From an uncultured Bacteroidales bacterium (GTDB taxonomy: Bacteria; Bacteroidota; Bacteroidia; Bacteroidales; VadinHA17), in the NCBI GenBank assembly GCA_963778605.1, contig CAVZVF010000001.1:857757-921756 (forward strand): a stretch of DNA of 64,000 nt. Direction: 5' to 3'. Shown here one piece after another: positions 1-64,000 of this stretch. Numbering within the stretch: the first letter of the stretch is position 1; each line of letters opens with the position of its first letter. The translations under genes and the position numbers were made by a program. Under the pieces are notes generated by a model. The model ran no database searches. It saw nothing but the letters and a program-made list of their open reading frames with translations, and was not told where the DNA came from.

Positions 1-1082
1 CCCTGATCCGAAGCATAGATAACAATGGTATTTTTATCGAGACCGTTTTTCTTCAGGAAGTCAAGAACCTCTCCAACACTCTTATCAACTGCTGCTATGC
101 ATGCCAGGTAATCCTGCATATAGCGCTGGTATTTAAAACGGACCAGGTCATCGCCGGATAGATTGGCTTCATAGAAGCTTCTGATTATTGGATCATAAAC
201 ATTATCCCATGCTTTTAACTGTTCAGGGTTCATGCGGTTAAGGCCGGACATTTTCATCTTTGACCTGTCTTTGTACATCTTAAGATCTTCTTCGATACGC
301 ATGGTTTTTGCAATAGTCATGTCCTGTGTTTTCTCGGCAGTACCACGATTGGAATAGTCATCAAAAAGTGTTGCAGGCTCAGGAAATGTAACATCTTTAT
401 AAAGAGATAATTCATTTGGTCCTGGCTGCCACTCACGGTGGGGTGCTTTATGATGCATCATAAGCATGAATGGTTTTCCGGAGTTTTTTACCTCGTTTAA
501 CCACTCCAGACATTTTCTGGTAATAATTTCAGTTACATATCCTTTCTCGATATGTTTCCCATCTTTGGTGATAAAATCAGGGTTATAATAATTCCCCTGC
601 CCTGGCAATATATCCCAATGGTCAAACCCTGTAGGGTCAGATCCGAGATGCCATTTGCCAATCATTGCCGTGTTATAACCTGCCGTTTGTAGGAGTTTTG
701 GGAAAGTTTGCTGCGAGCCATCAAATGGAGCCTGACCTTCATTTCTGATAAAACCGTTAAGGTGGCTGTATTTACCTGTCAGAATTACAGCCCGACATGG
801 GCCAGATAGAGAATTTGTTACAAGACAACGGTTAAATCGCATTCCGTTAGCTGCTATCCTGTCTATATTAGGAGTTGGCGCCAGGTCTTTTAACGGACCA
901 CCATAAGCGCTGATGGCCTGATAAGCATGGTCATCGCTCATAATATAGACGATATTGGGACGAGACTTTTGAGCAGGTACTGATTTAACCTGGTTCTGTC
1001 CATGAAGCGGTCCGCTGATCCCCATACCAATGAAAGCTGATAAACCACTGTAAATAAGTGTGTTGGATGCCGTGCTAATCAT
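1..1082 (-). CDS. Sulfatase family protein, partial (about 360 N-terminal codons; C-terminus lies beyond the window start)
   Basis: Manual minus-strand translation from ATG (rc of 1080-1082) gives [62 protein letters not shown]... It also contains [15 protein letters not shown] (S-x-P-x-R formylglycine-type motif) and GKWHLG. The frame is open to the window edge. It is absent from the ORF track because no stop lies in the window. Confidence 0.85.
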
Positions 1083-1181
1083 AATATTAAGAGTTATTAA
1101 TTTGTTAATCCCTGTCAAACCATTTTTTTGTTTATTCTCTGGCGTTGTATATTTACCGGAGCCAAAATAAGGGTCTTGTAA

Positions 1182-2759
1182 TTAATCTTTATCCAGAAGC
1201 TTAAACCTCCACTTTTCGTTAGCTGATCTTTGATGTTCTGCCAGGACTATTTTGTGTACCTTTTCAATTATTTCAGGATGCTGCCCTGCAATGTTTTTAG
1301 TTTCGCCGGGATCGTTTTTAAGATCAAAGAGCTCGAATCCGGCATTACCTTTATGCATATTCTTCCTTAAAGCTTTGAAATTCCCAATTATAACAGCCTG
1401 TTGTCCACCCGATTCCGGGAATTCCCAGTAGAGGTATTCATGTTCCTTCTGTTTTTTACCTGTTAATTCTGACAGAAAGCTTATTCCATCAGCATCTTCA
1501 GGAGGTTTTATTCCAGCTATCTCGCAAAATGTAGGAAGCACATCCCAAAAAGCAGAGATATGGGATGAAATGGTTCCGGATTTGATTTTACGGGGCCAAC
1601 TGGCAATCATTGGAACTCTTATCCCCCCTTCATTAAGGTTACCCTTGGCAAATCCCTGTTCGCTTCTGAATGGACCACCACTGTCGAACCATGGAGAGTC
1701 GGTTCCTCCATTGTATGTGGGACCGTTGTCGCTTGTAAAAACTATCAAAGTGTTTTCATAGATCCCAAGATCCTTAAGCTGAAGTATCAGTTTCCCAACC
1801 TGATCATCAAGGTATGAGATCATGGCAGCATATGCGGCATGCGGGTAACGTTGCGGAAAATACCCATTGTCTCCTGTATATGGTTTCTCATCTCCGAATT
1901 TATTTACATAATAATCAATCCATTTCTTAGGCGCCTGAAGAGCTGCATGCGGGATAGGTGTTGCCCAGTATAGAAAAAATGGATGGTCCTTATTATCAGT
2001 CACAAACTCAGTTAATTTCGTGAACATCTTATCAGGAGCATATTCAGTCAGGGAATAAGCTGAATAATGTGCCTGGTCAAAGGGGTCTGCATCTTTGTTC
2101 AGGATAGCATGTGGAGGTACTGTATCATTATTAAGGAAAACCCGGTGTTCATTTTCATATAAAAACACCGGGTAATATGTATGAGCCATCCTCTGGCAAT
2201 TAATGCCATAGAAATAATCAAATCCCATCTTCGTCGGGATGCTTTCAGTCTGTGGAGCTCCCAGTCCCCATTTACCAATCATTCCGGTTTTATAGCCACC
2301 CTTTTGCATCAGCTTTGCAATGGTCACAGTTCCAGTCTCCATTGGCCGTTGTCCCTCGAGGGTCGAATCAGCGATCATTGCCCTGTAGTTACGTACATCT
2401 CCTCTTTCACCCCATTCATCATTACCCCGTACCTGTGAATGACCGGTGTGCTTTCCGGTAAGAAGGACACAACGTGAAGGGGCGCTTACCGGAGAGCCAC
2501 AGTAATGTTGGGTGAATAACATTCCACTGGCAGCAAGTCCGTCAATGTTGGGAGTCTCTGTTTTTGTTTGACCGTAGACGCCTAAATCGCCATATCCCAG
2601 GTCATCAGCGAGAATATATATGATATTTGGTTTGTCTCCGTTTTTCTTTTCTGAAGGATTTTCTCCTGTTTTGCAATGAACAAGTAACGCACTGATTCCA
2701 AGAATCTTTAAAGTTGTAAGATTACAGAAGGGCATATTAAAGTTCTTTTTTTTAAACAA
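1182..2759 (-). CDS. Arylsulfatase-type sulfatase, secreted
   Basis: 525-aa intact ORF with an N-terminal hydrophobic signal. Contains PNIIYILADDLGYGDLG, the SAPSRCVLLTGK motif (Ser-type S-x-P-x-R) and GKWGLG. Confidence 0.9.
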   Translation of the reverse strand: MFKKKNFNMPFCNLTTLKILGISALLVHCKTGENPSEKKNGDKPNIIYILADDLGYGDLGVYGQTKTETPNIDGLAASGMLFTQHYCGSPVSAPSRCVLLTGKHTGHSQVRGNDEWGERGDVRNYRAMIADSTLEGQRPMETGTVTIAKLMQKGGYKTGMIGKWGLGAPQTESIPTKMGFDYFYGINCQRMAHTYYPVFLYENEHRVFLNNDTVPPHAILNKDADPFDQAHYSAYSLTEYAPDKMFTKLTEFVTDNKDHPFFLYWATPIPHAALQAPKKWIDYYVNKFGDEKPYTGDNGYFPQRYPHAAYAAMISYLDDQVGKLILQLKDLGIYENTLIVFTSDNGPTYNGGTDSPWFDSGGPFRSEQGFAKGNLNEGGIRVPMIASWPRKIKSGTISSHISAFWDVLPTFCEIAGIKPPEDADGISFLSELTGKKQKEHEYLYWEFPESGGQQAVIIGNFKALRKNMHKGNAGFELFDLKNDPGETKNIAGQHPEIIEKVHKIVLAEHQRSANEKWRFKLLDKD

Positions 2760-2882
2760 TTATATAAAATTTACCTGACAACATAAAGGTTATTGAAATA
2801 AAACTTAATTGAATATGTTCTCGCTTATTCCTTAAAGATACACTTTTCATCGTCAACGGAGGGGAGATAACACAAGGTCATT

Positions 2883-3758
2883 CTATTGTACAATATTTTC
2901 AATGAATTGCCGGGCTTTCCTGGCTTCAGAGTTGATAAATGAGAGATCCCCTTTGGACAAGCATTCGACAATAAGCGGCCCCTTTTTAAAGCCACCCTTT
3001 TTCAGCTGCTTCATAACGCCAGGGAAGTCGACCATTCCTGTCCCGGGTGTCACATCTACATCTTTTGGCATCCGGAAATCCTTAACACTCATTCCTGCTA
3101 CCAGGCCGTTGACCTCTGAAGCATCGTCAACCGGATTTAGTTTTCCATCAGAGTAATAGTAAATATTGCCCGGATCGTACCAGAGACGAAAGTTCTTATG
3201 ACCCACTTTATCAATCAGGGGACGGCACTCCCGTCCTGTGGAATTAAGAGGTCCGTGAGGTTTAACCGTTATACCTACTCCCTTGCCGGCAGCATAATCG
3301 CAGCACTCAGCAACGACTTTGTAATAATTTTCAACAAGGTCCGGATTTGCTATGCCACCCAGTAAAAGATTAGGACAACCACAAATTGAGGAGTTATCTA
3401 TCAGCCTCTTAAACTCTGTTATACCTGTTGCAACGGATTTCCTTACATCGAAGCTCCCATATATAGATCCGATTTTGAGGTCCCGCGACTTCGCATCCTC
3501 ACCTATTGATGCTGCTTGTTCGGGTGAGGTGTCTTTTGTGATGACATACCCCGATTTGGAGGTCATGAGACCTGCATACCTGAAACCGGCTTCAGCCATA
3601 GCGTCAAATGCTACCCGATAATCGTATCCGGCCCATGGCCTCGTAAAACAGCCTATTTGCCATCTCGGGGTTTTGGCTGCGGAAAGTACCGCAATTCCAG
3701 TGGTTGCAACAACAATTTGTCCTATAAAATGACGGCGGGTGATCGGATTTTTTCTCAT
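2883..3758 (-). CDS. Sugar phosphate isomerase/epimerase-like (xylose isomerase-like TIM barrel) protein with Tat signal
   Basis: ORF 2883..3899. The start is moved to the internal ATG at 3758 (MRKNPITRRHFIGQIVVATTGIAVLSAA), which gives a twin-arginine signal. The 47 upstream codons look non-coding. Family assignment is from overall sequence recollection. Confidence 0.75.
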   Translation of the reverse strand: MRKNPITRRHFIGQIVVATTGIAVLSAAKTPRWQIGCFTRPWAGYDYRVAFDAMAEAGFRYAGLMTSKSGYVITKDTSPEQAASIGEDAKSRDLKIGSIYGSFDVRKSVATGITEFKRLIDNSSICGCPNLLLGGIANPDLVENYYKVVAECCDYAAGKGVGITVKPHGPLNSTGRECRPLIDKVGHKNFRLWYDPGNIYYYSDGKLNPVDDASEVNGLVAGMSVKDFRMPKDVDVTPGTGMVDFPGVMKQLKKGGFKKGPLIVECLSKGDLSFINSEARKARQFIENIVQ

Positions 3759-4241
3759 AATGTAGTAATTATTTGTTTTTTGTGATCCTAAGTTGCTTTT
3801 TTGCCTGTTTTGTAAGATTTCTGTGCCCCCGGTAATGCAACGGCACGCTGATCTGCCTTCTATATAAGCATCCTGGGCTCCGTTTCGTATGCATTGCATA
3901 TAGTCCGGAAAATAATCGGGTCCTTTGACAGGTGTAACCTTAATTTCACCTTTTATGTATGTGTTAATAATTCAATATTAAATGGTCCCCTAAAGGTTTC
4001 TGATAGGGTTATTTATACAATATATTTACTAACATTCTAAAAACCTTATTTGATTACCAGTTGTTTTAAATAATTAACATGACAGATAAAAGTAAAAAAA
4101 TAATACCAAAGATTGATCAATTATTTAAGGGTCGAATTAAAATTTTTCAGGTTACAGAAATAAGCAGAACAAATAAACAATTTGTTGTCGGCCAAAGCCC
4201 CCAACATATGAGACATCCGTAAATTAAATTATCGGTAGCCT

Positions 4242-4484
4242 TTGATAATAAAAGATGAAATATCGAAAAAGCGAAATGATTTTATTAATTTGTGTAAAAA
4301 TCACAAAGTAAAATACTTATATACTTTCGGATCATCTGTTTCAGAAAAATTTGATCCTGATAGAAGTGATGATGATCTTTTGGTTAAACTTGCCTCTAAA
4401 GATCACATCCTGTTTAATTATCATATGAGAAGCAATATAACTGTATTTATTCTGGCTGATATTGTCATCTTTATTCTGTTTTAG
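4242..4484 (+). pseudogene. Nucleotidyltransferase-fold (MNT/Pol-beta-like) N-terminal fragment
   Basis: 80-aa ORF with a TTG start. KYLYTFGSSVSEKFDPDRSDDDLLVKL resembles the GS...D.D motif of minimal nucleotidyltransferases. The remainder is low-complexity and there is no HEPN partner. The surrounding region is AT-rich. Confidence 0.3.
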
Positions 4485-4569
4485 TTACAAAATACTTCAA
4501 ATATTCTCAACGATGTTGTTCCGCATCTGTGAGTCTGGCATTGGTTTGAAATATTAGGGTTCCTTTAAA

Positions 4570-7062
4570 CTAAAGTTCGACTAAAACTGGATTTTTGGAT
4601 TCAGTTGAAATTCCCTTTATTTCTTTTTTTGAAATCCCTTCACCTACAATTATGGAATAGATCCCTTTCTGAAAGACTTTAGGTTTGAATGAATCTTCCT
4701 TCATTCGGACTACATAAACTAATTCACCCTTATTATTTATAACCTGAATAACCTGATTGGGCTTGTTGACTTTTATTTCCGGGAGGTATGCCACAGCCTT
4801 TCTTCCGTAATTATCCATCTGGTTGATGGTTACCGGCCAACCGGAAATCTGATCATTTTTACTCGGATATTCAACATTGGCCATGAATTTCCAGCAGTCT
4901 ATTTTAATATCCCTGGACTTTTGATCCAGGGTAACCAAACCAAATCCGGAACCCCGTTTGTCTGCCTGTATGTACCGGTTTTTCCAGTTCAGTTGTTTAT
5001 CAGGATTTCCGTAAGCATAGATAAAGTTTTTGTTGCCGAATGCATCTTCATATTCGCCGGTATTCGGTAATCCGTGATCAGGGCGCTCTTTGACCTTCCA
5101 ACCCAGTTCATCAGGAAGGAACGCTCTTGGATAACCAGTTGAAACTGCGGGAACACAGAAACACCAGTCCGCGTCTTTATAATTATCCAGCCCATACTGC
5201 ACAAGCGAGGCCGTGTGCTGATCGCCGGCGATGTGGAATACGAAACCTTTACGCATAATTTTGATGGCTTTGTCTCTGCCGTTTTTTGGCCATCCTCCTG
5301 AGTCAAGATCTCCCCGGAGAAATTCCATCTCCGGTCCGTGGTTCGTGGCAACATTGGCAAATATCGTTTGTGAAAGCAATACTTTCATATCGGCTCCATG
5401 CCAGTAGGTGATCCACTCTTTCAGAAAATTAATCTGGCGGTCACCCAGCAATTTCAATCCCGGCTTTTCCAGTTTTGAAGGACTTACCGGGATTGTCAGA
5501 TGATCTTTCCTTCCTTTCCAGAAGGCTATGTTTTCGGGTCCGCTTTTGAATATGCGGTCGCTAACCAGTGCAAAACTCACTCGTCCATAGGTAAAGTCAG
5601 TGTACCAGACACTCATCCCGTCATCTATCGGGGTTGGGTCATACGGATCGGGGAGGTTTCCTCCCTGAATGCGGTTGATCATGTTGATCATTCTTGTTGG
5701 TTGGATGAATCCTCCCACACTGCCTAATTCTAACGTGTCTGTCATAGGTTTTCCACCTTCGCCCCAAATATTTCCCTGATCAATGTCATGGTCGTCAGGG
5801 CAGCATACGGCAGGACGATCGCGCATCAAGTTGCCAAAGGCCCAGCCAAACATATAATATTTGCCCAGGTAATTAACCATTGATCTTTCAACAGGTTTTC
5901 TAATGATAGGATAACCACCGTTTTCCTCATAGATCTGATCGCCGGAAAAAAAGAGAAGGTCCGGGTTGAGATAAGTCATATTTTTAATTAGCGGGGAATA
6001 AGGATAACCATTCCAGTTCTGTCCGGTCATTCCGGCTACTTTAAGCGGCCGGTCAACCGGATCTCTGCGGATGGTACCCAGATAATAACTTTCTTTTCCT
6101 GTGCCATCTTTCCCTTTTTCTGTGTATTCAACCCGAAAACCAACATCTTTTGATGAATCCCATTTGTCCATTATGAATATTGCTGCCCTGGAGTCTGGCT
6201 CAATGGCTTCTGTTTTCACTGTTTCCCATTGTCCGTCCTTATTCAGTTGAAGATTGACTTCCTGATTATCGTTCTTTCCAATAGGAGGAAGGAATGCTTC
6301 CAGCTTAACCTTACCCTTGTTTAAGGTGTACATGGTCCAAAGTACAGGGCCAAAGGCATTATCAGTCCTTTCAGTTACCTTTGAACCGGAAAGCTCCAGG
6401 CTGTCAAACCAGAATGTTGATTTCCCCGGACTTTCATTGCCTGGCTTTAGGTTTGTGGCTAATGCGACAAGGCCTTTCAGGCTGTCTGCATCACATCTGA
6501 TTATTTCAGGGGATTTCCCTTTGTCATCGGTGATTTTCAGGGATAATGAATGACCATCACCACTTACACTGACCGTAAATGCATTCCAATCAAAGTCTTC
6601 CGGCAGTTTTACCTGTTTGTCCTTCAGGAAGGCAAAACCTGAGAGGCTGACCCCTGCTTTAATGCCCTTACCATAATAACAGGCAGCTTTGGCACTTGAA
6701 TCTATCGGATCATAAATTCCTACCAGAAAACCGGCAGAACCTGGGATATTACCTTTTTGGATCAGCCCCATTTTTGCAGAAAGTTTAAAATTTCCATCAT
6801 TCGGCGAAAGTGTATAGGTCAGCAGATTAACCCTGGATCCAGGAATTACCCCGACAGATTCCACCCGCCCGTTACTGACTTTCCAGTCTTCGACAGGAAT
6901 GGACCAAAAATCCTTTCCTATCCAGATACGGTTATTAGTGTTGTTGAAATCAGCCCGGAAACTTTTTTTTTCTTTATTCGGGCCGGAACATGCAATCAGC
7001 AAGATAAAAAATATTGCTATGTTGATGTTTTTCAATTTGTCAGGATGAATGAATCTTTTCAT
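4570..7062 (-). CDS. PhoD-like metallophosphatase family lipoprotein with a large N-terminal domain of unknown function
   Basis: 830-aa intact ORF with the lipobox LLIACSG. Metallophosphatase-type motifs are present: CCPDDHDIDQGNIWGEGG and HIAGDQHTASLVQYG. Confidence 0.7.
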   Translation of the reverse strand: MKRFIHPDKLKNINIAIFFILLIACSGPNKEKKSFRADFNNTNNRIWIGKDFWSIPVEDWKVSNGRVESVGVIPGSRVNLLTYTLSPNDGNFKLSAKMGLIQKGNIPGSAGFLVGIYDPIDSSAKAACYYGKGIKAGVSLSGFAFLKDKQVKLPEDFDWNAFTVSVSGDGHSLSLKITDDKGKSPEIIRCDADSLKGLVALATNLKPGNESPGKSTFWFDSLELSGSKVTERTDNAFGPVLWTMYTLNKGKVKLEAFLPPIGKNDNQEVNLQLNKDGQWETVKTEAIEPDSRAAIFIMDKWDSSKDVGFRVEYTEKGKDGTGKESYYLGTIRRDPVDRPLKVAGMTGQNWNGYPYSPLIKNMTYLNPDLLFFSGDQIYEENGGYPIIRKPVERSMVNYLGKYYMFGWAFGNLMRDRPAVCCPDDHDIDQGNIWGEGGKPMTDTLELGSVGGFIQPTRMINMINRIQGGNLPDPYDPTPIDDGMSVWYTDFTYGRVSFALVSDRIFKSGPENIAFWKGRKDHLTIPVSPSKLEKPGLKLLGDRQINFLKEWITYWHGADMKVLLSQTIFANVATNHGPEMEFLRGDLDSGGWPKNGRDKAIKIMRKGFVFHIAGDQHTASLVQYGLDNYKDADWCFCVPAVSTGYPRAFLPDELGWKVKERPDHGLPNTGEYEDAFGNKNFIYAYGNPDKQLNWKNRYIQADKRGSGFGLVTLDQKSRDIKIDCWKFMANVEYPSKNDQISGWPVTINQMDNYGRKAVAYLPEIKVNKPNQVIQVINNKGELVYVVRMKEDSFKPKVFQKGIYSIIVGEGISKKEIKGISTESKNPVLVEL

Positions 7063-7186
7063 TTTATTCTCGTTTAGTTAAATTTGGACTCCTGTTTTCA
7101 GTGTTGCAATACCTGAATTCTGATTTTAAAACTATCGCGGTTAATTTAAGCTAAAACGGTTATTGTTAATATATTTTTAAGCTTTA

Positions 7187-7449
7187 TTATTTCGGTGCTC
7201 TGCACCTTTAATGTCTTGTGCTTGTGCTTATCTACAAATATTATGGTGCTCTGCACCATAATATATTAACCTTCAGTCAGACTCAATCCGGTTATTCGTT
7301 ATTTACCTTTATATATCAATAGCATTCATTTACATTCAATTAATCCGGCATTGTGAACATTATTGGTAATATTAAAAGCAGCAGAGCTGCGAAATATTTG
7401 TAGAAATGCATTTGTATTATGACACAAAAGGTGCAGAGCACCGAAATAT
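7187..7449. repeat. REP/REPIN-like cluster: a ~76-bp two-hairpin unit present twice in inverted orientation
   Basis: Hairpins GGTGCtctGCACC lie at 7194-7206 and 7245-7257. Inverse copies lie at 7430-7442 (GGTGCagaGCACC) and 7378-7390 (GCAGCagaGCTGC). Flanking strings tatttcGGTGC...ttt and ctacaaatatt are also conserved in inverse orientation. The cluster abuts the 3' end of the RAYT gene. Confidence 0.8.
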
Positions 7450-7929
7450 TTAATCCCAACCATGAACCTCATCAAAGAATTCAAAGACATATTCATTTTT
7501 AAATTGCACGTTGTTCTTCTCCAGGATTTCAAAATACTCTTCCCTGAATGGCTGTTTTTTATGATGCTCTTCCTGAGTTAAAATATATTTTGCCACCAGG
7601 TCTATTTGGGAATGAGAATGTGTGAAAGCTCCATAACCTTTCTGCCATTCAAACTTAAATTTTGATAACCTTTTCCCTTTAATGATTTTATTGGATGATG
7701 TTTTAATTTCTTCAACAAGATCTGGTATCAGCTGATTTACATTATAACCTGTCAAAATATGAATATGGTCAGGCATTGTACCTATTGCCAGCATTTTATG
7801 CCTATGGTTTTAAACAATTCCTGTGACATACCTTTCCAATTCATCTTTCCATTCCCTTCTTATCAATGCATCGCGATTTTTTACTGAAAAGACTATATGG
7901 AAATAGCATTGAGTGTAAGTGTTGGCCAT
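7450..7929 (-). pseudogene. REP-associated tyrosine transposase (RAYT; IS200/IS605 Y1 HUH family) interrupted by one in-frame TAA
   Basis: Manual translation from ATG at 7929 gives MANTYTQCYFHIVFSVKNRDALIRREWKDELERYVTGIV*NHRHK. It continues in the same frame into the tracked ORF 7450..7794 (MLAIGTMPDHIHILTGY...KYILTQEEHHKK). The HUH motif HIH and the Y-x-x-x-Q-x-x-HH motif are present. The stop codon is the rc of 7810-7812. Confidence 0.8.
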
Positions 7930-8043
7930 GGTACTGTAAATTTAAATTTTAATAAAAATACATCATAAATATAGCATGCAACATCCAAATTAAAAAATCA
8001 TTCCTTATTACTTTAGGGTTTCAGAAGCTTTTTTTAAAAAGTG

Positions 8044-8120
8044 CGTAAAACAGGAAAATATTGCTATATTGATGTTATTCAATTTGTTAGGATGAATGAA
8101 TCTTTTCATTTTATTCTCTT
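8044..8120 (-). repeat. Diverged duplicate (~92% by eye) of the 5' end and upstream 20 nt of the PhoD-like gene (matches 7005..7083)
   Basis: Direct alignment by eye: aatattgctatAttgatgttAttcaatttgtTaggatgaatgaatcttttcattttattctc versus the same string at 7010-7070, with 6 mismatches in ~77 nt. It encodes MKRFIHPNKLNNINIAIF..., then runs into unrelated sequence and a stop. Confidence 0.8.
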
Positions 8121-8195
8121 TCAGTTTAATATTAACTAATCAGTGCCTGGAGTTTGGAGATCGAAAAATGTCTAAAGTTAATACTTACAGATGAA

Positions 8196-8430
8196 TCAGT
8201 TTGTTTTATAAACGGAGACTACATTTAAAATCTGTAACACATTTTGATCATTTTTTATGGCAGTGTCAATAATGGGTCTCAGAATAGCAAATTTTCAGCA
8301 GCACTTAATATTTTGAAATGCCGGATATTTTAGTTTAGCCTTGACATTGCTGATTGCTCTTTCAGAACCATTATTATCAGGTGGAACATCCGGCATCTTT
8401 ACTCGTTTTGTATCGCACCAGTTAATGATC
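8196..8430 (-). mobile_element. IS66-family transposase C-terminal remnant (frameshifted)
   Basis: Minus-strand translation gives WCDTKRVKMPDVPPDNNGSERAISNVKAKLK. After a frame change it gives KFAILRPIIDTAIKNDQNVLQILNVVSVYKTN*. This matches the DNN-x-ER-x-IR and C-terminal region typical of IS66 transposases. No DDE core is present. Confidence 0.6.
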
Positions 8431-8624
8431 AAGCTGTTTTATTTTTGCTTTCAGCAATCGATTCGCCGTGCCTGTATCTTAAAGGTGACCTTCAACTTTT
8501 AAATGATTATTTCATCAGAGGTCTCCTTTTCTTATATTGCAATGCTGACCCTGCGATGGGGGGAGTAACTCTCTGAATAACATAATATTAATGACCACTA
8601 ATAATTCATTTTTTATTGAGAGTT

Positions 8625-10913
8625 TTATCTGAAATTCTGCTTCATCCACGAAATAACCTTTGATTTCATTTCCTCTGAAAAACGGTTATAGTCCTCAGGC
8701 GCAAATAATTCGACTTTGTCTTTTTGTTTATACAAATCATAGACTTTCTTCACTTCACTCAGGCAGTGATTTATATCAGGGAAAGAAGCATATTGGTCCC
8801 AGGTTGGGGCCACTATCAGCAGCGGACGCGGAGCGACAGCAGCCAGTATCTCATTAAAATCGTATGGTATCCGTTCCTCATTCTGCGCAAAGAATCCCAA
8901 CCGGGGCAGGAGACCATGGAGATGCGAATATTCATAGATCCCTTCAGCGGTTTTTCCAGGTTTGTTTGAACGCATTGGTGTAAAGCCACATACAGAAATT
9001 ACTCCTGCAATCCTCTCATCCAGCGCCGCACTGTATAATCCCACTGCTCCTCCGAGGGAATACCCGGCGACATATATCCGCTGCGGATCTATTAATTCGA
9101 GTTCTGACAACGCATCAACAGCCCAACGGACATCGGCCACCATGCGTCCCATTTTAGACCAGTGGGGAAGCGCTCATAGAAAAATTTACTCTCTTCTGTA
9201 TTTCTTGTTCCAAACCCGATCTGATCGTACAGGTAAACTGCATATCCCGCATTAACAAATTGTGTTATTATATTGCCTGTATTCATTATCCCTGTCGAAT
9301 AGGCATAACCATGCAGATAAATGATTACAGGAGGTTTTTTCATTTTTCTTTTCAGCCGGAAAGTACAGATAACCGAACATCAATGGTGTGCTGCTTATGC
9401 CTGATCCTACCCGGGGCAGGCCTCAACGGACTGAAGGTAATCGGTCTGAGGTCCGGGACCTACTGAGGGTGGTTCAATACCCATTCCCCAGTTGATCCTC
9501 TTCCTTAGATCAGGGATTTTTTGTTCCCATGCTGCCTGATTCTTAATAATCATTCCTTTTGTATCAATGAGCAGGTCATCTGTTACTTTCTCAGGATAGG
9601 ACAATGGATAAATATTTTCACCGCTCAGTCCGAGCCATTTGGAAAAGGTATAATCATAGATGAGTTCGTTCTTTGGTTTTATATCGCCGCGACCAAAAAC
9701 ATAATCGAAAAAGTCGAGGTATCTTTCCATATCCCTGTAAGCAGGAGCGTGCAGCCCCCAGCGAAGATCAAGAGCAATTTTATCCTCTGCCCCAAGAAAT
9801 TCATAAGCTTTCCGGGCCGACAAATAAGCCTGTTCAATGCCCCAGGGATTACCATCCGTTTGGTCAGGGCTGATGAAAGCATGAGTCCGCGGGGAGCGAT
9901 CAGCGCCATCAACGAGTTCTGGTCAACAGGGATTTTGCTTTCCCACCCGGTGAAAAACTTTAACCTGGGATTTACCCAGTGAGGGAAATTATAGCTGATC
10001 CTTTCAATGGTCTCAACATTATATCTAAATGCAGTGTACCGAAATGGATCCTCCCCGCCTGTGCCGCCGCTAATGGGAACCACAGCTTATCCTCTCATCG
10101 TAGGCAGCTGCCCAGAGCGCCATCTTGCCATTGCGTGACAATCCGGTAAGGCAATCTGATCCCTGTTCACATAATCAAGCGTATATAAATAATCTATTGC
10201 CCTCGAGGAAGCCCATGCCCATCGCATTATAGTAGTGAAGTCATACTCCGGCCAGTATAGTTTTTCGTATCCCTCACTGTCGTCGGGATATCCGTATTTC
10301 GGATCTGTTGCAGTAAACCGGCACCCTATATATCCTCTGCGGACTGCTGCCTGCACCGAATCATACCTATCTTTTTCCACGGGCAAATAAATACCGGGAA
10401 GGGTCGTTCAGCGGGAGTAAGAAAAGAGTGACATGGAGTTGTGCTTTGTGGTCAGGACCAAACTTTAAAAGGATCCTGCGTTCCATAAGCCGTCCTTTTT
10501 TATTCTCCTCCAGCACCTCAAACTGCAGGTTGTCAGGAGGAGGGGGAATGTACCGGTGATCCAATGCTGAGCAAGTTCTTTTATCTGTTCCCTTTTTTCG
10601 TTCCATTGGGATATGGTCTCTACGGGAATATTTTTGCCGCCTTCATCAATGATCAATGGATCAGGGAGGAAAGGCAGGGAAGGCAGCTTATCAAAATCGG
10701 GCGGGAGAGAGCCTGTCCTCTTCAGCCATTGGTGCCAGGTAAAATCGTCAGGAGTAACGTGTTCAGCTGCTCCTTCGGGAAATATCCTGTCTTCAGGAAG
10801 CACTTTCAACAGTTTTTGAAGATATTCTCTTGATCATGATCCGGTTCGCCTGATACCGTACCTTTAAACATAAGAAAGGTCAATGTCAATAAAGTGTAAA
10901 GGAAAAACCTCAT
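8625..10913 (-). pseudogene. Two-domain alpha/beta-hydrolase, copy 1 (glucuronyl-esterase/CE15-like N-terminal half plus GYSLGG serine-hydrolase C-terminal half); at least 7 frame breaks as assembled
   Basis: Seven overlapping ORF pieces (8625..9152, 9092..9343, 9407..9823, 9679..10083, 10087..10386, 10367..10606, 10465..10809) plus a manually found signal-peptide piece from ATG at 10913 (MRFFLYTLLTLTFLMFKG). It is colinear with the paralog at 12384..14763 (WLKRTGSLPPDFDKLP versus WLRKTGELPPDFDKM). The CE15 assignment is tentative. Confidence 0.65.
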
Positions 10914-11443
10914 ATCTTAATACGTTTTGATAAATGTAAGAAGATAAATCTAAACATCAGCAGACTGTTGATATTTTACTGAAATCTGAGGGATTGTATA
11001 AGGGTCCCTGCAGACAGGTCTAACTTCACTTACCCACTACCTTTTACAAACTTTCATTTTGGCTCTTAGGCTCTCTTTTGGGATCAACCTGTGTTAAATC
11101 GTTTCTTACTCCATTTAAGGGTTAATTTATTCACTATAATTACTAATTTTATTATAGTTAAATATAATTTAATATGACAATCGGTAATCATGCATAAGAC
11201 CTCTTTGATTCAAGCATCAAAATATTTATATGTATGATTCCAGATAGTCATATAATTTAATAATTGTTGAATTGTTTAACTGCCAGTATTATTGGTGGAC
11301 CTGTTTCCGGAAGGGAATTCCTGTCCGGCAGCGATTTTTTTCTTATTTTGTGAATCTGAAAATACTGCTATGTTATTTACTCATTTCCGTTTTTTCTTTT
11401 GATTTTTAAATAGAGGATTTATCGTTAACTTAAATTAGTCATT

Positions 11444-12201
11444 ATGTTATTTAATATTGAAGGAAAAAGAATACTGATTACCGGTTCGACAAGGGGATTA
11501 GGATATGTAATTGCTGAAGGTTTGGCAAAAGAGGGAGCTTCAGTAATTATAAACGGCAGGATCAGGAAAAAGTTGATGTTGCTGCCGATTCTTTCATAAA
11601 GAAAGGATTTAAAGTTTCCGGATTTGCTTTTGATATTACGAAAGCGAGCAAAGTTGAACGTCGAATTAATGAAATTGAAAAAAAACTTGGCCCTATCGAT
11701 GTTCTGGTCAACAATGCAGGTATTCAGTATCGTGCCCCACTCGAAGAATTCAAACTTGAGGATTGGAATAATGTGCTGAATGCCAATCTTACAGGTGCAT
11801 TTATTGTCAGTAAAGAAGCAGTAAAAGGCATGATACAACGCAAAAGCGGTAAAATAATTAATATATGTTCATTACAAAGTGAACTTGCACGTCCGACAAT
11901 AGCACCATATTCAGCAGCAAAAGGTGGATTGAAGATGCTTACACGTGCAATGGCTACTGAATGGGCAAAATATAATATTCAGGTAAATAGCATAGGCCCG
12001 GGATATTTTAAAACGGATATGACAAAGCCACTTTACGAAAATCCTGAATTTGATACCTGGGTGTGTAAAAGAACGCCGGCTAACAGATGGGGAAATCCTG
12101 AAGAGCTTGTTGGCACAGTGATTTTCCTTTCATCAAAGGCCAGCAGTTTTATTAACGGACAACTTATTTTTGTTGATGGCGGTATTACTGCATGTATTTA
12201 A
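11444..12201 (+). CDS. SDR-family oxidoreductase (gluconate 5-dehydrogenase / KduD-like); one frame break near 11558-11562
   Basis: ATG at 11444 gives MLFNIEGKRILITGSTRGLGYVIAEGLAKEGASVIINGR (Rossmann TGxxxGxG). The frame then shifts, and restoring one G in agg|atcagg gives NGRDQEKVDVAADSF... It rejoins tracked ORF 11773..12201, which has NNAG and the YSAAKGG catalytic motif. Confidence 0.8.
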
Positions 12202-12383
12202 AATATTGATATTAAAATAATTATGAAAGAACCAAAAAATTGGAATTATATAAGTTGAGTTTATTTATTTCAATCAACAGGATTTATGTGGGTAGCTTCG
12301 TGAGTAAGGCAGCACCGGTAAAAGCTGTATTCCGGGTAAAAATTCTTCTTAATAATCCTTTTCTGACCTTATCAATTGATCTA

Positions 12384-14763
12384 TTATTTTTCCTTCCCGG
12401 GTTTCAGGTTTAGTCCGGTCATCCATTCAATCACCATTTCCTGGTATTCAGGAGGAAACCGGTTGAAATCAGCCGGATTGCTGAAAACGATGTTTTCTTT
12501 TTTTCCATATAGGTCAAAAACCTCTTGAAGCTTCCCTGTAGCATATTTCAACATCCTCCGGGAACCAGTCCTGATCAAGTTCAGGAGCAAGGATAAAGAC
12601 ATTCCGGGGCGCTATCATACCAAGTATTTCATGAAAATCATATGATATAAGTTTTTCATTCCCAAGAAAAAATCCAAGTCCGGGTATTGTCGGCCGGAAA
12701 TGTGAGTATCTTCTTATTCCTTCTGTTTCATTTCCATGAACATCCATTCTCATTGAACCAAAGCCGCATGTTGTTGCAACAGCTTTGATTCGCGGCTCAA
12801 AAGCAGCTGCATATAATCCAACCATACCACCCAGGGAGTAACCTGGTAACCACATGATCCTGTCTTTGTCAATCCATTCAATCAGGTTTAAAGCATCAAT
12901 AATTTTACTGACATCGCTCATGATTATGCCTAGAGCAGATGTATTCTTATTTTCAGAGTAGAATTCAATTCCTGAATCCCTGTTGCAGAAGCCCGTAACC
13001 AAACTGGTCAAATTCAACTGCAAGAAATCCGTACTGTGCAAGCCTTTCACCCACACTGGTTGAATAGCCGTATCCTCTGGACGAGTTATATCCGTTTGCA
13101 TCCAGATATGCATGAAGGTATATAACAGCAGGTGTGTTGATTTTCTTATCTCCGGGATATGTCAGGTGAAGAATAAGTCTGGTCGTTGATCCGGACCTCT
13201 GCTTTTAAAAACCTTTCTTTGAATTTTCTCTCATTTTCAAACGTGATTGTTTGTATTTTCTCATATTCAGGAAGCTCTCCGATAATTGAATTGATCTGTT
13301 TCTTCAAATGCAAGGTTTTTTCTTCCCATTCATCCTTTGTTCTGATCATTTTGCCGTCAGCTTTGGTCAGAATATCATTCATGCCTATTTCAGCATACTC
13401 ATCAGGCTCCGGTTCCCTGCCTTGCATTTTTTCCCATTCATCAAAAGAGTATGTATATATAAGCTCGTCATTAAACCCTGTCTGTTTTCTTCCGAAACGT
13501 ATATCGAGCCAGTCGAGATAGGCATTGATCATAACCGGGGTCACCTCATGTGCCCCCGGCGAGGCATAAAACGACATCTTCTTCATGTCCGAGTAACCGT
13601 AAATCCTTTTTAACTTCCATATAGCACTGCTGATCCCCCCAGACTTCGCCGACGGCGTCATGTCCACCGCTACCCATAAGGCAAGGACGGGGAGCAATGA
13701 GCGCCAGCAAAGAGTGTCCGTCGAATGGAAGCTTGTTCTCCCTTCCCATAAAGAAACGCATTCGCGGATGGTTCCAGTATGGGAATCTGCGTGTACTGTT
13801 TTCAAGAAAATCCCCACTGTACTGATCACCAGCGTACCTCCAGAGATCAAATCATCCTGCAACCGTTCCTGGATGACTGTTGATAACCGCCTTTATTCTT
13901 TCATCCATTATGGCTGCAAGCAGAGCCGTTTTTGCTCCCCTCGAATGGCCGGCCGCTGCTATTTTTAACTTGTCAATATCATCTCTGGCATATAGCAGAT
14001 CGACACACCTGGATGCAGCATATGCCCACCATTCAAGCTGGTTGCATTCATATCCCGGATATACGCCTGCAATTAAATCTGCATCCTTCCTGCTGAAACG
14101 GCAAACTACATACCCGGATTTTTCCAGCCTTTCCAGGTCATTGGCACCAATTTCGCCGGTAGAAGCTGCCGGCCCTAGTTTGACAATTGCCGGAAAGGGT
14201 TTTTTCCCTTTGGGAACATAGAGTTCCACATTCAGTATTGCTGTAAGGAAATTACTGTAATCAAGCCGGCCATAACCATATGAATTGTCAACATATTCCA
14301 CTGCCCTTGCTGATGGGGCAAACATAAGCTGAACATTATGCTTTGTGTATAATTCATTTTCTTCTGCAACTCCTTCCTGGTATTTTATTGCTGTTTTTGG
14401 AGGAGGCGGTGGCCAATTTCCGAACATGTACTCCTTCATTTCCTTTACTATTTCCTGTTTTCTTTCCTGCCACTGTTCAGGTGTCTTAACAGGCTTCCCG
14501 TTTTCGAAAACCATCAGATCGGGAGGGGCCGCACAAGTTCTCATTTTATCAAAGTCGGGAGGCAATTCACCTGTCTTCCTTAGCCAGTTCTCCCAGATGG
14601 GAACTTCATGGGGATTATCATCTTTATCGGAACGGTATGTATTAAGGAGCTGTTCCAGATATTCGGATCTTTTTTCCTTTGAGCTATTGTTAATCCTCTT
14701 TCCGCAGTTTACCATTAACAGTAATGAGAATGATACAATAAAAGCAGTTGTAATTTTTGTCAT
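12384..14763 (-). pseudogene. Two-domain alpha/beta-hydrolase, copy 2 (paralog of 8625..10913); at least 4 frame breaks as assembled
   Basis: ORF pieces are 13852..14763 (lipoprotein signal LLLMVNCG and a GHSRGAK nucleophile-elbow-like motif), 13546..13761, 13146..13862, 12514..13113 (GYSLGG) and 12384..12602. Domain order matches copy 1. Confidence 0.65.
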
Positions 14764-14808
14764 GTTTCAGAGAGATTGAGATTTCTGTTGTCTTAAGTTA
14801 TTTTTCAT

Positions 14809-15663
14809 CTACTTAATTATCATGCTGTCGCCAGGCTTTAGTGAGTGATATCTGGCCTGAAGTGAAGGAGCCAGGCGCATATAGACTTCGTGTGGATATC
14901 CTTTGGTCCACCAGTAATTGTTTTCAGCAACTTTAATGGTTCCGTAATGCTGTGGAAAAATGTAATCAGGATCAAGAGTGTTGATTAGAATGACCGATTG
15001 ATCAATGTACATGTTGTGCTCAGTGGGAGAGAAGAAAAGCACATCGAGATGGAAGTCCTTTACTTTATTTCTTTCCTTTTTTAAGAAAAGGTGGTCTTCA
15101 AGGAGGTAAGTATCACCCGGTTGAAGGAAATTCTTTCCATTAATATTCAGAAGATACCCGCAATCCTGCATATTGGCATCGTAATAAATTGCAAAATCCA
15201 TGTTCCCGTGAATTGCCCGCAGAGGATTTACTTTTATTCCCTTTACCTCAAAAGGCACCCTTGGTTTTGCTACAATTATGCGTTCATCGGGAATATTCAG
15301 CTTTTTTGCCTGGGCAAGGCAGCTTTCGGGAATCACAAACAGGCATGAGGACTTTTCAAGTAAAATCCGTGAAGTGTACTCATTAAAATGATCACCATGT
15401 CCATGTGTGATAAATGAAATATCAAGGACACCAGCAATTTCTTCAGGAGAGATAGGGCAGGGGTCAATGCGGTTTTGTTCCTCCAGGAACAGATCAGTTG
15501 CAACGACAAGATCATCTGATTTTATGATCCAGCTGTCGTTGCCGATCCACCAAACGGAGGTTCCGGCTTTATGGTCTTTAATGTCATCAATCATGCGATC
15601 ATTCTGGCCGGAAATGCTTGCAAGTACAAAAAGGCCCGATAGAAGACTAATATATCTTTTCAT
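14809..15663 (-). CDS. MBL-fold metallo-hydrolase, secreted
   Basis: 284-aa intact ORF with a signal peptide and the HGHGDH zinc-binding motif (FITHGHGDHFN). Confidence 0.8.
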   Translation of the reverse strand: MKRYISLLSGLFVLASISGQNDRMIDDIKDHKAGTSVWWIGNDSWIIKSDDLVVATDLFLEEQNRIDPCPISPEEIAGVLDISFITHGHGDHFNEYTSRILLEKSSCLFVIPESCLAQAKKLNIPDERIIVAKPRVPFEVKGIKVNPLRAIHGNMDFAIYYDANMQDCGYLLNINGKNFLQPGDTYLLEDHLFLKKERNKVKDFHLDVLFFSPTEHNMYIDQSVILINTLDPDYIFPQHYGTIKVAENNYWWTKGYPHEVYMRLAPSLQARYHSLKPGDSMIIK

Positions 15664-15888
15664 TGACGGGATTCTTATTAACTTATAAAAATAATGGTAA
15701 CTGATCAGTATCTATAAAAATAAGCTGGTATTAACAATTTTTGATTGAAGTTAACATTTATTTGTTTTGATTCAAAGTTGATTTGCGAAAATGAACACAT
15801 ATAAACAATTATTATTTTAATGTTTGATAAATAAGCGATTACGTTCTTTGATATTTTGGATTCCAGGATTAGTTTCGCAGAACGGAAT

Positions 15889-16230
15889 ATGGAACCCTCC
15901 TATAAAATTATCATTAAAGATCTGAAGCGCATCATTTTGATGCAGGCACAAGAACTTGCTAAAGTTCCACAGTTGATTGCACGAATTGAAGCTACTGAAC
16001 GGGAATTGGCGCTATACAAAACTAAAAAAGACAGTATAAACAGCTCTATTCCACCTGCTAAAGATGAGAACAGACCGCCACCCACGATTAGTCTTAGGGA
16101 AAAAGGGAATCTTAAGACAGGAAGACAACCCGGGCATGAGGGCGAGACTCTGAAGATTACAGATAACCCCGATAAGATTGTTGAACATCGTGCATGTTTT
16201 TGTCCTGAATGTAAAAAAGACATTTCATTG
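15889..16230 (+). mobile_element. IS66-family transposase N-terminal fragment
   Basis: ORF 15856..16287. From ATG at 15889 it reads MEPSYKIIIKDLKRIILMQAQELAKV...NSSIPPAKDENRPP...GRQPGHEGETL...CFCPECKK. This shows the coiled-coil, Ser/Pro patch, QPGH box and zinc-finger typical of IS66 N-termini. Homology is lost after about codon 115. Confidence 0.65.
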
Positions 16231-16348
16231 GCAGATTTCGTATGCTTATCCCCGAATAAAATTTACTATTTAAGTTGTTACTGGTGATAATCAACGGAAA
16301 GTCATGAACACTAAACAGCTTGAAATTAATTTTGTATCAGGCAGTCTT

Positions 16349-17521
16349 TTACAGACTTGTATATTCCCAATATAACCTGTTATTTATTATGTAATTAAAT
16401 ATTTCCTGGTAAAGAACTAGTTGTATATCCAATATTTTGTTATATTTTACAAGCGACTCTTCTTTTCCCTCCTCTAATGTGCCGTGTGAACATTCGAAAG
16501 TAAAAGAGGTTGTCCCGGATATAAAATGCATGGCGCTGACCAGATTGAACGAACTTCGAGGGGGAGGAACAGGATCATCAGCTGCAACTCTTAATGACCA
16601 GCCTTCCTTCGAGTGAGGTAATCCTAAAGATCCGTAATGCTGGTTTAACTGGCTGGCTAATTCAGCTATCCTTTTTTTTATAAAAACAGGGACATGACTT
16701 GTTTGAATAATAGATGGCACTTCGCAACAGCATGAATGTAATGAAACAGAGATATCGGGAGCCTCGTCATGTGCTAATTTTAAAATGGCTTTTGTCTCTT
16801 CTGCCATAGGGATGAAAAACTCATCATGCATGATATTTATACCATTATCATTAAAGTAGGAACCCAATATACCTACATCGCCTTTCATAGGGTGTAATGA
16901 TTTGGACGGAAGCCATCTCCATAAAGTTCCATCTATATGGGTACCCTGACCATATTTTGTCATCATTTCACATGGAAGGTTAACAAAACTATCGTAAGGG
17001 CATCTTTTACGTCCATCCGGATTACTACAGGGAATAATGATGACCCTGCATTGATCTATATATTTCTTTAATTCCGGCCACTCCCTGTCACGATAGTCTT
17101 TACCTGTTTCAGCAATGTGTATCAGGTTAACAAGTCCTGCGATCCCTTCTCCCTCTGTCCCATGGACCGGTCCTACAAAAAATACTACAGGTTTTGTGCA
17201 GGAGTCTTTTCTTGCATAATAGACAGGATTGCCGGCACCTACAGCGGAATTATAGTTTGCCTGAGATTGAAAGTTATCCTTTTCACCATAATAAACAGCA
17301 TAAACCGGCAACCCTCCCGGAGAGTTGGCTACTGTCTGTGACCTACCAGCTTTCAGGCCGGCTATCTCAGCTTTGACATCCGAAAGTCTTGATTTGTAAA
17401 AACCGGGGATATCCGTATTGTTTGGCGGGTCGCCAGGATCAATTGGATTTTGAGAGAAAGTGATTTGAGTAGTAAGGAGAAACACTAAGATTATCAGGCA
17501 TTCAAAAATTATTTTTTTCAT
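16349..17521 (-). CDS. M14-like zinc carboxypeptidase family protein, secreted
   Basis: 390-aa intact ORF with a signal peptide. VHGTEGEG (H-x-x-E) and SNPDGRKR motifs are consistent with peptidase M14. Confidence 0.6.
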   Translation of the reverse strand: MKKIIFECLIILVFLLTTQITFSQNPIDPGDPPNNTDIPGFYKSRLSDVKAEIAGLKAGRSQTVANSPGGLPVYAVYYGEKDNFQSQANYNSAVGAGNPVYYARKDSCTKPVVFFVGPVHGTEGEGIAGLVNLIHIAETGKDYRDREWPELKKYIDQCRVIIIPCSNPDGRKRCPYDSFVNLPCEMMTKYGQGTHIDGTLWRWLPSKSLHPMKGDVGILGSYFNDNGINIMHDEFFIPMAEETKAILKLAHDEAPDISVSLHSCCCEVPSIIQTSHVPVFIKKRIAELASQLNQHYGSLGLPHSKEGWSLRVAADDPVPPPRSSFNLVSAMHFISGTTSFTFECSHGTLEEGKEESLVKYNKILDIQLVLYQEIFNYIINNRLYWEYTSL

Positions 17522-17581
17522 ATTTTATTGATTAATCATTTATTTAACATTCAATTTCACAGGATGTTAAATTTTTTTTAA

Positions 17582-17608
17582 AGAACCGGGAGAGTATCTC
17601 CCGGTTCT
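17582..17608 (-). terminator. Perfect 12-bp hairpin 3 nt after the SusD stop (possible weak terminator or RNA-stability element)
   Basis: agaaccgggaga-gta-tctcccggttct. On the minus strand it is followed by only TTT and then an A-run, so the U-tract is weak. Confidence 0.45.
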
Positions 17609-17611
17609 AAA

Positions 17612-19413
17612 TTATTCGTAGAAAGGATTTTGTACAAGTTTTGGAGCTCTGTTAATTTCATCCCTGGAGATAGGAAACCAGTATAATTTCTTATTCCAGA
17701 CTTTTTGAGGTGCAGCATAAGACTGCATCCATGTGGTTGTAATAATTCCATTATCGTTAACTTCTGTGATATCAACACCATACAGGTATTGAGCAAAATT
17801 TGCTTCAAGGGTTTTCCACCTTCTTTCATCAAACCAACGTTTATTTTCAAAAGCCAGTTCAATATTCCTTTCATGACGTAATGCCGTTTCAAGATCGCCT
17901 GTGACATCCGGAAGCCCTGCCCTGTTCCTTACCATATTGACGAATTGTGTGGCAGTTGTGATATCGCCTAACTCTAAAGAAGCTTCTGCATAGTTTAAAA
18001 GGATCTCAGCATAGCGGATCCATATACAAATACTCTGATTCTGGTCTGTAACACCGGCAACCTTATCATCCATCTGTTTTTTAATAAGATATCCTGTGTA
18101 ACATGCATTCTGAGGCGATACAGGACCCTGCCGGGTATCCAGCCCGAACCTTTTACTTATTACCACACCATTTTCTATAACTATCCTGGTTCGTCTGTCG
18201 TAAATGCCAAGCGGATCTATTGTTAACATATCAGCAGGACGTTTTTGCCAGAGGGTGCTGTCGTAAAGAATACTTGCATAGAACCTTGGTTCACGATTAT
18301 AATAAATGTTTTTATTTGTAAATTTGGCCGATACGTTTATATATTCTTTATTGGTATTAAATGTAAAATGGTCAAAGAACTTTGATCCATCCTTCATTTC
18401 ATAATCATCCACCATGTTTCCGTAAGGATCGTTATTCCCCCAGCAATTAAGCCCGTTAGGTCCGCACCACCTGTTTGTCCACATAGCAAATCCGACATCC
18501 AGCCTATACATTCTTCCCCATATGACTTCTTTATCTGCCAGGGTATAGGCCTTAAAAAAGTCAAAGTATTTTTTTGCTACAACCTCCTGGTCAGGAGCTC
18601 CAAAATCAGAAAGTTCGCATGTGCCCAGATCCATAACCGCTTTTGCTGCATTTTTTGCTGCGGTCCACAAGGCATTTCTGTCAGGATTACTGTAACCTAC
18701 ATACTCACTTTCAGCCAGTCCATTGGCTGTAAGATCGCTGGCCGCAAACAACAAAATATTTGATTTAAGAGCAAGAGCAGCTTCTTTTGTTGGTCTGCCC
18801 ATTATCGAATTACTTTTAAGATTGAGTAATTGGGCTGCATCATCACAGTCTTTAACTATAAAATCAACGGTTTCCTTGAAAGTGTTCCTTCCAATTTCAG
18901 AGAAATCATCCCCCAGTTGATTCGGCTGATCAAAAAGTGGAACACCGCCATAGACACGGCATAGTTCATAATAAAATACGGCTCTGAGAAAGATAGCTTC
19001 ACCTTTTAATATCCCGGCACTTTCCTTGTCAGGCATTTTGTCAATATTGGCAATGAAGTAATTTAATCTCGAACAGAGATAAACCTGTTCCAATTCAGAT
19101 GACCACGGTCAGTACCGGCAGCATTGGGACTTACCTGTGCCTGGTCGTATTCGGTCAGACTTCCGCCCTTTAAATATGTGTGTTCTGTTGTAAAAGGACC
19201 TGTTCCATAATCATTACCACGTTTTATATTGCCATTTGGGAGTTCATATTTATAAATTGCATTCAGATATCTGCTGGCAAGGTTAGCGTCCGCCCAGATG
19301 AGAGGGTCGGAATAGCTGTCCAGGGGAGTCTTATCCAGAATTTTCTCACTGCAAGCAGGGAGCAAAAGAACCAGTACAGCTATGAAGTATATGTTTTTAA
19401 TATTTCTTTCCAT
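17612..19413 (-). CDS. susD: SusD/RagB-family nutrient-binding lipoprotein; one frame break near 19063-19093
   Basis: ORF 19063..19413 (lipobox LLLPACSE, N-terminal SusD-like) continues into ORF 17612..19093 (493 aa, RagB/SusD C-terminal region). It lies directly downstream of SusC with a 37-nt gap. Confidence 0.85.
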
Positions 19414-19450
19414 TATAATATGTTTTTAATATATTCTAAAATTGTATCAA

Positions 19451-22400
19451 TCAGAAGGATATTTGTGCACCCAGGGCGAGTATCCGCGTAAGGGGATATG
19501 AATTAACACCTGCCAGTTCAGGATCGGTGAAATCCTGAGCTGACCAGATGGTCCACAGATTCTGTCCGGAGAAATAGACCTTCATATCTTTAGCCCTGAT
19601 AGATTTCAGAACACTTCCAGGAATAGTATAACTAAGCTGGAGGCTGTTCTAACGTGCAAAGGAAATATCATCATAAAAGTAAGTGCTGACAAAATCATCT
19701 GACCTCCAATACTCATCATTCCAGTTAAATGCTCTGGGCCTTGAGGCATCGGTATTTTCAGTGGTCCATCTGCCTATGGCATCCCTCATAAAATAATTAC
19801 CCGCCAGTCCTCTCTGAATATTAGTATCCAGCCTTTCCAGGCTCTTCCGACACCCTGTACAAGTGCAGTTAACTGCCAATTCCGTATTTCATATTAAAAT
19901 CTACTCCAAAAGATAATTCCGGAGTTGCAGTAAGAGGAAATAATTGCCTGTCCGCGCCATCTATCTTGCCATCTTTGTTATAATCCTCCAAAATCAAGTC
20001 GCCTGGTGCAGCGCCTGAAACATGAGGATAGGAATCAAGATTTGCCTCATCCTTGAAAATACCTATCCACTTATAAAGGAGAAGTGCTCCCTGAGGCTTC
20101 CCGGTCCGGACCTGCCATGCTACAGATTGAGTAGGTTCATCAAATTCAATAATTTTATTGCGGGCAAAATTCAGGTTTCCATTTATTCCATAACTCAAAT
20201 CTCCCTTTGCATCATTGTATCCCAATACAAGTTCAAACCCGGGCTGTCAACAATTCCAAAATTTTCATCAGGCAGGGAAAGTCCTGTAAACTGAGGCACC
20301 GATGCATTTCTCTGAACAAGGATATTATTTCGTCTTTCGTAGAAAAAGTCGGTGTTGAAAGTAAACTTTTTAAAGAATGTAGACTCCCAGCCAAAATTAA
20401 TGATATTTGCTACTTCCCAGGTTATATTGGGATTTGGAGTTCCGGCTCGTGAAAGACCGGCTTCATAATTCTTTTCAGGTGCATAGTGGAACTCCCGTAG
20501 AAAATTCATACATTGTAAGGTACTGAAATGGATTAACAGCGTTGTTACCCATTTGTCCCCATGAGGTTTTGAGCTTGAAAAAATCAATGAAGCCAAGACT
20601 ATTTTTCCACCAATCTTCGTTTGACATTCTCACTCATAAGCAAGAAGGGGAACCTATATCAGCGCCCCGATTCTTTTGAAAACCTCAAAGAACCATCTCT
20701 TCGAAGAGTAAACTGTAATAAATATGTACTATTATAATCATAACTTAAACGTCCAAAATAGTTCATCCGTGCATCAAGTCCGACCGAGGCATTGTTTGTT
20801 TTTTCTTCATCGCCTCCTGCAAAAAGGTATGGTAACTGATCAGAAAGAAAAATATCGACGGTTAGCATTAAAAGACTCCCAATTATCTTCATTTTGTTCG
20901 AATGCAATAAAAGCATCAATATTATGAAAACCGCCAAATGTATTTTTGTAGTCAAGTCTTATCCTGGAAGTCTTTGTATAAGATTCACTGGAGGTTTCTA
21001 TCAGGAACGGTTCTGATACACCTACCTGGGATCCGATAAGGAAATCAGATCCGTCTTCCTTTCCTGGACCTCCGACAGCCAGGTAAGCATCCTTATCAAA
21101 GTAATATAGCTTGAAAGGTTTGCTGAAATACTTATTCCCCTCCTGTAATAAACATCATAGGCATACTGTCCTGTTAAACTTAGCCCTTTAACCCATGGTA
21201 TTTTAAAAGAGGCAGTAAACATGTTATTACTATAGTAACGCTTATCATGTTCAAAACCTGACGCATTAGTAGAAATTACCACTGGTTGTGCGCCCCTTTC
21301 AAAATCCGGGCCCGGTAATCCGTTGGGCCAGAATGCGGGGGAAGAAGGCCACATCTGATTTGTCAGATCAAAAATTTCATACTCAATATTACTGCGAGAA
21401 TAGGTACCACCAGAGTATGTAGAGTAATTTCGATTTTCCTGGATACCGGTCAGATCAAAGCCAAAACTCAAATATTCATTAACTTTTATATCAATGTTAG
21501 CCTTTAAATTATTTCTTGTATAATTGGTCGATTTTGAATTATAGAGTCCATCGTCAGACTGGTTGCCATAGGAAACAAAATAACTGACATTCTGAGATCC
21601 GCCATTTATAGATAAACTATGATTCTGGGTAGTGCTGTAATCTTTAAATACTGCACCATACCAGTCTGTATTCGGATGTGTCCATGGATAGTCTCCCAAC
21701 TGATACTCTGGCTATATCATCAAGAGAGTACCTCATACTGGCCTCAGGAGTTCCTTTGTAAGACTGATACTCACGTATCATTGTTGCATAAGTTGCAGCA
21801 TCAGCCATTTCCGTTAGCTTGGTTGGAGAATTGAATCCCAGAGTATAACGGTATGTAAGAGTTGGTGCGGTATTTATTGCCCCACGTTTCGTGGTAACAA
21901 GAATGACCCCATTGGCTGCCCTTGCACCGTAAATTGCAGCTGATGCATCTTTAAGCACTGATATGCTTTCTATATCATCCGGATTCAAGGAGTTTAAATC
22001 CCGGTCGGTTATGCCATCCACTACAATCAGAGGGGAATTATTTCCAAGTGTTGCATTACCTCTTATACGAATAGTGGCTGCATCATTCCCAGGATCCCCT
22101 GATCCTTGCATGAATATTGCTCCGGGTAAGCGACCGGCAAGCATATTCGATACACTGGAAACAGGAGCAACAGTCATCTCCTTGTTGCTGATCTGAGTTA
22201 TTGAACCAATCACATTGACTTTTTTCTGCGATCCATATCCGATCACAACAACTTCATCAAGTCCAAGCACTTCACTTGCAAGAATAACATCCAGATTTGT
22301 TCTGCCATTTAAAGGAGTTTCCTGGTTAATATAACCGATAAATGAGAATATAAGAGTTGCATTCTTATCAGGAACTGATATCGTATATTTACCATCCATC

Positions 22401-22901
22401 CCGGTTATAGTGCCAATTGTTGTACCTTTTACTGTAATGTTTACGCCAGGCATAGGTTCGCCTGTATTGCTATCAGTAACAGTGCCGTAAATTACCAGTT
22501 GTTGCACGATATCTGCCGCATCTGTTTCTTTGGAAGATATTCCGGAGCAAGAATGATCTTACGGTCAATGATAGTATACTTCACATCGGTGCCGGTAAAT
22601 AAATCATCCAATATTTTACTAATTAATTGGTCATTTTCAGAAATACTGACTTTACGTTCGGTATCAAGAAGTTTTTCATTGTACAGGAAGAAAAATTCAC
22701 TTTCATCTTCAATTTTATCAAGTACCTTGACAAGTCGGTATCTGAAAAATTGAGAGAAAGCCTTGTTTTCTGCGAATAGGCGTCATTAGCACGTACTTGC
22801 AGAATTCCGAGAATCATAAGAATAACAGCAATACGCATGATTAGTAAGGTTTTTTTCAGAGAACGATAAAACAATTCCCCGAAAGGTTTGTTTTTTTTCA
22901 T
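19451..22901 (-). pseudogene. susC: SusC/RagA-type TonB-dependent receptor with STN signalling domain; at least 7 frame breaks as assembled
   Basis: ORF pieces are 22623..22901 (signal and STN-like region), 21644..22507 (CarboxypepD_reg YGTVTDSNTGEPMPGVNITVKGT plus plug), 21022..21699, 20659..20955, 20195..20596, 19869..20225 and 19649..19879. A manually translated C-terminus reads ...NSLQLSYTIPGSVLKSIRAKDMKVYFSGQNLWTIWSAQDF...LALGAQISF*, ending at 19451. Confidence 0.9.
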
Positions 22902-23067
22902 AGATTTGTAATGTTTTAAGTTAAAAAATATCGAAATGATGTTTTTTAAGGAAATCGTTGACGCGATTTCCTTTTTTTACTCACATTCTAAGGCCGTTAT
23001 TTTTTTCATAGTTATAGGTTTTTAAGATTAGTATTATTATTTTTCATATAAATGGTTACTTTTTCTT

Positions 23068-24075
23068 TTATTGAAGTTCCATCTGGCAAAAGTTACGCGG
23101 AGTAATTTGATACGTGATAGGAGAGGTCATTGATAAAAACCGGAGAACATCTTCAAGTTTATCATCCTTGAAATGTTGCACGGAAAGAATATTTCTCAAG
23201 TTCCTTGTCGGCAATTCAACTTTTACATTGTACCATCGTTCAATACGTCTGGCTACTTCAGCCATAGGATCACCCCTGAAAACGAGCTTACCTTCTGTCC
23301 AGGCATTGTACTTTGCAGGATCAGTAACCGATTTCTGATATTTCCATTCTGAAAAACCAATCTTTCCGATGGAAGCATTGTTACTTTTCATTACCTTATT
23401 ATCAAAAAATTCCACTTTCCCCTCCTGAAGGACTACCTCTACATAATTTTCGCCGGGTAAGCACTCAGATTAAAACTGGTTCCCAGTACCTTAACTCGTT
23501 GAATTACCGGCATTGATCTCAAAAGGATGATCTTCATCCCGGCTCACTTCAAACCATGCTTCTCCCTCAAGTTTTACTGTCGGTTGTTGATAAACGGAAG
23601 CGAATAGCTGAGCTGGAACCGCTGTTAAGCATGCCTGTAGTACCATCAGGAAGATTGAAGGAAACCCTGGCTCCCAAAGGGGCATAAATGGTGGAACTTA
23701 CCTGCTGGTCTGTATTGTCTTATTATTATTGCCCAGATAACTGTAAATCAGTCCTCCTGCAAACAGTAAAGGTAAAAGCAATATAGCTGCAGCCCTCATA
23801 TAAATCCGGATAAATTTTTGAAAAGGTTTTTGCTTTTTCAAAGTCTCATTTTTTCTGATTATATGATGAACATGGTCAAGCAGGTGATTAAGATTAACTT
23901 CGGAGGAGAGGAATCTTTAAGCATAAGGTCCCAGTCATTTTCAAGATAGTGGCGAAAGTAAGTTATTTTCACCATCATTAAATAGAGATTCCACATCTGT
24001 TTTTTCGATTTCCCCCGACTCTCCTTTAATATATCGTTCGATTTTTTCTATATCTTCCTGTTTCAGCATTGTCAT
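23068..24075 (-). pseudogene. FecR-family anti-sigma factor; at least 4 frame breaks as assembled
   Basis: Manual translation from ATG at 24075 gives MTMLKQEDIEKIERYIKGE... It then passes through a TM segment (AAAILLLPLLFAGGLIY), a FecR domain (VKLEGEAWFEVSRDEDHPFEINAG in ORF 23491..23685) and a C-terminal DUF4974-like part (ORF 23068..23415). Several frames must be joined. Confidence 0.8.
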
Positions 24076-24189
24076 TTTTAGTTATTGATCCACAAGGTGA
24101 TCCTCCTGTTAATTTATATTATACCCTCAGGCAAGGTATATCTCATATCAGAAAATGTATTTTTTTTACTTTATGATTCATACTCCTGC

Positions 24190-24250
24190 AAAAAAACTGA
24201 CAGGTATTGCAGAAATAGAACTATTTATGTGACCTGCAAGTACCTGTCAG
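24190..24250 (-). terminator. Rho-independent terminator between the small-gene cassette and the FecR gene
   Basis: The minus strand reads ctgacaggtacttgcag-(21-nt loop)-ctgcaatacctgtcag, followed by TTTTTTT. That is 16 bp with one bulge and a 7-U tract. Confidence 0.7.
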
Positions 24251-24362
24251 AACACTCTACTAACCTAAACCCTAACCTATGTTATATAATATACCCGCAA
24301 TGAGGTTGATTCTCATGAGGAAAATGAAATAATTTTCACCTTATTGTGATTTTTTAAGGATG

Positions 24363-24436
24363 GCACGGATTTCAACCGGGCAAGAGGTACGGATTTCAAC
24401 CGAACAAGAGGCACGGAATTCAATTCCGCGTCAGCG
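24363..24436. repeat. 24-bp tandem repeat (about 2.5 units) ending in a perfect palindrome
   Basis: ggcacggatttcaaccgggcaaga / ggtacggatttcaaccgaacaaga / ggcacggaattcaattccgcg. The last unit contains CGGAATTcAATTCCG. Related words (gcaaatccgcg, aaattcaatccctgtcg) continue to about 24520. Confidence 0.7.
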
Positions 24437-24627
24437 GCCACAAAGGTAATTCTTGTGAGCTCGCCGCAGGCAAATCCGCGCAAGCAGCTAAATTCAATCC
24501 CTGTCGAAATTTTGAAAATAAGCCTGAAAAGACAGCGGTTGTTGAAGTTATGTTACCATAAAGATGATGATTCTCTTAGTGGAAAGGATATATTAAATAT
24601 ATTCGGATTTAATATTTGTGTGTGACA

Positions 24628-24831
24628 CTAATTTATTTCAAGCTCATTTTTTACTTTAATCAATTTACTATTTCCCGGATAGCTTCTTTTCTTGACTTCA
24701 AAATCCTTTTCAACAAATTCAATCACACTATTATCTGGTATTTTGTCAGACAAATCAGGATTTTCAATGATTTTACGTATCAAATCAAATGTCAATCCGA
24801 TATTTCTGTTTACTATTTCTTTATTTGTCAT
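24628..24831 (-). CDS. Small hypothetical protein (67 aa), second gene of an overlapping pair
   Basis: This is tracked ORF 24628..24873 trimmed to the ATG at 24831 (MTNKEIVNRNIGLTFDLIRKIIENPDLSDKIPDNS...). That ATG overlaps the upstream stop as ATGA (rc of 24828-24831), which suggests translational coupling. I did not recognise a family with confidence. Confidence 0.5.
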   Translation of the reverse strand: MTNKEIVNRNIGLTFDLIRKIIENPDLSDKIPDNSVIEFVEKDFEVKKRSYPGNSKLIKVKNELEIN

Positions 24832-25148
24832 TTTTTTAATCCTTTGAAATATCTCTGTTTGTAATATTCCCATTTGTCTTTTATGTCCTGTTCTGCAAAA
24901 ATTGTCGCTGAGTTCAGATCCGAGATGTCAATTGTAGTCTTAATTTTTTCACCCTTTGGAGTCATCATATCACGATGAAAAAATCCATGCTCAATATCGT
25001 ATCGTATAATTGCAGTCCATTTATTATCAATCAAACTCTCATATTGAACAACTATGTTAATTAATTTACTTTTATCAATCTCCAATCGTACTCTCAATCC
25101 GTCAAATCCTTCTCTATCCAATATTTTAAAGAATTCTTTTCGTTTCAC
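24828..25148 (-). CDS. Small hypothetical protein (106 aa), first gene of an overlapping pair
   Basis: Intact ORF with a GTG start. It contains IIRYDIEHGFFHRDMMTPKGEK, a motif that weakly reminds me of small TA-toxin families such as TumE/DUF6516 (unverified recollection). It is AT-rich relative to its neighbours. Confidence 0.5.
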   Translation of the reverse strand: MKRKEFFKILDREGFDGLRVRLEIDKSKLINIVVQYESLIDNKWTAIIRYDIEHGFFHRDMMTPKGEKIKTTIDISDLNSATIFAEQDIKDKWEYYKQRYFKGLKK

Positions 25149-25279
25149 TTATCAGATGATTTATTACAATCTTACATAAAAATATCATTTATACACAGAC
25201 TCTATAAAAATCAGATGATTTATAAAAGGAAAGATAATGATTAATAAGACATATCTGAATCGTTGCAGGAATTTTTTGT

Positions 25280-25340
25280 CTCACCCGCTCCTCTGTGAGC
25301 ACCTGTCCCCTGGAAGCGGGAGGGGACTGGAGAAGGTGAG
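25280..25340. repeat. Nested GC-rich hairpin element just downstream of the ECF sigma gene
   Basis: The outer stem is ctcacc...ggtgag (25280-25285 / 25335-25340). The inner stem is gtcccct-ggaagcggg-aggggac (25305-25327). It resembles the hairpin at 38397-38418 (C/T-rich arm, G/A-rich arm, preceded by ctcaccc). Confidence 0.5.
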
Positions 25341-25343
25341 CAA

Positions 25344-25928
25344 TTAAAAGAAAAACAACGAAACAAACAGAAGTAAAGCCAAATCTTCCTTGCAGAGCCG
25401 TTTTAGTATGAATTTCAGATTTTCCGAAATATAATTATCTATTGTGCCAGGTGAAAGACCAAGCTCTGATGCAATCTCTTTGGTTGTTTTGCCCTCCTTA
25501 CGACTTTTCATGAAAATGATTTTTTGTCTTTCAGGGAGTTTTTCAACAATTTGATCCACCCGGTTCAGAACAGACTGAAAATCGATTTTGTCTTCAGTTT
25601 CAGAGGAAGACTGACGATTCTCATAAAGTGTGTCACCAATGAATTTTTGCAGGTAACTTCTTTTACGGAAGAGCTTACAAATATCGTTATAAGCAATGGT
25701 GAAAAGATATGATTTGAATGATAATTCCTTATCAATATGTTTGCGGTTCTCCCATATTTTCAAAAAGACCGATTGTACAAGTTCTTCAGCCTCATCTGTC
25801 GACCGGAGGTATTTCAAACTAAATGAATATAGTTTTCCCGAATACTTTTCGTAAATCAGATCGAAAGCTTCCACATTCCCTCCATGCAGCCTTTCAACCA
25901 ATTCATAATCAATGGGAAAGGATTTCAA
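25344..25928 (-). CDS. ECF-type RNA polymerase sigma-70 family factor
   Basis: 194-aa ORF with an apparent TTG start. Region 2 (FDLIYEKYSGKLYSF...) and region 4 HTH (TTKEIASELGLSPGTIDNYISE) are present. It sits at the head of the FecR-SusC-SusD locus. Confidence 0.9.
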   Translation of the reverse strand: MKSFPIDYELVERLHGGNVEAFDLIYEKYSGKLYSFSLKYLRSTDEAEELVQSVFLKIWENRKHIDKELSFKSYLFTIAYNDICKLFRKRSYLQKFIGDTLYENRQSSSETEDKIDFQSVLNRVDQIVEKLPERQKIIFMKSRKEGKTTKEIASELGLSPGTIDNYISENLKFILKRLCKEDLALLLFVSLFFF

Positions 25929-26034
25929 TTAGGCTTTTTTAGTTTTAGTAATGTAAATATACGATTAAATTCTATTAATTTCAATATCTAAATCTCTTAT
26001 AATTATTATTATAGAGTATGCAATTAATATGTCA

Positions 26035-26145
26035 TTAATCCACACATTTGCCTTATAATTAACACTATGGAGCAAAAGATATATATTGTTGCCAGTCTGT
26101 TTCACAGTTAGTCTGAATTCAGATCGATCCCACCAGAGTACATTA
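26035..26145 (-). pseudogene. Ghost fragment of a GH2 paralog (~110 bp, ~85% identical by eye to 28768..28880 of the adjacent GH2 gene)
   Basis: Tracked ORF 25965..26177 contains VLWWDRSEFRLTVKQTGNNIYLLLHSVNYKANVWIN. The GH2 protein has HWWYRSEFSLPVKQAGNNTYLLLHSVNYKANVWING. The nucleotide alignment is colinear and the flanks are unrelated. Confidence 0.75.
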
Positions 26146-26199
26146 AGGATAGTTATTAGTTTGGTATATATTTTCACTATTTCCTATTTCCGAACCTTA

Positions 26200-29100
26200 T
26201 TATTGGTTTTTTACCGGAAAGAAGTGATCTTCTCCCGCGATGACTGTTTCCGGAGGATACTCACCTATGGTTACATGATGCATTCCTGCCTCATGCAACT
26301 TGACGTAGGGCCAGATTAAGACCTTACTTTCTCCAGGAGCCAGGGCAATGCGTTTATAATCCTGTGTTCGTCCGTCAATATACAGGTACTGCCTGGTCTC
26401 TAATATGCTGGTTCCAACTTTTGCATCATTTGTAACTTTGACACTTACTATGAAATTTCGCCCCAAACCAATACTTTCCGGAGCAATAAACTCTGTATAT
26501 TTAAATTGTGGCGTCACATCGTGGTTGGGTTCACTAAGTGTATATTCTCCGGGCTTAATATTCCAACCATCAATCATCAGATGTGGCGTTTCCCCTGCCA
26601 GAAGTCCGATGTCAAAAGTCGCCGTGATCAAATAACTCTGATTTGGAAGCAAACTGATGTAATTCGCACTCCAGTAAACTGGTAATACTTCCGTGCCATG
26701 TAATCCTTTCAAAATAGTCGGATTAATGAAAAATGCCAGCTTATTGGATGGATTCTTCACTGCTATATGAGCCGTGGAATATTTTCCATTTTGTTCAAAG
26801 GTTGAGGTTACCTGCAAATCAACCGTAGGGAGGGCTGACAGATTACGGAAATCAGCTTGCAAATCTCCTTTCGCTGACAACCAGTAGAAATTTCTGCTAA
26901 TCTGTTTTCCCTTTTCATCCTTCATTTCCAGATTCAGAAAATAAGTATTTGAAAGTCCATTTATTTCCGGAATCTGAAACACCTTTTCGGAGCCATCGGA
27001 TCCTATGTTAATTGAACCGGTTTTTTGATATTTTTCAGTCATATCCAGATTATACACAGTTGCCGTAACCTGCAAGTTCGTAAAAGATTGGTAGAAACTG
27101 TTTACAACATATACGGAATTATCGTCATAGGCATACTGCACATGAAGGGGTTCACAGGCCGTTTGTGTGCCAAATAAGGCTCCGCTTGGCCGTGAATAAT
27201 AATCGTAGAATTGAAAACATAATGCCGGCCAACCTGTATTATACCGGTATTTCAAGTTGCCACTGGTCAAATATTTCTTTCGGGCGGTGGCTTCAAATAT
27301 TGCCCTGTTTGATTCATATTGCCATGGCTGTGATTTTACGCAATAGTCTTCAACTGATTGGGGGCTACCATACCGGTCATAAAAGAATTGCCTGCCCTTT
27401 TCGTACATACCCTGCCATAATCGGATATCCCATGACCCACTTATGGGCCAAAGATCATACTCAGGCATCATGGCTCGCATACTTTCAATGGGTGGTATCT
27501 GCTCACCTCCAACACCACCAGATTCCCAATTTAGTCCTTCCATCTTATACCACTCTGAAGGAGCAACATCTCTCCCGGGTCTTTCACTATAACCTGTATA
27601 ACCGAAAATATTACTGATTCTATTTGGCATAACAGTAATATAAGGTGTTCCCGGATCATTATTATTTACTACATCGATATACCGTCGTTCAATTTCCTCC
27701 GGGGGATAATTATCACTTCCAAGTACCCAATTGACTATGCTTGGATGGTTACGCAACCGTATAACCTGATCCTGAAGACTGGCCACAGCAACATCAGCTG
27801 TGTGTTCAGTCCATTTATCCCATTCCTCCCAGATCGAACAACAGTTTAGTCCGTTAAAGATCATTATGCCATACTTATCAGCTAAATCGAAAAAATAATC
27901 GGATCCCCAAAAGCTTTCCAACCGAAGAGTATTCAGATTCATGTTTTTGGCATATCTGATGGCTGCCTCTTCTTCGGCGGGTGTTGTCTCCATCATCATG
28001 TTTTCGGTCCAGTCCCCTCCCCGGATAAGAATACGTTTCCCATTGATCCAGTGCACCATAATTCTTTTTTGGGTATATGGTCCATTTCCATTTTTATCTG
28101 CTCCTGCACTTTGCCCGATCATAGGGACACTATCTTCATATGCTTCCAGCTTTGCAGATACTTCGCGGACACCAAATCGTACTGTGTCTCGTTCTGAAAT
28201 GACCCCTGATTTCGTTTTGACTTCCAAGACTAAATCATATAAATTCTGCTGCCCCACGTTAACAGGCCACCAGACTTTCGGGTTCGTGATCTCCAGTTGT
28301 TTTGAAAAACTGATGGATTCCCCTTTTCCCAGATTGATGTTTTGAGAAAATGTGATCTTTCCCGGACTGCCTTCTGATGTTCCACCCTCATTGATGTTAT
28401 TTACATGGGTAATTGTGCCCTCCAGGATTCCCCTGATCGCGCCGCTTACTTTGTTTATTAATGTACCGGATACTGTAAGATGGGCCCTATCCATTGCTGG
28501 CAAGTTTAGCTTTGTAACCACATGGGGATCTTTAAGATGGATCGGTCCTCCGGATGTAATTATTACATCGTACCAGATACCTGCGTCATTATCAGGCGGC
28601 AGACGGGTTCCCTGCATCCACCGGATGGAAGGATCAAGGCCTGTGGGTGGTACAATTTCCAGGGCAATGGCATTCATATTACCAGGTGTGACATAATCGG
28701 TAATATCTAATTCAAATAACCGAAAGGCTCCTTCGATTTCTGTAAGGTCTTTAACCAATCTGCCGTTAATCCATACATTTGCTTTATAATTTACACTATG
28801 GAGTAAAAGATATGTGTTATTGCCGGCTTGTTTCACAGGCAGGCTGAATTCAGACCGATACCACCAGTGTACATTGAAGGGACTACCTTTCGGCATATCC
28901 AATCTATAACCAGGTTGATAACCGGGAATCTTAGAGAGATTGGTTCCGTAATAGGGATCAGGATAGACGCCATTCTCTACAAGGGCTGCCAAAACTGTGG
29001 ACGCACCTGTGGTTGGATACCAGCTGGTGTCATCATAATTAACCCGTGAAATTACATCTCCATTCCCTTGTACCTGAGTGCCGGATTGGATTGTCCATTT

Positions 29101-29220
29101 TTTGATGACAGTTTGTCCAAATACCGGCTGGCTCGATACAATTAAAACAATTCCAATTTTTAAAATTGCAATTAATAATGGATGAAAATGTCTTCTTATT
29201 CTGTGCGAGACCCTTTTCAT
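26200..29220 (-). CDS. Glycoside hydrolase family 2 protein (exo-beta-glucosaminidase / beta-mannosidase-like), secreted
   Basis: Tracked ORF 26200..29322, trimmed to the ATG at 29220 (MKRVSHRIRRHFHPLLIAILKIGIVLIVSSQPVFGQ signal). The longer start would overlap the upstream gene by 77 nt. It has a GH2 sugar-binding N-terminus (TVLAALVENGVYPDPYYGTNL) and a TIM-barrel region. Confidence 0.8.
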   Translation of the reverse strand: MKRVSHRIRRHFHPLLIAILKIGIVLIVSSQPVFGQTVIKKWTIQSGTQVQGNGDVISRVNYDDTSWYPTTGASTVLAALVENGVYPDPYYGTNLSKIPGYQPGYRLDMPKGSPFNVHWWYRSEFSLPVKQAGNNTYLLLHSVNYKANVWINGRLVKDLTEIEGAFRLFELDITDYVTPGNMNAIALEIVPPTGLDPSIRWMQGTRLPPDNDAGIWYDVIITSGGPIHLKDPHVVTKLNLPAMDRAHLTVSGTLINKVSGAIRGILEGTITHVNNINEGGTSEGSPGKITFSQNINLGKGESISFSKQLEITNPKVWWPVNVGQQNLYDLVLEVKTKSGVISERDTVRFGVREVSAKLEAYEDSVPMIGQSAGADKNGNGPYTQKRIMVHWINGKRILIRGGDWTENMMMETTPAEEEAAIRYAKNMNLNTLRLESFWGSDYFFDLADKYGIMIFNGLNCCSIWEEWDKWTEHTADVAVASLQDQVIRLRNHPSIVNWVLGSDNYPPEEIERRYIDVVNNNDPGTPYITVMPNRISNIFGYTGYSERPGRDVAPSEWYKMEGLNWESGGVGGEQIPPIESMRAMMPEYDLWPISGSWDIRLWQGMYEKGRQFFYDRYGSPQSVEDYCVKSQPWQYESNRAIFEATARKKYLTSGNLKYRYNTGWPALCFQFYDYYSRPSGALFGTQTACEPLHVQYAYDDNSVYVVNSFYQSFTNLQVTATVYNLDMTEKYQKTGSINIGSDGSEKVFQIPEINGLSNTYFLNLEMKDEKGKQISRNFYWLSAKGDLQADFRNLSALPTVDLQVTSTFEQNGKYSTAHIAVKNPSNKLAFFINPTILKGLHGTEVLPVYWSANYISLLPNQSYLITATFDIGLLAGETPHLMIDGWNIKPGEYTLSEPNHDVTPQFKYTEFIAPESIGLGRNFIVSVKVTNDAKVGTSILETRQYLYIDGRTQDYKRIALAPGESKVLIWPYVKLHEAGMHHVTIGEYPPETVIAGEDHFFPVKNQ

Positions 29221-29245
29221 CTTATTTATTTGGAAAACCTTAAAT

Positions 29246-30610
29246 CTATACAATTTCAGGTAATAAATAAGGTGCCCGGTATTCTCTGGTAAGCATACTG
29301 TTTGCTTCATTTTCTCCTTCACCTATAAACCGTTCTGCAACAGGGTCAAATTCGAGCTGGCGGCCAAGGCGATGACTTATATTGCCCAGATGAGCCAGCG
29401 ATGACGCTAAATGTCCGCTCTGAACAGGTCCGTTCTGAATACCCATGTCACGTGCCCGTATAGCATCAAACCAGTTCTTGAAATGAAGGGTCAGTTCCCC
29501 GCTTTCTGATCTGCCTGGTCCTTTTTCCCTCTTTTCACCAAGGTAGGTCTGATATGTTCCGTATCCGTTAACAACCAGATAGCCTTTATCGCCATAGAAA
29601 ATATTGCCAACACCGGCCCCATCTTCCAGATTGGTGCACCAGTTCCGTACCTCAAACTGAATCATTTTCTTTTCTTTCGGATAGTGGTAAATGGAAGTCT
29701 GGATTTCCGGTACTTCTTTGCAGTCGTCCCACAGAAATTTACCTCCCATGGATGTAATACGTTCGGGTAATGTATCTACATCCAGGCCCCACATGCAAAG
29801 ATCAGTTTCATGAATTCCCTGGTTGCCTACATCGCCATTGCCATAATTCCAATGCCAGTGCCAGTTGTAATGAACCAGGTTTTTGGTAAAGGGGCGCATG
29901 GGGGCAGGGCCGCACCATAAATCATAATTCAGTCCGGCAGGTGTTTGTGAAATTCCTTTATCCCCGATATCAGGACGCCAGCGGTATACAAGTCCACGCG
30001 ACATGTAAACGCGTCCGATCAGTCCGTCCCGCAAATGCTGAACAGCTTCCCTTATAGCAACCGAACTGCGCAACTGAACACCGTGCTGAACAATGCGATT
30101 ATATTTATAGGCTGCCTCAATCATCTTTTTGCCTTCATAGATGTTGTGGGTTGCCGGTTTTTCCACATAAACATCTTTTCCGGCCTGACAAGCCCATATT
30201 GTCATCAGAGCATGCCAATGGTTCGGTGCTGCCACAGTTACCGCATCAATGGTTTTATCTTCAAGGGTCTTTCTGAAATCCTGTTCGATTAAAACCTTTT
30301 TGCCATATTTTTTTTCAAAATCTCCGGCCTTTTCCTGAAGTATGACCATATCGGGATCGCATAGAACCGCAACCTCTACATTTGCCTTTCCTGATAGCCC
30401 CATAATTTCCTCAATATGTGAGTTTCCACGACCATTAACACCGAATACCGCAACACGAAGCCGGTCGTTTGCACCTTTTACACCTGCCGGTATAATTTCA
30501 GGCATTATTACTTCTGCTTTAAGAACAGAGGGAGTAACAGCCGCTATTGCGACTCCTTTGCCTACGTTTTTTACAAATGACCTTCTTGAGTTTAGCTTTT
30601 TATTTTCCAT
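29246..30610 (-). CDS. Gfo/Idh/MocA-family oxidoreductase with Tat signal
   Basis: 454-aa intact ORF with a twin-arginine signal (SRRSFVKNVGKGVAIAAV) and a Rossmann N-terminus (LRVAVFGVNGRGNSH). Confidence 0.9.
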   Translation of the reverse strand: MENKKLNSRRSFVKNVGKGVAIAAVTPSVLKAEVIMPEIIPAGVKGANDRLRVAVFGVNGRGNSHIEEIMGLSGKANVEVAVLCDPDMVILQEKAGDFEKKYGKKVLIEQDFRKTLEDKTIDAVTVAAPNHWHALMTIWACQAGKDVYVEKPATHNIYEGKKMIEAAYKYNRIVQHGVQLRSSVAIREAVQHLRDGLIGRVYMSRGLVYRWRPDIGDKGISQTPAGLNYDLWCGPAPMRPFTKNLVHYNWHWHWNYGNGDVGNQGIHETDLCMWGLDVDTLPERITSMGGKFLWDDCKEVPEIQTSIYHYPKEKKMIQFEVRNWCTNLEDGAGVGNIFYGDKGYLVVNGYGTYQTYLGEKREKGPGRSESGELTLHFKNWFDAIRARDMGIQNGPVQSGHLASSLAHLGNISHRLGRQLEFDPVAERFIGEGENEANSMLTREYRAPYLLPEIV

Positions 30611-30639
30611 TTTTATTAATTTTAGGTTATTCCTGTTTA

Positions 30640-31665
30640 TTATATTTTGTTGAATTCGTTTGCTATTGCATTGATATGATCATCAGAGAGATCACCTCCG
30701 ATTACTATTTTGTGCCTAAACACTATGCTTTCGCCTGGCTTCAGAACCACTTTTACCTCATCTGCTTTCGGATCAACTGCTCGTCCTGCAAGGTTATTTG
30801 TAGCAAAAAGACCATATCCCCGCGCATGAGACCAGGCCGGGTAATTAATATTGTTCTTATTGTCCAGAATAACAAGCGTTATCACTTCTCCTTCCTTTTC
30901 AGCCCGGAGAGCTACCCATGAACTTCTTTTCCCCCATACATCGCCTCCTATTATCCCTTCAGCGTTGCGGTAAACACCGTTAACTCCCTCGTTATTCATT
31001 AGGGGAACTTCAGTAAGATTTCCATTTGCATCCAAAAACTTTTCAGGTTTAAGAGCAGGTTCTTCAAATGCCCTGTCCAGGCGCATGCCTACCAAACCTT
31101 CCTTGTTTTCAGAGAAAGTAACATCTTGTACTGCCGTAAGCCTGGTAGTTCTTTCAATCGTACGGGAATCACCATTTCCCGAAAAGATAAATGAGGATAC
31201 TTCATTCAGGAGAACCGTGTTGTTGATATCAACCCAGTCAGAACTTGTAACCAGTTCCCCTTTCTGAGGATTTTGTGAAACTAATCTTTTAAATTTCACC
31301 GATCCGTATTTTGGTTTATCCTCTGAAGCAATGGCAAACGAATTATTCCAGAAATCAAGGCCGTTTACATTACCAAAGTTTAACCACAAACCTACATGAT
31401 GCGGATGGTCTGTACGTTCAAATGGCCTGGGATTTAAAGGAAATCCACGGGTTATTGTTTTCCCTGAGGCTGTTAGAATGGGATAAAGAGACTGCTTCTC
31501 CATATCATCAGGATAAATATATGCTGTAAAAAACTTACCCCCGATGTAAACCTCAACCTTTTTGCTGTTCATGTCATTTTTAAATTCAACCTTTTCTTTT
31601 GAATTCGATCTGGTGCAAGTAACGGATGTCAACAATACCATAAACATAATACTAAGTGTTTTCAT
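30640..31665 (-). CDS. PmoA-family (DUF6807-like) secreted protein
   Basis: 341-aa intact ORF with a signal peptide. The HPHHVGLWLNFGNVNGLDFWN motif is as I recall for the PmoA/DUF6807 family, which is commonly adjacent to Gfo/Idh/MocA genes. Confidence 0.65.
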   Translation of the reverse strand: MKTLSIMFMVLLTSVTCTRSNSKEKVEFKNDMNSKKVEVYIGGKFFTAYIYPDDMEKQSLYPILTASGKTITRGFPLNPRPFERTDHPHHVGLWLNFGNVNGLDFWNNSFAIASEDKPKYGSVKFKRLVSQNPQKGELVTSSDWVDINNTVLLNEVSSFIFSGNGDSRTIERTTRLTAVQDVTFSENKEGLVGMRLDRAFEEPALKPEKFLDANGNLTEVPLMNNEGVNGVYRNAEGIIGGDVWGKRSSWVALRAEKEGEVITLVILDNKNNINYPAWSHARGYGLFATNNLAGRAVDPKADEVKVVLKPGESIVFRHKIVIGGDLSDDHINAIANEFNKI

Positions 31666-32024
31666 ACTGATTGCTTAATATTTTAAAATTTAACTTTACC
31701 TTAATTTATAAATTGACTTCTTTCCGGTCGTTAAGTTGATTCAATCTTGCCAGTATTGCTAACCAGGATTTTGTATTAGAAGTGAAACCTGAATTCCTCA
31801 TTTTTGAATACTTTTTTTCAGTGACTTTTTTCGATCCGAAATATAACTTATTCTGCTGATTTATTTTCGATTTGTAAAAATAATTTCGACTTTAAGTATT
31901 AAGCTAAAGTTAATCCATATCAGGTACCGGAGAGTTTTACCAATTTAACAGCTAATATATGCCAGGTATCGGTTCACTTCCGTTATAAAGGATTTTCAAT
32001 TCGTTTTTCACAATAAAATTTGTC

Positions 32025-32032
32025 TAATTTTG
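32025..32032 (+). promoter_or_regulatory. Candidate Bacteroidota -7 promoter element (TAnnTTTG)
   Basis: taattttg lies 19 nt upstream of the DUF5063 ATG (32051). This is a sequence match only. Confidence 0.3.
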
Positions 32033-32050
32033 TAGCCAGATTGAAAAGAC

Positions 32051-32671
32051 ATGGATAATACTAATGAACCTGTATACTCAAGGAATGTTATTGAATTTGT
32101 TGCTGTTGCAAACGAATACTGTAAATATGCCGAGCATGCTTCTGAAATAAAAGGAGATGAAATGCTCAGGATTTTACAGCGTTTATTGCCTTTGTTGTAT
32201 CTTAAAGCATCACTATTACCCGAGTTTGAACCCTTTTTTGAAGATGGTAATGAAAAATTTATTACGGAATCTGACTGGTTCAGGATAAATGATGCATTCA
32301 AAGAAAAATTCGGGACCGCGGATGATTATCAGGAGGTATTTGATGAAAAAATAAATGATTCAGAGGGCCCTGTAATTTCAAGCCTTTCGGAGAATATGGC
32401 AGATATATATCAGGATATAAAAAATTTTCTTCTGCTTTACCAGACAGGAACATCAGAAGTTATGAATGACGCTGTTTGGGAATGCAGAATGAACTTTGAA
32501 AATTTCTGGGGTCAGAAACTTGTAAATTCCATGAGGGCAATACATAAATTTATTTATTCGGGTGAAGAGATTCAAAGGAAAGATAACGATGATGATGAAA
32601 ATAATAAAAAGCGAAACACTGCAGACTGGTTTATATCAAGAAGGCAACGGGAGTTCAGAGGGGATGAATAA
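32051..32671 (+). CDS. DUF5063 domain protein
   Basis: 206-aa intact ORF. N-terminal VIEFVAVANEYCKYAEHA and the gene order with a downstream 3'-5' exonuclease are typical of this family in Bacteroidota. Confidence 0.7.
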   Translation: MDNTNEPVYSRNVIEFVAVANEYCKYAEHASEIKGDEMLRILQRLLPLLYLKASLLPEFEPFFEDGNEKFITESDWFRINDAFKEKFGTADDYQEVFDEKINDSEGPVISSLSENMADIYQDIKNFLLLYQTGTSEVMNDAVWECRMNFENFWGQKLVNSMRAIHKFIYSGEEIQRKDNDDDENNKKRNTADWFISRRQREFRGDE

Positions 32672-33255
32672 TAATAAATATATCGAAAATATTTCTGTTG
32701 AAGAGCTTAAAGAGTATGAACTTTCATGGTTCAAAGGCGAAATAATTGTTGTAGAAGATCTTAAAAAATTCAAGGAAATATTTACCACGTCTTAGAAATT
32801 CAAAAATCCTTGGGTTTGATACAGAAACGAAACCTTCCTTCAAAAAAGGACGAAAAAACAAGGTGTCGCTGATCCAGCTTTCAAACAGCGAACTGGCATG
32901 TCTGATCCGGATCAATAAGACCGGGATACCACAGGAGCTTTCTGATCTTCTGTCTGATCCCAGGGTAATTAAGGTAGGTGTAGCAATACATGATGATATA
33001 AAAATTCTTTCCAGTGTTAAAAATTTTTCTCCTGCAGGCTTTATTGATCTGCAGAAATATGTAAGAGATTTTGGCATACAGAGTTCAGGATTAAAAAAGT
33101 TAACCGCTATAGTTCTTGGCTTCAGGATCTCAAAACGTCAGCAGGTAACCGATTGGGAAGCTCTGGAACTTACCGAAGCACAACAGGTTTATGCCGCAAC
33201 AGATGCCTGGGTTTGTTATGAAATATATGATAAACTCGCTAACGAGAGTTTTTAG
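32664..33255 (+). CDS. 3'-5' exonuclease (RNase D / DnaQ-like DEDDy domain); one frame break near 32755-32790
   Basis: The ATG at 32664 overlaps the DUF5063 stop. The N-terminal piece lies in ORF 32562..32795. After a -1/+1 change the frame reads ...LGFDTETKPSFKKGRKNKVSLIQLS and joins ORF 32863..33255 (YAATDAW motif). Repair is possible by changing the A6 run at about 32765 by one base. Confidence 0.8.
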
Positions 33256-33291
33256 AATAAACTATACAAATATTCGAAAATAATAAAATCT

Positions 33292-34473
33292 GTGGATAGG
33301 ATTAAAATAATTCTTAAGTCGGGAAAAGACCAGTCGCTCAGGCGGCTTCATCCCTGGATATTCTCAGGAGCCATTAAGAAAATATATGGTAATCCGGCTG
33401 AGGGAGATCTGGTCGATGTTTATGATAATAAAGATACATTCCTGGCGGTTGGACATTATGCACCCAGTTCCATTGCAGTACGGGTACTTTCATTTGAACA
33501 GGTAACTCCTGATATTGATTTTTTCACAGAAAAGATACGAAATGCAATTAACTTCAGGAAATCAGTGGGTATTTCCGATAACCCCAATCTTAATGTTTAC
33601 AGACTTGTACATGGCGAAGGAGACGGTCTGCCCGGGTTGATTATTGATTATTATAATGGTGTTGCAGTGATGCAGATGCATTCAGTCGGTTTTTACAGAC
33701 TTCGTAATGAAATTACATCTATTCTTACCGGATTGATGAAAGAAAAGGTAACTGCGGTTTACGATAAAAGCGAAGGCACTATTCCTCACATGTCAGACAT
33801 AAAAGGTGTAAATGAATTTCTTTATGGTAATTCAGGTCCGGTTATCGTAACTGAAAACGGTTATAAATTTAAAATAGACTGGGCATCCGGGCAAAAAACC
33901 GGTTTTTTCATTGATCAGAGGGATAACAGGAACCTGCTGGAAAAATATACAGGGGGAAAGAGTGTTTTAAATATGTTCGGTTACACAGGTGGATTTTCAG
34001 TTTATGCAATGAAAAATGCAGAACTGGTCCATACCGTAGATAGTTCAGGTCCCGCTATCAGTCTTGCGGATGAAAATATAAAATTAAATTACGGAGACGA
34101 TACAAGACATTCGTCATTTGAGGTGGATGCCTTTGATTACCTAAATGATATTAAAAACAAATATGATGTTATAATTCTTGATCCTCCTGCATTTGCAAAA
34201 CATAATAATGTCCTTGCAAATGCACTCCAGGGTTATAAACGGCTGAATATAAAAGCTATTGAGCAGATAAAGCCGGGTGGAATTATTTTTACATTTTCCT
34301 GTTCGCAGGTAGTTACAAAAGAGAATTTCAGAAAATCGGTCTTTGCTGCTGCTGCTAATACAGGACGTAATGTAAGGATAATACATCAGCTTAGCCAGCC
34401 ACCTGATCATCCTGTAAATATTTATCACCCTGAAAGTGAATATCTTAAAGGTTTGGTTATTTATGTTGAATAA
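33292..34473 (+). CDS. Class I SAM-dependent rRNA methyltransferase (RlmI-like, PUA-domain)
   Basis: 393-aa intact ORF with a GTG start. It has a PUA-like N-terminus (LRRLHPWIFSGAI), SAM-binding VLNMFGYTGGFSVYA and ILDPPAF. Confidence 0.85.
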   Translation: MDRIKIILKSGKDQSLRRLHPWIFSGAIKKIYGNPAEGDLVDVYDNKDTFLAVGHYAPSSIAVRVLSFEQVTPDIDFFTEKIRNAINFRKSVGISDNPNLNVYRLVHGEGDGLPGLIIDYYNGVAVMQMHSVGFYRLRNEITSILTGLMKEKVTAVYDKSEGTIPHMSDIKGVNEFLYGNSGPVIVTENGYKFKIDWASGQKTGFFIDQRDNRNLLEKYTGGKSVLNMFGYTGGFSVYAMKNAELVHTVDSSGPAISLADENIKLNYGDDTRHSSFEVDAFDYLNDIKNKYDVIILDPPAFAKHNNVLANALQGYKRLNIKAIEQIKPGGIIFTFSCSQVVTKENFRKSVFAAAANTGRNVRIIHQLSQPPDHPVNIYHPESEYLKGLVIYVE

Positions 34474-34480
34474 TAAAACT

Positions 34481-36616
34481 ATGAACACGGATAAGAATAT
34501 TGAACTGGTTGCCAAAAAGCTCGGATTGAACGAATGGCAGGTCGAAAACACAATCAGACTGATGGATGGCGGTGCTACTGTACCGTTTATAAGCAGGTAC
34601 AGGAAAGAGATGACCGGCAGCCTCGATGAGGTTCAACTGATGCACATCAAAGAAGAATATGACAGGTTGAAAGAACTGGATGCCCGCCGTGAAGCTGTAA
34701 TTAAGTCTGTAGAAGAGCAGGAGAAAATGACGCCGGCTCTTCTTCAGAAGATACAGGAAGCGCTTACTATGACAGAGCTTGAAGATATTTACCTGCCATA
34801 CAGACCAAAGCGACGGACACGGGCTACTATTGCCCGTGAAAAAGGACTTGAGCCACTTGCTGTAATTATTCTGGAGCAGCATGAATCTGATCCTTTCACT
34901 AAAGCAGAAGAGTTTTTAAATGATGACGTTACTTCAGCTGGTGATGCAATCGCCGGAGCTTCTGATATAATTGCAGAGTGGATAAATGAAGATGAGAATG
35001 CCAGGAAAAGGATGAGATATCTTTTTGATAAAGAAGCAGTAATTTATTCAAAAGTTGTAAAGGGAAAAGAGACAGAAGGAATTAAGTATAGTGATTATTT
35101 CGACTGGTCAGAACTTCTCAGGAATTGTCCCTCGCATCGGCTTATGGCAATGAGACGGGGCGAGGATGAAGGCTTTTTGCGACTTTCAATAGAACCTCAG
35201 GAAGATAAAGCTCTCGTCATTCTGAATTCATTGTTTATCAAAGGACGGAACAACTCATCTGAAATTGTCGAAGATGCTGTGAAGGATTGCTGGAAGAGGC
35301 TCTTATCTTCTTCCATGGAGACTGAATTCAGAAATATATCGAAGGAGAAAGCAGATATTGAGGCAATTAATGTATTTGCTGATAATCTCCGCCAGTTGCT
35401 TCTTGCTCCGCCATTAGGTGAAAAAAATGTACTTGCAATAGATCCTGGTTTCCGCACAGGTTGTAAGATTGTATGCCTTGACAGGCAGGGAAATCTGATT
35501 CATAATGAAACAATATATCCACATCCTCCGCAGAATCAGACTGCTTTGTCAATAAAAAAGATATTGTCACTGGTAAATGCCTATAAAATTGAAGCTATTG
35601 CTATCGGAAATGGAACTGCAAGCCGCGAGACAGAAGATTTTATGAAATGGATCAAGTTTGAGAGTGACATTCAGGTTTTTGTAGTAAGTGAAGCAGGAGC
35701 TTCAATCTATTCGGCTTCAAAAACTGCACGGGATGAATTTCCCGATTATGATGTTACAGTTCGTGGATCTGTATCTATTGGCAGACGTCTAATGGATCCG
35801 CTGGCTGAACTTGTGAAAATCGATCCGAAATCAATAGGGGTGGGGCAGTACCAGCATGATGTTGATCAGCAGAAACTGCAGAATTCACTTGATGAGACTG
35901 TAATGAGTTGTGTAAATGCCGTAGGCGTTGAAGTGAACACCTCAAGCAGCCATCTTTTGACCTACGTGTCAGGTTTAGGACCTCAGCTTGCTCAGAATAT
36001 TGTTGATTACCGGACCGAGAACGGACCATTTAAATCCCGCAGTGAACTGCTTAAAGTTAAAAGAATGGGGGCAAAGGCATTTGAGCAAAGCGCAGGTTTT
36101 CTTCGTATCCGAAATGCAGGAAATCCGCTTGACTCGAGTGCCGTACACCCCGAAAGCTACCATGTAGTGGAGAAAATGGCACAGGAACTTGGTTGTGATG
36201 TTAAGGAGTTGATTACCAATGAAAGTAAGAGAAAAAGTATTATTCTTGAACGATATATCACTCCGGTTACCGGGCTGCCTACATTAAAAGATATTGTGGA
36301 AGAACTTGCAAAGCCGGGTAGGGATCCCAGGTCCAGGATAAAAGAATTCAGGTTTGCCGACATTCATTCATTGCAGGATTTGAATACGGGGATGGTTGTC
36401 CCGGGAATTGTCACCAATATCACAAAATTCGGAGCTTTTGTCGATATCGGAGTTAAGCAGGATGGCCTGGTACACGTATCAAACCTGAGTAAAAACTATG
36501 TACGGGACCCGTCAACAGTAGTTAAATTAAACCAGCATGTGATGGTAAAAATTATTGCTGTTGATATCGAAAGGAAACGTATTCAATTGTCAATGAAAGA
36601 TATCAGCGAAACTTAG
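34481..36616 (+). CDS. tex: Tex-like transcription accessory protein (S1 RNA-binding domain)
   Basis: Tracked ORF 34436..36616, trimmed to the ATG at 34481 (MNTDKNIELVAKKLGL...ATVPFISRYRKE). It has a YqgF/RuvC-like region, HhH motifs and a C-terminal S1 domain (GIVTNITKFGAFVDIG). Confidence 0.9.
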   Translation: MNTDKNIELVAKKLGLNEWQVENTIRLMDGGATVPFISRYRKEMTGSLDEVQLMHIKEEYDRLKELDARREAVIKSVEEQEKMTPALLQKIQEALTMTELEDIYLPYRPKRRTRATIAREKGLEPLAVIILEQHESDPFTKAEEFLNDDVTSAGDAIAGASDIIAEWINEDENARKRMRYLFDKEAVIYSKVVKGKETEGIKYSDYFDWSELLRNCPSHRLMAMRRGEDEGFLRLSIEPQEDKALVILNSLFIKGRNNSSEIVEDAVKDCWKRLLSSSMETEFRNISKEKADIEAINVFADNLRQLLLAPPLGEKNVLAIDPGFRTGCKIVCLDRQGNLIHNETIYPHPPQNQTALSIKKILSLVNAYKIEAIAIGNGTASRETEDFMKWIKFESDIQVFVVSEAGASIYSASKTARDEFPDYDVTVRGSVSIGRRLMDPLAELVKIDPKSIGVGQYQHDVDQQKLQNSLDETVMSCVNAVGVEVNTSSSHLLTYVSGLGPQLAQNIVDYRTENGPFKSRSELLKVKRMGAKAFEQSAGFLRIRNAGNPLDSSAVHPESYHVVEKMAQELGCDVKELITNESKRKSIILERYITPVTGLPTLKDIVEELAKPGRDPRSRIKEFRFADIHSLQDLNTGMVVPGIVTNITKFGAFVDIGVKQDGLVHVSNLSKNYVRDPSTVVKLNQHVMVKIIAVDIERKRIQLSMKDISET

Positions 36617-36666
36617 TAGTAATGCTGATTGCGCTGATGTCTTGCAGGTCTGACTCAATATAAGGC

Positions 36667-38223
36667 TTATTTTTTAATATCCTGCTTTATGACAGGTTTC
36701 AATGCAGGTTTACCAGGAAGCTTTGCATCCCGCATTGCGGCGTTATATACAAATGATGCGGTAATAATTGCATTGACCTGCAGGTCAGACATAACCAGCC
36801 TTTCATAGGTATCCATTACAGTATGATAACCACGGCCATATTCAATCTCATCCTGGATGAACTGAAAACCTGGTAATCCTATTGCATCAAAAGAAAGATG
36901 ATCTGTTCCACCTGTATTCCTCAGCGTAATGGCGGAACAACCAAGGTCTGCAAACGGTTTAAGCCATTGTTCGAATACAGGTCTTACCATTTCATTTTGC
37001 TGAATATATATTCCCCTGTACCTGCCGGAACCATTGTCCATATTGAAATAGGCAGCAAACTTATCATAATCAGGCTTGTGCTGTTTTGTTTCCGGGTCAG
37101 CCAGATATTTTTCAACATAGCCGCGTGAGCCATTAAGGCCCTGTTCTTCACCTCCCCATAATGCTATCCTTATAGTCCTTCGGGGAGCTATGCCCAGATT
37201 TTTCAATATCCGGAGAGCCTCCATCATGACAATACAACCTGAGGCATTATCCGCGGCACCTGTTCCCCCATGCCATGAATCGATATGGGCACCTACCAGA
37301 ACTACCTCATTTTTGAGAAGTTTGTCAGTTCCCGGTATTTCACCGATCACGTTATACACGGAAGGGGTTGATAAAAATTTGTTCTGAATTTCAATCTCCA
37401 TTACAACAGGTATATTATGACGGATTAACCTTTGCATCCTCCCATGGTCTTCAATGGGCAGGTTGAGTTCCGCAACAGGTTCATTATCTCCCGATTTATA
37501 ATTTGCACCGTTGGATCTCGGAACATTGAAAGTGCCCAGACTGTTCAGAATCACCGCGGCACCTTCACTTTTCAGGAAGTCAGAAATTTTTATAATGAGT
37601 TGTCTCTGAGCGAGTAAAGCAGTTATATCAACAGCAGGTCTTCTGACAGGGGTAGGGGGATTTTCCAGGGTCAGTTCTTTGAGCCTGGTGTCTGAAAGCC
37701 TGCTTGCAAGTGGTTCAAAACTAACTTCATAAGTATTGGAAGATGGCATAAGAATTATCCCGCCTCTTATCTTGCCTTTGTATTTTTCCAGATCATTCTC
37801 AGTTTTGACATCCAGAAGAATTACTTCTCCCTTAATCAATCCGTTTGTGCTTCCCGTCCAGGCAACAGGGTTGCAGGCAAAGTTCACATAATAGGGAGCG
37901 GTCATGGCTGCATAAGTTTTCAGATTATCCCATCCGCCACGACTGAAATCTCTGGTTGCTTCGATCCTTACATTCTGAAAACCAAATTCTTCCATTTTTT
38001 TCATTGCCCACTCGTTTCCCCGGTTATTCCCTGAAGATCCTGTAAGTCGTGGTCCGATGAAATCTGTTAACCAGAATGCCAGCTCCTGAATCTGACTGTT
38101 TTTCTGCTCCTCCTGTTTTATTTTGTAAACCATTTGGAGATCAACATTTTCTGTCTGTGACAATAACCAAAATGGAAGAATAAACAAAAATGACAATGCG
38201 GTTGCAAATTTCTTTATGTTCAT
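36667..38223 (-). CDS. M28-family aminopeptidase, secreted
   Basis: 518-aa intact ORF with a signal peptide and GAHIDSWHGGTGAADNASGCIVMMEA zinc-ligand motifs. Confidence 0.85.
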   Translation of the reverse strand: MNIKKFATALSFLFILPFWLLSQTENVDLQMVYKIKQEEQKNSQIQELAFWLTDFIGPRLTGSSGNNRGNEWAMKKMEEFGFQNVRIEATRDFSRGGWDNLKTYAAMTAPYYVNFACNPVAWTGSTNGLIKGEVILLDVKTENDLEKYKGKIRGGIILMPSSNTYEVSFEPLASRLSDTRLKELTLENPPTPVRRPAVDITALLAQRQLIIKISDFLKSEGAAVILNSLGTFNVPRSNGANYKSGDNEPVAELNLPIEDHGRMQRLIRHNIPVVMEIEIQNKFLSTPSVYNVIGEIPGTDKLLKNEVVLVGAHIDSWHGGTGAADNASGCIVMMEALRILKNLGIAPRRTIRIALWGGEEQGLNGSRGYVEKYLADPETKQHKPDYDKFAAYFNMDNGSGRYRGIYIQQNEMVRPVFEQWLKPFADLGCSAITLRNTGGTDHLSFDAIGLPGFQFIQDEIEYGRGYHTVMDTYERLVMSDLQVNAIITASFVYNAAMRDAKLPGKPALKPVIKQDIKK

Positions 38224-38396
38224 CTGATGAGATTTAAAGGTTTGTTTTCAGAAGATTCAAATGTAGAAAAAAAATGATATCTAACGCCCAACTATGGCTA
38301 TATGATTTAATAATGATTAACATTGCCCGGTTAATTTTACTTTTATCCTCATGAACTCATATTATCGTGCTCTCTATCTTACAACCTCACCCTAAA

Positions 38397-38418
38397 TCCC
38401 TCTCCCGGGGGAGAGGGA
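38397..38418. repeat. GC-rich perfect hairpin (REP-like)
   Basis: tccctctccc-gg-gggagaggga, a 10-bp perfect stem preceded by ctcaccctaaa. It is the same architecture as the element at 25280-25340. Confidence 0.6.
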
Positions 38419-38433
38419 CTTAAATCCAATGAA

Positions 38434-38658
38434 TTTTAACTTTTATCTTTTTACCTTTGTCTTTTAACTTTTAACTTTGAGTCCACTCCGAAAACTTAAA
38501 AAATTCAAAAATGCCACTAAGACACCAAGACACCAAGGTTCACCAAGGATCATGTCCTCAATAGTTTAATTTTGGTATAACCTGGAGCCTTGGAGCCTTG
38601 GTGGCAAAAAAAATACTTTTAGGAGTGGACTCAACTTTAAACTTTTACTTTTAACTTC
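38434..38658. repeat. Nested imperfect palindrome built from short-period words (MITE-like or structured-RNA candidate)
   Basis: The outer inverted repeat is gagtccactcc (38479-38489) / ggagtggactc (38622-38632). The inner arms are gccac-taagacaccaagacaccaaggttcaccaagg (38513-38547) and cctggagccttggagccttggtggc (38581-38605). T-rich direct words (ttaacttttaacttt) lie on both outer flanks. Confidence 0.6.
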
Positions 38659-38662
38659 ATTA

Positions 38663-41137
38663 ATGATTTACCCCGAAAACTTTGAAAACAAGATAGGCTT
38701 CGACAGGATCAGGAGTATGCTGGCAGAGAAGTGCCTGAGCCCTATGGGAACTGACAATGTTAAAGCCATTGAATTCATGGATGATTTTGATGGTATTACT
38801 TATGATCTGTCGGCAACTTTTGAATTTCAGCAGGTACTTAATTTTGAAGATTATTTCCCTTCCGAGCACTATTATAAAATTTCTGATTGTCTTAATAAAA
38901 TACGTATCGAAGGTACGTTTCCTGAAGTCTCCGACGTATTTGACCTTAAACGGTCTGTTGAAACGGTGAAGGATATTCTCCAGTTCTTTAAGAGCAGGGA
39001 TGAATCAAAATACCCTGTTTTAAAATCACTTTGCAGTTCTGTAAAAACATATCCCTATATTCTCGACTCAATTGACCGGATAATTGATAAACATGGATTG
39101 ATAAAAGAAAATGCATCTTCACGGTTAAAGGAAATAAGATCAGAACTCGCGGGGAAAAGCATTCTTGTTTCAAAGCGGCTTAATGCTATACTGAGACAGG
39201 CTCAGGCAGATGGATTAGTTGATTCTGACACATCTGCTTCAATAAGGAACGGAAGAGGAGTGATACCTGTGAATGTCTATGATAAACGTAAGATCAGGGG
39301 GCTTATCCACGATCAGTCGGCTTCAGGAAAAACAGTATTTATTGAACCTGAGGAGATTGTTGAAATAAATAACGACATAATTGAACTCGAATATGAAGAG
39401 AAAAGGGAAATTGTAAGAATCCTAACCGCTTTTGCAGATAATATCAGACCGTATATAGATGAGCTTATTGAATCAAATGTTTTTCTTGGCAAGATTGATT
39501 TTATAAGGGCAAAAGCACTCCTCGGGAACCAGATTCATTCAATACGTCCTGTACTCGTTAATAAGCCCGGCCTTATGTGGAAAGGGGCGATCCATCCTCT
39601 TCTCTATACTGCCTTTGAGAAACTTCCGGGCAGAAAAGTTGTTCCGCTTGATATTGTCCTGGATGATAAAAACCGGATACTTCTTATCTCAGGACCAAAT
39701 GCAGGCGGTAAATCAGTATGTCTGAAAACGGTAGGATTACTTCAATATATGATCCAGTGCGGGATCACAGTCCCGGTAGAGGAAGGATCGGAGGCAGGCA
39801 TCTTCAGGAATATTCTGATTGACATTGGTGACGAACAAAGCATTGATAATGATCTAAGTACATATAGCTCCCACCTTATTAACATGAAAAATTTCATAAA
39901 GTACGGGACTGAACGGTCTTTAATACTGATCGATGAGTTTGGAACCGGGACTGAACCGATGCTGGGTGGTTCAATTGCAGAGGCTATACTTGGTGAGTTG
40001 AACAGAAAGCAGGTGTTTGGTGTAATTACGACTCATTATACTAATCTGAAATATTTTGCTTCCCTTACCGATGGAATAATTAACGGTGGTATGGCTTTTG
40101 ACAACCATCTTATGCAGCCTCTCTTTCAGCTGACTATCGGGAAACCTGGCAGTTCATTTGCTTTTGAGATAGCAAGAAAGATCGGGCTTCCTGAAGAAAT
40201 TCTTTCCGAAGCATCTCAAAAAGCCGGGATTAAAAATATTAATTACGACAGGCATCTGAAAGATATTGCACGTGATAAAAGATACTGGGAAACAAAACGG
40301 CAGATCATCAGGCAGGAAGAAAAGAGACTGGGGGAATTGATTGAAGAATATGAAAAAGAACTATCGGGTACAAAAATTTTAAAAAAGGAAATAATTACGA
40401 AAGCAAAGGGGGAGGCTGAAAACCTGCTTAAGGAATCGAACAGGATGATCGAAAACACCATAAGGCAAATTAAAGAGTCACAGGCCGAAAAAGAAAAAAC
40501 CAAAGACCTGCGCCAACAGCTCGAGGAATTCAAAAGCATAGTTGCTGAAGAATCAAATCCGGTTATAAGCGAATCAGAGGAAAAGATTCAAAAACTGAAT
40601 GCAAGGGCGAAAAGGATAACGCGTGAAAAGGTAAGTGAAAAACTTGAATCAAAAACGACCTCAGCCGAACCACTTAAACCGGGAGATGCTGTAAGATTGA
40701 TTGATTCTTTGGCTGCTGGCGAGATAGTTGAAATCAATGGGAAAAGAGTTCAGGTTGAAACGGGCAGTATCAGAATATCGGCGAATATCGATAAACTGGA
40801 AAGAATAAGCAGGTCAGAACTTAAAAAGAGCTATAAATCAAACCAAATCCATAGAGAAACGGATCCCTCTGTCAGTAATAGGAAAATCAACTTCAAGCCT
40901 GAAATTGATATCAGGGGCGTAAGGGGAGAAGAAGCTATAAACCGCGTTCGGGATCTGATCGATGATGCTCTGATTGTTCAGCAAAGAAACTTAAGGATAC
41001 TGCATGGTAAAGGTAATGGAATCCTCAGGGAACTTGTAAGGCAATACCTTTCAACAATAGATATAGTAAAATCATTCCGTGACGAACATGTTGAATTTGG
41101 TGGTTCAGGGATCACCGTTGTTGAAATGGACTTCTAA
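38663..41137 (+). CDS. mutS2: Endonuclease MutS2 (MutS domain V ATPase plus C-terminal Smr domain)
   Basis: 824-aa intact ORF with Walker A (GPNAGGKS), a long coiled-coil and a C-terminal Smr (IDIRGVRGEEAINRV...LRILHGKGNGILR). Confidence 0.9.
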   Translation: MIYPENFENKIGFDRIRSMLAEKCLSPMGTDNVKAIEFMDDFDGITYDLSATFEFQQVLNFEDYFPSEHYYKISDCLNKIRIEGTFPEVSDVFDLKRSVETVKDILQFFKSRDESKYPVLKSLCSSVKTYPYILDSIDRIIDKHGLIKENASSRLKEIRSELAGKSILVSKRLNAILRQAQADGLVDSDTSASIRNGRGVIPVNVYDKRKIRGLIHDQSASGKTVFIEPEEIVEINNDIIELEYEEKREIVRILTAFADNIRPYIDELIESNVFLGKIDFIRAKALLGNQIHSIRPVLVNKPGLMWKGAIHPLLYTAFEKLPGRKVVPLDIVLDDKNRILLISGPNAGGKSVCLKTVGLLQYMIQCGITVPVEEGSEAGIFRNILIDIGDEQSIDNDLSTYSSHLINMKNFIKYGTERSLILIDEFGTGTEPMLGGSIAEAILGELNRKQVFGVITTHYTNLKYFASLTDGIINGGMAFDNHLMQPLFQLTIGKPGSSFAFEIARKIGLPEEILSEASQKAGIKNINYDRHLKDIARDKRYWETKRQIIRQEEKRLGELIEEYEKELSGTKILKKEIITKAKGEAENLLKESNRMIENTIRQIKESQAEKEKTKDLRQQLEEFKSIVAEESNPVISESEEKIQKLNARAKRITREKVSEKLESKTTSAEPLKPGDAVRLIDSLAAGEIVEINGKRVQVETGSIRISANIDKLERISRSELKKSYKSNQIHRETDPSVSNRKINFKPEIDIRGVRGEEAINRVRDLIDDALIVQQRNLRILHGKGNGILRELVRQYLSTIDIVKSFRDEHVEFGGSGITVVEMDF

Positions 41138-41463
41138 TGTAAAGGAAGTGTCGTCAATCTTTTCTCCTGGGCCAGTATGAATCTATGAAGATTGGGGACA
41201 ATATGATCTGCATAGTTTCTCTGACCGGGAGAAGGATATAGCCATTCTTATCTCCGGCTTCACATCAACGGAACTTAACCCTCGTATGGGATGAAAATTT
41301 AAGGAGCAAGGGTTACTTCCGGAAATACCAACGATATGAAAATATATCCTGAGGCAGTCGGGAAAATGGTGAAAGTAAGATATATGGATCAACCGGAAAG
41401 CTTAAAATGGCAGGTTGTATTCCCAGGAATGCAAAATATTGCAATTCATAAGAGTGAGTAATA

Positions 41464-43785
41464 TTATGATGAATAAGAGAGTCCTTTGATAGAGTTTGTT
41501 TCTTTTATTTTAACCATAAAATTGCCAGATTCATGACCTTCAGGTACTTGCGATAAAAGCACCCATCCATTGCAGATGTTGAGCGCACATCCTTTACCTT
41601 TAACAGCGAACCGGAGAGGTTTGCTCATTTCTTGCCGTGTTGCACCACGATTGAAGATTTTTCCACGTGCATCAGGTTTATTTATGTCCCTGATTGTTAG
41701 GAAGCATTCAGGCGAGGAAACCCTGGCACAAATTGCATCTTGTTCCCCAATCCTTGCAAAAATGTCAATATTAACAGGATCACCGGATATGCCAGGCTTC
41801 TTAATCGTCATTTCCACAAGACCATCTGCGCCTCCAAACCTGACTTCAGGTTCAACCTGAGCAGCCATTACTGTTTCAGTAGCACTTAATGAAGAGAGTG
41901 TAAAATGCAAATCAAGACGCTCAGCCAGATCGTAAAGGAAAGCGTCAAGTTTCAGGTTTTGGGTAGAGAGAGTGAAATTTGCACCCGCAGGTAACGTCGG
42001 GTCACTATCAATTTTTAGCCCTATGGCAGCCTGAAATGCGGGCCATAAGTCAGCTAATACGGAAGGAGTCCCTGAATCCTGGGTTCAGATTGCAGCCCGA
42101 AGCATAGATCGGATTTTTGCTCTTTCTTCGGCTCCGGCCTCCTTGTTGATTTTCAGACGATCAGAGATCAGTTCAGGACCTGTACCTATTCCTCTGCACT
42201 TCTCCGGCTGGCGAAGAACCAGGCGGACATTATGCTCCTTTGCGATCACCTCCAATTGATCTTTTAATACCCAATTGCCTGAAATATCTAAAAAATCCGA
42301 ATGACGCGGTCCTTCAACGTCCACTATCAGCGGCAGCTCTTCATAAAGTTGCTGACCCCAACCCCATAGCATACCGTGCCACTCGAACGAATATTCGTTA
42401 GCAAGTATTGTAGTAATCGACTCAAAATCCTCGCCTTCAGCGATAGTAACCTCAGGTACGGGAGATTTTAAAATTTTGCCTTGATAGGTTCCTTCATAAC
42501 ATCCCATTGAAGTTGCACCTTTTGAAGACCGGGACTTACCGTTAATATCAGTTTTCACCTGTTCATCAGCTATCCCAGCGTAAGAAGCAGTGCTGCCATG
42601 ACTCAGTCGAAAATCCAGATTTTTAAGATCAGCAAATCCCGGATCTGTATTGAGAGTGGCTTGAGACCATTCTGGAAATTTTTCTCTGAGTTGATCCATC
42701 GTTAATTTTAACTGTTCCTCCCCTGCAAGAAATGTTACCAGGTTATTTACCGGATTCCACCATAGATTATGATCCATCCTTATGCTGTTGAAATCAATTG
42801 CAATACGGCCGCCTGGTTTCCGGTCCAATACAAGCATACCAGTACCTCTTTCAAGCACCGCAACTGCAATATTGTTTCGCAATATATTTTTATTACCGCG
42901 GATGGCTATTTCACTGGGGTCATTGCGCCGTGTCTCCTGCCAGCTGTTTGCCACACAGGTATTGTTAATAAATTTCACATTGTCAGAACCTGTTGAAGCC
43001 ATTCCCAGACCACCGTTCATGTAACAAAGGTTATTAGTTAAGGTGCAGCCGGCTCCTTCGTTGCGGGTCCAGTCAATTATGATACCATTTCCATCGGTGC
43101 GATAAGCTGACCAATCAAAGTTGCCATAGCATCGACAGTTGCGGATAAAATTATTTGCTGACTCTGGTTCAAGCAATGAAATCCCGCTCGACCAGCCACT
43201 TCCACCGCCGTTAAAAAAAGCATCAACTCCATCTATGGTTATGAAGTCACAATTGTTGGCATCCACGCCACCGGCTCCGCTATTGTAAGCTTTGCAGTTA
43301 AGAATCTCTATGTGCTTTGACCTGCTGATATTTATCGCCCCGCCGGAAGACCGGTAACAACCCTTAAAAGACAAACCGATCAGCCGGAGGTATTGAGTTC
43401 CTCCCGGAGTGGATAATGGGGAGTCGGTTGAATCAACATGAGGTCTGTCCGGTCCTATTACAGGTTTAAGATCATCTCCAGGCGCACATGAGATTGTGAG
43501 CCATTTGCCCTCTCTACCTCCCTTATCACCAGTTACTATCACCTCCTCAATATACCTTCCTGCCCGAACATATATTGTATCTCCCGGTGAGGAAGTGGCT
43601 ATGCCTTTATTCACTGTTCGAAATGGGTGACTTCGGGTTCCGGATGCCTGGTCATCTCCGCTGACAGAAACCCAAATTTCTCGTGAGTCAGTTGGTCCGA
43701 TTCCAAAATTTATACTTAAAGCACTTCCAACGGTAAAAACTCCTGTAGTTCTCAAAAATGTTCTTCGGTTTGTTTTTTTTTGCAT
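41464..43785 (-). pseudogene. Tat-signal right-handed beta-helix (pectate-lyase-fold) protein; 566 codons, an in-frame TGA, then 206 further open codons in the same frame
   Basis: ORF 42085..43785 has a Tat signal (NRRTFLRTTGVF) and a beta-helix repeat region. The stop is the rc of 42085-42087. Manual translation downstream in the same frame (TQDSGTPSVLADLWPAFQAAIGLKIDSDPTLPAG...) runs without a stop into tracked ORF 41464..41910. Confidence 0.65.
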
Positions 43786-43904
43786 GAATTGAGTTTTTCC
43801 ATTTTAATAGTGCAAGAACCTGAATATTTTTAAAACTTTTTGTTGATCGCTTCTCATTATTAATAAAAAAAAGTAATAAAAATTAACTTATAATTTATTA
43901 TTGA

Positions 43905-44985
43905 TCAAAACAGTTTTACCGAACCATATGAAGATTCCACATTAACCTTAGACTGAGGATTTTCTTCTTTACCAACTATGCCTGTAGTTTCGTTTGAGTT
44001 ATTTTCAACAATACGTTTCTGATATTTGAAGTTATCCTCATTTATTTTAAGGGATCCATAAGTTACTTTTGCATCAAGTTTATAACTGGCCGATTGCTCA
44101 ATGCCGAGCCGTACTCCGGTATAGCGTGATTCAACATCAATTGATTCGAAGCCGGTCTTTATGCGATCAGCAGAAATGGAACCATAGCTGCCATTAAAAT
44201 CAAGCTTCTTTTTCAATAAACCGATTTTTACGTCATCATAACCATTTTCAAGTACGAGGTTGTTAATATCTTCTATTCTGACATTATCATATCGCGAATC
44301 ACCGACTAATGAACTTGTTTCTCCAATCTGAATTTTGGAATATTTACTGTTGAGCAGGAGCGCCTGGCTCTTTGATATCATACATTCCCGGACTGTATCT
44401 GACGTAAATGTCCAGCCATCCGGCTTCATCAATAGTTGCTTTGCCGTAAGCCAGGGCAAGTTTACTTAGAGGTTTTTCATTACCTCTGGTTAGTTTCTCA
44501 GCAACAAGATCACCATATTTAATGTTCAGATTAACTGAACCTTTAAGTTCATCAATATCGGTATCCCCATAGATGTTGGAAAGTTTCAGATCGGCTTCCG
44601 CTGGCATTTTTACATTATATGTTATACTGAATTTTTTTGATCGGCTTCCCCATCCGGAGAAATTGAATTTTTCATCGATCACTGTTTTTGCTGAAATAAG
44701 GTTATCTCCCTTATTGAACTGTACATCGATATAACCCAGAAGCTTTTCGGCTTTTTCCTTATCGGACATTTCGACAGTTACCTTTACGTCTATAATTATC
44801 CGGTCCTGGTTCCAGCTCTGCACTGTTACATTTCCATACTTGTTACTTAAATCCAGTGTAGTACCGCGAGAAGCTGCGAATTCCCTATGATATTCCCTGG
44901 TTACCTCCTGTGCCGGTAAAGTAATTGATAAGAGGCATAGTGCGGATATTAGGAGTATCCCTGATTTATAGGCTTGCTTTTTCAT
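43905..44985 (-). CDS. DUF4097-like beta-strand repeat protein (putative adhesin), secreted; one frame break in 44344-44459
   Basis: ORF 44344..45009, trimmed to the ATG at 44985 (MKKQAYKSGILLISALCLL signal), joins ORF 43905..44459. Repetitive YGxxxI/V beta-strand motifs are present (KYGNVTVQ, IYGDTDID, KYGDLVAE, SYGSISAD, TYGSLKIN, SYGSVKLF). Confidence 0.65.
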
Positions 44986-45550
44986 TTTTATTATCTTTTT
45001 TATTATCATTTCTGATTGATTTTAGCTGATTCACGATATAGTTCATTACTTCCAGCTTTGTCTGATAATGCTCGATCATTGCACTGATAACTCTTTCGTC
45101 ATTAGGATTTGCTTTGAGTTCTTTCTCCAGCTGAACATAAACAGAGTCCATGCTTTTCATCTCCCTTATCAGCATTTCTTTTTGTTGCGGATTATTTTTC
45201 AGATCGACAGTAATTATTTCACTTTCCATAAGATTAACCTCATGGAGATAATAGTTTTCCACCTCTTTATAATGTGGTGAAACATCACCAAGAGCCATTC
45301 TGTTACTGCCTGATCTTATGAAATGTTCCCATGTCCAGAGTGAGGAGAGGGTTATTAGAAGAGTAACTACAGCTGCTTTTAACAGGTAGGGAACAATACT
45401 TCTTTTGACAGAAGAATGGAATCTCAGTTCAAGTTTGCGGTTAAACCTCTCAAAGTGACCTTCCGAAGGCTCCCGGTCTTCAAAAAGATCCCTGTTATTC
45501 CTGATTATTTCATCTATAGTTTTCATTACCCGTAAATTTTCTGTTTCCAT
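44966..45550 (-). CDS. Putative membrane-anchored anti-sigma factor (start uncertain)
   Basis: Part of tracked ORF 44966..45688. A start at ATG 45550 (METENLRVMKTIDEIIRNNRDLFE...) gives one TM segment (IVPYLLKAAVVTLLITLSSLW). The call rests on its position directly after an ECF sigma gene. Confidence 0.45.
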   Translation of the reverse strand: METENLRVMKTIDEIIRNNRDLFEDREPSEGHFERFNRKLELRFHSSVKRSIVPYLLKAAVVTLLITLSSLWTWEHFIRSGSNRMALGDVSPHYKEVENYYLHEVNLMESEIITVDLKNNPQQKEMLIREMKSMDSVYVQLEKELKANPNDERVISAMIEHYQTKLEVMNYIVNQLKSIRNDNKKDNKNEKASL

Positions 45551-46103
45551 TAAGTTCTCCGATGAGTTTCTGTTTAGCTCTCGAGAGCTGTGATCGTGAT
45601 GTGCTGCTGCTGATCGACAGAATTTCAGCAATCTCATCATGATCATAACCTTCAAGAAGGTAGAGTGAAAGAATAATCCGGTACCCATCAGGAAGTCTCC
45701 TGATTGCTTCCTTTACCTCCTCGATCTGCACATCGATTTCTTCATTCCTGGAAGTATCGTCATCGCTCTCATCTCTTATACCATAATGAGATTCAATATC
45801 TTCAAAGACCGCTTTTCTTTTATTCAGTTCATCAAGTGAACGGTTTATGACAATTTTTTTCAGCCATGCCCCGAAACTTACTGTTCCCGAATAAGTGTCA
45901 ATCTTTTCAAAGGCAGACAGGAATGCTTCCTGCATTATATCTTCGGCTTCCATGGTATTGGTCACAATCCTCAGGCTCGTGTTGTACATTGCCTTGTAAT
46001 ACAACTTGTAAATCTGAAACTGTGCTTTCTGATCGCCTGATTTACACCCGTCCAGAAGATCCTGGTGTAAATTTTTGAATGCCGCTTCTACATTATTTGC
46101 CAT
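45510..46103 (-). CDS. ECF-type RNA polymerase sigma-70 family factor
   Basis: Tracked ORF 45510..46145, trimmed to the ATG at 46103 (MANNVEAAFKNLHQDLLDGCKSGDQKAQFQIYKLYYKAMYN...). Region 4 reads DHDEIAEILSISSSTSRSQLSRAKQKL. Confidence 0.85.
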   Translation of the reverse strand: MANNVEAAFKNLHQDLLDGCKSGDQKAQFQIYKLYYKAMYNTSLRIVTNTMEAEDIMQEAFLSAFEKIDTYSGTVSFGAWLKKIVINRSLDELNKRKAVFEDIESHYGIRDESDDDTSRNEEIDVQIEEVKEAIRRLPDGYRIILSLYLLEGYDHDEIAEILSISSSTSRSQLSRAKQKLIGELNGNRKFTGNENYR

Positions 46104-46201
46104 CTTTACTAAATGACTTGTTCTTATATGTGTTGCTGCATCCACTGTCTGCTAATTTTACAATAAACAGACGAGGGATTTTTTTTTATGCTGCACTTAA
46201 T

Positions 46202-47102
46202 TTAAGAAATTTTAGGATAATTTCTGAAAAAAATTAAGAAAATAAGTCCCTGGGTCACTTGTCCGCTTGAATAGTCAAGCTCCGAACCGAACATACTGTG
46301 AGGTATTGAATATACAAGAAGAAGAACAATCGCAGCAAGAACTGTATAAAATGGTTTATCCTGCTTTCTGTTCATTATTACTGCTAATATCCAAAAAATA
46401 AGAGCAATAAGTGTTTTATTATCAGTAAGATCCCAGCCAAACGGGATGCCCGTCCAGAGGTCTCCGAAAGCAAATTTCTGTACAATAGGGCCAAGTATCA
46501 TTCCTCCGGCTAATAAAAAGAATGAGAGTCCATATTGCGTATTTTTTATAGGCTGGATAATTTACTACACCCATAAGCCCGGCAGCAGTTGAAAAGAGCA
46601 TAGCCAGAAACATCAAAAGGATATGCGGAAGAAGAATATAACCCGGAACGCTTCCTTTAAATCTTATAACAACCGGTGTTTCTTTCATGAAATATCTGGT
46701 CCCGCTGGAATCTTTAATTCCAATATAATATTGAAGTTTCCCTGCGGCCGGTTGTGGTGGAACATCTGCAAAAAATCCTTTTTCTTCAGTTATTTTAAAT
46801 ACCTTATTCATTAAAAATGAGTTAACAGGATAAACCCTGTAGGAAAAAGGCGTAACCTGGTATTCTTCATCTGTTTTGAACCGTTTATAATAAAGATTTG
46901 CTTTAACAGAAGTGTCATTTATGTTCATTTTGACTTCCGGACGCTCGCTGAGATCAATACTGCGAACAAGTTTAAGCTTATACAGGGAATCATTTATGAT
47001 TACCGATATTTTTTTCGGATAGGTGGGGCCTGTAGTTCTTTGATAATATGCTGCGCCAATTGTAATAAAAAAGGCAACAAACCATAAAATAAATTTTTTC
47101 AT
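46202..47102 (-). CDS. Hypothetical multi-pass membrane protein; one frame break in 46422-46501
   Basis: ORF 46422..47102 (signal/TM, then a soluble ~150-aa domain, then TM helices) continues into ORF 46202..46501 (TM helices). No family was recognised. Confidence 0.45.
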
Positions 47103-47220
47103 ATTTTGTATTTTTTCAATATTTTCATCTCCACAATCTCCAGCTCATTTCAAGCGGGTCTTCAGAGTTCATTACCTGTAATGCTTTAAAGTTCCTTCCA
47201 GATTACCCTATTTAATGCTA

Positions 47221-48993
47221 TTATAATTGGATCAGAAGGACCACTTTTTTATCATTGCGGAGAACTTCAACAGTTATGGTTTGTCCATGCTTAAGCTGTC
47301 CCATTCTGAACATATAATCCTGGATGTTATTTACTGTCTTACCATTAACAGAGGTTATAATATCGCCTTTTTGCATCCCTCCCAATGCCGCTGGTTTCCC
47401 CGGAGTAACAAAATCAGCTCTTAGCCCGTTTTTAATATTCCCTGCAAAATCCGGCATTATACCAAGAGTGACTCCTTTCCTTCTGACAATTCTTCCTGGT
47501 TCGGCTTTCGGACCTGATTCCCGGAATTTAAGTCTGCCGGTTGAGTTTGCCAGGTTTTCAGCAACATTGAAAATGCTGGCAGATATAGTTACCATGCCTT
47601 CGTAATTTATCTTGTCGTACGTATCGGACGGGGTATGATAATCGAGATGAGCTCCGGTAGTGTAGAACAGAACTGGTATATTTTTCCCGTAGAACGAGGC
47701 GAAGTCCGACGGACCATAACCTTCATCAGCAAGAGAAAGTCTGATAACTGTTGTATCGCTTTGAGACGTAACCAGGTTTCTGAGGTCTTCAGCAGTGCCA
47801 ACACCGGTTACCTGTAACACTTTTGTTTCCTGTAAACGACCTACCATATCAAGATTTATCATTGCATTTATTTTAGAGAGATCAATACCCGGATGATCAA
47901 CAAAGTATTTCGACCCAAGCAATCCCATCTCCTCACCGGTAAACGCAATACAGATGATACTTCTTTTATGGCTGTTTTTCGTATAAGCAAACTTTTCGGC
48001 AAGCTCAAGCATCATGGCTACACCCGAAGCATTATCATCGGCCCCATGGTGAACCGCGACCGTATCAACAGCCCTGCTTGAAGATCCGGGGCCCCCCATG
48101 CCCAGATGATCGAAATGTCCGCCAATAATTACGTATTCATTTTTAAGCAGTTCATCCTGTCCGGGAAGCAACATAACCACATTTCTTGTGTTGCTTTTCT
48201 CTATTTTAATGTCACTTTGTGCATCTACTGTAATGCCGGTTTTGAAACTTGCTGGTTTCCTGGTACTGTTAAGTTTTTTTTCAAGAAGTGAAACCGAGGT
48301 TTTTGATTTTGACAGAATGGCATCTGCCAGCTCTCTTTTAATTCTTATCACGGGGATATCAACCGAATATTCGTCTGTGGTAAGCGATTCGAATGTATCG
48401 AGAGGATCGAAGGCCGGACCGGATACCATCAGAACTCCGGCAGCGCCCATATCTTTGGCAATAAGCGCCTTGTCCCTGTCTCCGCTGAACGGAATGAATG
48501 GGCTTACTGTTTTATCGGATTCAGGATCTGCCCGAAGTATCATTACCCACTTACCCGCCGGATCAATATTGTTATAATCATTCCATTTCAGGCTGTCATT
48601 ATTTATATTGAATCCATAACCTGCGAACAAAACCTCTGATTCAACGGCTTTATTGGCAGTGAAACCCATCGGTGTAAAATCCTTTTCAGACACATATGAT
48701 TTTTCATTTACAGAAAACCTGTTTCCTGATCCGGGTACTATTCTGCTTGTCACTTTGAATCTTTGAAATCCGTCACCTGCCAGCGGAACAAAACCGTAAG
48801 AGACAAGCTCATTCTTAATATATTCAGCTGCCAGGCTGTCCCCGGGGGTTCCGGTAAGACGTCCTTTGAGAGAATCTGATGAGAGGTATTTTATATGCGA
48901 AAGAAGCTCACCTGTAGTTATATCAGGGTTTCCCGAACATGAACAGATAATGGAAAAAATTACTGCAGGAAGCAGCCGGCTGATGTATCGCAT
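47221..48993 (-). CDS. M28-family peptidase with C-terminal PDZ domain, lipoprotein
   Basis: 590-aa intact ORF with lipobox FSIICSCSG. It has M28 motifs (GGHFDHLG, HHGADDNASGVAMMLE) and a C-terminal PDZ-like region (GGMQKGDIITSVNGKTV). Confidence 0.85.
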   Translation of the reverse strand: MRYISRLLPAVIFSIICSCSGNPDITTGELLSHIKYLSSDSLKGRLTGTPGDSLAAEYIKNELVSYGFVPLAGDGFQRFKVTSRIVPGSGNRFSVNEKSYVSEKDFTPMGFTANKAVESEVLFAGYGFNINNDSLKWNDYNNIDPAGKWVMILRADPESDKTVSPFIPFSGDRDKALIAKDMGAAGVLMVSGPAFDPLDTFESLTTDEYSVDIPVIRIKRELADAILSKSKTSVSLLEKKLNSTRKPASFKTGITVDAQSDIKIEKSNTRNVVMLLPGQDELLKNEYVIIGGHFDHLGMGGPGSSSRAVDTVAVHHGADDNASGVAMMLELAEKFAYTKNSHKRSIICIAFTGEEMGLLGSKYFVDHPGIDLSKINAMINLDMVGRLQETKVLQVTGVGTAEDLRNLVTSQSDTTVIRLSLADEGYGPSDFASFYGKNIPVLFYTTGAHLDYHTPSDTYDKINYEGMVTISASIFNVAENLANSTGRLKFRESGPKAEPGRIVRRKGVTLGIMPDFAGNIKNGLRADFVTPGKPAALGGMQKGDIITSVNGKTVNNIQDYMFRMGQLKHGQTITVEVLRNDKKVVLLIQL

Positions 48994-49010
48994 ATGTATT
49001 TTAAAATCTT

Positions 49011-50222
49011 TTATTCAAACAACTTAAATGCCTCTTTTATTAAGCCTATAGCTTCTCTTAACTGTTTTTCAGTAATTACAAGCGGTGGCGCGAAACGGAT
49101 AATATGATCATGTGTTGGTTTGGCGATAAGTCCCTTATCTTTCATTGCCAGACAGACATCCCAGGCTGTCTTATCTCCTTTTGGCTTTATTACCACTGCG
49201 TTAAGCAGTCCCTTGCCACGTACAAGCTCAATCATATCCGATTTAATATTACTGAATTCTTCGCGGAATATTTTACCCAGGTGTGCAGCATTTTCGGCCA
49301 GTTTCTCGTTTTTAACAACTTCAAGTGCTGCTATTGCTACCCTGGCAGCAAGAGGATTACCTCCGAATGTGGAACCATGTTCTCCGGGTTTGATGGTTAG
49401 CATAATCTCATCGTCGGCCAGTACTGCTGATACAGGCATTACCCCGCCTGAAAGTGCTTTCCCGAGTATCAGAATATCGGGTCTGACTCCCTCGTAATCG
49501 CAGGCGAGCAGTTTTCCTGTCCGGGCAATTCCGGTTTGCACTTCATCAGCTATAAAAAGTACATTCTTTGATTTGCAGAGGTCATAAGTTTTTTTCAGGT
49601 ACCCTTCGTCAGGAACGAAAACTCCTGCCTCTCCCTGGATAGGTTCTAAAATGAAACCTGCAACATCAGGATCCTTCAGAGCATTTTCAAGGGCTGTTAT
49701 GTCATTGTATGGAATAATGACAAATCCCGGGGTGAATGGTCCGTAATCATTTCTTGCATCGGGGTCGGTTGACATTGAAATAATTGAAATGGTGCGTCCA
49801 TGGAAGTTACCCTCACATGCAATTATCTTGGCCTTATCCTGTGGAATACCCTTTTTCTTATATGCCCATTTACGGGTGAGTTTGAGAGCTGTCTCATCAG
49901 CTTCAGCTCCGGAGTTCATTGGAAGGACTTTATCGTATCCGAAATACTTCGTGATGTACTCTTCATATTCACCAAGTGCAGAATTGTAAAATGCCCTTGA
50001 AGTAAGTGTAAGCGTTTTAGCCTGTTCTGTTAAAACTTTCACAATTGCAGGATGGCAATGGCCCTGATTCACAGCTGAATAAGCCGAAAGGAAATCGAAA
50101 TATCTTTTTCCTTCAACATCCCAAACAAAAGGACCTTCACCCCTTTCAAGTACTACCGGCAGTGGATGATAGTTATGTGCTCCATACTTTTCTTCACGAT
50201 TAATAAAATCCCGTGTGTTCAT
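49011..50222 (-). CDS. rocD: Ornithine aminotransferase (class III PLP aminotransferase)
   Basis: 403-aa intact [23 protein letters not shown]...[15 protein letters not shown] and [11 protein letters not shown] are characteristic of ornithine--oxo-acid transaminase. Confidence 0.88.
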
Positions 50223-50318
50223 ATTGTTGATTATTAAGTAGATATAAATGTAAGAATCCAGATCACAATTTTACTAAAGCTTTTTGTTATTTCCAAACAA
50301 TGTATCACCCCGGATACT

Positions 50319-50533
50319 CCGTCTCTTAATCGCTCTGTCTCTTAGTCCCTTCGTCTCTTCGTCCCTTCGTCTCTTCGTCCCTTCGCCTCTTCGTCTCTTA
50401 GTCCCTTCGTCTCTTCGTCTCTTCGTCCCTTCGTCCCTTCGTCTCTTAGTCCCTTCGTTCTCTTCGTCCCTTCGTCTCTTAGTCCCTTCGTCTCTTAGTC
50501 CCTTCGTCCCTTCCTCCCTTCGTCTCTTAGTCT
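50319..50533. repeat. 8-bp-period pyrimidine-rich minisatellite (about 26 units of cgtctctt / cgtccctt / agtccctt)
   Basis: Read directly: cgtctctt agtccctt cgtctctt cgtccctt cgtctctt cgtccctt cgcctctt cgtctctt agtccctt ... The last unit contains the trmD stop codon (rc of 50527-50529). Tracked ORF 50284..50538 is its translation artefact. Confidence 0.9.
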
Positions 50534-51204
50534 TTTAACAAATCCGGTCGCAATCTTAATGTACGCTCCTCCGACTGCAAATGTCTCCATTTGTCAATTT
50601 CGGCGGTGTTTCCTGAAAGTAGGATATCCGGTACCCGCCATCCATTGAATTCGGCAGGCCGTGTATAAACAGGAGGAGCCAAAAGATCATCCTGAAATGA
50701 ATCCGAAAGAGCAGATTGTTCATCGGAAAGTGCTCCCGGTAAAAGCCTTACAATTGCATCAGCTATTGCTGCGGCAGGTAATTCACCTCCCGATAATACA
50801 TAATCACCTATAGAAATCTCCATAGTAACAAGGTGATCGCGGATTCGCTGATCAATTCCTTTATAGTGACCGGCCAGGATAATAATATTGTTTTTCATGG
50901 ATAGACGGTTTGCCATTTTCTGATTGAATTTTTCACCATCTGGAGAGGTGTAGATTATTTCGTCATAATTTCTTTCGCTCTTTAGTTTATTCAGTACCTT
51001 GAAAACAGGCTCTATCATCATTACCATCCCCGCTCCGCCGCCAAATGCATAATCATCGACGCTTTTATATTTATCATTTGTGTAATCATGCAGGTTAACC
51101 ACATTTATTTCAACAAGTCCTTTATCTTTCGCTCTTTTAACTATTGAATAATTGAGCGGACTCTCTATTAGTTCCGGTAAAACGGTGAGTATGTCTATTC
51201 TCAT
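50527..51204 (-). CDS. trmD: tRNA (guanine37-N1)-methyltransferase
   Basis: Tracked ORF 50527..51231, trimmed to the ATG at 51204 ([25 protein letters not shown]...). [18 protein letters not shown] and [15 protein letters not shown] are TrmD hallmarks. Confidence 0.95.
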
Positions 51205-51232
51205 AAGGATTAATTTTTGTAAAAATAACACT

Positions 51233-52659
51233 ATTATCCGATTAATAATTTAGATTCGTAATTGACTTTCATAAGTATTTGATTATCAATGCTATCATAT
51301 TTTTCATTTAAAAACTGACCCCCTGCATATTAAAGGATAATTGTAACCCTGGAGGGATTGATTTACTCTTAAATTTTCTTTTTGTACTCCGCAGCAATTC
51401 ATTTACATCCAGCATTGCTGATTAAATGTATCCGAACCAATGATGCTACAACTGAGAAGGCTTTCTTTGCCTGTGCGATCTTTTGGGTTACAGTCAATAG
51501 CAGTTGGGCTATTAATGTACACCAGACTTGAGTATAAATGGCATTTTCATTTTCTCCATAAAAGTAATGCAACTGGAAGTTCTGCTTCATTTTTTTAAAC
51601 AGTATCTCTATACCCCATCTTTTCTTGTAAAGGAATGCCACATCTTCAGCTTCAATATCAAAGTTATTTGTCAGAAAATCATAATAGCGGTTCTGTTCAT
51701 CTTGATAACTGACCTTTCTTAATTTCATTTTTAGTTTGGTCTTCATATCTTGCTTGCCGTCTTCTTTTCAGGATGATATTCCAGTTCGATAATCTCATCT
51801 CTTAAAACTTTTGCCTGTCCTTTCTTACGATAATGAGCTCGTTTAACCTCTATAACCGTATATACAGCATTCTTTTTCATCCGGGTGACAAAATATACCT
51901 GCTTTTGTGTCCAAAGTGCAAACTGGTGATAATAGTTATAGGCTTTATCAAAGACTATCATGCTGTGCGATATCAGTTCAAGGCTCTTTAAAAACTTCTG
52001 ATCATTGACTTTTGCTGCCGTCATTTTGATAAACCGTCCAACCGATTGAACTGCATCAATAAGCATATGGACCTTCATACCGCCTTTCTTCTTGCCGTCT
52101 ACCTTTGGGATTACGGCCAACTCCCTTTCAATATATCACTGAATAACCGGATAGTTGTTGAATCAATAATAAGTACCTCTTTAAAAGTTAATCCAAATGT
52201 TCGGCTGTCCGACAAAAAACTCTGATAATGTTTTACCAGAGTAAAATACAGATCTTCAAAAACCTTATGACTCCTGTTACGCAAACCGTCACATGCCGTA
52301 CTCTTAGCAGGGGCCTGATCCATCCCAAGATGATTAAGCTTGCCGCCCATTGCCCGCAAACCTTCGCATATCTTCAGTCATCGAATCGCACCGGCTTAAT
52401 ATCCCGAACAGCATCGTAAAAAGGTGTGTCCGCGTTTTGAATGATTTGTAATAATAATCACTCTCATGCTTTCTTAATCAACCCTTTTATATCAACTTTA
52501 TCCACCAAATTCATTATCTGTTTGAAAATCGGCTGTCCGACTAATTTTATTTCTGTAATTTTACCCATGTTGTATTTGTTTTTGCAAAAACCAAATTACA
52601 ACATTGGGGGAAACCTTTGGGGAGTACCCCTCTTTTTATTATTTTAGTCGGACACTAAT
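51233..52659 (-). mobile_element. IS4-family insertion sequence, copy 1 (full-length ~1.43 kb; transposase 52568..51399 broken into at least 4 frames)
   Basis: Manual N-terminus from ATG 52568 gives MGKITEIKLVGQPIFKQIMNLVDKVDIKGLIKKHESDYYYKSFKTRTHLFTMLFGILSRCDSMTE. It then passes through ORFs 52111..52359, 51743..52120 and 51399..51746. DDE-type motifs are IIDSTTI, VFDKAY and YKKRWGIEILFKKMKQ. The right end is fixed by comparison with copy 2 (both end ...ttttagtcggacactaat). The left end is tentative (attatccgattaataa as a degenerate inverted repeat). Confidence 0.7.
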
Positions 52660-52671
52660 GATAAATAAACA

Positions 52672-54493
52672 ATGAAAATAAAATTTTTCAGTATTGCGGT
52701 CGGTGTATTAATGTTTCTTTATGCCACGGTTTTCTCAACAGTTTACGATGTCAATCAGAAACATCGTAAAGCTAATGATTTAGTCCTAAGCACGGAAAAT
52801 AAGTCATTTAAGACCATTGGAGCCGCTGCTGCCATATTGAAAGTCGGCGACCAGGTAAAAAATAATGCCTGGGTGTTTTGGAGTCCTGACGGGTCGAATA
52901 CCAAGCAACTGGTTGCACTGTCATCAGATTTATTTGAAGGCTATGTGAATGGATTCCAGAATGATTGGAATTTGATGGAACAAACAGGTGCCAGTGTTAG
53001 TGGAGACAATTCTTTAACTTATTTAAAAAAAACAACATTTGTGCAAAATAATAATGCATTTGAATGGATGAGGAGGAATATTCCATATTTTGATTGTCCG
53101 GACAACGAGTTTAAGGAAATCTATTATTTCAGAAACAGGATGAAAGGCTGCATTTAAAAGACAATGGTAACTATTACGTTATGAGCGAATTCATAATTAA
53201 AGTAGACTGGTCTGATGTTAATAATGTAATTAACTGTCCTTCAGGGCATCACTTTAACTGGTTAATGTGGCTTGATAATCCTGAATACGCACGGTCATAC
53301 ATGAACTATTATATGCACTCGCCACAAGCCAAACCAAGACAATATAGAGAATGGTTAGCTGATTGTGCATATAAAATAAATCTTATTCATCCATCCTCAT
53401 CATTTGTAAACAGTGTTCTTAGTAATTTAAAGAACAATTTTAATGCTTATAATAGCAGTGGGGATTCAGTTTTTCATGATTTGTAAGGGGTAGTGATTGG
53501 CATGATGGGTTTGAACGTCAGATAGGCGGAAGCGGAGTGAGGACTACCATAAACTCGTATCAGTATGGCAACGCAATAGGCATTGCAAAGTTGGCAGAGT
53601 TTACAGGTGATACTGCTACAAAAAATATTTATGACAGGATAGCAGCTACTATTAAGAGTAATGTTCAAAGCTACCTGTGGGACAAAAAAGAAAAGTTTTT
53701 TAAAACATATAAGAACCAGGCAGGCTATAACTGGGATGCCAAGACGTATGGTCGAGAATCGTGGTTTGTAAACCAAACCGTTAACCAATTGGTTGATGTC
53801 AGGGAGGTAATAGGATATATCCCATGGCAGTTTGACCTTCCTGATGATACCAACACCTATGCAGAGGCATGGAGTAGAATTAATAACAGCATAAGCGGAT
53901 TTAAGGCGAATAATGGTTTAGCAGGAGCTCAAAAGGATCATCTTCCATATAAAATCCCACTCCAGGGAGCTCAGTGGAATGGGCAGACATGGTTTTTTGC
54001 TGAAACACAGACGCTTATTGCTTTAGCAAACCTCCTTAATAATTATAATCAGAGTGTTGTTAATAAAAGTGATTATTTTGAGGTTTTAGAGAGATATACA
54101 AAAAAGGCCCACTATAATGTTTATTCTAAAGGAAGTAAAATACGTCCATGGGCTACAGAGTGGGTTGACCCGGATAAACTAAATGAAAGTGGTTGTCCTG
54201 TAAGCAGTGGGATAATATATTATTTTCATTCAGGCTACACTGACCTAATAATAAATGGTTTGGTTGGAATACGTCCACAAGATGGTAATTATCTTGTTAT
54301 AAATCCATTAGTACCAAACGGAAAATGGAATTATTTCTGCCTTGACGGTCTGAAGTATAAAGGTCATTATATTTGTGTAATTTGGGATCGGTACGGTTCA
54401 AAATATCAAAAAGGAAAAGGATTTTCTGTTTTTGTAGATGGGAAATTAAAACACAACTCAGATATTTCAGAAAAAATTAGAATTCAACTTTAA
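52672..54493 (+). pseudogene. Putative (alpha/alpha)6-barrel glycoside hydrolase (GH63/MGH1-like); at least 2 frame breaks as assembled
   Basis: Three consecutive ORFs (52672..53157, 53181..53486, 53537..54493) read as one protein with a signal peptide. The C-terminal part (GAQWNGQTWFFAETQTLIALANLL, YFHSGYTDLIINGLVGIRP) resembles six-hairpin GH folds. The family call is tentative. Confidence 0.5.
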
Positions 54494-54654
54494 TAAATAA
54501 AAAATGAAAAGACAACTCAGATTTTAACTATTAATCCTATTATTACAAAATTCCATTGAAAATATGAACAATCTAATTTACCATGCGGATGAAATTTTAA
54601 CTTCTTATCTGTTTTCAATATGATGATATTGTTTAGCTTAATAATTATTTACGG

Positions 54655-56182
54655 ATGAAAACTATACTGATTTTTTTATGCCTTTCTATTGGATTGATAA
54701 GTTTTGGTCAATTGAATGTGGAAAAATGGAAAGTATATGAGATTTCTCTCAAAGGCCCATCAGACAGGAATCCTTATACTGATGTTCATCTCAGTGCTTT
54801 ATTCACCCATGCTTCCGATAGCATCACAATTAATGGGTTTTATAGTGGGAACGGTATCTTCAAAATTCGGTTTATGCCTTCAAAAGAAGGTGAATGGAAA
54901 TATATTACTGCTTCGGGTATTAAAAAACTAAACGAAATAAAAGGCAAGTTTACTTGTACCCCTCCTGCAATAGACAATCATGGCCTTGTAATGGTAAGTG
55001 ATACTTTTTATTTTAAGTATGCTGATGGAACTCCATATTACCCTGCTGGTACAACTATATATAACTTATTGCATCAAAGTGACAGCCTGAACAAGCTCAC
55101 TTTCGAAACTCTTTCCAGAAGGTATTTCAATAAAGTAAGGATGAACATTTTTCCAGATCATTTCAGATGGTCAGGGAAGGATCCTTTGATACTTCCCTAT
55201 GAAAAAAAAACTGATAATTCTTGGGATTTTACCCGTTTCAATCCTGGATATTTTCAAATTATCGATAATCGAATAAGGCAACTGGATTCCTTAGGTATAG
55301 AAGCTGATATTATCGTATTTGAATATACCAACTTGGAATTCAAGAATATGGGAAGAGATATGGACGATTTATACTTTAAGTACCTTATTGCCAGGTATAG
55401 TGCATTTAAAAACGTATGGTGGAGCATGGCCAATGAATTTGACCTTCTTAAAGAAAAAACCATGAAGGACTGGGATCATATGGTTGAAATGTTTGCCTGG
55501 TACGATCCCTACCAGCGGTTACGGGGCATTCATAATGGTTTAAGAATGTATGATCAGACCAACCCGCTAATTACACATGTAAGCATTCAGAACAGTAACA
55601 CTGAACAAATCAGGGATTTAAGGAATAAATACAACAAACCGGTTATTTATGATGAGTGCCAGTATAAAGCGTAATACCGATGAAGGCTGGGGTAATATTA
55701 CCGGACAGGAAATGGTGAACCGGTTTTGGAATGCAACGACTAACGGTGGGTTTGCCAGTCATGGTGAAATGTATCTGAATATTAAGCCCGTAACAACCAA
55801 TGATGATCGCGGTGAACTATTGTGGGTGTTTCAGGGAGGGGTATTGCACGGAACTAGTCCGAAGAGAATCAAATTTCTCCGCGACATTGTGGAAGCTGCT
55901 CCGGGACAACTGAAACTTAAACCCAAATTCTTCGGACGTTGGTTTCAGAATTATTCTGCCATTGGGTATGAAGACATGTATTTTCTTACTTATTTCAATA
56001 TGACCCAACCGTGTTTCATGGTAATTGATCTTCCTAAAGAAAAAAAATATAAAGTTGAAATTATTGATACATGGAATATGGAGATTACTCCGCTTGAGGG
56101 AACATTTTCAGGAAAAAGCCTGATTAACCTTCCTGAAAGGACAATGACTGCAATAAGGATTACTCAAGTCATAGAAAATTAA
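54655..56182 (+). CDS. DUF5060/DUF4038/DUF5605-type putative glycoside hydrolase; one frame break near 55649-55674
   Basis: ORF 54655..55674 (signal; KWKVYEISLKGPSDRNPYTDV...GEWKYITAS N-terminal beta-domain, then a TIM-barrel-like region ending IYDECQY) continues in ORF 55649..56182. Domain names are from recollection. Confidence 0.55.
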
Positions 56183-56291
56183 AATATAAAATAAAAACTG
56201 AAAAGTAATGGTCAGAATATATTCACTACCTCAATTAAATTCTTTTCGCCTTGTTTCTAATCTTTATTAATTTATTACAATCTAAAATTAC

Positions 56292-56426
56292 ATGAAGACA
56301 AATAAGCAATTATTTTCATCAATTACAGGATTTTATATCGCCTTAATAATGGTTTTTATCATTAACGGATGCAGACATTCAACTTCAGAAAATCATAATA
56401 GCGGTTCTGCTCATCTTAATAACTGA
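56292..56426 (+). pseudogene. Lipoprotein gene remnant (31 native codons) fused to IS-derived sequence
   Basis: ATG at 56292 gives MKTNKQLFSSITGFYIALIMVFIINGCRHST (signal plus lipobox). From 56385 onward the sequence is homologous to IS copy 1 (position 51671), and the frame stops 13 codons later. Confidence 0.45.
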
Positions 56427-57375
56427 CCTTTCTCAGTTTGATTCTTAGTTTGGTCTTCATATCTTGCTTGCCGTCTTCTTTTTCAGGATGGTATTCCAGT
56501 TCGATGATCTCATCCCTTAAAACTTTTGCCTGACCTTTCTTGCGATAATGAGCTCGATTAACCTCTATGACCGTATATACAGCATTCTTTTTCATCCGGG
56601 TGACAAAATACACCTGCTTTGTCTGGTCCAAAGAGCAAACTGGTGATAATAGTTATAGGCTTTATCAAAGACTATCATGCTGTCTATATCGGTTCGAATC
56701 TTTAAAAACTTCTGATCATTGACTTTTGGTGCCGTCATTTTTATAAACCGGCCAACTGATTGAACTGCATCAATAAGCATATGGACCTTCATACCGCCTT
56801 TCTTCTTCCCGTCTCCCTTGGGATTACGGCCAACTCCCTTTCAATATATCACTGAATAACCGGATAGTTGTTGAATCAATAATAAGTACCTCTTTAAAAG
56901 TTAATCCAAATGTTCGGCTGTCCGACAAAAAACTCTGATAATGTTTTACCAGGGTAAAATACAGATCTTCAAAAAACTTATGACTCCTGTTACGCAAACC
57001 GTCACACGCCGTACTTTTGGCAGGTGCCTGATTCATACCAAGATGATTTAGCTTGCCACCCATGGCACGCAAGCCCTTCGCAGACTTCAGTCATCGAATC
57101 GCACCGGCTTAATATCCCGAACAGCATCGTAAAAAGGTGTGTACGAGTTTTGAATGACTTGTAATAGTAATCATTCTCATGCTTTCTTAATCAACCCTTG
57201 TATGTCAACTTTATCAACCAAATTCATTATCTGTTTGAAAATCGGCTGTCCGACTAATTTTATTTCTGTAATTTTACCCATGTTGTATATCATTTTTCGC
57301 AAAAACCAAATTACAACATTGGGGGAAACCTTTGGGGAGTACCCCTCTTATTTATTATTTTAGTCGGACACTAAT
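56385..57375 (-). mobile_element. IS4-family insertion sequence, copy 2 (3'-truncated; lacks the ~440 bp equivalent to 51233-51670; same orientation as copy 1)
   Basis: ORFs 56824..57072, 56592..56792 and 56416..56631 parallel those of copy 1. The nucleotide alignment is about 90-95% identical by eye. The outer end is identical (...ttttagtcggacactaat at 57375). Confidence 0.75.
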
Positions 57376-57468
57376 TTAAAAATAACAAGAAATTGAGAAA
57401 AGCGCAAAAGACAATGGCGTAACGGCGCAATAACGCAATGGTACAATGGTTATTACTTTTTTAATTAT

Positions 57469-57476
57469 TACTTTTG
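57469..57476 (+). promoter_or_regulatory. Candidate Bacteroidota -7 promoter element (TAnnTTTG)
   Basis: tacttttg lies 25 nt upstream of the ATG at 57501. This is a sequence match only. Confidence 0.3.
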
Positions 57477-57500
57477 ACATTTAACTTTTAACTTTTTCAA

Positions 57501-57743
57501 ATGGAATGTCAGGCTGATTGCGGTGCATGCTGTATAGCAATTTCAATTTCATCATACATTCCGGGGATGCCTTATGGAAAGCCGGCAGGAGTGAGGTGTA
57601 TTCACCTGCTCGATGACTATAAATGTGCTTTGTTCAATGACCGGAGCAGACCTAAAGTATGTGATGATTTTAAAGCTGAAAGGGAATTCTGCGGGTCAAG
57701 CAGGGAGGAAGCATTGAGGATTATTACTTTGTTATCCGGTTGA
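57501..57743 (+). CDS. YkgJ-family cysteine-cluster protein (putative Zn/Fe-binding)
   Basis: 80-aa intact ORF starting MECQADCGACCIAISISS with further Cys residues (CIHLLDDYKCALF, KVCDDF). Confidence 0.75.
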   Translation: MECQADCGACCIAISISSYIPGMPYGKPAGVRCIHLLDDYKCALFNDRSRPKVCDDFKAEREFCGSSREEALRIITLLSG

Positions 57744-57748
57744 TTAAG

Positions 57749-59438
57749 TTATCGTCCCGAAGCATAAACAACCTTGCCTCCGGTTATAGTGTAGTCAACC
57801 CTGGTTCTCATTATTTCATTCTCAGGTATTGTCAGAAGATCTTTATCGGTAATCACAATATCGGCAAGATAACCCGGTTTAATAATTCCTTTGCGGTTTT
57901 CCATGAACTGGGCATAAGCCGAACCGAACGTATAATATTTGATTGCCTCTTCCATTGTAAGTTTTTGTTCAGGGAACCATCCGTTACCTTCTTCTCCAAG
58001 CCGTTCTTTACGTGTTACGGCAGCATATAGACCTTCCATCGGATTAAGAGGCTCAACCTGGTAATCTGTTCCAAAAGCCAGGATTGATCCTGCATCTATC
58101 AGACTTCTCCATGCATATGCTCCCTTACATCTCTCAATACCTACACGTTTTTCATAGAACTTTTTGTCAGAAATACAATGAGTCGGTTGCATGGAAGGTA
58201 TTACTCCAAGTCGGGCAAAGCGTGGTATGTCAGAAAGTTGCAATGTCTGAGCATGTTCATCCCGGTGCCGGCTTTCGCGTTTCCCGTTTAACTCTTGTGC
58301 TTTTTCATAAGCATTTAATGTCCAGTTGTTTCCTTTATCACCTATCGCATGTACACCGATTTGAAATCCGTATTTATCTGCAATAACAATCATTTTTTCA
58401 AATTCATCGTAAGACATCATCGCCAGGCCTGATGAGCCCGGGTTATCAGCAAAAGGTTCAAACATAAGTGCAGTTCCTGAACCAATTGTTCCATCTATAA
58501 AAGCTTTCAGATAACCGAACCGTATCCAGTTTCCCTCTTTAGGGTATCTTTTTTCAATCTCAAGGTATTTTTTAAGTAAAGAAGTATCGCCGGTAAGAGA
58601 TTTTCCGATATCAATTCTGGTGGTCAGTTCTCCTTCTTTCTGCAGCTTTTCATAGGTTTTAAAGTCAGCATTTCCGGGTATCTGGACGCTTGTAACGCCC
58701 AATTCACGGGCTTCTTTCAATGCGAGCAGATAGCCCTGCCATGTTCTTGAGACAACTTCTTCCGGCGTAAATTCAGATTTAACATCCGAAAGTTTGATAA
58801 GATCCACTGCTTTCTCTTTAAGTATTCCGGTAGGTTCCCCTGTTGCAGGGTCTTTTTGTATCACTCCGCCAAAAGGATCCGGTGTATTCTTTGTTATACC
58901 TGATTTTTTCAGAACATAACTGTTAACCAGAACCGAATGGCCGTCTGCCCTGCTTAATATCACCGGATTATCCGGAGCAACTTTATCCAGAAGTTCTTTT
59001 GACGGCCACTTTTTATCAATAAACATTTCATGTTCCCAGTGTCCGCCTCTGATAAGAACACCGGGTTTTGATCTTTGCTACCTGAGCTTTTATCCTTGCG
59101 GTAATAACTGAAGGATCAGTTGTATAGCGGAGTTCGACATAGTCAGGATCAAGAGGTCCAAAGTGAACATGGGCATCATTGAATCCCGGAATTACAAGTC
59201 TTCCGCCTGCATCAATAACCTTAGTAGATCTTTCATCAATCATCCTGGAAATTCTCTCTGTGGTACCGACCGCAATGATATTTTCACCCTTTACAGCAAT
59301 TGCTTCTGCGGCAGGGTTTTCTTTATCAATAGTAAGAACCTTCCCGTTTAATATAACAAGGTCAGCTTTTTCCGTTTTGTGGCATGATGTGGACAGTATC
59401 ATAATTATTATTGATAATAAGGTACTTAGGTTTCTCAT
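57749..59438 (-). CDS. Amidohydrolase-family (amidohydrolase 3 / TIM-barrel metal-dependent hydrolase) lipoprotein; one frame break near 59026-59080
   Basis: ORF 59028..59438 (lipobox ILSTSCH; PGFNDAHVHF metal motif) joins ORF 57749..59026 (VHAIGDKGN, HAQ, FGTDYQVEP). Confidence 0.8.
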
Positions 59439-59766
59439 AGTTGGTTTAATTTCAGTCGTGAAATATATAAAAAATTATTAATGCTGATCAGAACGAAGTA
59501 GGATGATAAGTGTAAGGCGTAAAGATATAAAGTCTGGACATACTGGTAAAACAGAAAGTTTTAAATTTTTTATTAAAGGCTTAATAACAGGTTCTATTTT
59601 CTACGCTTTACGCTTAACGCTCTAATCTCTACGCTCAACGCGGATGCACACAAAGAACTTTACAGACATCCCCTTTAAATAATTTAACTTCTCTTTAAGA
59701 ATTTTATTGATTTTTAAGGATAGGAGGAATTGCAAAACAGGTAAATTCGCAGAAAAACACTGAAAA

Positions 59767-60483
59767 ATGAATATAGCATTAATTGGATACGGGCGCATGG
59801 GACATGAGATAGAAAGTATTGCTGTGAAAAGAGGCCATGTGATAAACCTTATTATAGACAAAGATAATGTGACAGATCTTAATACAGAAAATCTTAAAGG
59901 GACAGATGTGGCAATTGAGTTTTCCTCACCCGAAGCTGCCTATTTAAATATTGTTAAATGTCTGGAAAATAAGATTCCGGTTGTTTCAGGTACAACAGGC
60001 TGGCTTGAGGCTTATAACAAAGCTGCAGAAATCTGCCTGAAGAATAATACTTCATTTATACACTCTTCAAATTTCAGCATAGGTGTCAATCTGCTTTTCA
60101 GGTTAAATTCAGAGCTGGCAAAACGAATGGCACAATATGATGCTTACCGGGTTTCGATAGAAGAGATCCATCATGTCAAAAAACTTGATGCCCCCAGTGG
60201 AACAGCCATCACTTTATCAGAAGGGATATGCAGGAACCATTCCGGTTATGAAGGATGGAGTCTTGGAGAGGAAACGGAAAAAAGACTCATTCCGATACAG
60301 GCTGTCCGGGAAGGTACGGTTCCGGGAACACATATTGTTACCTGGGACTCAGAGATAGATACCATCAGTCTTAAACATATTACCAAAAACAGATCAGGAC
60401 TTGCCATGGGAGCTGTTATTGCTTCAGAGTACATACGGGACAGAAAGGGAATCTTCACAATGACCGATGTGCTTGGATTCTGA
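59767..60483 (+). CDS. dapB: 4-hydroxy-tetrahydrodipicolinate reductase
   Basis: 238-aa intact ORF with MNIALIGYGRMG (Rossmann) and EEIHHVKKLDAPSGTA (the DapB E-x-HH-x-x-K-x-DAPSGTA motif). Confidence 0.95.
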   Translation: MNIALIGYGRMGHEIESIAVKRGHVINLIIDKDNVTDLNTENLKGTDVAIEFSSPEAAYLNIVKCLENKIPVVSGTTGWLEAYNKAAEICLKNNTSFIHSSNFSIGVNLLFRLNSELAKRMAQYDAYRVSIEEIHHVKKLDAPSGTAITLSEGICRNHSGYEGWSLGEETEKRLIPIQAVREGTVPGTHIVTWDSEIDTISLKHITKNRSGLAMGAVIASEYIRDRKGIFTMTDVLGF

Positions 60484-60525
60484 TTATTATTTTTACTTTT
60501 ACCGTTTCATAAAAATATTTTTGTT

Positions 60526-61905
60526 ATGGATTACAGATTTCAGACTAAACACATAAGATTTGCAATTGCAGCTATCCTTTATATACTTGTAGTAATCTGG
60601 ATTGGTAATTACTGGTTGCTTATCGGATTGGGTATTATTTACGATTTATATATTTCTGAGAAAGTTAACTGGACCTTCTGGAAGAGAAGAGATGGCAAGA
60701 ACAGTTCGTTCATTGAGTGGCTTGATGCATTGATTTTTGCAGTGATAGCAGTTTCACTGATAAATATTTTCCTTTTTCAGAATTACCGTATACCAACGCC
60801 ATCAATGGAGAAATCACTTCTGGTCGGCGATCATCTTTTTGTAAGTAAATTAGCTTATGGCCCCCGAATGCCAAATACTCCTATTGCTTTCCCTTTTACA
60901 CAACATACCATGCCTATTACAAAAGGCAAATCGTGGTCAAACCTGGTTTACTGGAAGTATAAACGATTGGCCGGTGGAGGTAAAGTAAAACATAATGATC
61001 CTATCGTTTTTAATTTTCCGGCAGGGGATACAGTGGTGGTGGAAGATCAGGCTACAAGCTATTATGAGATTGTAAGGAGAACTGCCAGTGAACTGCAGAA
61101 TAGAGATAATTACGGCAATCAGAATCCTAAAACCTCTGAAGAATTATATGGCGGAAGCGCGTAAGGAAATATGGGACAGATATACAAGTGATTTACCGGC
61201 CGGTTGACAGAAGGGATAACTATGTTAAAAGGTGTGTTGGTCTTCCCGGAGACACAATAACAATAAAAGCAGGCGATCTTTATGTTAACGGGAAACTTGT
61301 CCCCGACAACCATACCCAGCAGACAAATTATTTTGTCATAACAAATGGTACTACCATAAATCCCAAAACTTTTGAGCGGTTAAATATTAACAAGTCTGAT
61401 CAGAGGATGATATCAGGTAATGTTTACCTTTTTCCTCTTACAAAAGCAAATGCGGAAGCTATTTCTAAATTTTCAAATGTGACAAAGGTTACTCCCGAGT
61501 TAGCCGGGAAAGGAGAGTATGCTCCTTATATTTTCCCATACAGTCCTGCCAGGGGATGGAACGAAGACTATTTACGGACCTCTCTGGATTCCTGAAAAAG
61601 GGGCGACAGTAAAACTGGATACTTCCAATCTGTGTATTTATGATAGAATTATTGATGTTTATGAAAATAATGATCTTAGGGTTGAAGGGAGTAACATTTA
61701 TATTAATAATGTGCTTACCGACAAATACACATTTAAAATGGATTACTACTGGATGATGGGCGATAACAGGCACAATTCGGCGGATTCACGTTACTGGGGG
61801 TTTGTTCCTGAAGATCATATTGTGGGTAAGCCCAAGTTCATCTGGCTCTCAATTGATAAAGAAGCAAAAGGACTGAAGAGGATAAGATTTGGAGGATGTT
61901 TATGA
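60526..61905 (+). CDS. lepB: Signal peptidase I (long Bacteroidota form); at least 2 frame breaks (about 61140-61190 and about 61560-61595)
   Basis: ORFs 60526..61164 (TM; [20 protein letters not shown] with catalytic Ser), 61188..61595 ([22 protein letters not shown] with catalytic Lys) and 61519..61905 ([28 protein letters not shown]). The second break is repaired by shortening a TTT run (gactatTTAcgg) by one. Confidence 0.85.
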
Positions 61906-61926
61906 AAGTAAAATACATTGAATAAT

Positions 61927-61961
61927 GAAAAAAGCTGACTCAGTTACGGTCAGCTTTTTTA
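61927..61961. terminator. Bidirectional rho-independent terminator between convergent lepB and rplT
   Basis: aaaaaAGCTGAC-tcagttacg-GTCAGCTttttt. A 7-bp GC-containing stem is extended by a flanking A-run and T-run. Confidence 0.7.
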
Positions 61962-61979
61962 TTATTGATCAGATGTTTT

Positions 61980-62324
61980 CTATTTAACTTTTTCGACAAT
62001 AGCTTTAAATGCTTCAGGATGGTTCATCGCAAGGTCTGCAAGTGTTTTTCTGTTAAGTGTTATACCCATCTTGTCGAGTTTTCCGATAAATACTGAATAA
62101 CTCATGTCATACTGCCGTACACCGGCATTGATTCTCTGTATCCATAGAGCCCTGAACTGACCCTTCTTTTTCTTTCTGTCGCGGTAAGCATAACCCAATC
62201 CTTTGTCGAGAGTGTTTTTTGCGACTGTAATTACATTCCTTCTTGATCCGAAGTTTCCTTTTGTCTGCTTAAGAACCTTTTTTCTCCTGGCTCTTGATGC
62301 AACTGAATTTACTGATCTTGGCAT
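61980..62324 (-). CDS. rplT: 50S ribosomal protein L20
   Basis: 114-aa intact ORF starting [30 protein letters not shown]. Confidence 0.97.
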
Positions 62325-62421
62325 AATTCATTTTTTTTTGAGTGTCAGCGTTCCGTTTCCGGACTCTTCTGTGCTGAACAATCTGTAAGTACTATAATTA
62401 TTTTATCAAAGCATAAGACAT

Positions 62422-62619
62422 TTACCTGCTGGCGAGCATAAGTTTTACATTTTTACGGTCCGTTTTATCAACTAACCCAAAGTATGAGAGGTTTCTCTTA
62501 CGTTTGGTTGATTTTTTTGTCAGGATGTGGCTTTTAAATGCATGTTTACGTTTGATTTTTCCTGTTCCGGTCAGAGAAAATCTCTTCTTTGCACCGGGAT
62601 TAGTTTTCATTTTTGGCAT
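62422..62619 (-). CDS. rpmI: 50S ribosomal protein L35
   Basis: 65-aa intact ORF starting [36 protein letters not shown]. Confidence 0.95.
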
Positions 62620-62644
62620 TTCTATCTTATAAAATATAAAAAAA

Positions 62645-63193
62645 TTACTTCTTCTTTTTTGGGGAAAAAGAGATTATCATCCTTTTCCCTTCAAGGCGAG
62701 GGAGCTGTTCGACCTTGCCATAATCTTCAAGGTCATTTGCAAACCGCAGTAAAAGCACCTCACCCTGTTCCTTGAATAAAATGGATCTTCCTTTAAAGAA
62801 CACATAAGCTCTTACTTTCGCACCCTCTTCGAGGAATCTCATTGCATGTTTGAGCTTAAAGTTGTAATCATGTTCGTCGGTATTCGGCCCAAATCTGATC
62901 TCCTTTACAACAATTTTAGCGGTTTTAGCCTTAATTTCTTTCTGTTTCTTCTTTTGCTGATAAAGAAACTTTTGATAATCAACAATTTTGCAAACAGGGG
63001 GATCTGAATTTGGGGAAATTTCTACAAGGTCAAGTTCCAGCTTATCTGCCAGTTTCAGGGCATCCTGTAGACTCATGACTTCTGCTTCTATTTCTTCACC
63101 GACAACTCTGACCACCTTCGACATGATCCTGTTGTTAATTTTGTGAGCCGGCTGGGTAATCCTGCCGGGGCTTCGCCTGATTGGTCCGGTTAT
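62645..63193 (-). CDS. infC: Translation initiation factor IF-3, probably with a non-AUG (ATA) start
   Basis: Tracked ORF 62645..63124 begins mid-domain. The frame stays open upstream (…[35 protein letters not shown], where HKINNRI aligns with the conserved RIN-x-x-I of IF-3 N-termini). The first plausible initiator is ATA (rc of 63191-63193), 7 nt after AAGGAGGAAA. Confidence 0.8.
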
Positions 63194-63244
63194 AGCTCTT
63201 TCCTCCTTAACTTTTATTAATACTAAAAATTATTTAATTCTCTG

Positions 63245-64000
63245 TCAAACTTCAATTTCCTTTTTGATTTCAGCGTTAATAAAAGCTGCAAACTCTTCAA
63301 TTTTCATACTCCCTTTATCGCCTTCTCCCTGCTTGCGTACAGCGATAGTACCACTTTCTGCTTCTTTTTCACCAATTATGAGAAGATAGGGGATCCTCTT
63401 TAATTCATTATCCCTGATCTTTTTACCTATCTTTTCACTCCTGTCGTCAATAAGTGTGCAAATATCGGAATTATTTAGAATTTCCAAAACATTTCCGGCA
63501 TAATCATTGAATTTTTCACTTATAGGGAGAAGAACTGCTTTTTCCGGTGCGAGCCACAAGGGGAATTTCCCGGCTGTATTTTCAATAAGTACGGCGACAA
63601 ATCGCTCCATAGAACCAAATATGGTTCTGTGTATCATTACAGGCCTGTGTTTCTGATTGTCACTGCCATTATAGGTGAGATCAAACCTTTCAGGCAGGTT
63701 ATAGTCGACCTGGATTGTGCCGAGTTGCCATTTACGCCCAATGGCATCCCTTACCATAAAGTCAAGTTTTGGGCCATAGAATGCTGCTTCACCCAAGACG
63801 ACTGTTGTTTTCAGGTTTTTCTCACCTGCAACTTCAATAATGTCGCGTTCAGCTCTTTCCCAATTTTCATCGGATCCGATATATTTTTGTTTATTATCGG
63901 GATCACGCAACGAGATCTGAGCCGTGAAGTCATTTAAATTCAATATCTTAAATACGTACAGAATCAGATCGATGATATTCTTGAACTCTTCCCTTAACTG
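63245..64000 (-). CDS. thrS: Threonine--tRNA ligase, C-terminal part (5' end beyond the window end)
   Basis: The frame is open from the window edge ([51 protein letters not shown]...) through the class II core and anticodon-binding domain to the stop at 63245. Confidence 0.95.

Follow-up and report, generated by a model that had tools for sequence, protein, structure and literature searches.

The oldest example of the short-period arrays is the STRR (short tandemly repeated repetitive) heptamers, reportedly described by Mazel et al. in 1990 from heterocystous cyanobacteria. STRRs comprise few unit families with many intergenic loci each, and they are tandem, strand-asymmetric and transcribed with the neighbouring genes. 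No function or spreading mechanism is known for STRRs, and none is known to have been accepted for short-period arrays in the 35 years since the STRR description. An orientation rule at gene ends is not known to have been part of that original description. The contingency SSRs of Haemophilus, Neisseria and others lie in reading frames or between promoter hexamers, belong to surface and restriction genes and switch their expression.

TAACTGA heptamer direct repeats were found in Beggiatoaceae, cyanobacteria and five Bacteroidetes (MacGregor 2015, PMC4679880). Most of them directly precede start codons, in forward orientation, and they were proposed as sites of a translational regulator. Some Bacteroidetes have long arrays, with short repeat-free junctions in close relatives (PMC4679880). 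Rehm et al. 2015 (PLoS One, PMC4692102) described the heptamer SSRs GGGAATC and GGGGA(C/T)T in Xanthomonas and Nostoc. Their G-rich strand is the coding strand where they follow a stop by up to 50 bp, and the non-coding strand where they precede an ORF. They are dispersed, non-coding, transcribed, depleted between divergent ORFs and found beside ordinary metabolic genes. They vary in close relatives, G4 formation of the class was shown in vitro, and their function was left unresolved there (PMC4692102).

The array described here is an octamer member, in a further lineage, of this published class of dispersed G-rich SSRs (PMC4692102). It shares with the Rehm heptamers the 6–9-nt tandem units, the dispersal across the genome and the concentration in non-coding DNA. 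Also shared are the strand rule (the octamer array overlaps a stop, and 3' ends follow the rule genome-wide by 25 vs 3), the depletion between divergent ORFs, unrelated housekeeping neighbours, length and sequence variation at the same junction, and inverted pairs. Unlike in the heptamers, the octamer unit is of unrelated sequence, and the host is an uncultured Bacteroidales genus with matches in other phyla. The octamer arrays have no four-unit preference and reach 1,152 bp, the array next to trmD lacks a canonical G4 motif, and the rule spans many unit families, some without G runs.

Like the STRRs, the octamer family is one unit family at many intergenic loci, tandem and strand-asymmetric; the STRRs differ as heptamers of other sequence in heterocystous cyanobacteria. 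Slippage-prone tandem units and a copy number that changes between strains are shared with the contingency SSRs. Unlike those, the array lies after the trmD stop and upstream of a −33-like box, beside housekeeping genes. Arrays of 6–9-nt units are abundant in scattered bacterial lineages. The genus studied here is a rich natural dataset, with many unit families within a single genome and dozens of sequenced congeners.

Array and gene junction in the window

The window is the whole stretch of 64,000 nucleotides that was analysed. Its top-scoring tandem repeat (TRF) was the octamer array next to trmD. The features at this junction were:

49011–50222, minus strand: class-III aminotransferase (rocD-like ornithine aminotransferase), 403 aa, downstream gene (Pfam PF00202, E=1.3e-129)
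50264–50298, minus strand: promoter-like box for the aminotransferase gene (TTTG and, ~21 nt on, TAAAATTG as part of AAAAAGCTTTAGTAAAATTGTG)
50284–50538, plus strand: spurious 84-aa frame that stays open because the pyrimidine strand of the array has no stops (ORF list)
50319–50533, minus strand: octamer minisatellite, 26 units, sense reading AAGRGACK (TRF, shuffled-pattern test and unit parsing)
50527–51231, minus strand: trmD, tRNA (guanine-N1)-methyltransferase, 234 aa (Pfam PF01746, E=6.6e-57)

The gene names of the original prediction, made from the letters alone, were borne out: trmD by Pfam, and rocD in that the class-III aminotransferase is consistent with it.

TRF called the array at 50337–50533 with a period of 8, 24.5 copies, 82% matches and a score of 245. 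Hand-written parsing rules resolved 50319–50533 into CGTCTCTT (10 units), CGTCCCTT (6 units) and AGTCCCTT (5 units), four single-base variant units (AATCGCTC, TGTCTCTT, CGCCTCTT and CCTCCCTT) and a single 9-mer (CGTTCTCTT), which makes 26 units and a partial AGTCT. A true indel or a long-read error could account for the 9-mer. The two-unit pattern occurred 20 times in the window, with 0.02 occurrences expected from shuffles. The predicted 8-bp tandem array is thus real, and with a period of 8 and 24.5–26 units it has the head-to-tail 6–9-nt organization of Rehm-type, STRR-like SSR arrays.

The minus (sense) strand of the array was 84.2% purine (A 42%, G 40%, C 12%, T 6%). The top strand of the 215 nt had 40% C, 12% G and 84% pyrimidine, in agreement with the ~85% claimed before. 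It had also been claimed that AGTCCCTT always follows CGTCTCTT. In the 26-unit parsing, this was true of four cases, and in the fifth the preceding unit was the variant TGTCTCTT. This order fits a duplication of 16-bp double units (chance p ~0.01 by simple arithmetic).

The end of trmD reads ...AAA GAC TAA GAGACG, with the TAA at 50527–50529; hence, the last codon and the stop lie in the first array unit, and the array supplies the trmD stop as predicted. On the other side, the array had been thought to fill the whole intergenic space. This was wrong: 96 bp next to the aminotransferase gene (50223–50318) are free of the array and hold the promoter-like box. The box AAAAAGCTTTAGTAAAATTGTG is conserved in congener junctions and overlaps a sigma-70-like match at 50296–50268. 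Its sequence fits the Bacteroidota −33/−7 consensus. The array ends ~20 bp upstream of the −33-like element, and the box marks the distal limit of free DNA at the junction. No intrinsic terminator was found in the trmD–aminotransferase spacer, and an Rfam covariance-model search of 49800–51400 gave no match at E≤1.

Directly upstream of trmD, two ORFs of 115 and 125 aa (51399–52120, minus strand) each match part of a DDE_Tnp_1 transposase. The pair is a split or frameshifted IS copy, perhaps a true pseudogene, perhaps the product of an indel error in the long reads. These split ORFs showed no association with other arrays.

The 84-aa plus-strand frame was rejected as a gene: it had no Pfam match and overlaps trmD. 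It is open because the 8-bp period cycles through all three frames and the pyrimidine strand is open by composition alone. It is extremely improbable that the array is an assembly artefact or real coding sequence, as the 9-mer unit and the open frame across the array might suggest. The array lies inside a 1-Mb contig, and independent assemblies of many metagenomes have arrays of this kind at this junction. The latter rules out the assembly artefact that had been named beforehand as a refutation of the array.

Several structural readings were tested on the array. The sense RNA was unstructured, with a fold of −12 kcal/mol compared with −16.7 kcal/mol for shuffles (z=+1.8). A motif of four G3 tracts joined by loops of ≤12 nt did not occur in the array; it appeared only with a loop of at least 13 nt. 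ViennaRNA with the G-quadruplex option returned no quadruplex and the same −12 kcal/mol fold. A canonical G-quadruplex was therefore not supported for the array next to trmD; such G-tracts are the mark of the G4 subclass and not of the SSR class as a whole. Triplex or H-DNA was rejected as well: the longest pure-purine run was 15 nt, every unit contains a pyrimidine, and the runs are too short for a long uninterrupted mirror repeat. A CsrA/RsmA sponge was rejected because the CsrA family (PF02599) was not found in the 86%-complete genome; GGA was carried by only 12 of the 26 units. A known RNA family was rejected for lack of an Rfam match.

Octamer family and short-period arrays in the home genome

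The home genome is a 5.28-Mb Bacteroidales MAG (34 contigs, 39% GC, 86% complete). A genome search had been suggested as a check, and it placed the array as one of 13 loci of its family. The family, [C/A]GTC[C/T]CT[T/C], comprised 19 arrays at these 13 loci on seven contigs. A degenerate three-unit pattern had 292 matches, and the reversed-pattern control had 0. Array sizes ranged from 24 bp to 1,152 bp, the largest having 143 units (C12:4660-5811). The many unlinked loci are a property of Rehm-type, STRR-like arrays.

The neighbours at the 13 loci were unrelated: rhodanese, riboflavin synthase, recJ, maf, an FKBP isomerase, an HIT protein, pdxH, an ABC-F ATPase, a fucosidase and others. Consequently, an operon-specific role of the octamer arrays was rejected. 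No flank was shared among the 13 loci. A mobile element or MITE was rejected, since there were neither conserved flanks nor inverted termini. REP, BIME and MITE elements are palindromes or have terminal inverted repeats at conserved ends; here, there was no common flank, and the sense RNA of the array next to trmD was less structured than shuffles.

At every octamer locus, one array begins within −36 to +24 bp of a stop codon, with two exceptions at 60 and 130 bp. The purine strand of the stop-adjacent arrays continues the sense strand of the adjoining gene. Four arrays broke this rule, all of them inverted partners of arrays that obey it. Some of the loci lie between convergent genes without a nearby promoter. 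The array units give the last codons and the stop of three genes, namely the rhodanese gene (C8:23965), the HIT gene (C12:110505) and trmD. Family members of the type (AAGGGACG)n at C8:25010 and C12:4660 have a G3N5 spacing.

The last four to eight codons of the rhodanese gene (L012:3966-4001, home genome) and of TrmD in L171, L151 (G023) and L141 (G070) are array units. These C-terminal tails are variable and rich in Asp, Gly, Glu and Lys, and the stop codon is donated by the repeat.

At one locus beside recJ (L016, G000:C12:4660-6423), the 1,152-bp array and an inverted 160-bp array flank a 123-aa gene. This gene belongs to the 23S-rRNA-intervening-sequence/Avd-like four-helix-bundle family (PF05635). 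The 1,152-bp array generates a spurious ORF of 399 aa. Head-to-head inverted octamer pairs, 3–25 bp apart, were found between co-directional genes at G000:C23:9884-10132, C9:384869-385167 and C12:110385-110544. Here, the transcript runs through a purine array and then a pyrimidine array, and it would form an imperfect hairpin of up to ~100 nt.

The octamer is not the only unit with many copies. TRF on the whole genome gave 677 non-redundant tandem repeats, among which periods 7, 8 and 10 were clearly over-represented. There were many unit families with several loci each (CTCCCCG, CTCCGCT, TCTCACC, AACTCTC, GCCCTGA, CTCTAAGTA and others). Larger repeats were also seen. At G000:C9:198279-199667, an 11-mer (72 copies) lies beside a 43-mer (13 copies). 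Other large arrays are a 32-mer (21.6 copies) at C15:124040-124728 and several 27–29-mer arrays rich in CCCCCC at C16:38600-48500.

The placement of the 66 intergenic short-period arrays was compared with 300 random placements. A gene 3' end was the nearest neighbour within 30 bp in 30 of the 66 arrays, while the null gave 5.5 ± 2.3 with a maximum of 13; the genes were simple longest-ORF calls in an 86%-complete MAG with frame breaks. In the sense direction, 25 of these 30 arrays had more G than C and three had more C than G (p=2.7e-5); purine-rich sense strands prevailed by 25 to 2. With the GTCYCT family left out, the ratio was 16 to 2 (p=0.0013). Arrays were depleted in divergent regions (7 observed, 14.4 expected, p=0.025) and enriched in convergent regions (16 observed, 9.7 expected).

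Arrays that abut start codons had the opposite polarity, with more C than G in sense in seven of eight. The window itself has two arrays of this start-codon-adjacent, G-poor-in-sense class. They are TTTTAAC heptamer arrays at 38434–38478 (6.4 copies) and 57459–57496 (5.6 copies; TRF), which the earlier reading of the letters placed just upstream of the start codons of mutS2 and a ykgJ-like gene. They are the parallel to the TAACTGA arrays. The octamer array is likewise intergenic with a fixed orientation to the neighbouring ORFs; unlike the TAACTGA arrays, it is stop-adjacent.

Of 28 arrays, 25 were oriented in line with the adjacent gene and 14 in line with the local GC skew. Where gene strand and skew were discordant, the array followed the gene by 11:0. 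An explanation by replication strand was therefore rejected, and the rule is tied to gene expression or gene boundaries. At least 10 unrelated unit families of the home genome obeyed the placement rule. GAGAGTT and TACTTAGAG obeyed it without any G runs, so G4 is not the common factor.

The published heptamer work is extended here in three respects that leave fewer mechanisms to consider. The rule depends on composition and not on a specific sequence, it tracks gene direction and not replication, and the arrays can capture the stop codon, even C-terminal codons, of housekeeping genes.

We also checked the homogeneity along the arrays. The gene-proximal third was more homogeneous than the distal third in 10 of 14 arrays and less so in four (p=0.017). 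This weak polarity would fit array growth at the gene end.

The strand rule raises the question of a functional 3'-end element, which we regard as unlikely. The G- and purine-rich sense tail, produced after ribosome release at the stop codon, would then form R-loops or G4-like structures or resist 3'–5' exonucleases. It would act in RNA polymerase pausing or termination, or would stabilize trmD mRNA, and R-loop-linked instability would make the array expand away from the stop codon. With its G-strand in sense, the array begins right at the stop, here and at most other loci, and the rule holds by composition across unit families and follows transcription direction. Moreover, trmD is not followed by an intrinsic terminator, G3N5 spacing occurs at the two loci named above, the heptamer class forms G4 in vitro (PMC4692102), and the slightly greater homogeneity of gene-proximal units points in the same direction. 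However, neither a canonical G4 nor a ViennaRNA quadruplex was found in the array next to trmD, and many obeying families lack G runs. In addition, the array is missing in many congeners with the same gene pair, and start-codon arrays carry the opposite strand in sense.

The junction in relatives

Of 24 genomes sampled from the same genus, 16 had the octamer pattern; none of 16 other families of the order had it. A scan of bacteria with one genome per species found it in at least 119 contigs, mostly Bacteroidales MAGs, but also in Phycisphaerae/Planctomycetota, Acidobacteriota, Armatimonadota, Cytophagia, Balneolaceae and others. Foreign arrays at ≤30 bp from a gene end were at the 3' end and purine-rich in sense in 18 of 20 cases in low-GC genomes and in 9 of 10 in high-GC genomes, where ORF calls are unreliable and calls inside an ORF were left uninterpreted. 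The single trmD locus is ordinary for its home genome; the genome-wide and cross-phylum rule offers a handle on an old question.

The junction itself was compared in 30 congeners and in 40 metagenomic contigs that had been located by their promoter box. TrmD of the compared junctions was 75–86% identical to that of the window. With the aminotransferase gene and its promoter after trmD, 23 of 49 junctions had an array; with another gene directly after trmD, there was an array in 0 of 17. The commonest was the GAC-purine octamer family with 4 to ~20 units, which enters the trmD reading frame in L171, G023 and G070. Other units of 8–9 bp were ATCATGCA, GGTCRTGCA, CACTTTAGG and CATAACCG. Some congener junctions had inverted arrays that would form long hairpins, and the minimal junctions (20–26 bp) had no array.

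Between identical flanks, the junction measured 193 bp in L178 and 98 bp in L187 and L235, with ~12 units inserted internally. The arrays of L192 and L190 were about two units apart. On a quick tree of TrmD, the octamer state needed ~5 changes, with at least two of them forced by well-supported branches. The state was clustered on the tree, and 0 of 500 shuffles were as low. The array is thus heritable over short distances and unstable over longer ones. At this junction, arrays were repeatedly gained, lost and swapped.

This bore out the predicted hypervariable, slippage-prone spacer: unit number, unit type and presence vary across congeners and between near-identical populations. The variation of length and sequence at one junction is also a property of Rehm-type, STRR-like arrays. 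A metagenome scan with a unique 20-mer flank gave no match, and copy-number polymorphism is shown for related populations only. As the array is gained, lost, resized and replaced among congeners, it is dispensable for trmD and the aminotransferase gene.

A REP-like palindromic element of the GATTGCTTCG...CGCAATGAC type replaces the array at the trmD junction in L142 (G051) and L155 (G010). In the home genome, the element also comes after an octamer array of three units that lies behind the FKBP gene (G000:C9 near 60040).

The predicted roles of the array at the rocD promoter were weighed as well. A sequence-specific binding array or a non-B DNA switch, in which the copy number tunes the aminotransferase promoter, would agree with the array end ~20 bp upstream of the −33-like element, with the same octamer at many loci in several phyla and with the varying copy number. 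Nevertheless, we consider it very improbable. Members of the family also occur between convergent genes, where no promoter is near, and the promoter is conserved in congeners with a 20-bp junction and presumably works there. A triplex acting on the rocD promoter is a weak proposal, as the purine strand is interrupted every 8 nt, with runs too short for H-DNA, and the 8-bp period is out of helical phase. The dedicated protein- or RNA-binding array of the original prediction is unlikely as a general account, given the same placement of at least 10 unrelated unit families and the searches for CsrA (86%-complete genome) and Rfam families that found neither.

The arrays have practical consequences for Bacteroidales MAGs: they cause spurious ORFs, variable protein tails and assembly breaks. 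They would also suit strain typing as markers.

Tolerance, gene expression and Rho as possible explanations

In our view, the array is probably a slippage-driven, STRR-like minisatellite that fills the one stretch of this junction free of constraint, from the trmD stop to the aminotransferase promoter, and is tolerated there. It would have arisen, and would change its length, by replication slippage or by unequal exchange between units. Expansion would have gone on until constrained by the trmD stop codon at one end and, ~20 bp before the −33 box, by the promoter at the other.

The orientation rule would then be a filter, with arrays persisting where they are harmless. The 3' tail of trmD would be inert, being unstructured, G-rich and C-poor, with a TAA in all three frames. 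Such a tail should not be a Rho-loading site since it is unstructured and G-rich/C-poor. The array may thus be tolerated because its sense RNA is G-rich, unstructured and stop-bearing. The opposite orientation would place 215 nt of C-rich, G-poor and stop-free RNA of the Rho-loading type right behind the stop codon. Beside start codons, the G-poor strand would be the harmless one. Rho avoidance is a putative filter of this kind. The missing spacer terminator, the unstructured sense RNA and the Rho encoded in the genome are consistent with tolerance.

Tolerance accounts neither for the recurrence of one octamer at 13 unrelated loci and in several phyla without a shared flank nor for the strong concentration of arrays at stop codons. 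The recurrence of arrays at the trmD junction in many lineages could instead reflect selection for some property. It is conceivable, if doubtful, that the placement rule reflects an undescribed expression-coupled process. This might be an R-loop-seeded expansion at ribosome release or a compositional 3'-end signal that replaces intrinsic terminators. The 5' end of the G-rich strand at the ORF boundary, the at least 10 unit families, the same octamer rule in Bacteroidales, Acidobacteriota and Planctomycetota, and the precedence of gene direction over replication are the basis of this reading. If it is true, the placement rule is more than the tolerance of junk.

For a tolerated array, the activity is probably passive: it is a spacer and an antisense C-rich track that could load Rho. 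A rut site takes at least 70–80 nt of C-rich, G-poor, unstructured RNA; the antisense RNA has 40% C and 12% G, and Rho is encoded in the home genome. The pyrimidine strand might serve as an antisense insulator, a rut-like Rho-loading track that halts backward transcripts before they reach the upstream gene. These would come from the aminotransferase promoter region or, at other loci, from a convergent neighbour. Besides the composition over 215 nt, convergent pairs agree with this, as their array lies directly at the gene to be protected and is C-rich in the sense direction of the distant gene. At L012, L016 and L020, the inverted pairs of arrays would suit a block in both directions. Yet we regard an insulator as quite unlikely. 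Rho releases transcripts tens of nucleotides downstream of loading, so that an abutting array would terminate them inside the protected gene, and a protective element should sit farther away. Furthermore, arrays of three to five units are too short as a loading track, and the array is dispensable among congeners.

The Rho gene of the home genome (L290, G000:C6:89123-89720) is a 638-aa open frame with a long N-terminal extension, which carries a 36-bp tandem repeat.
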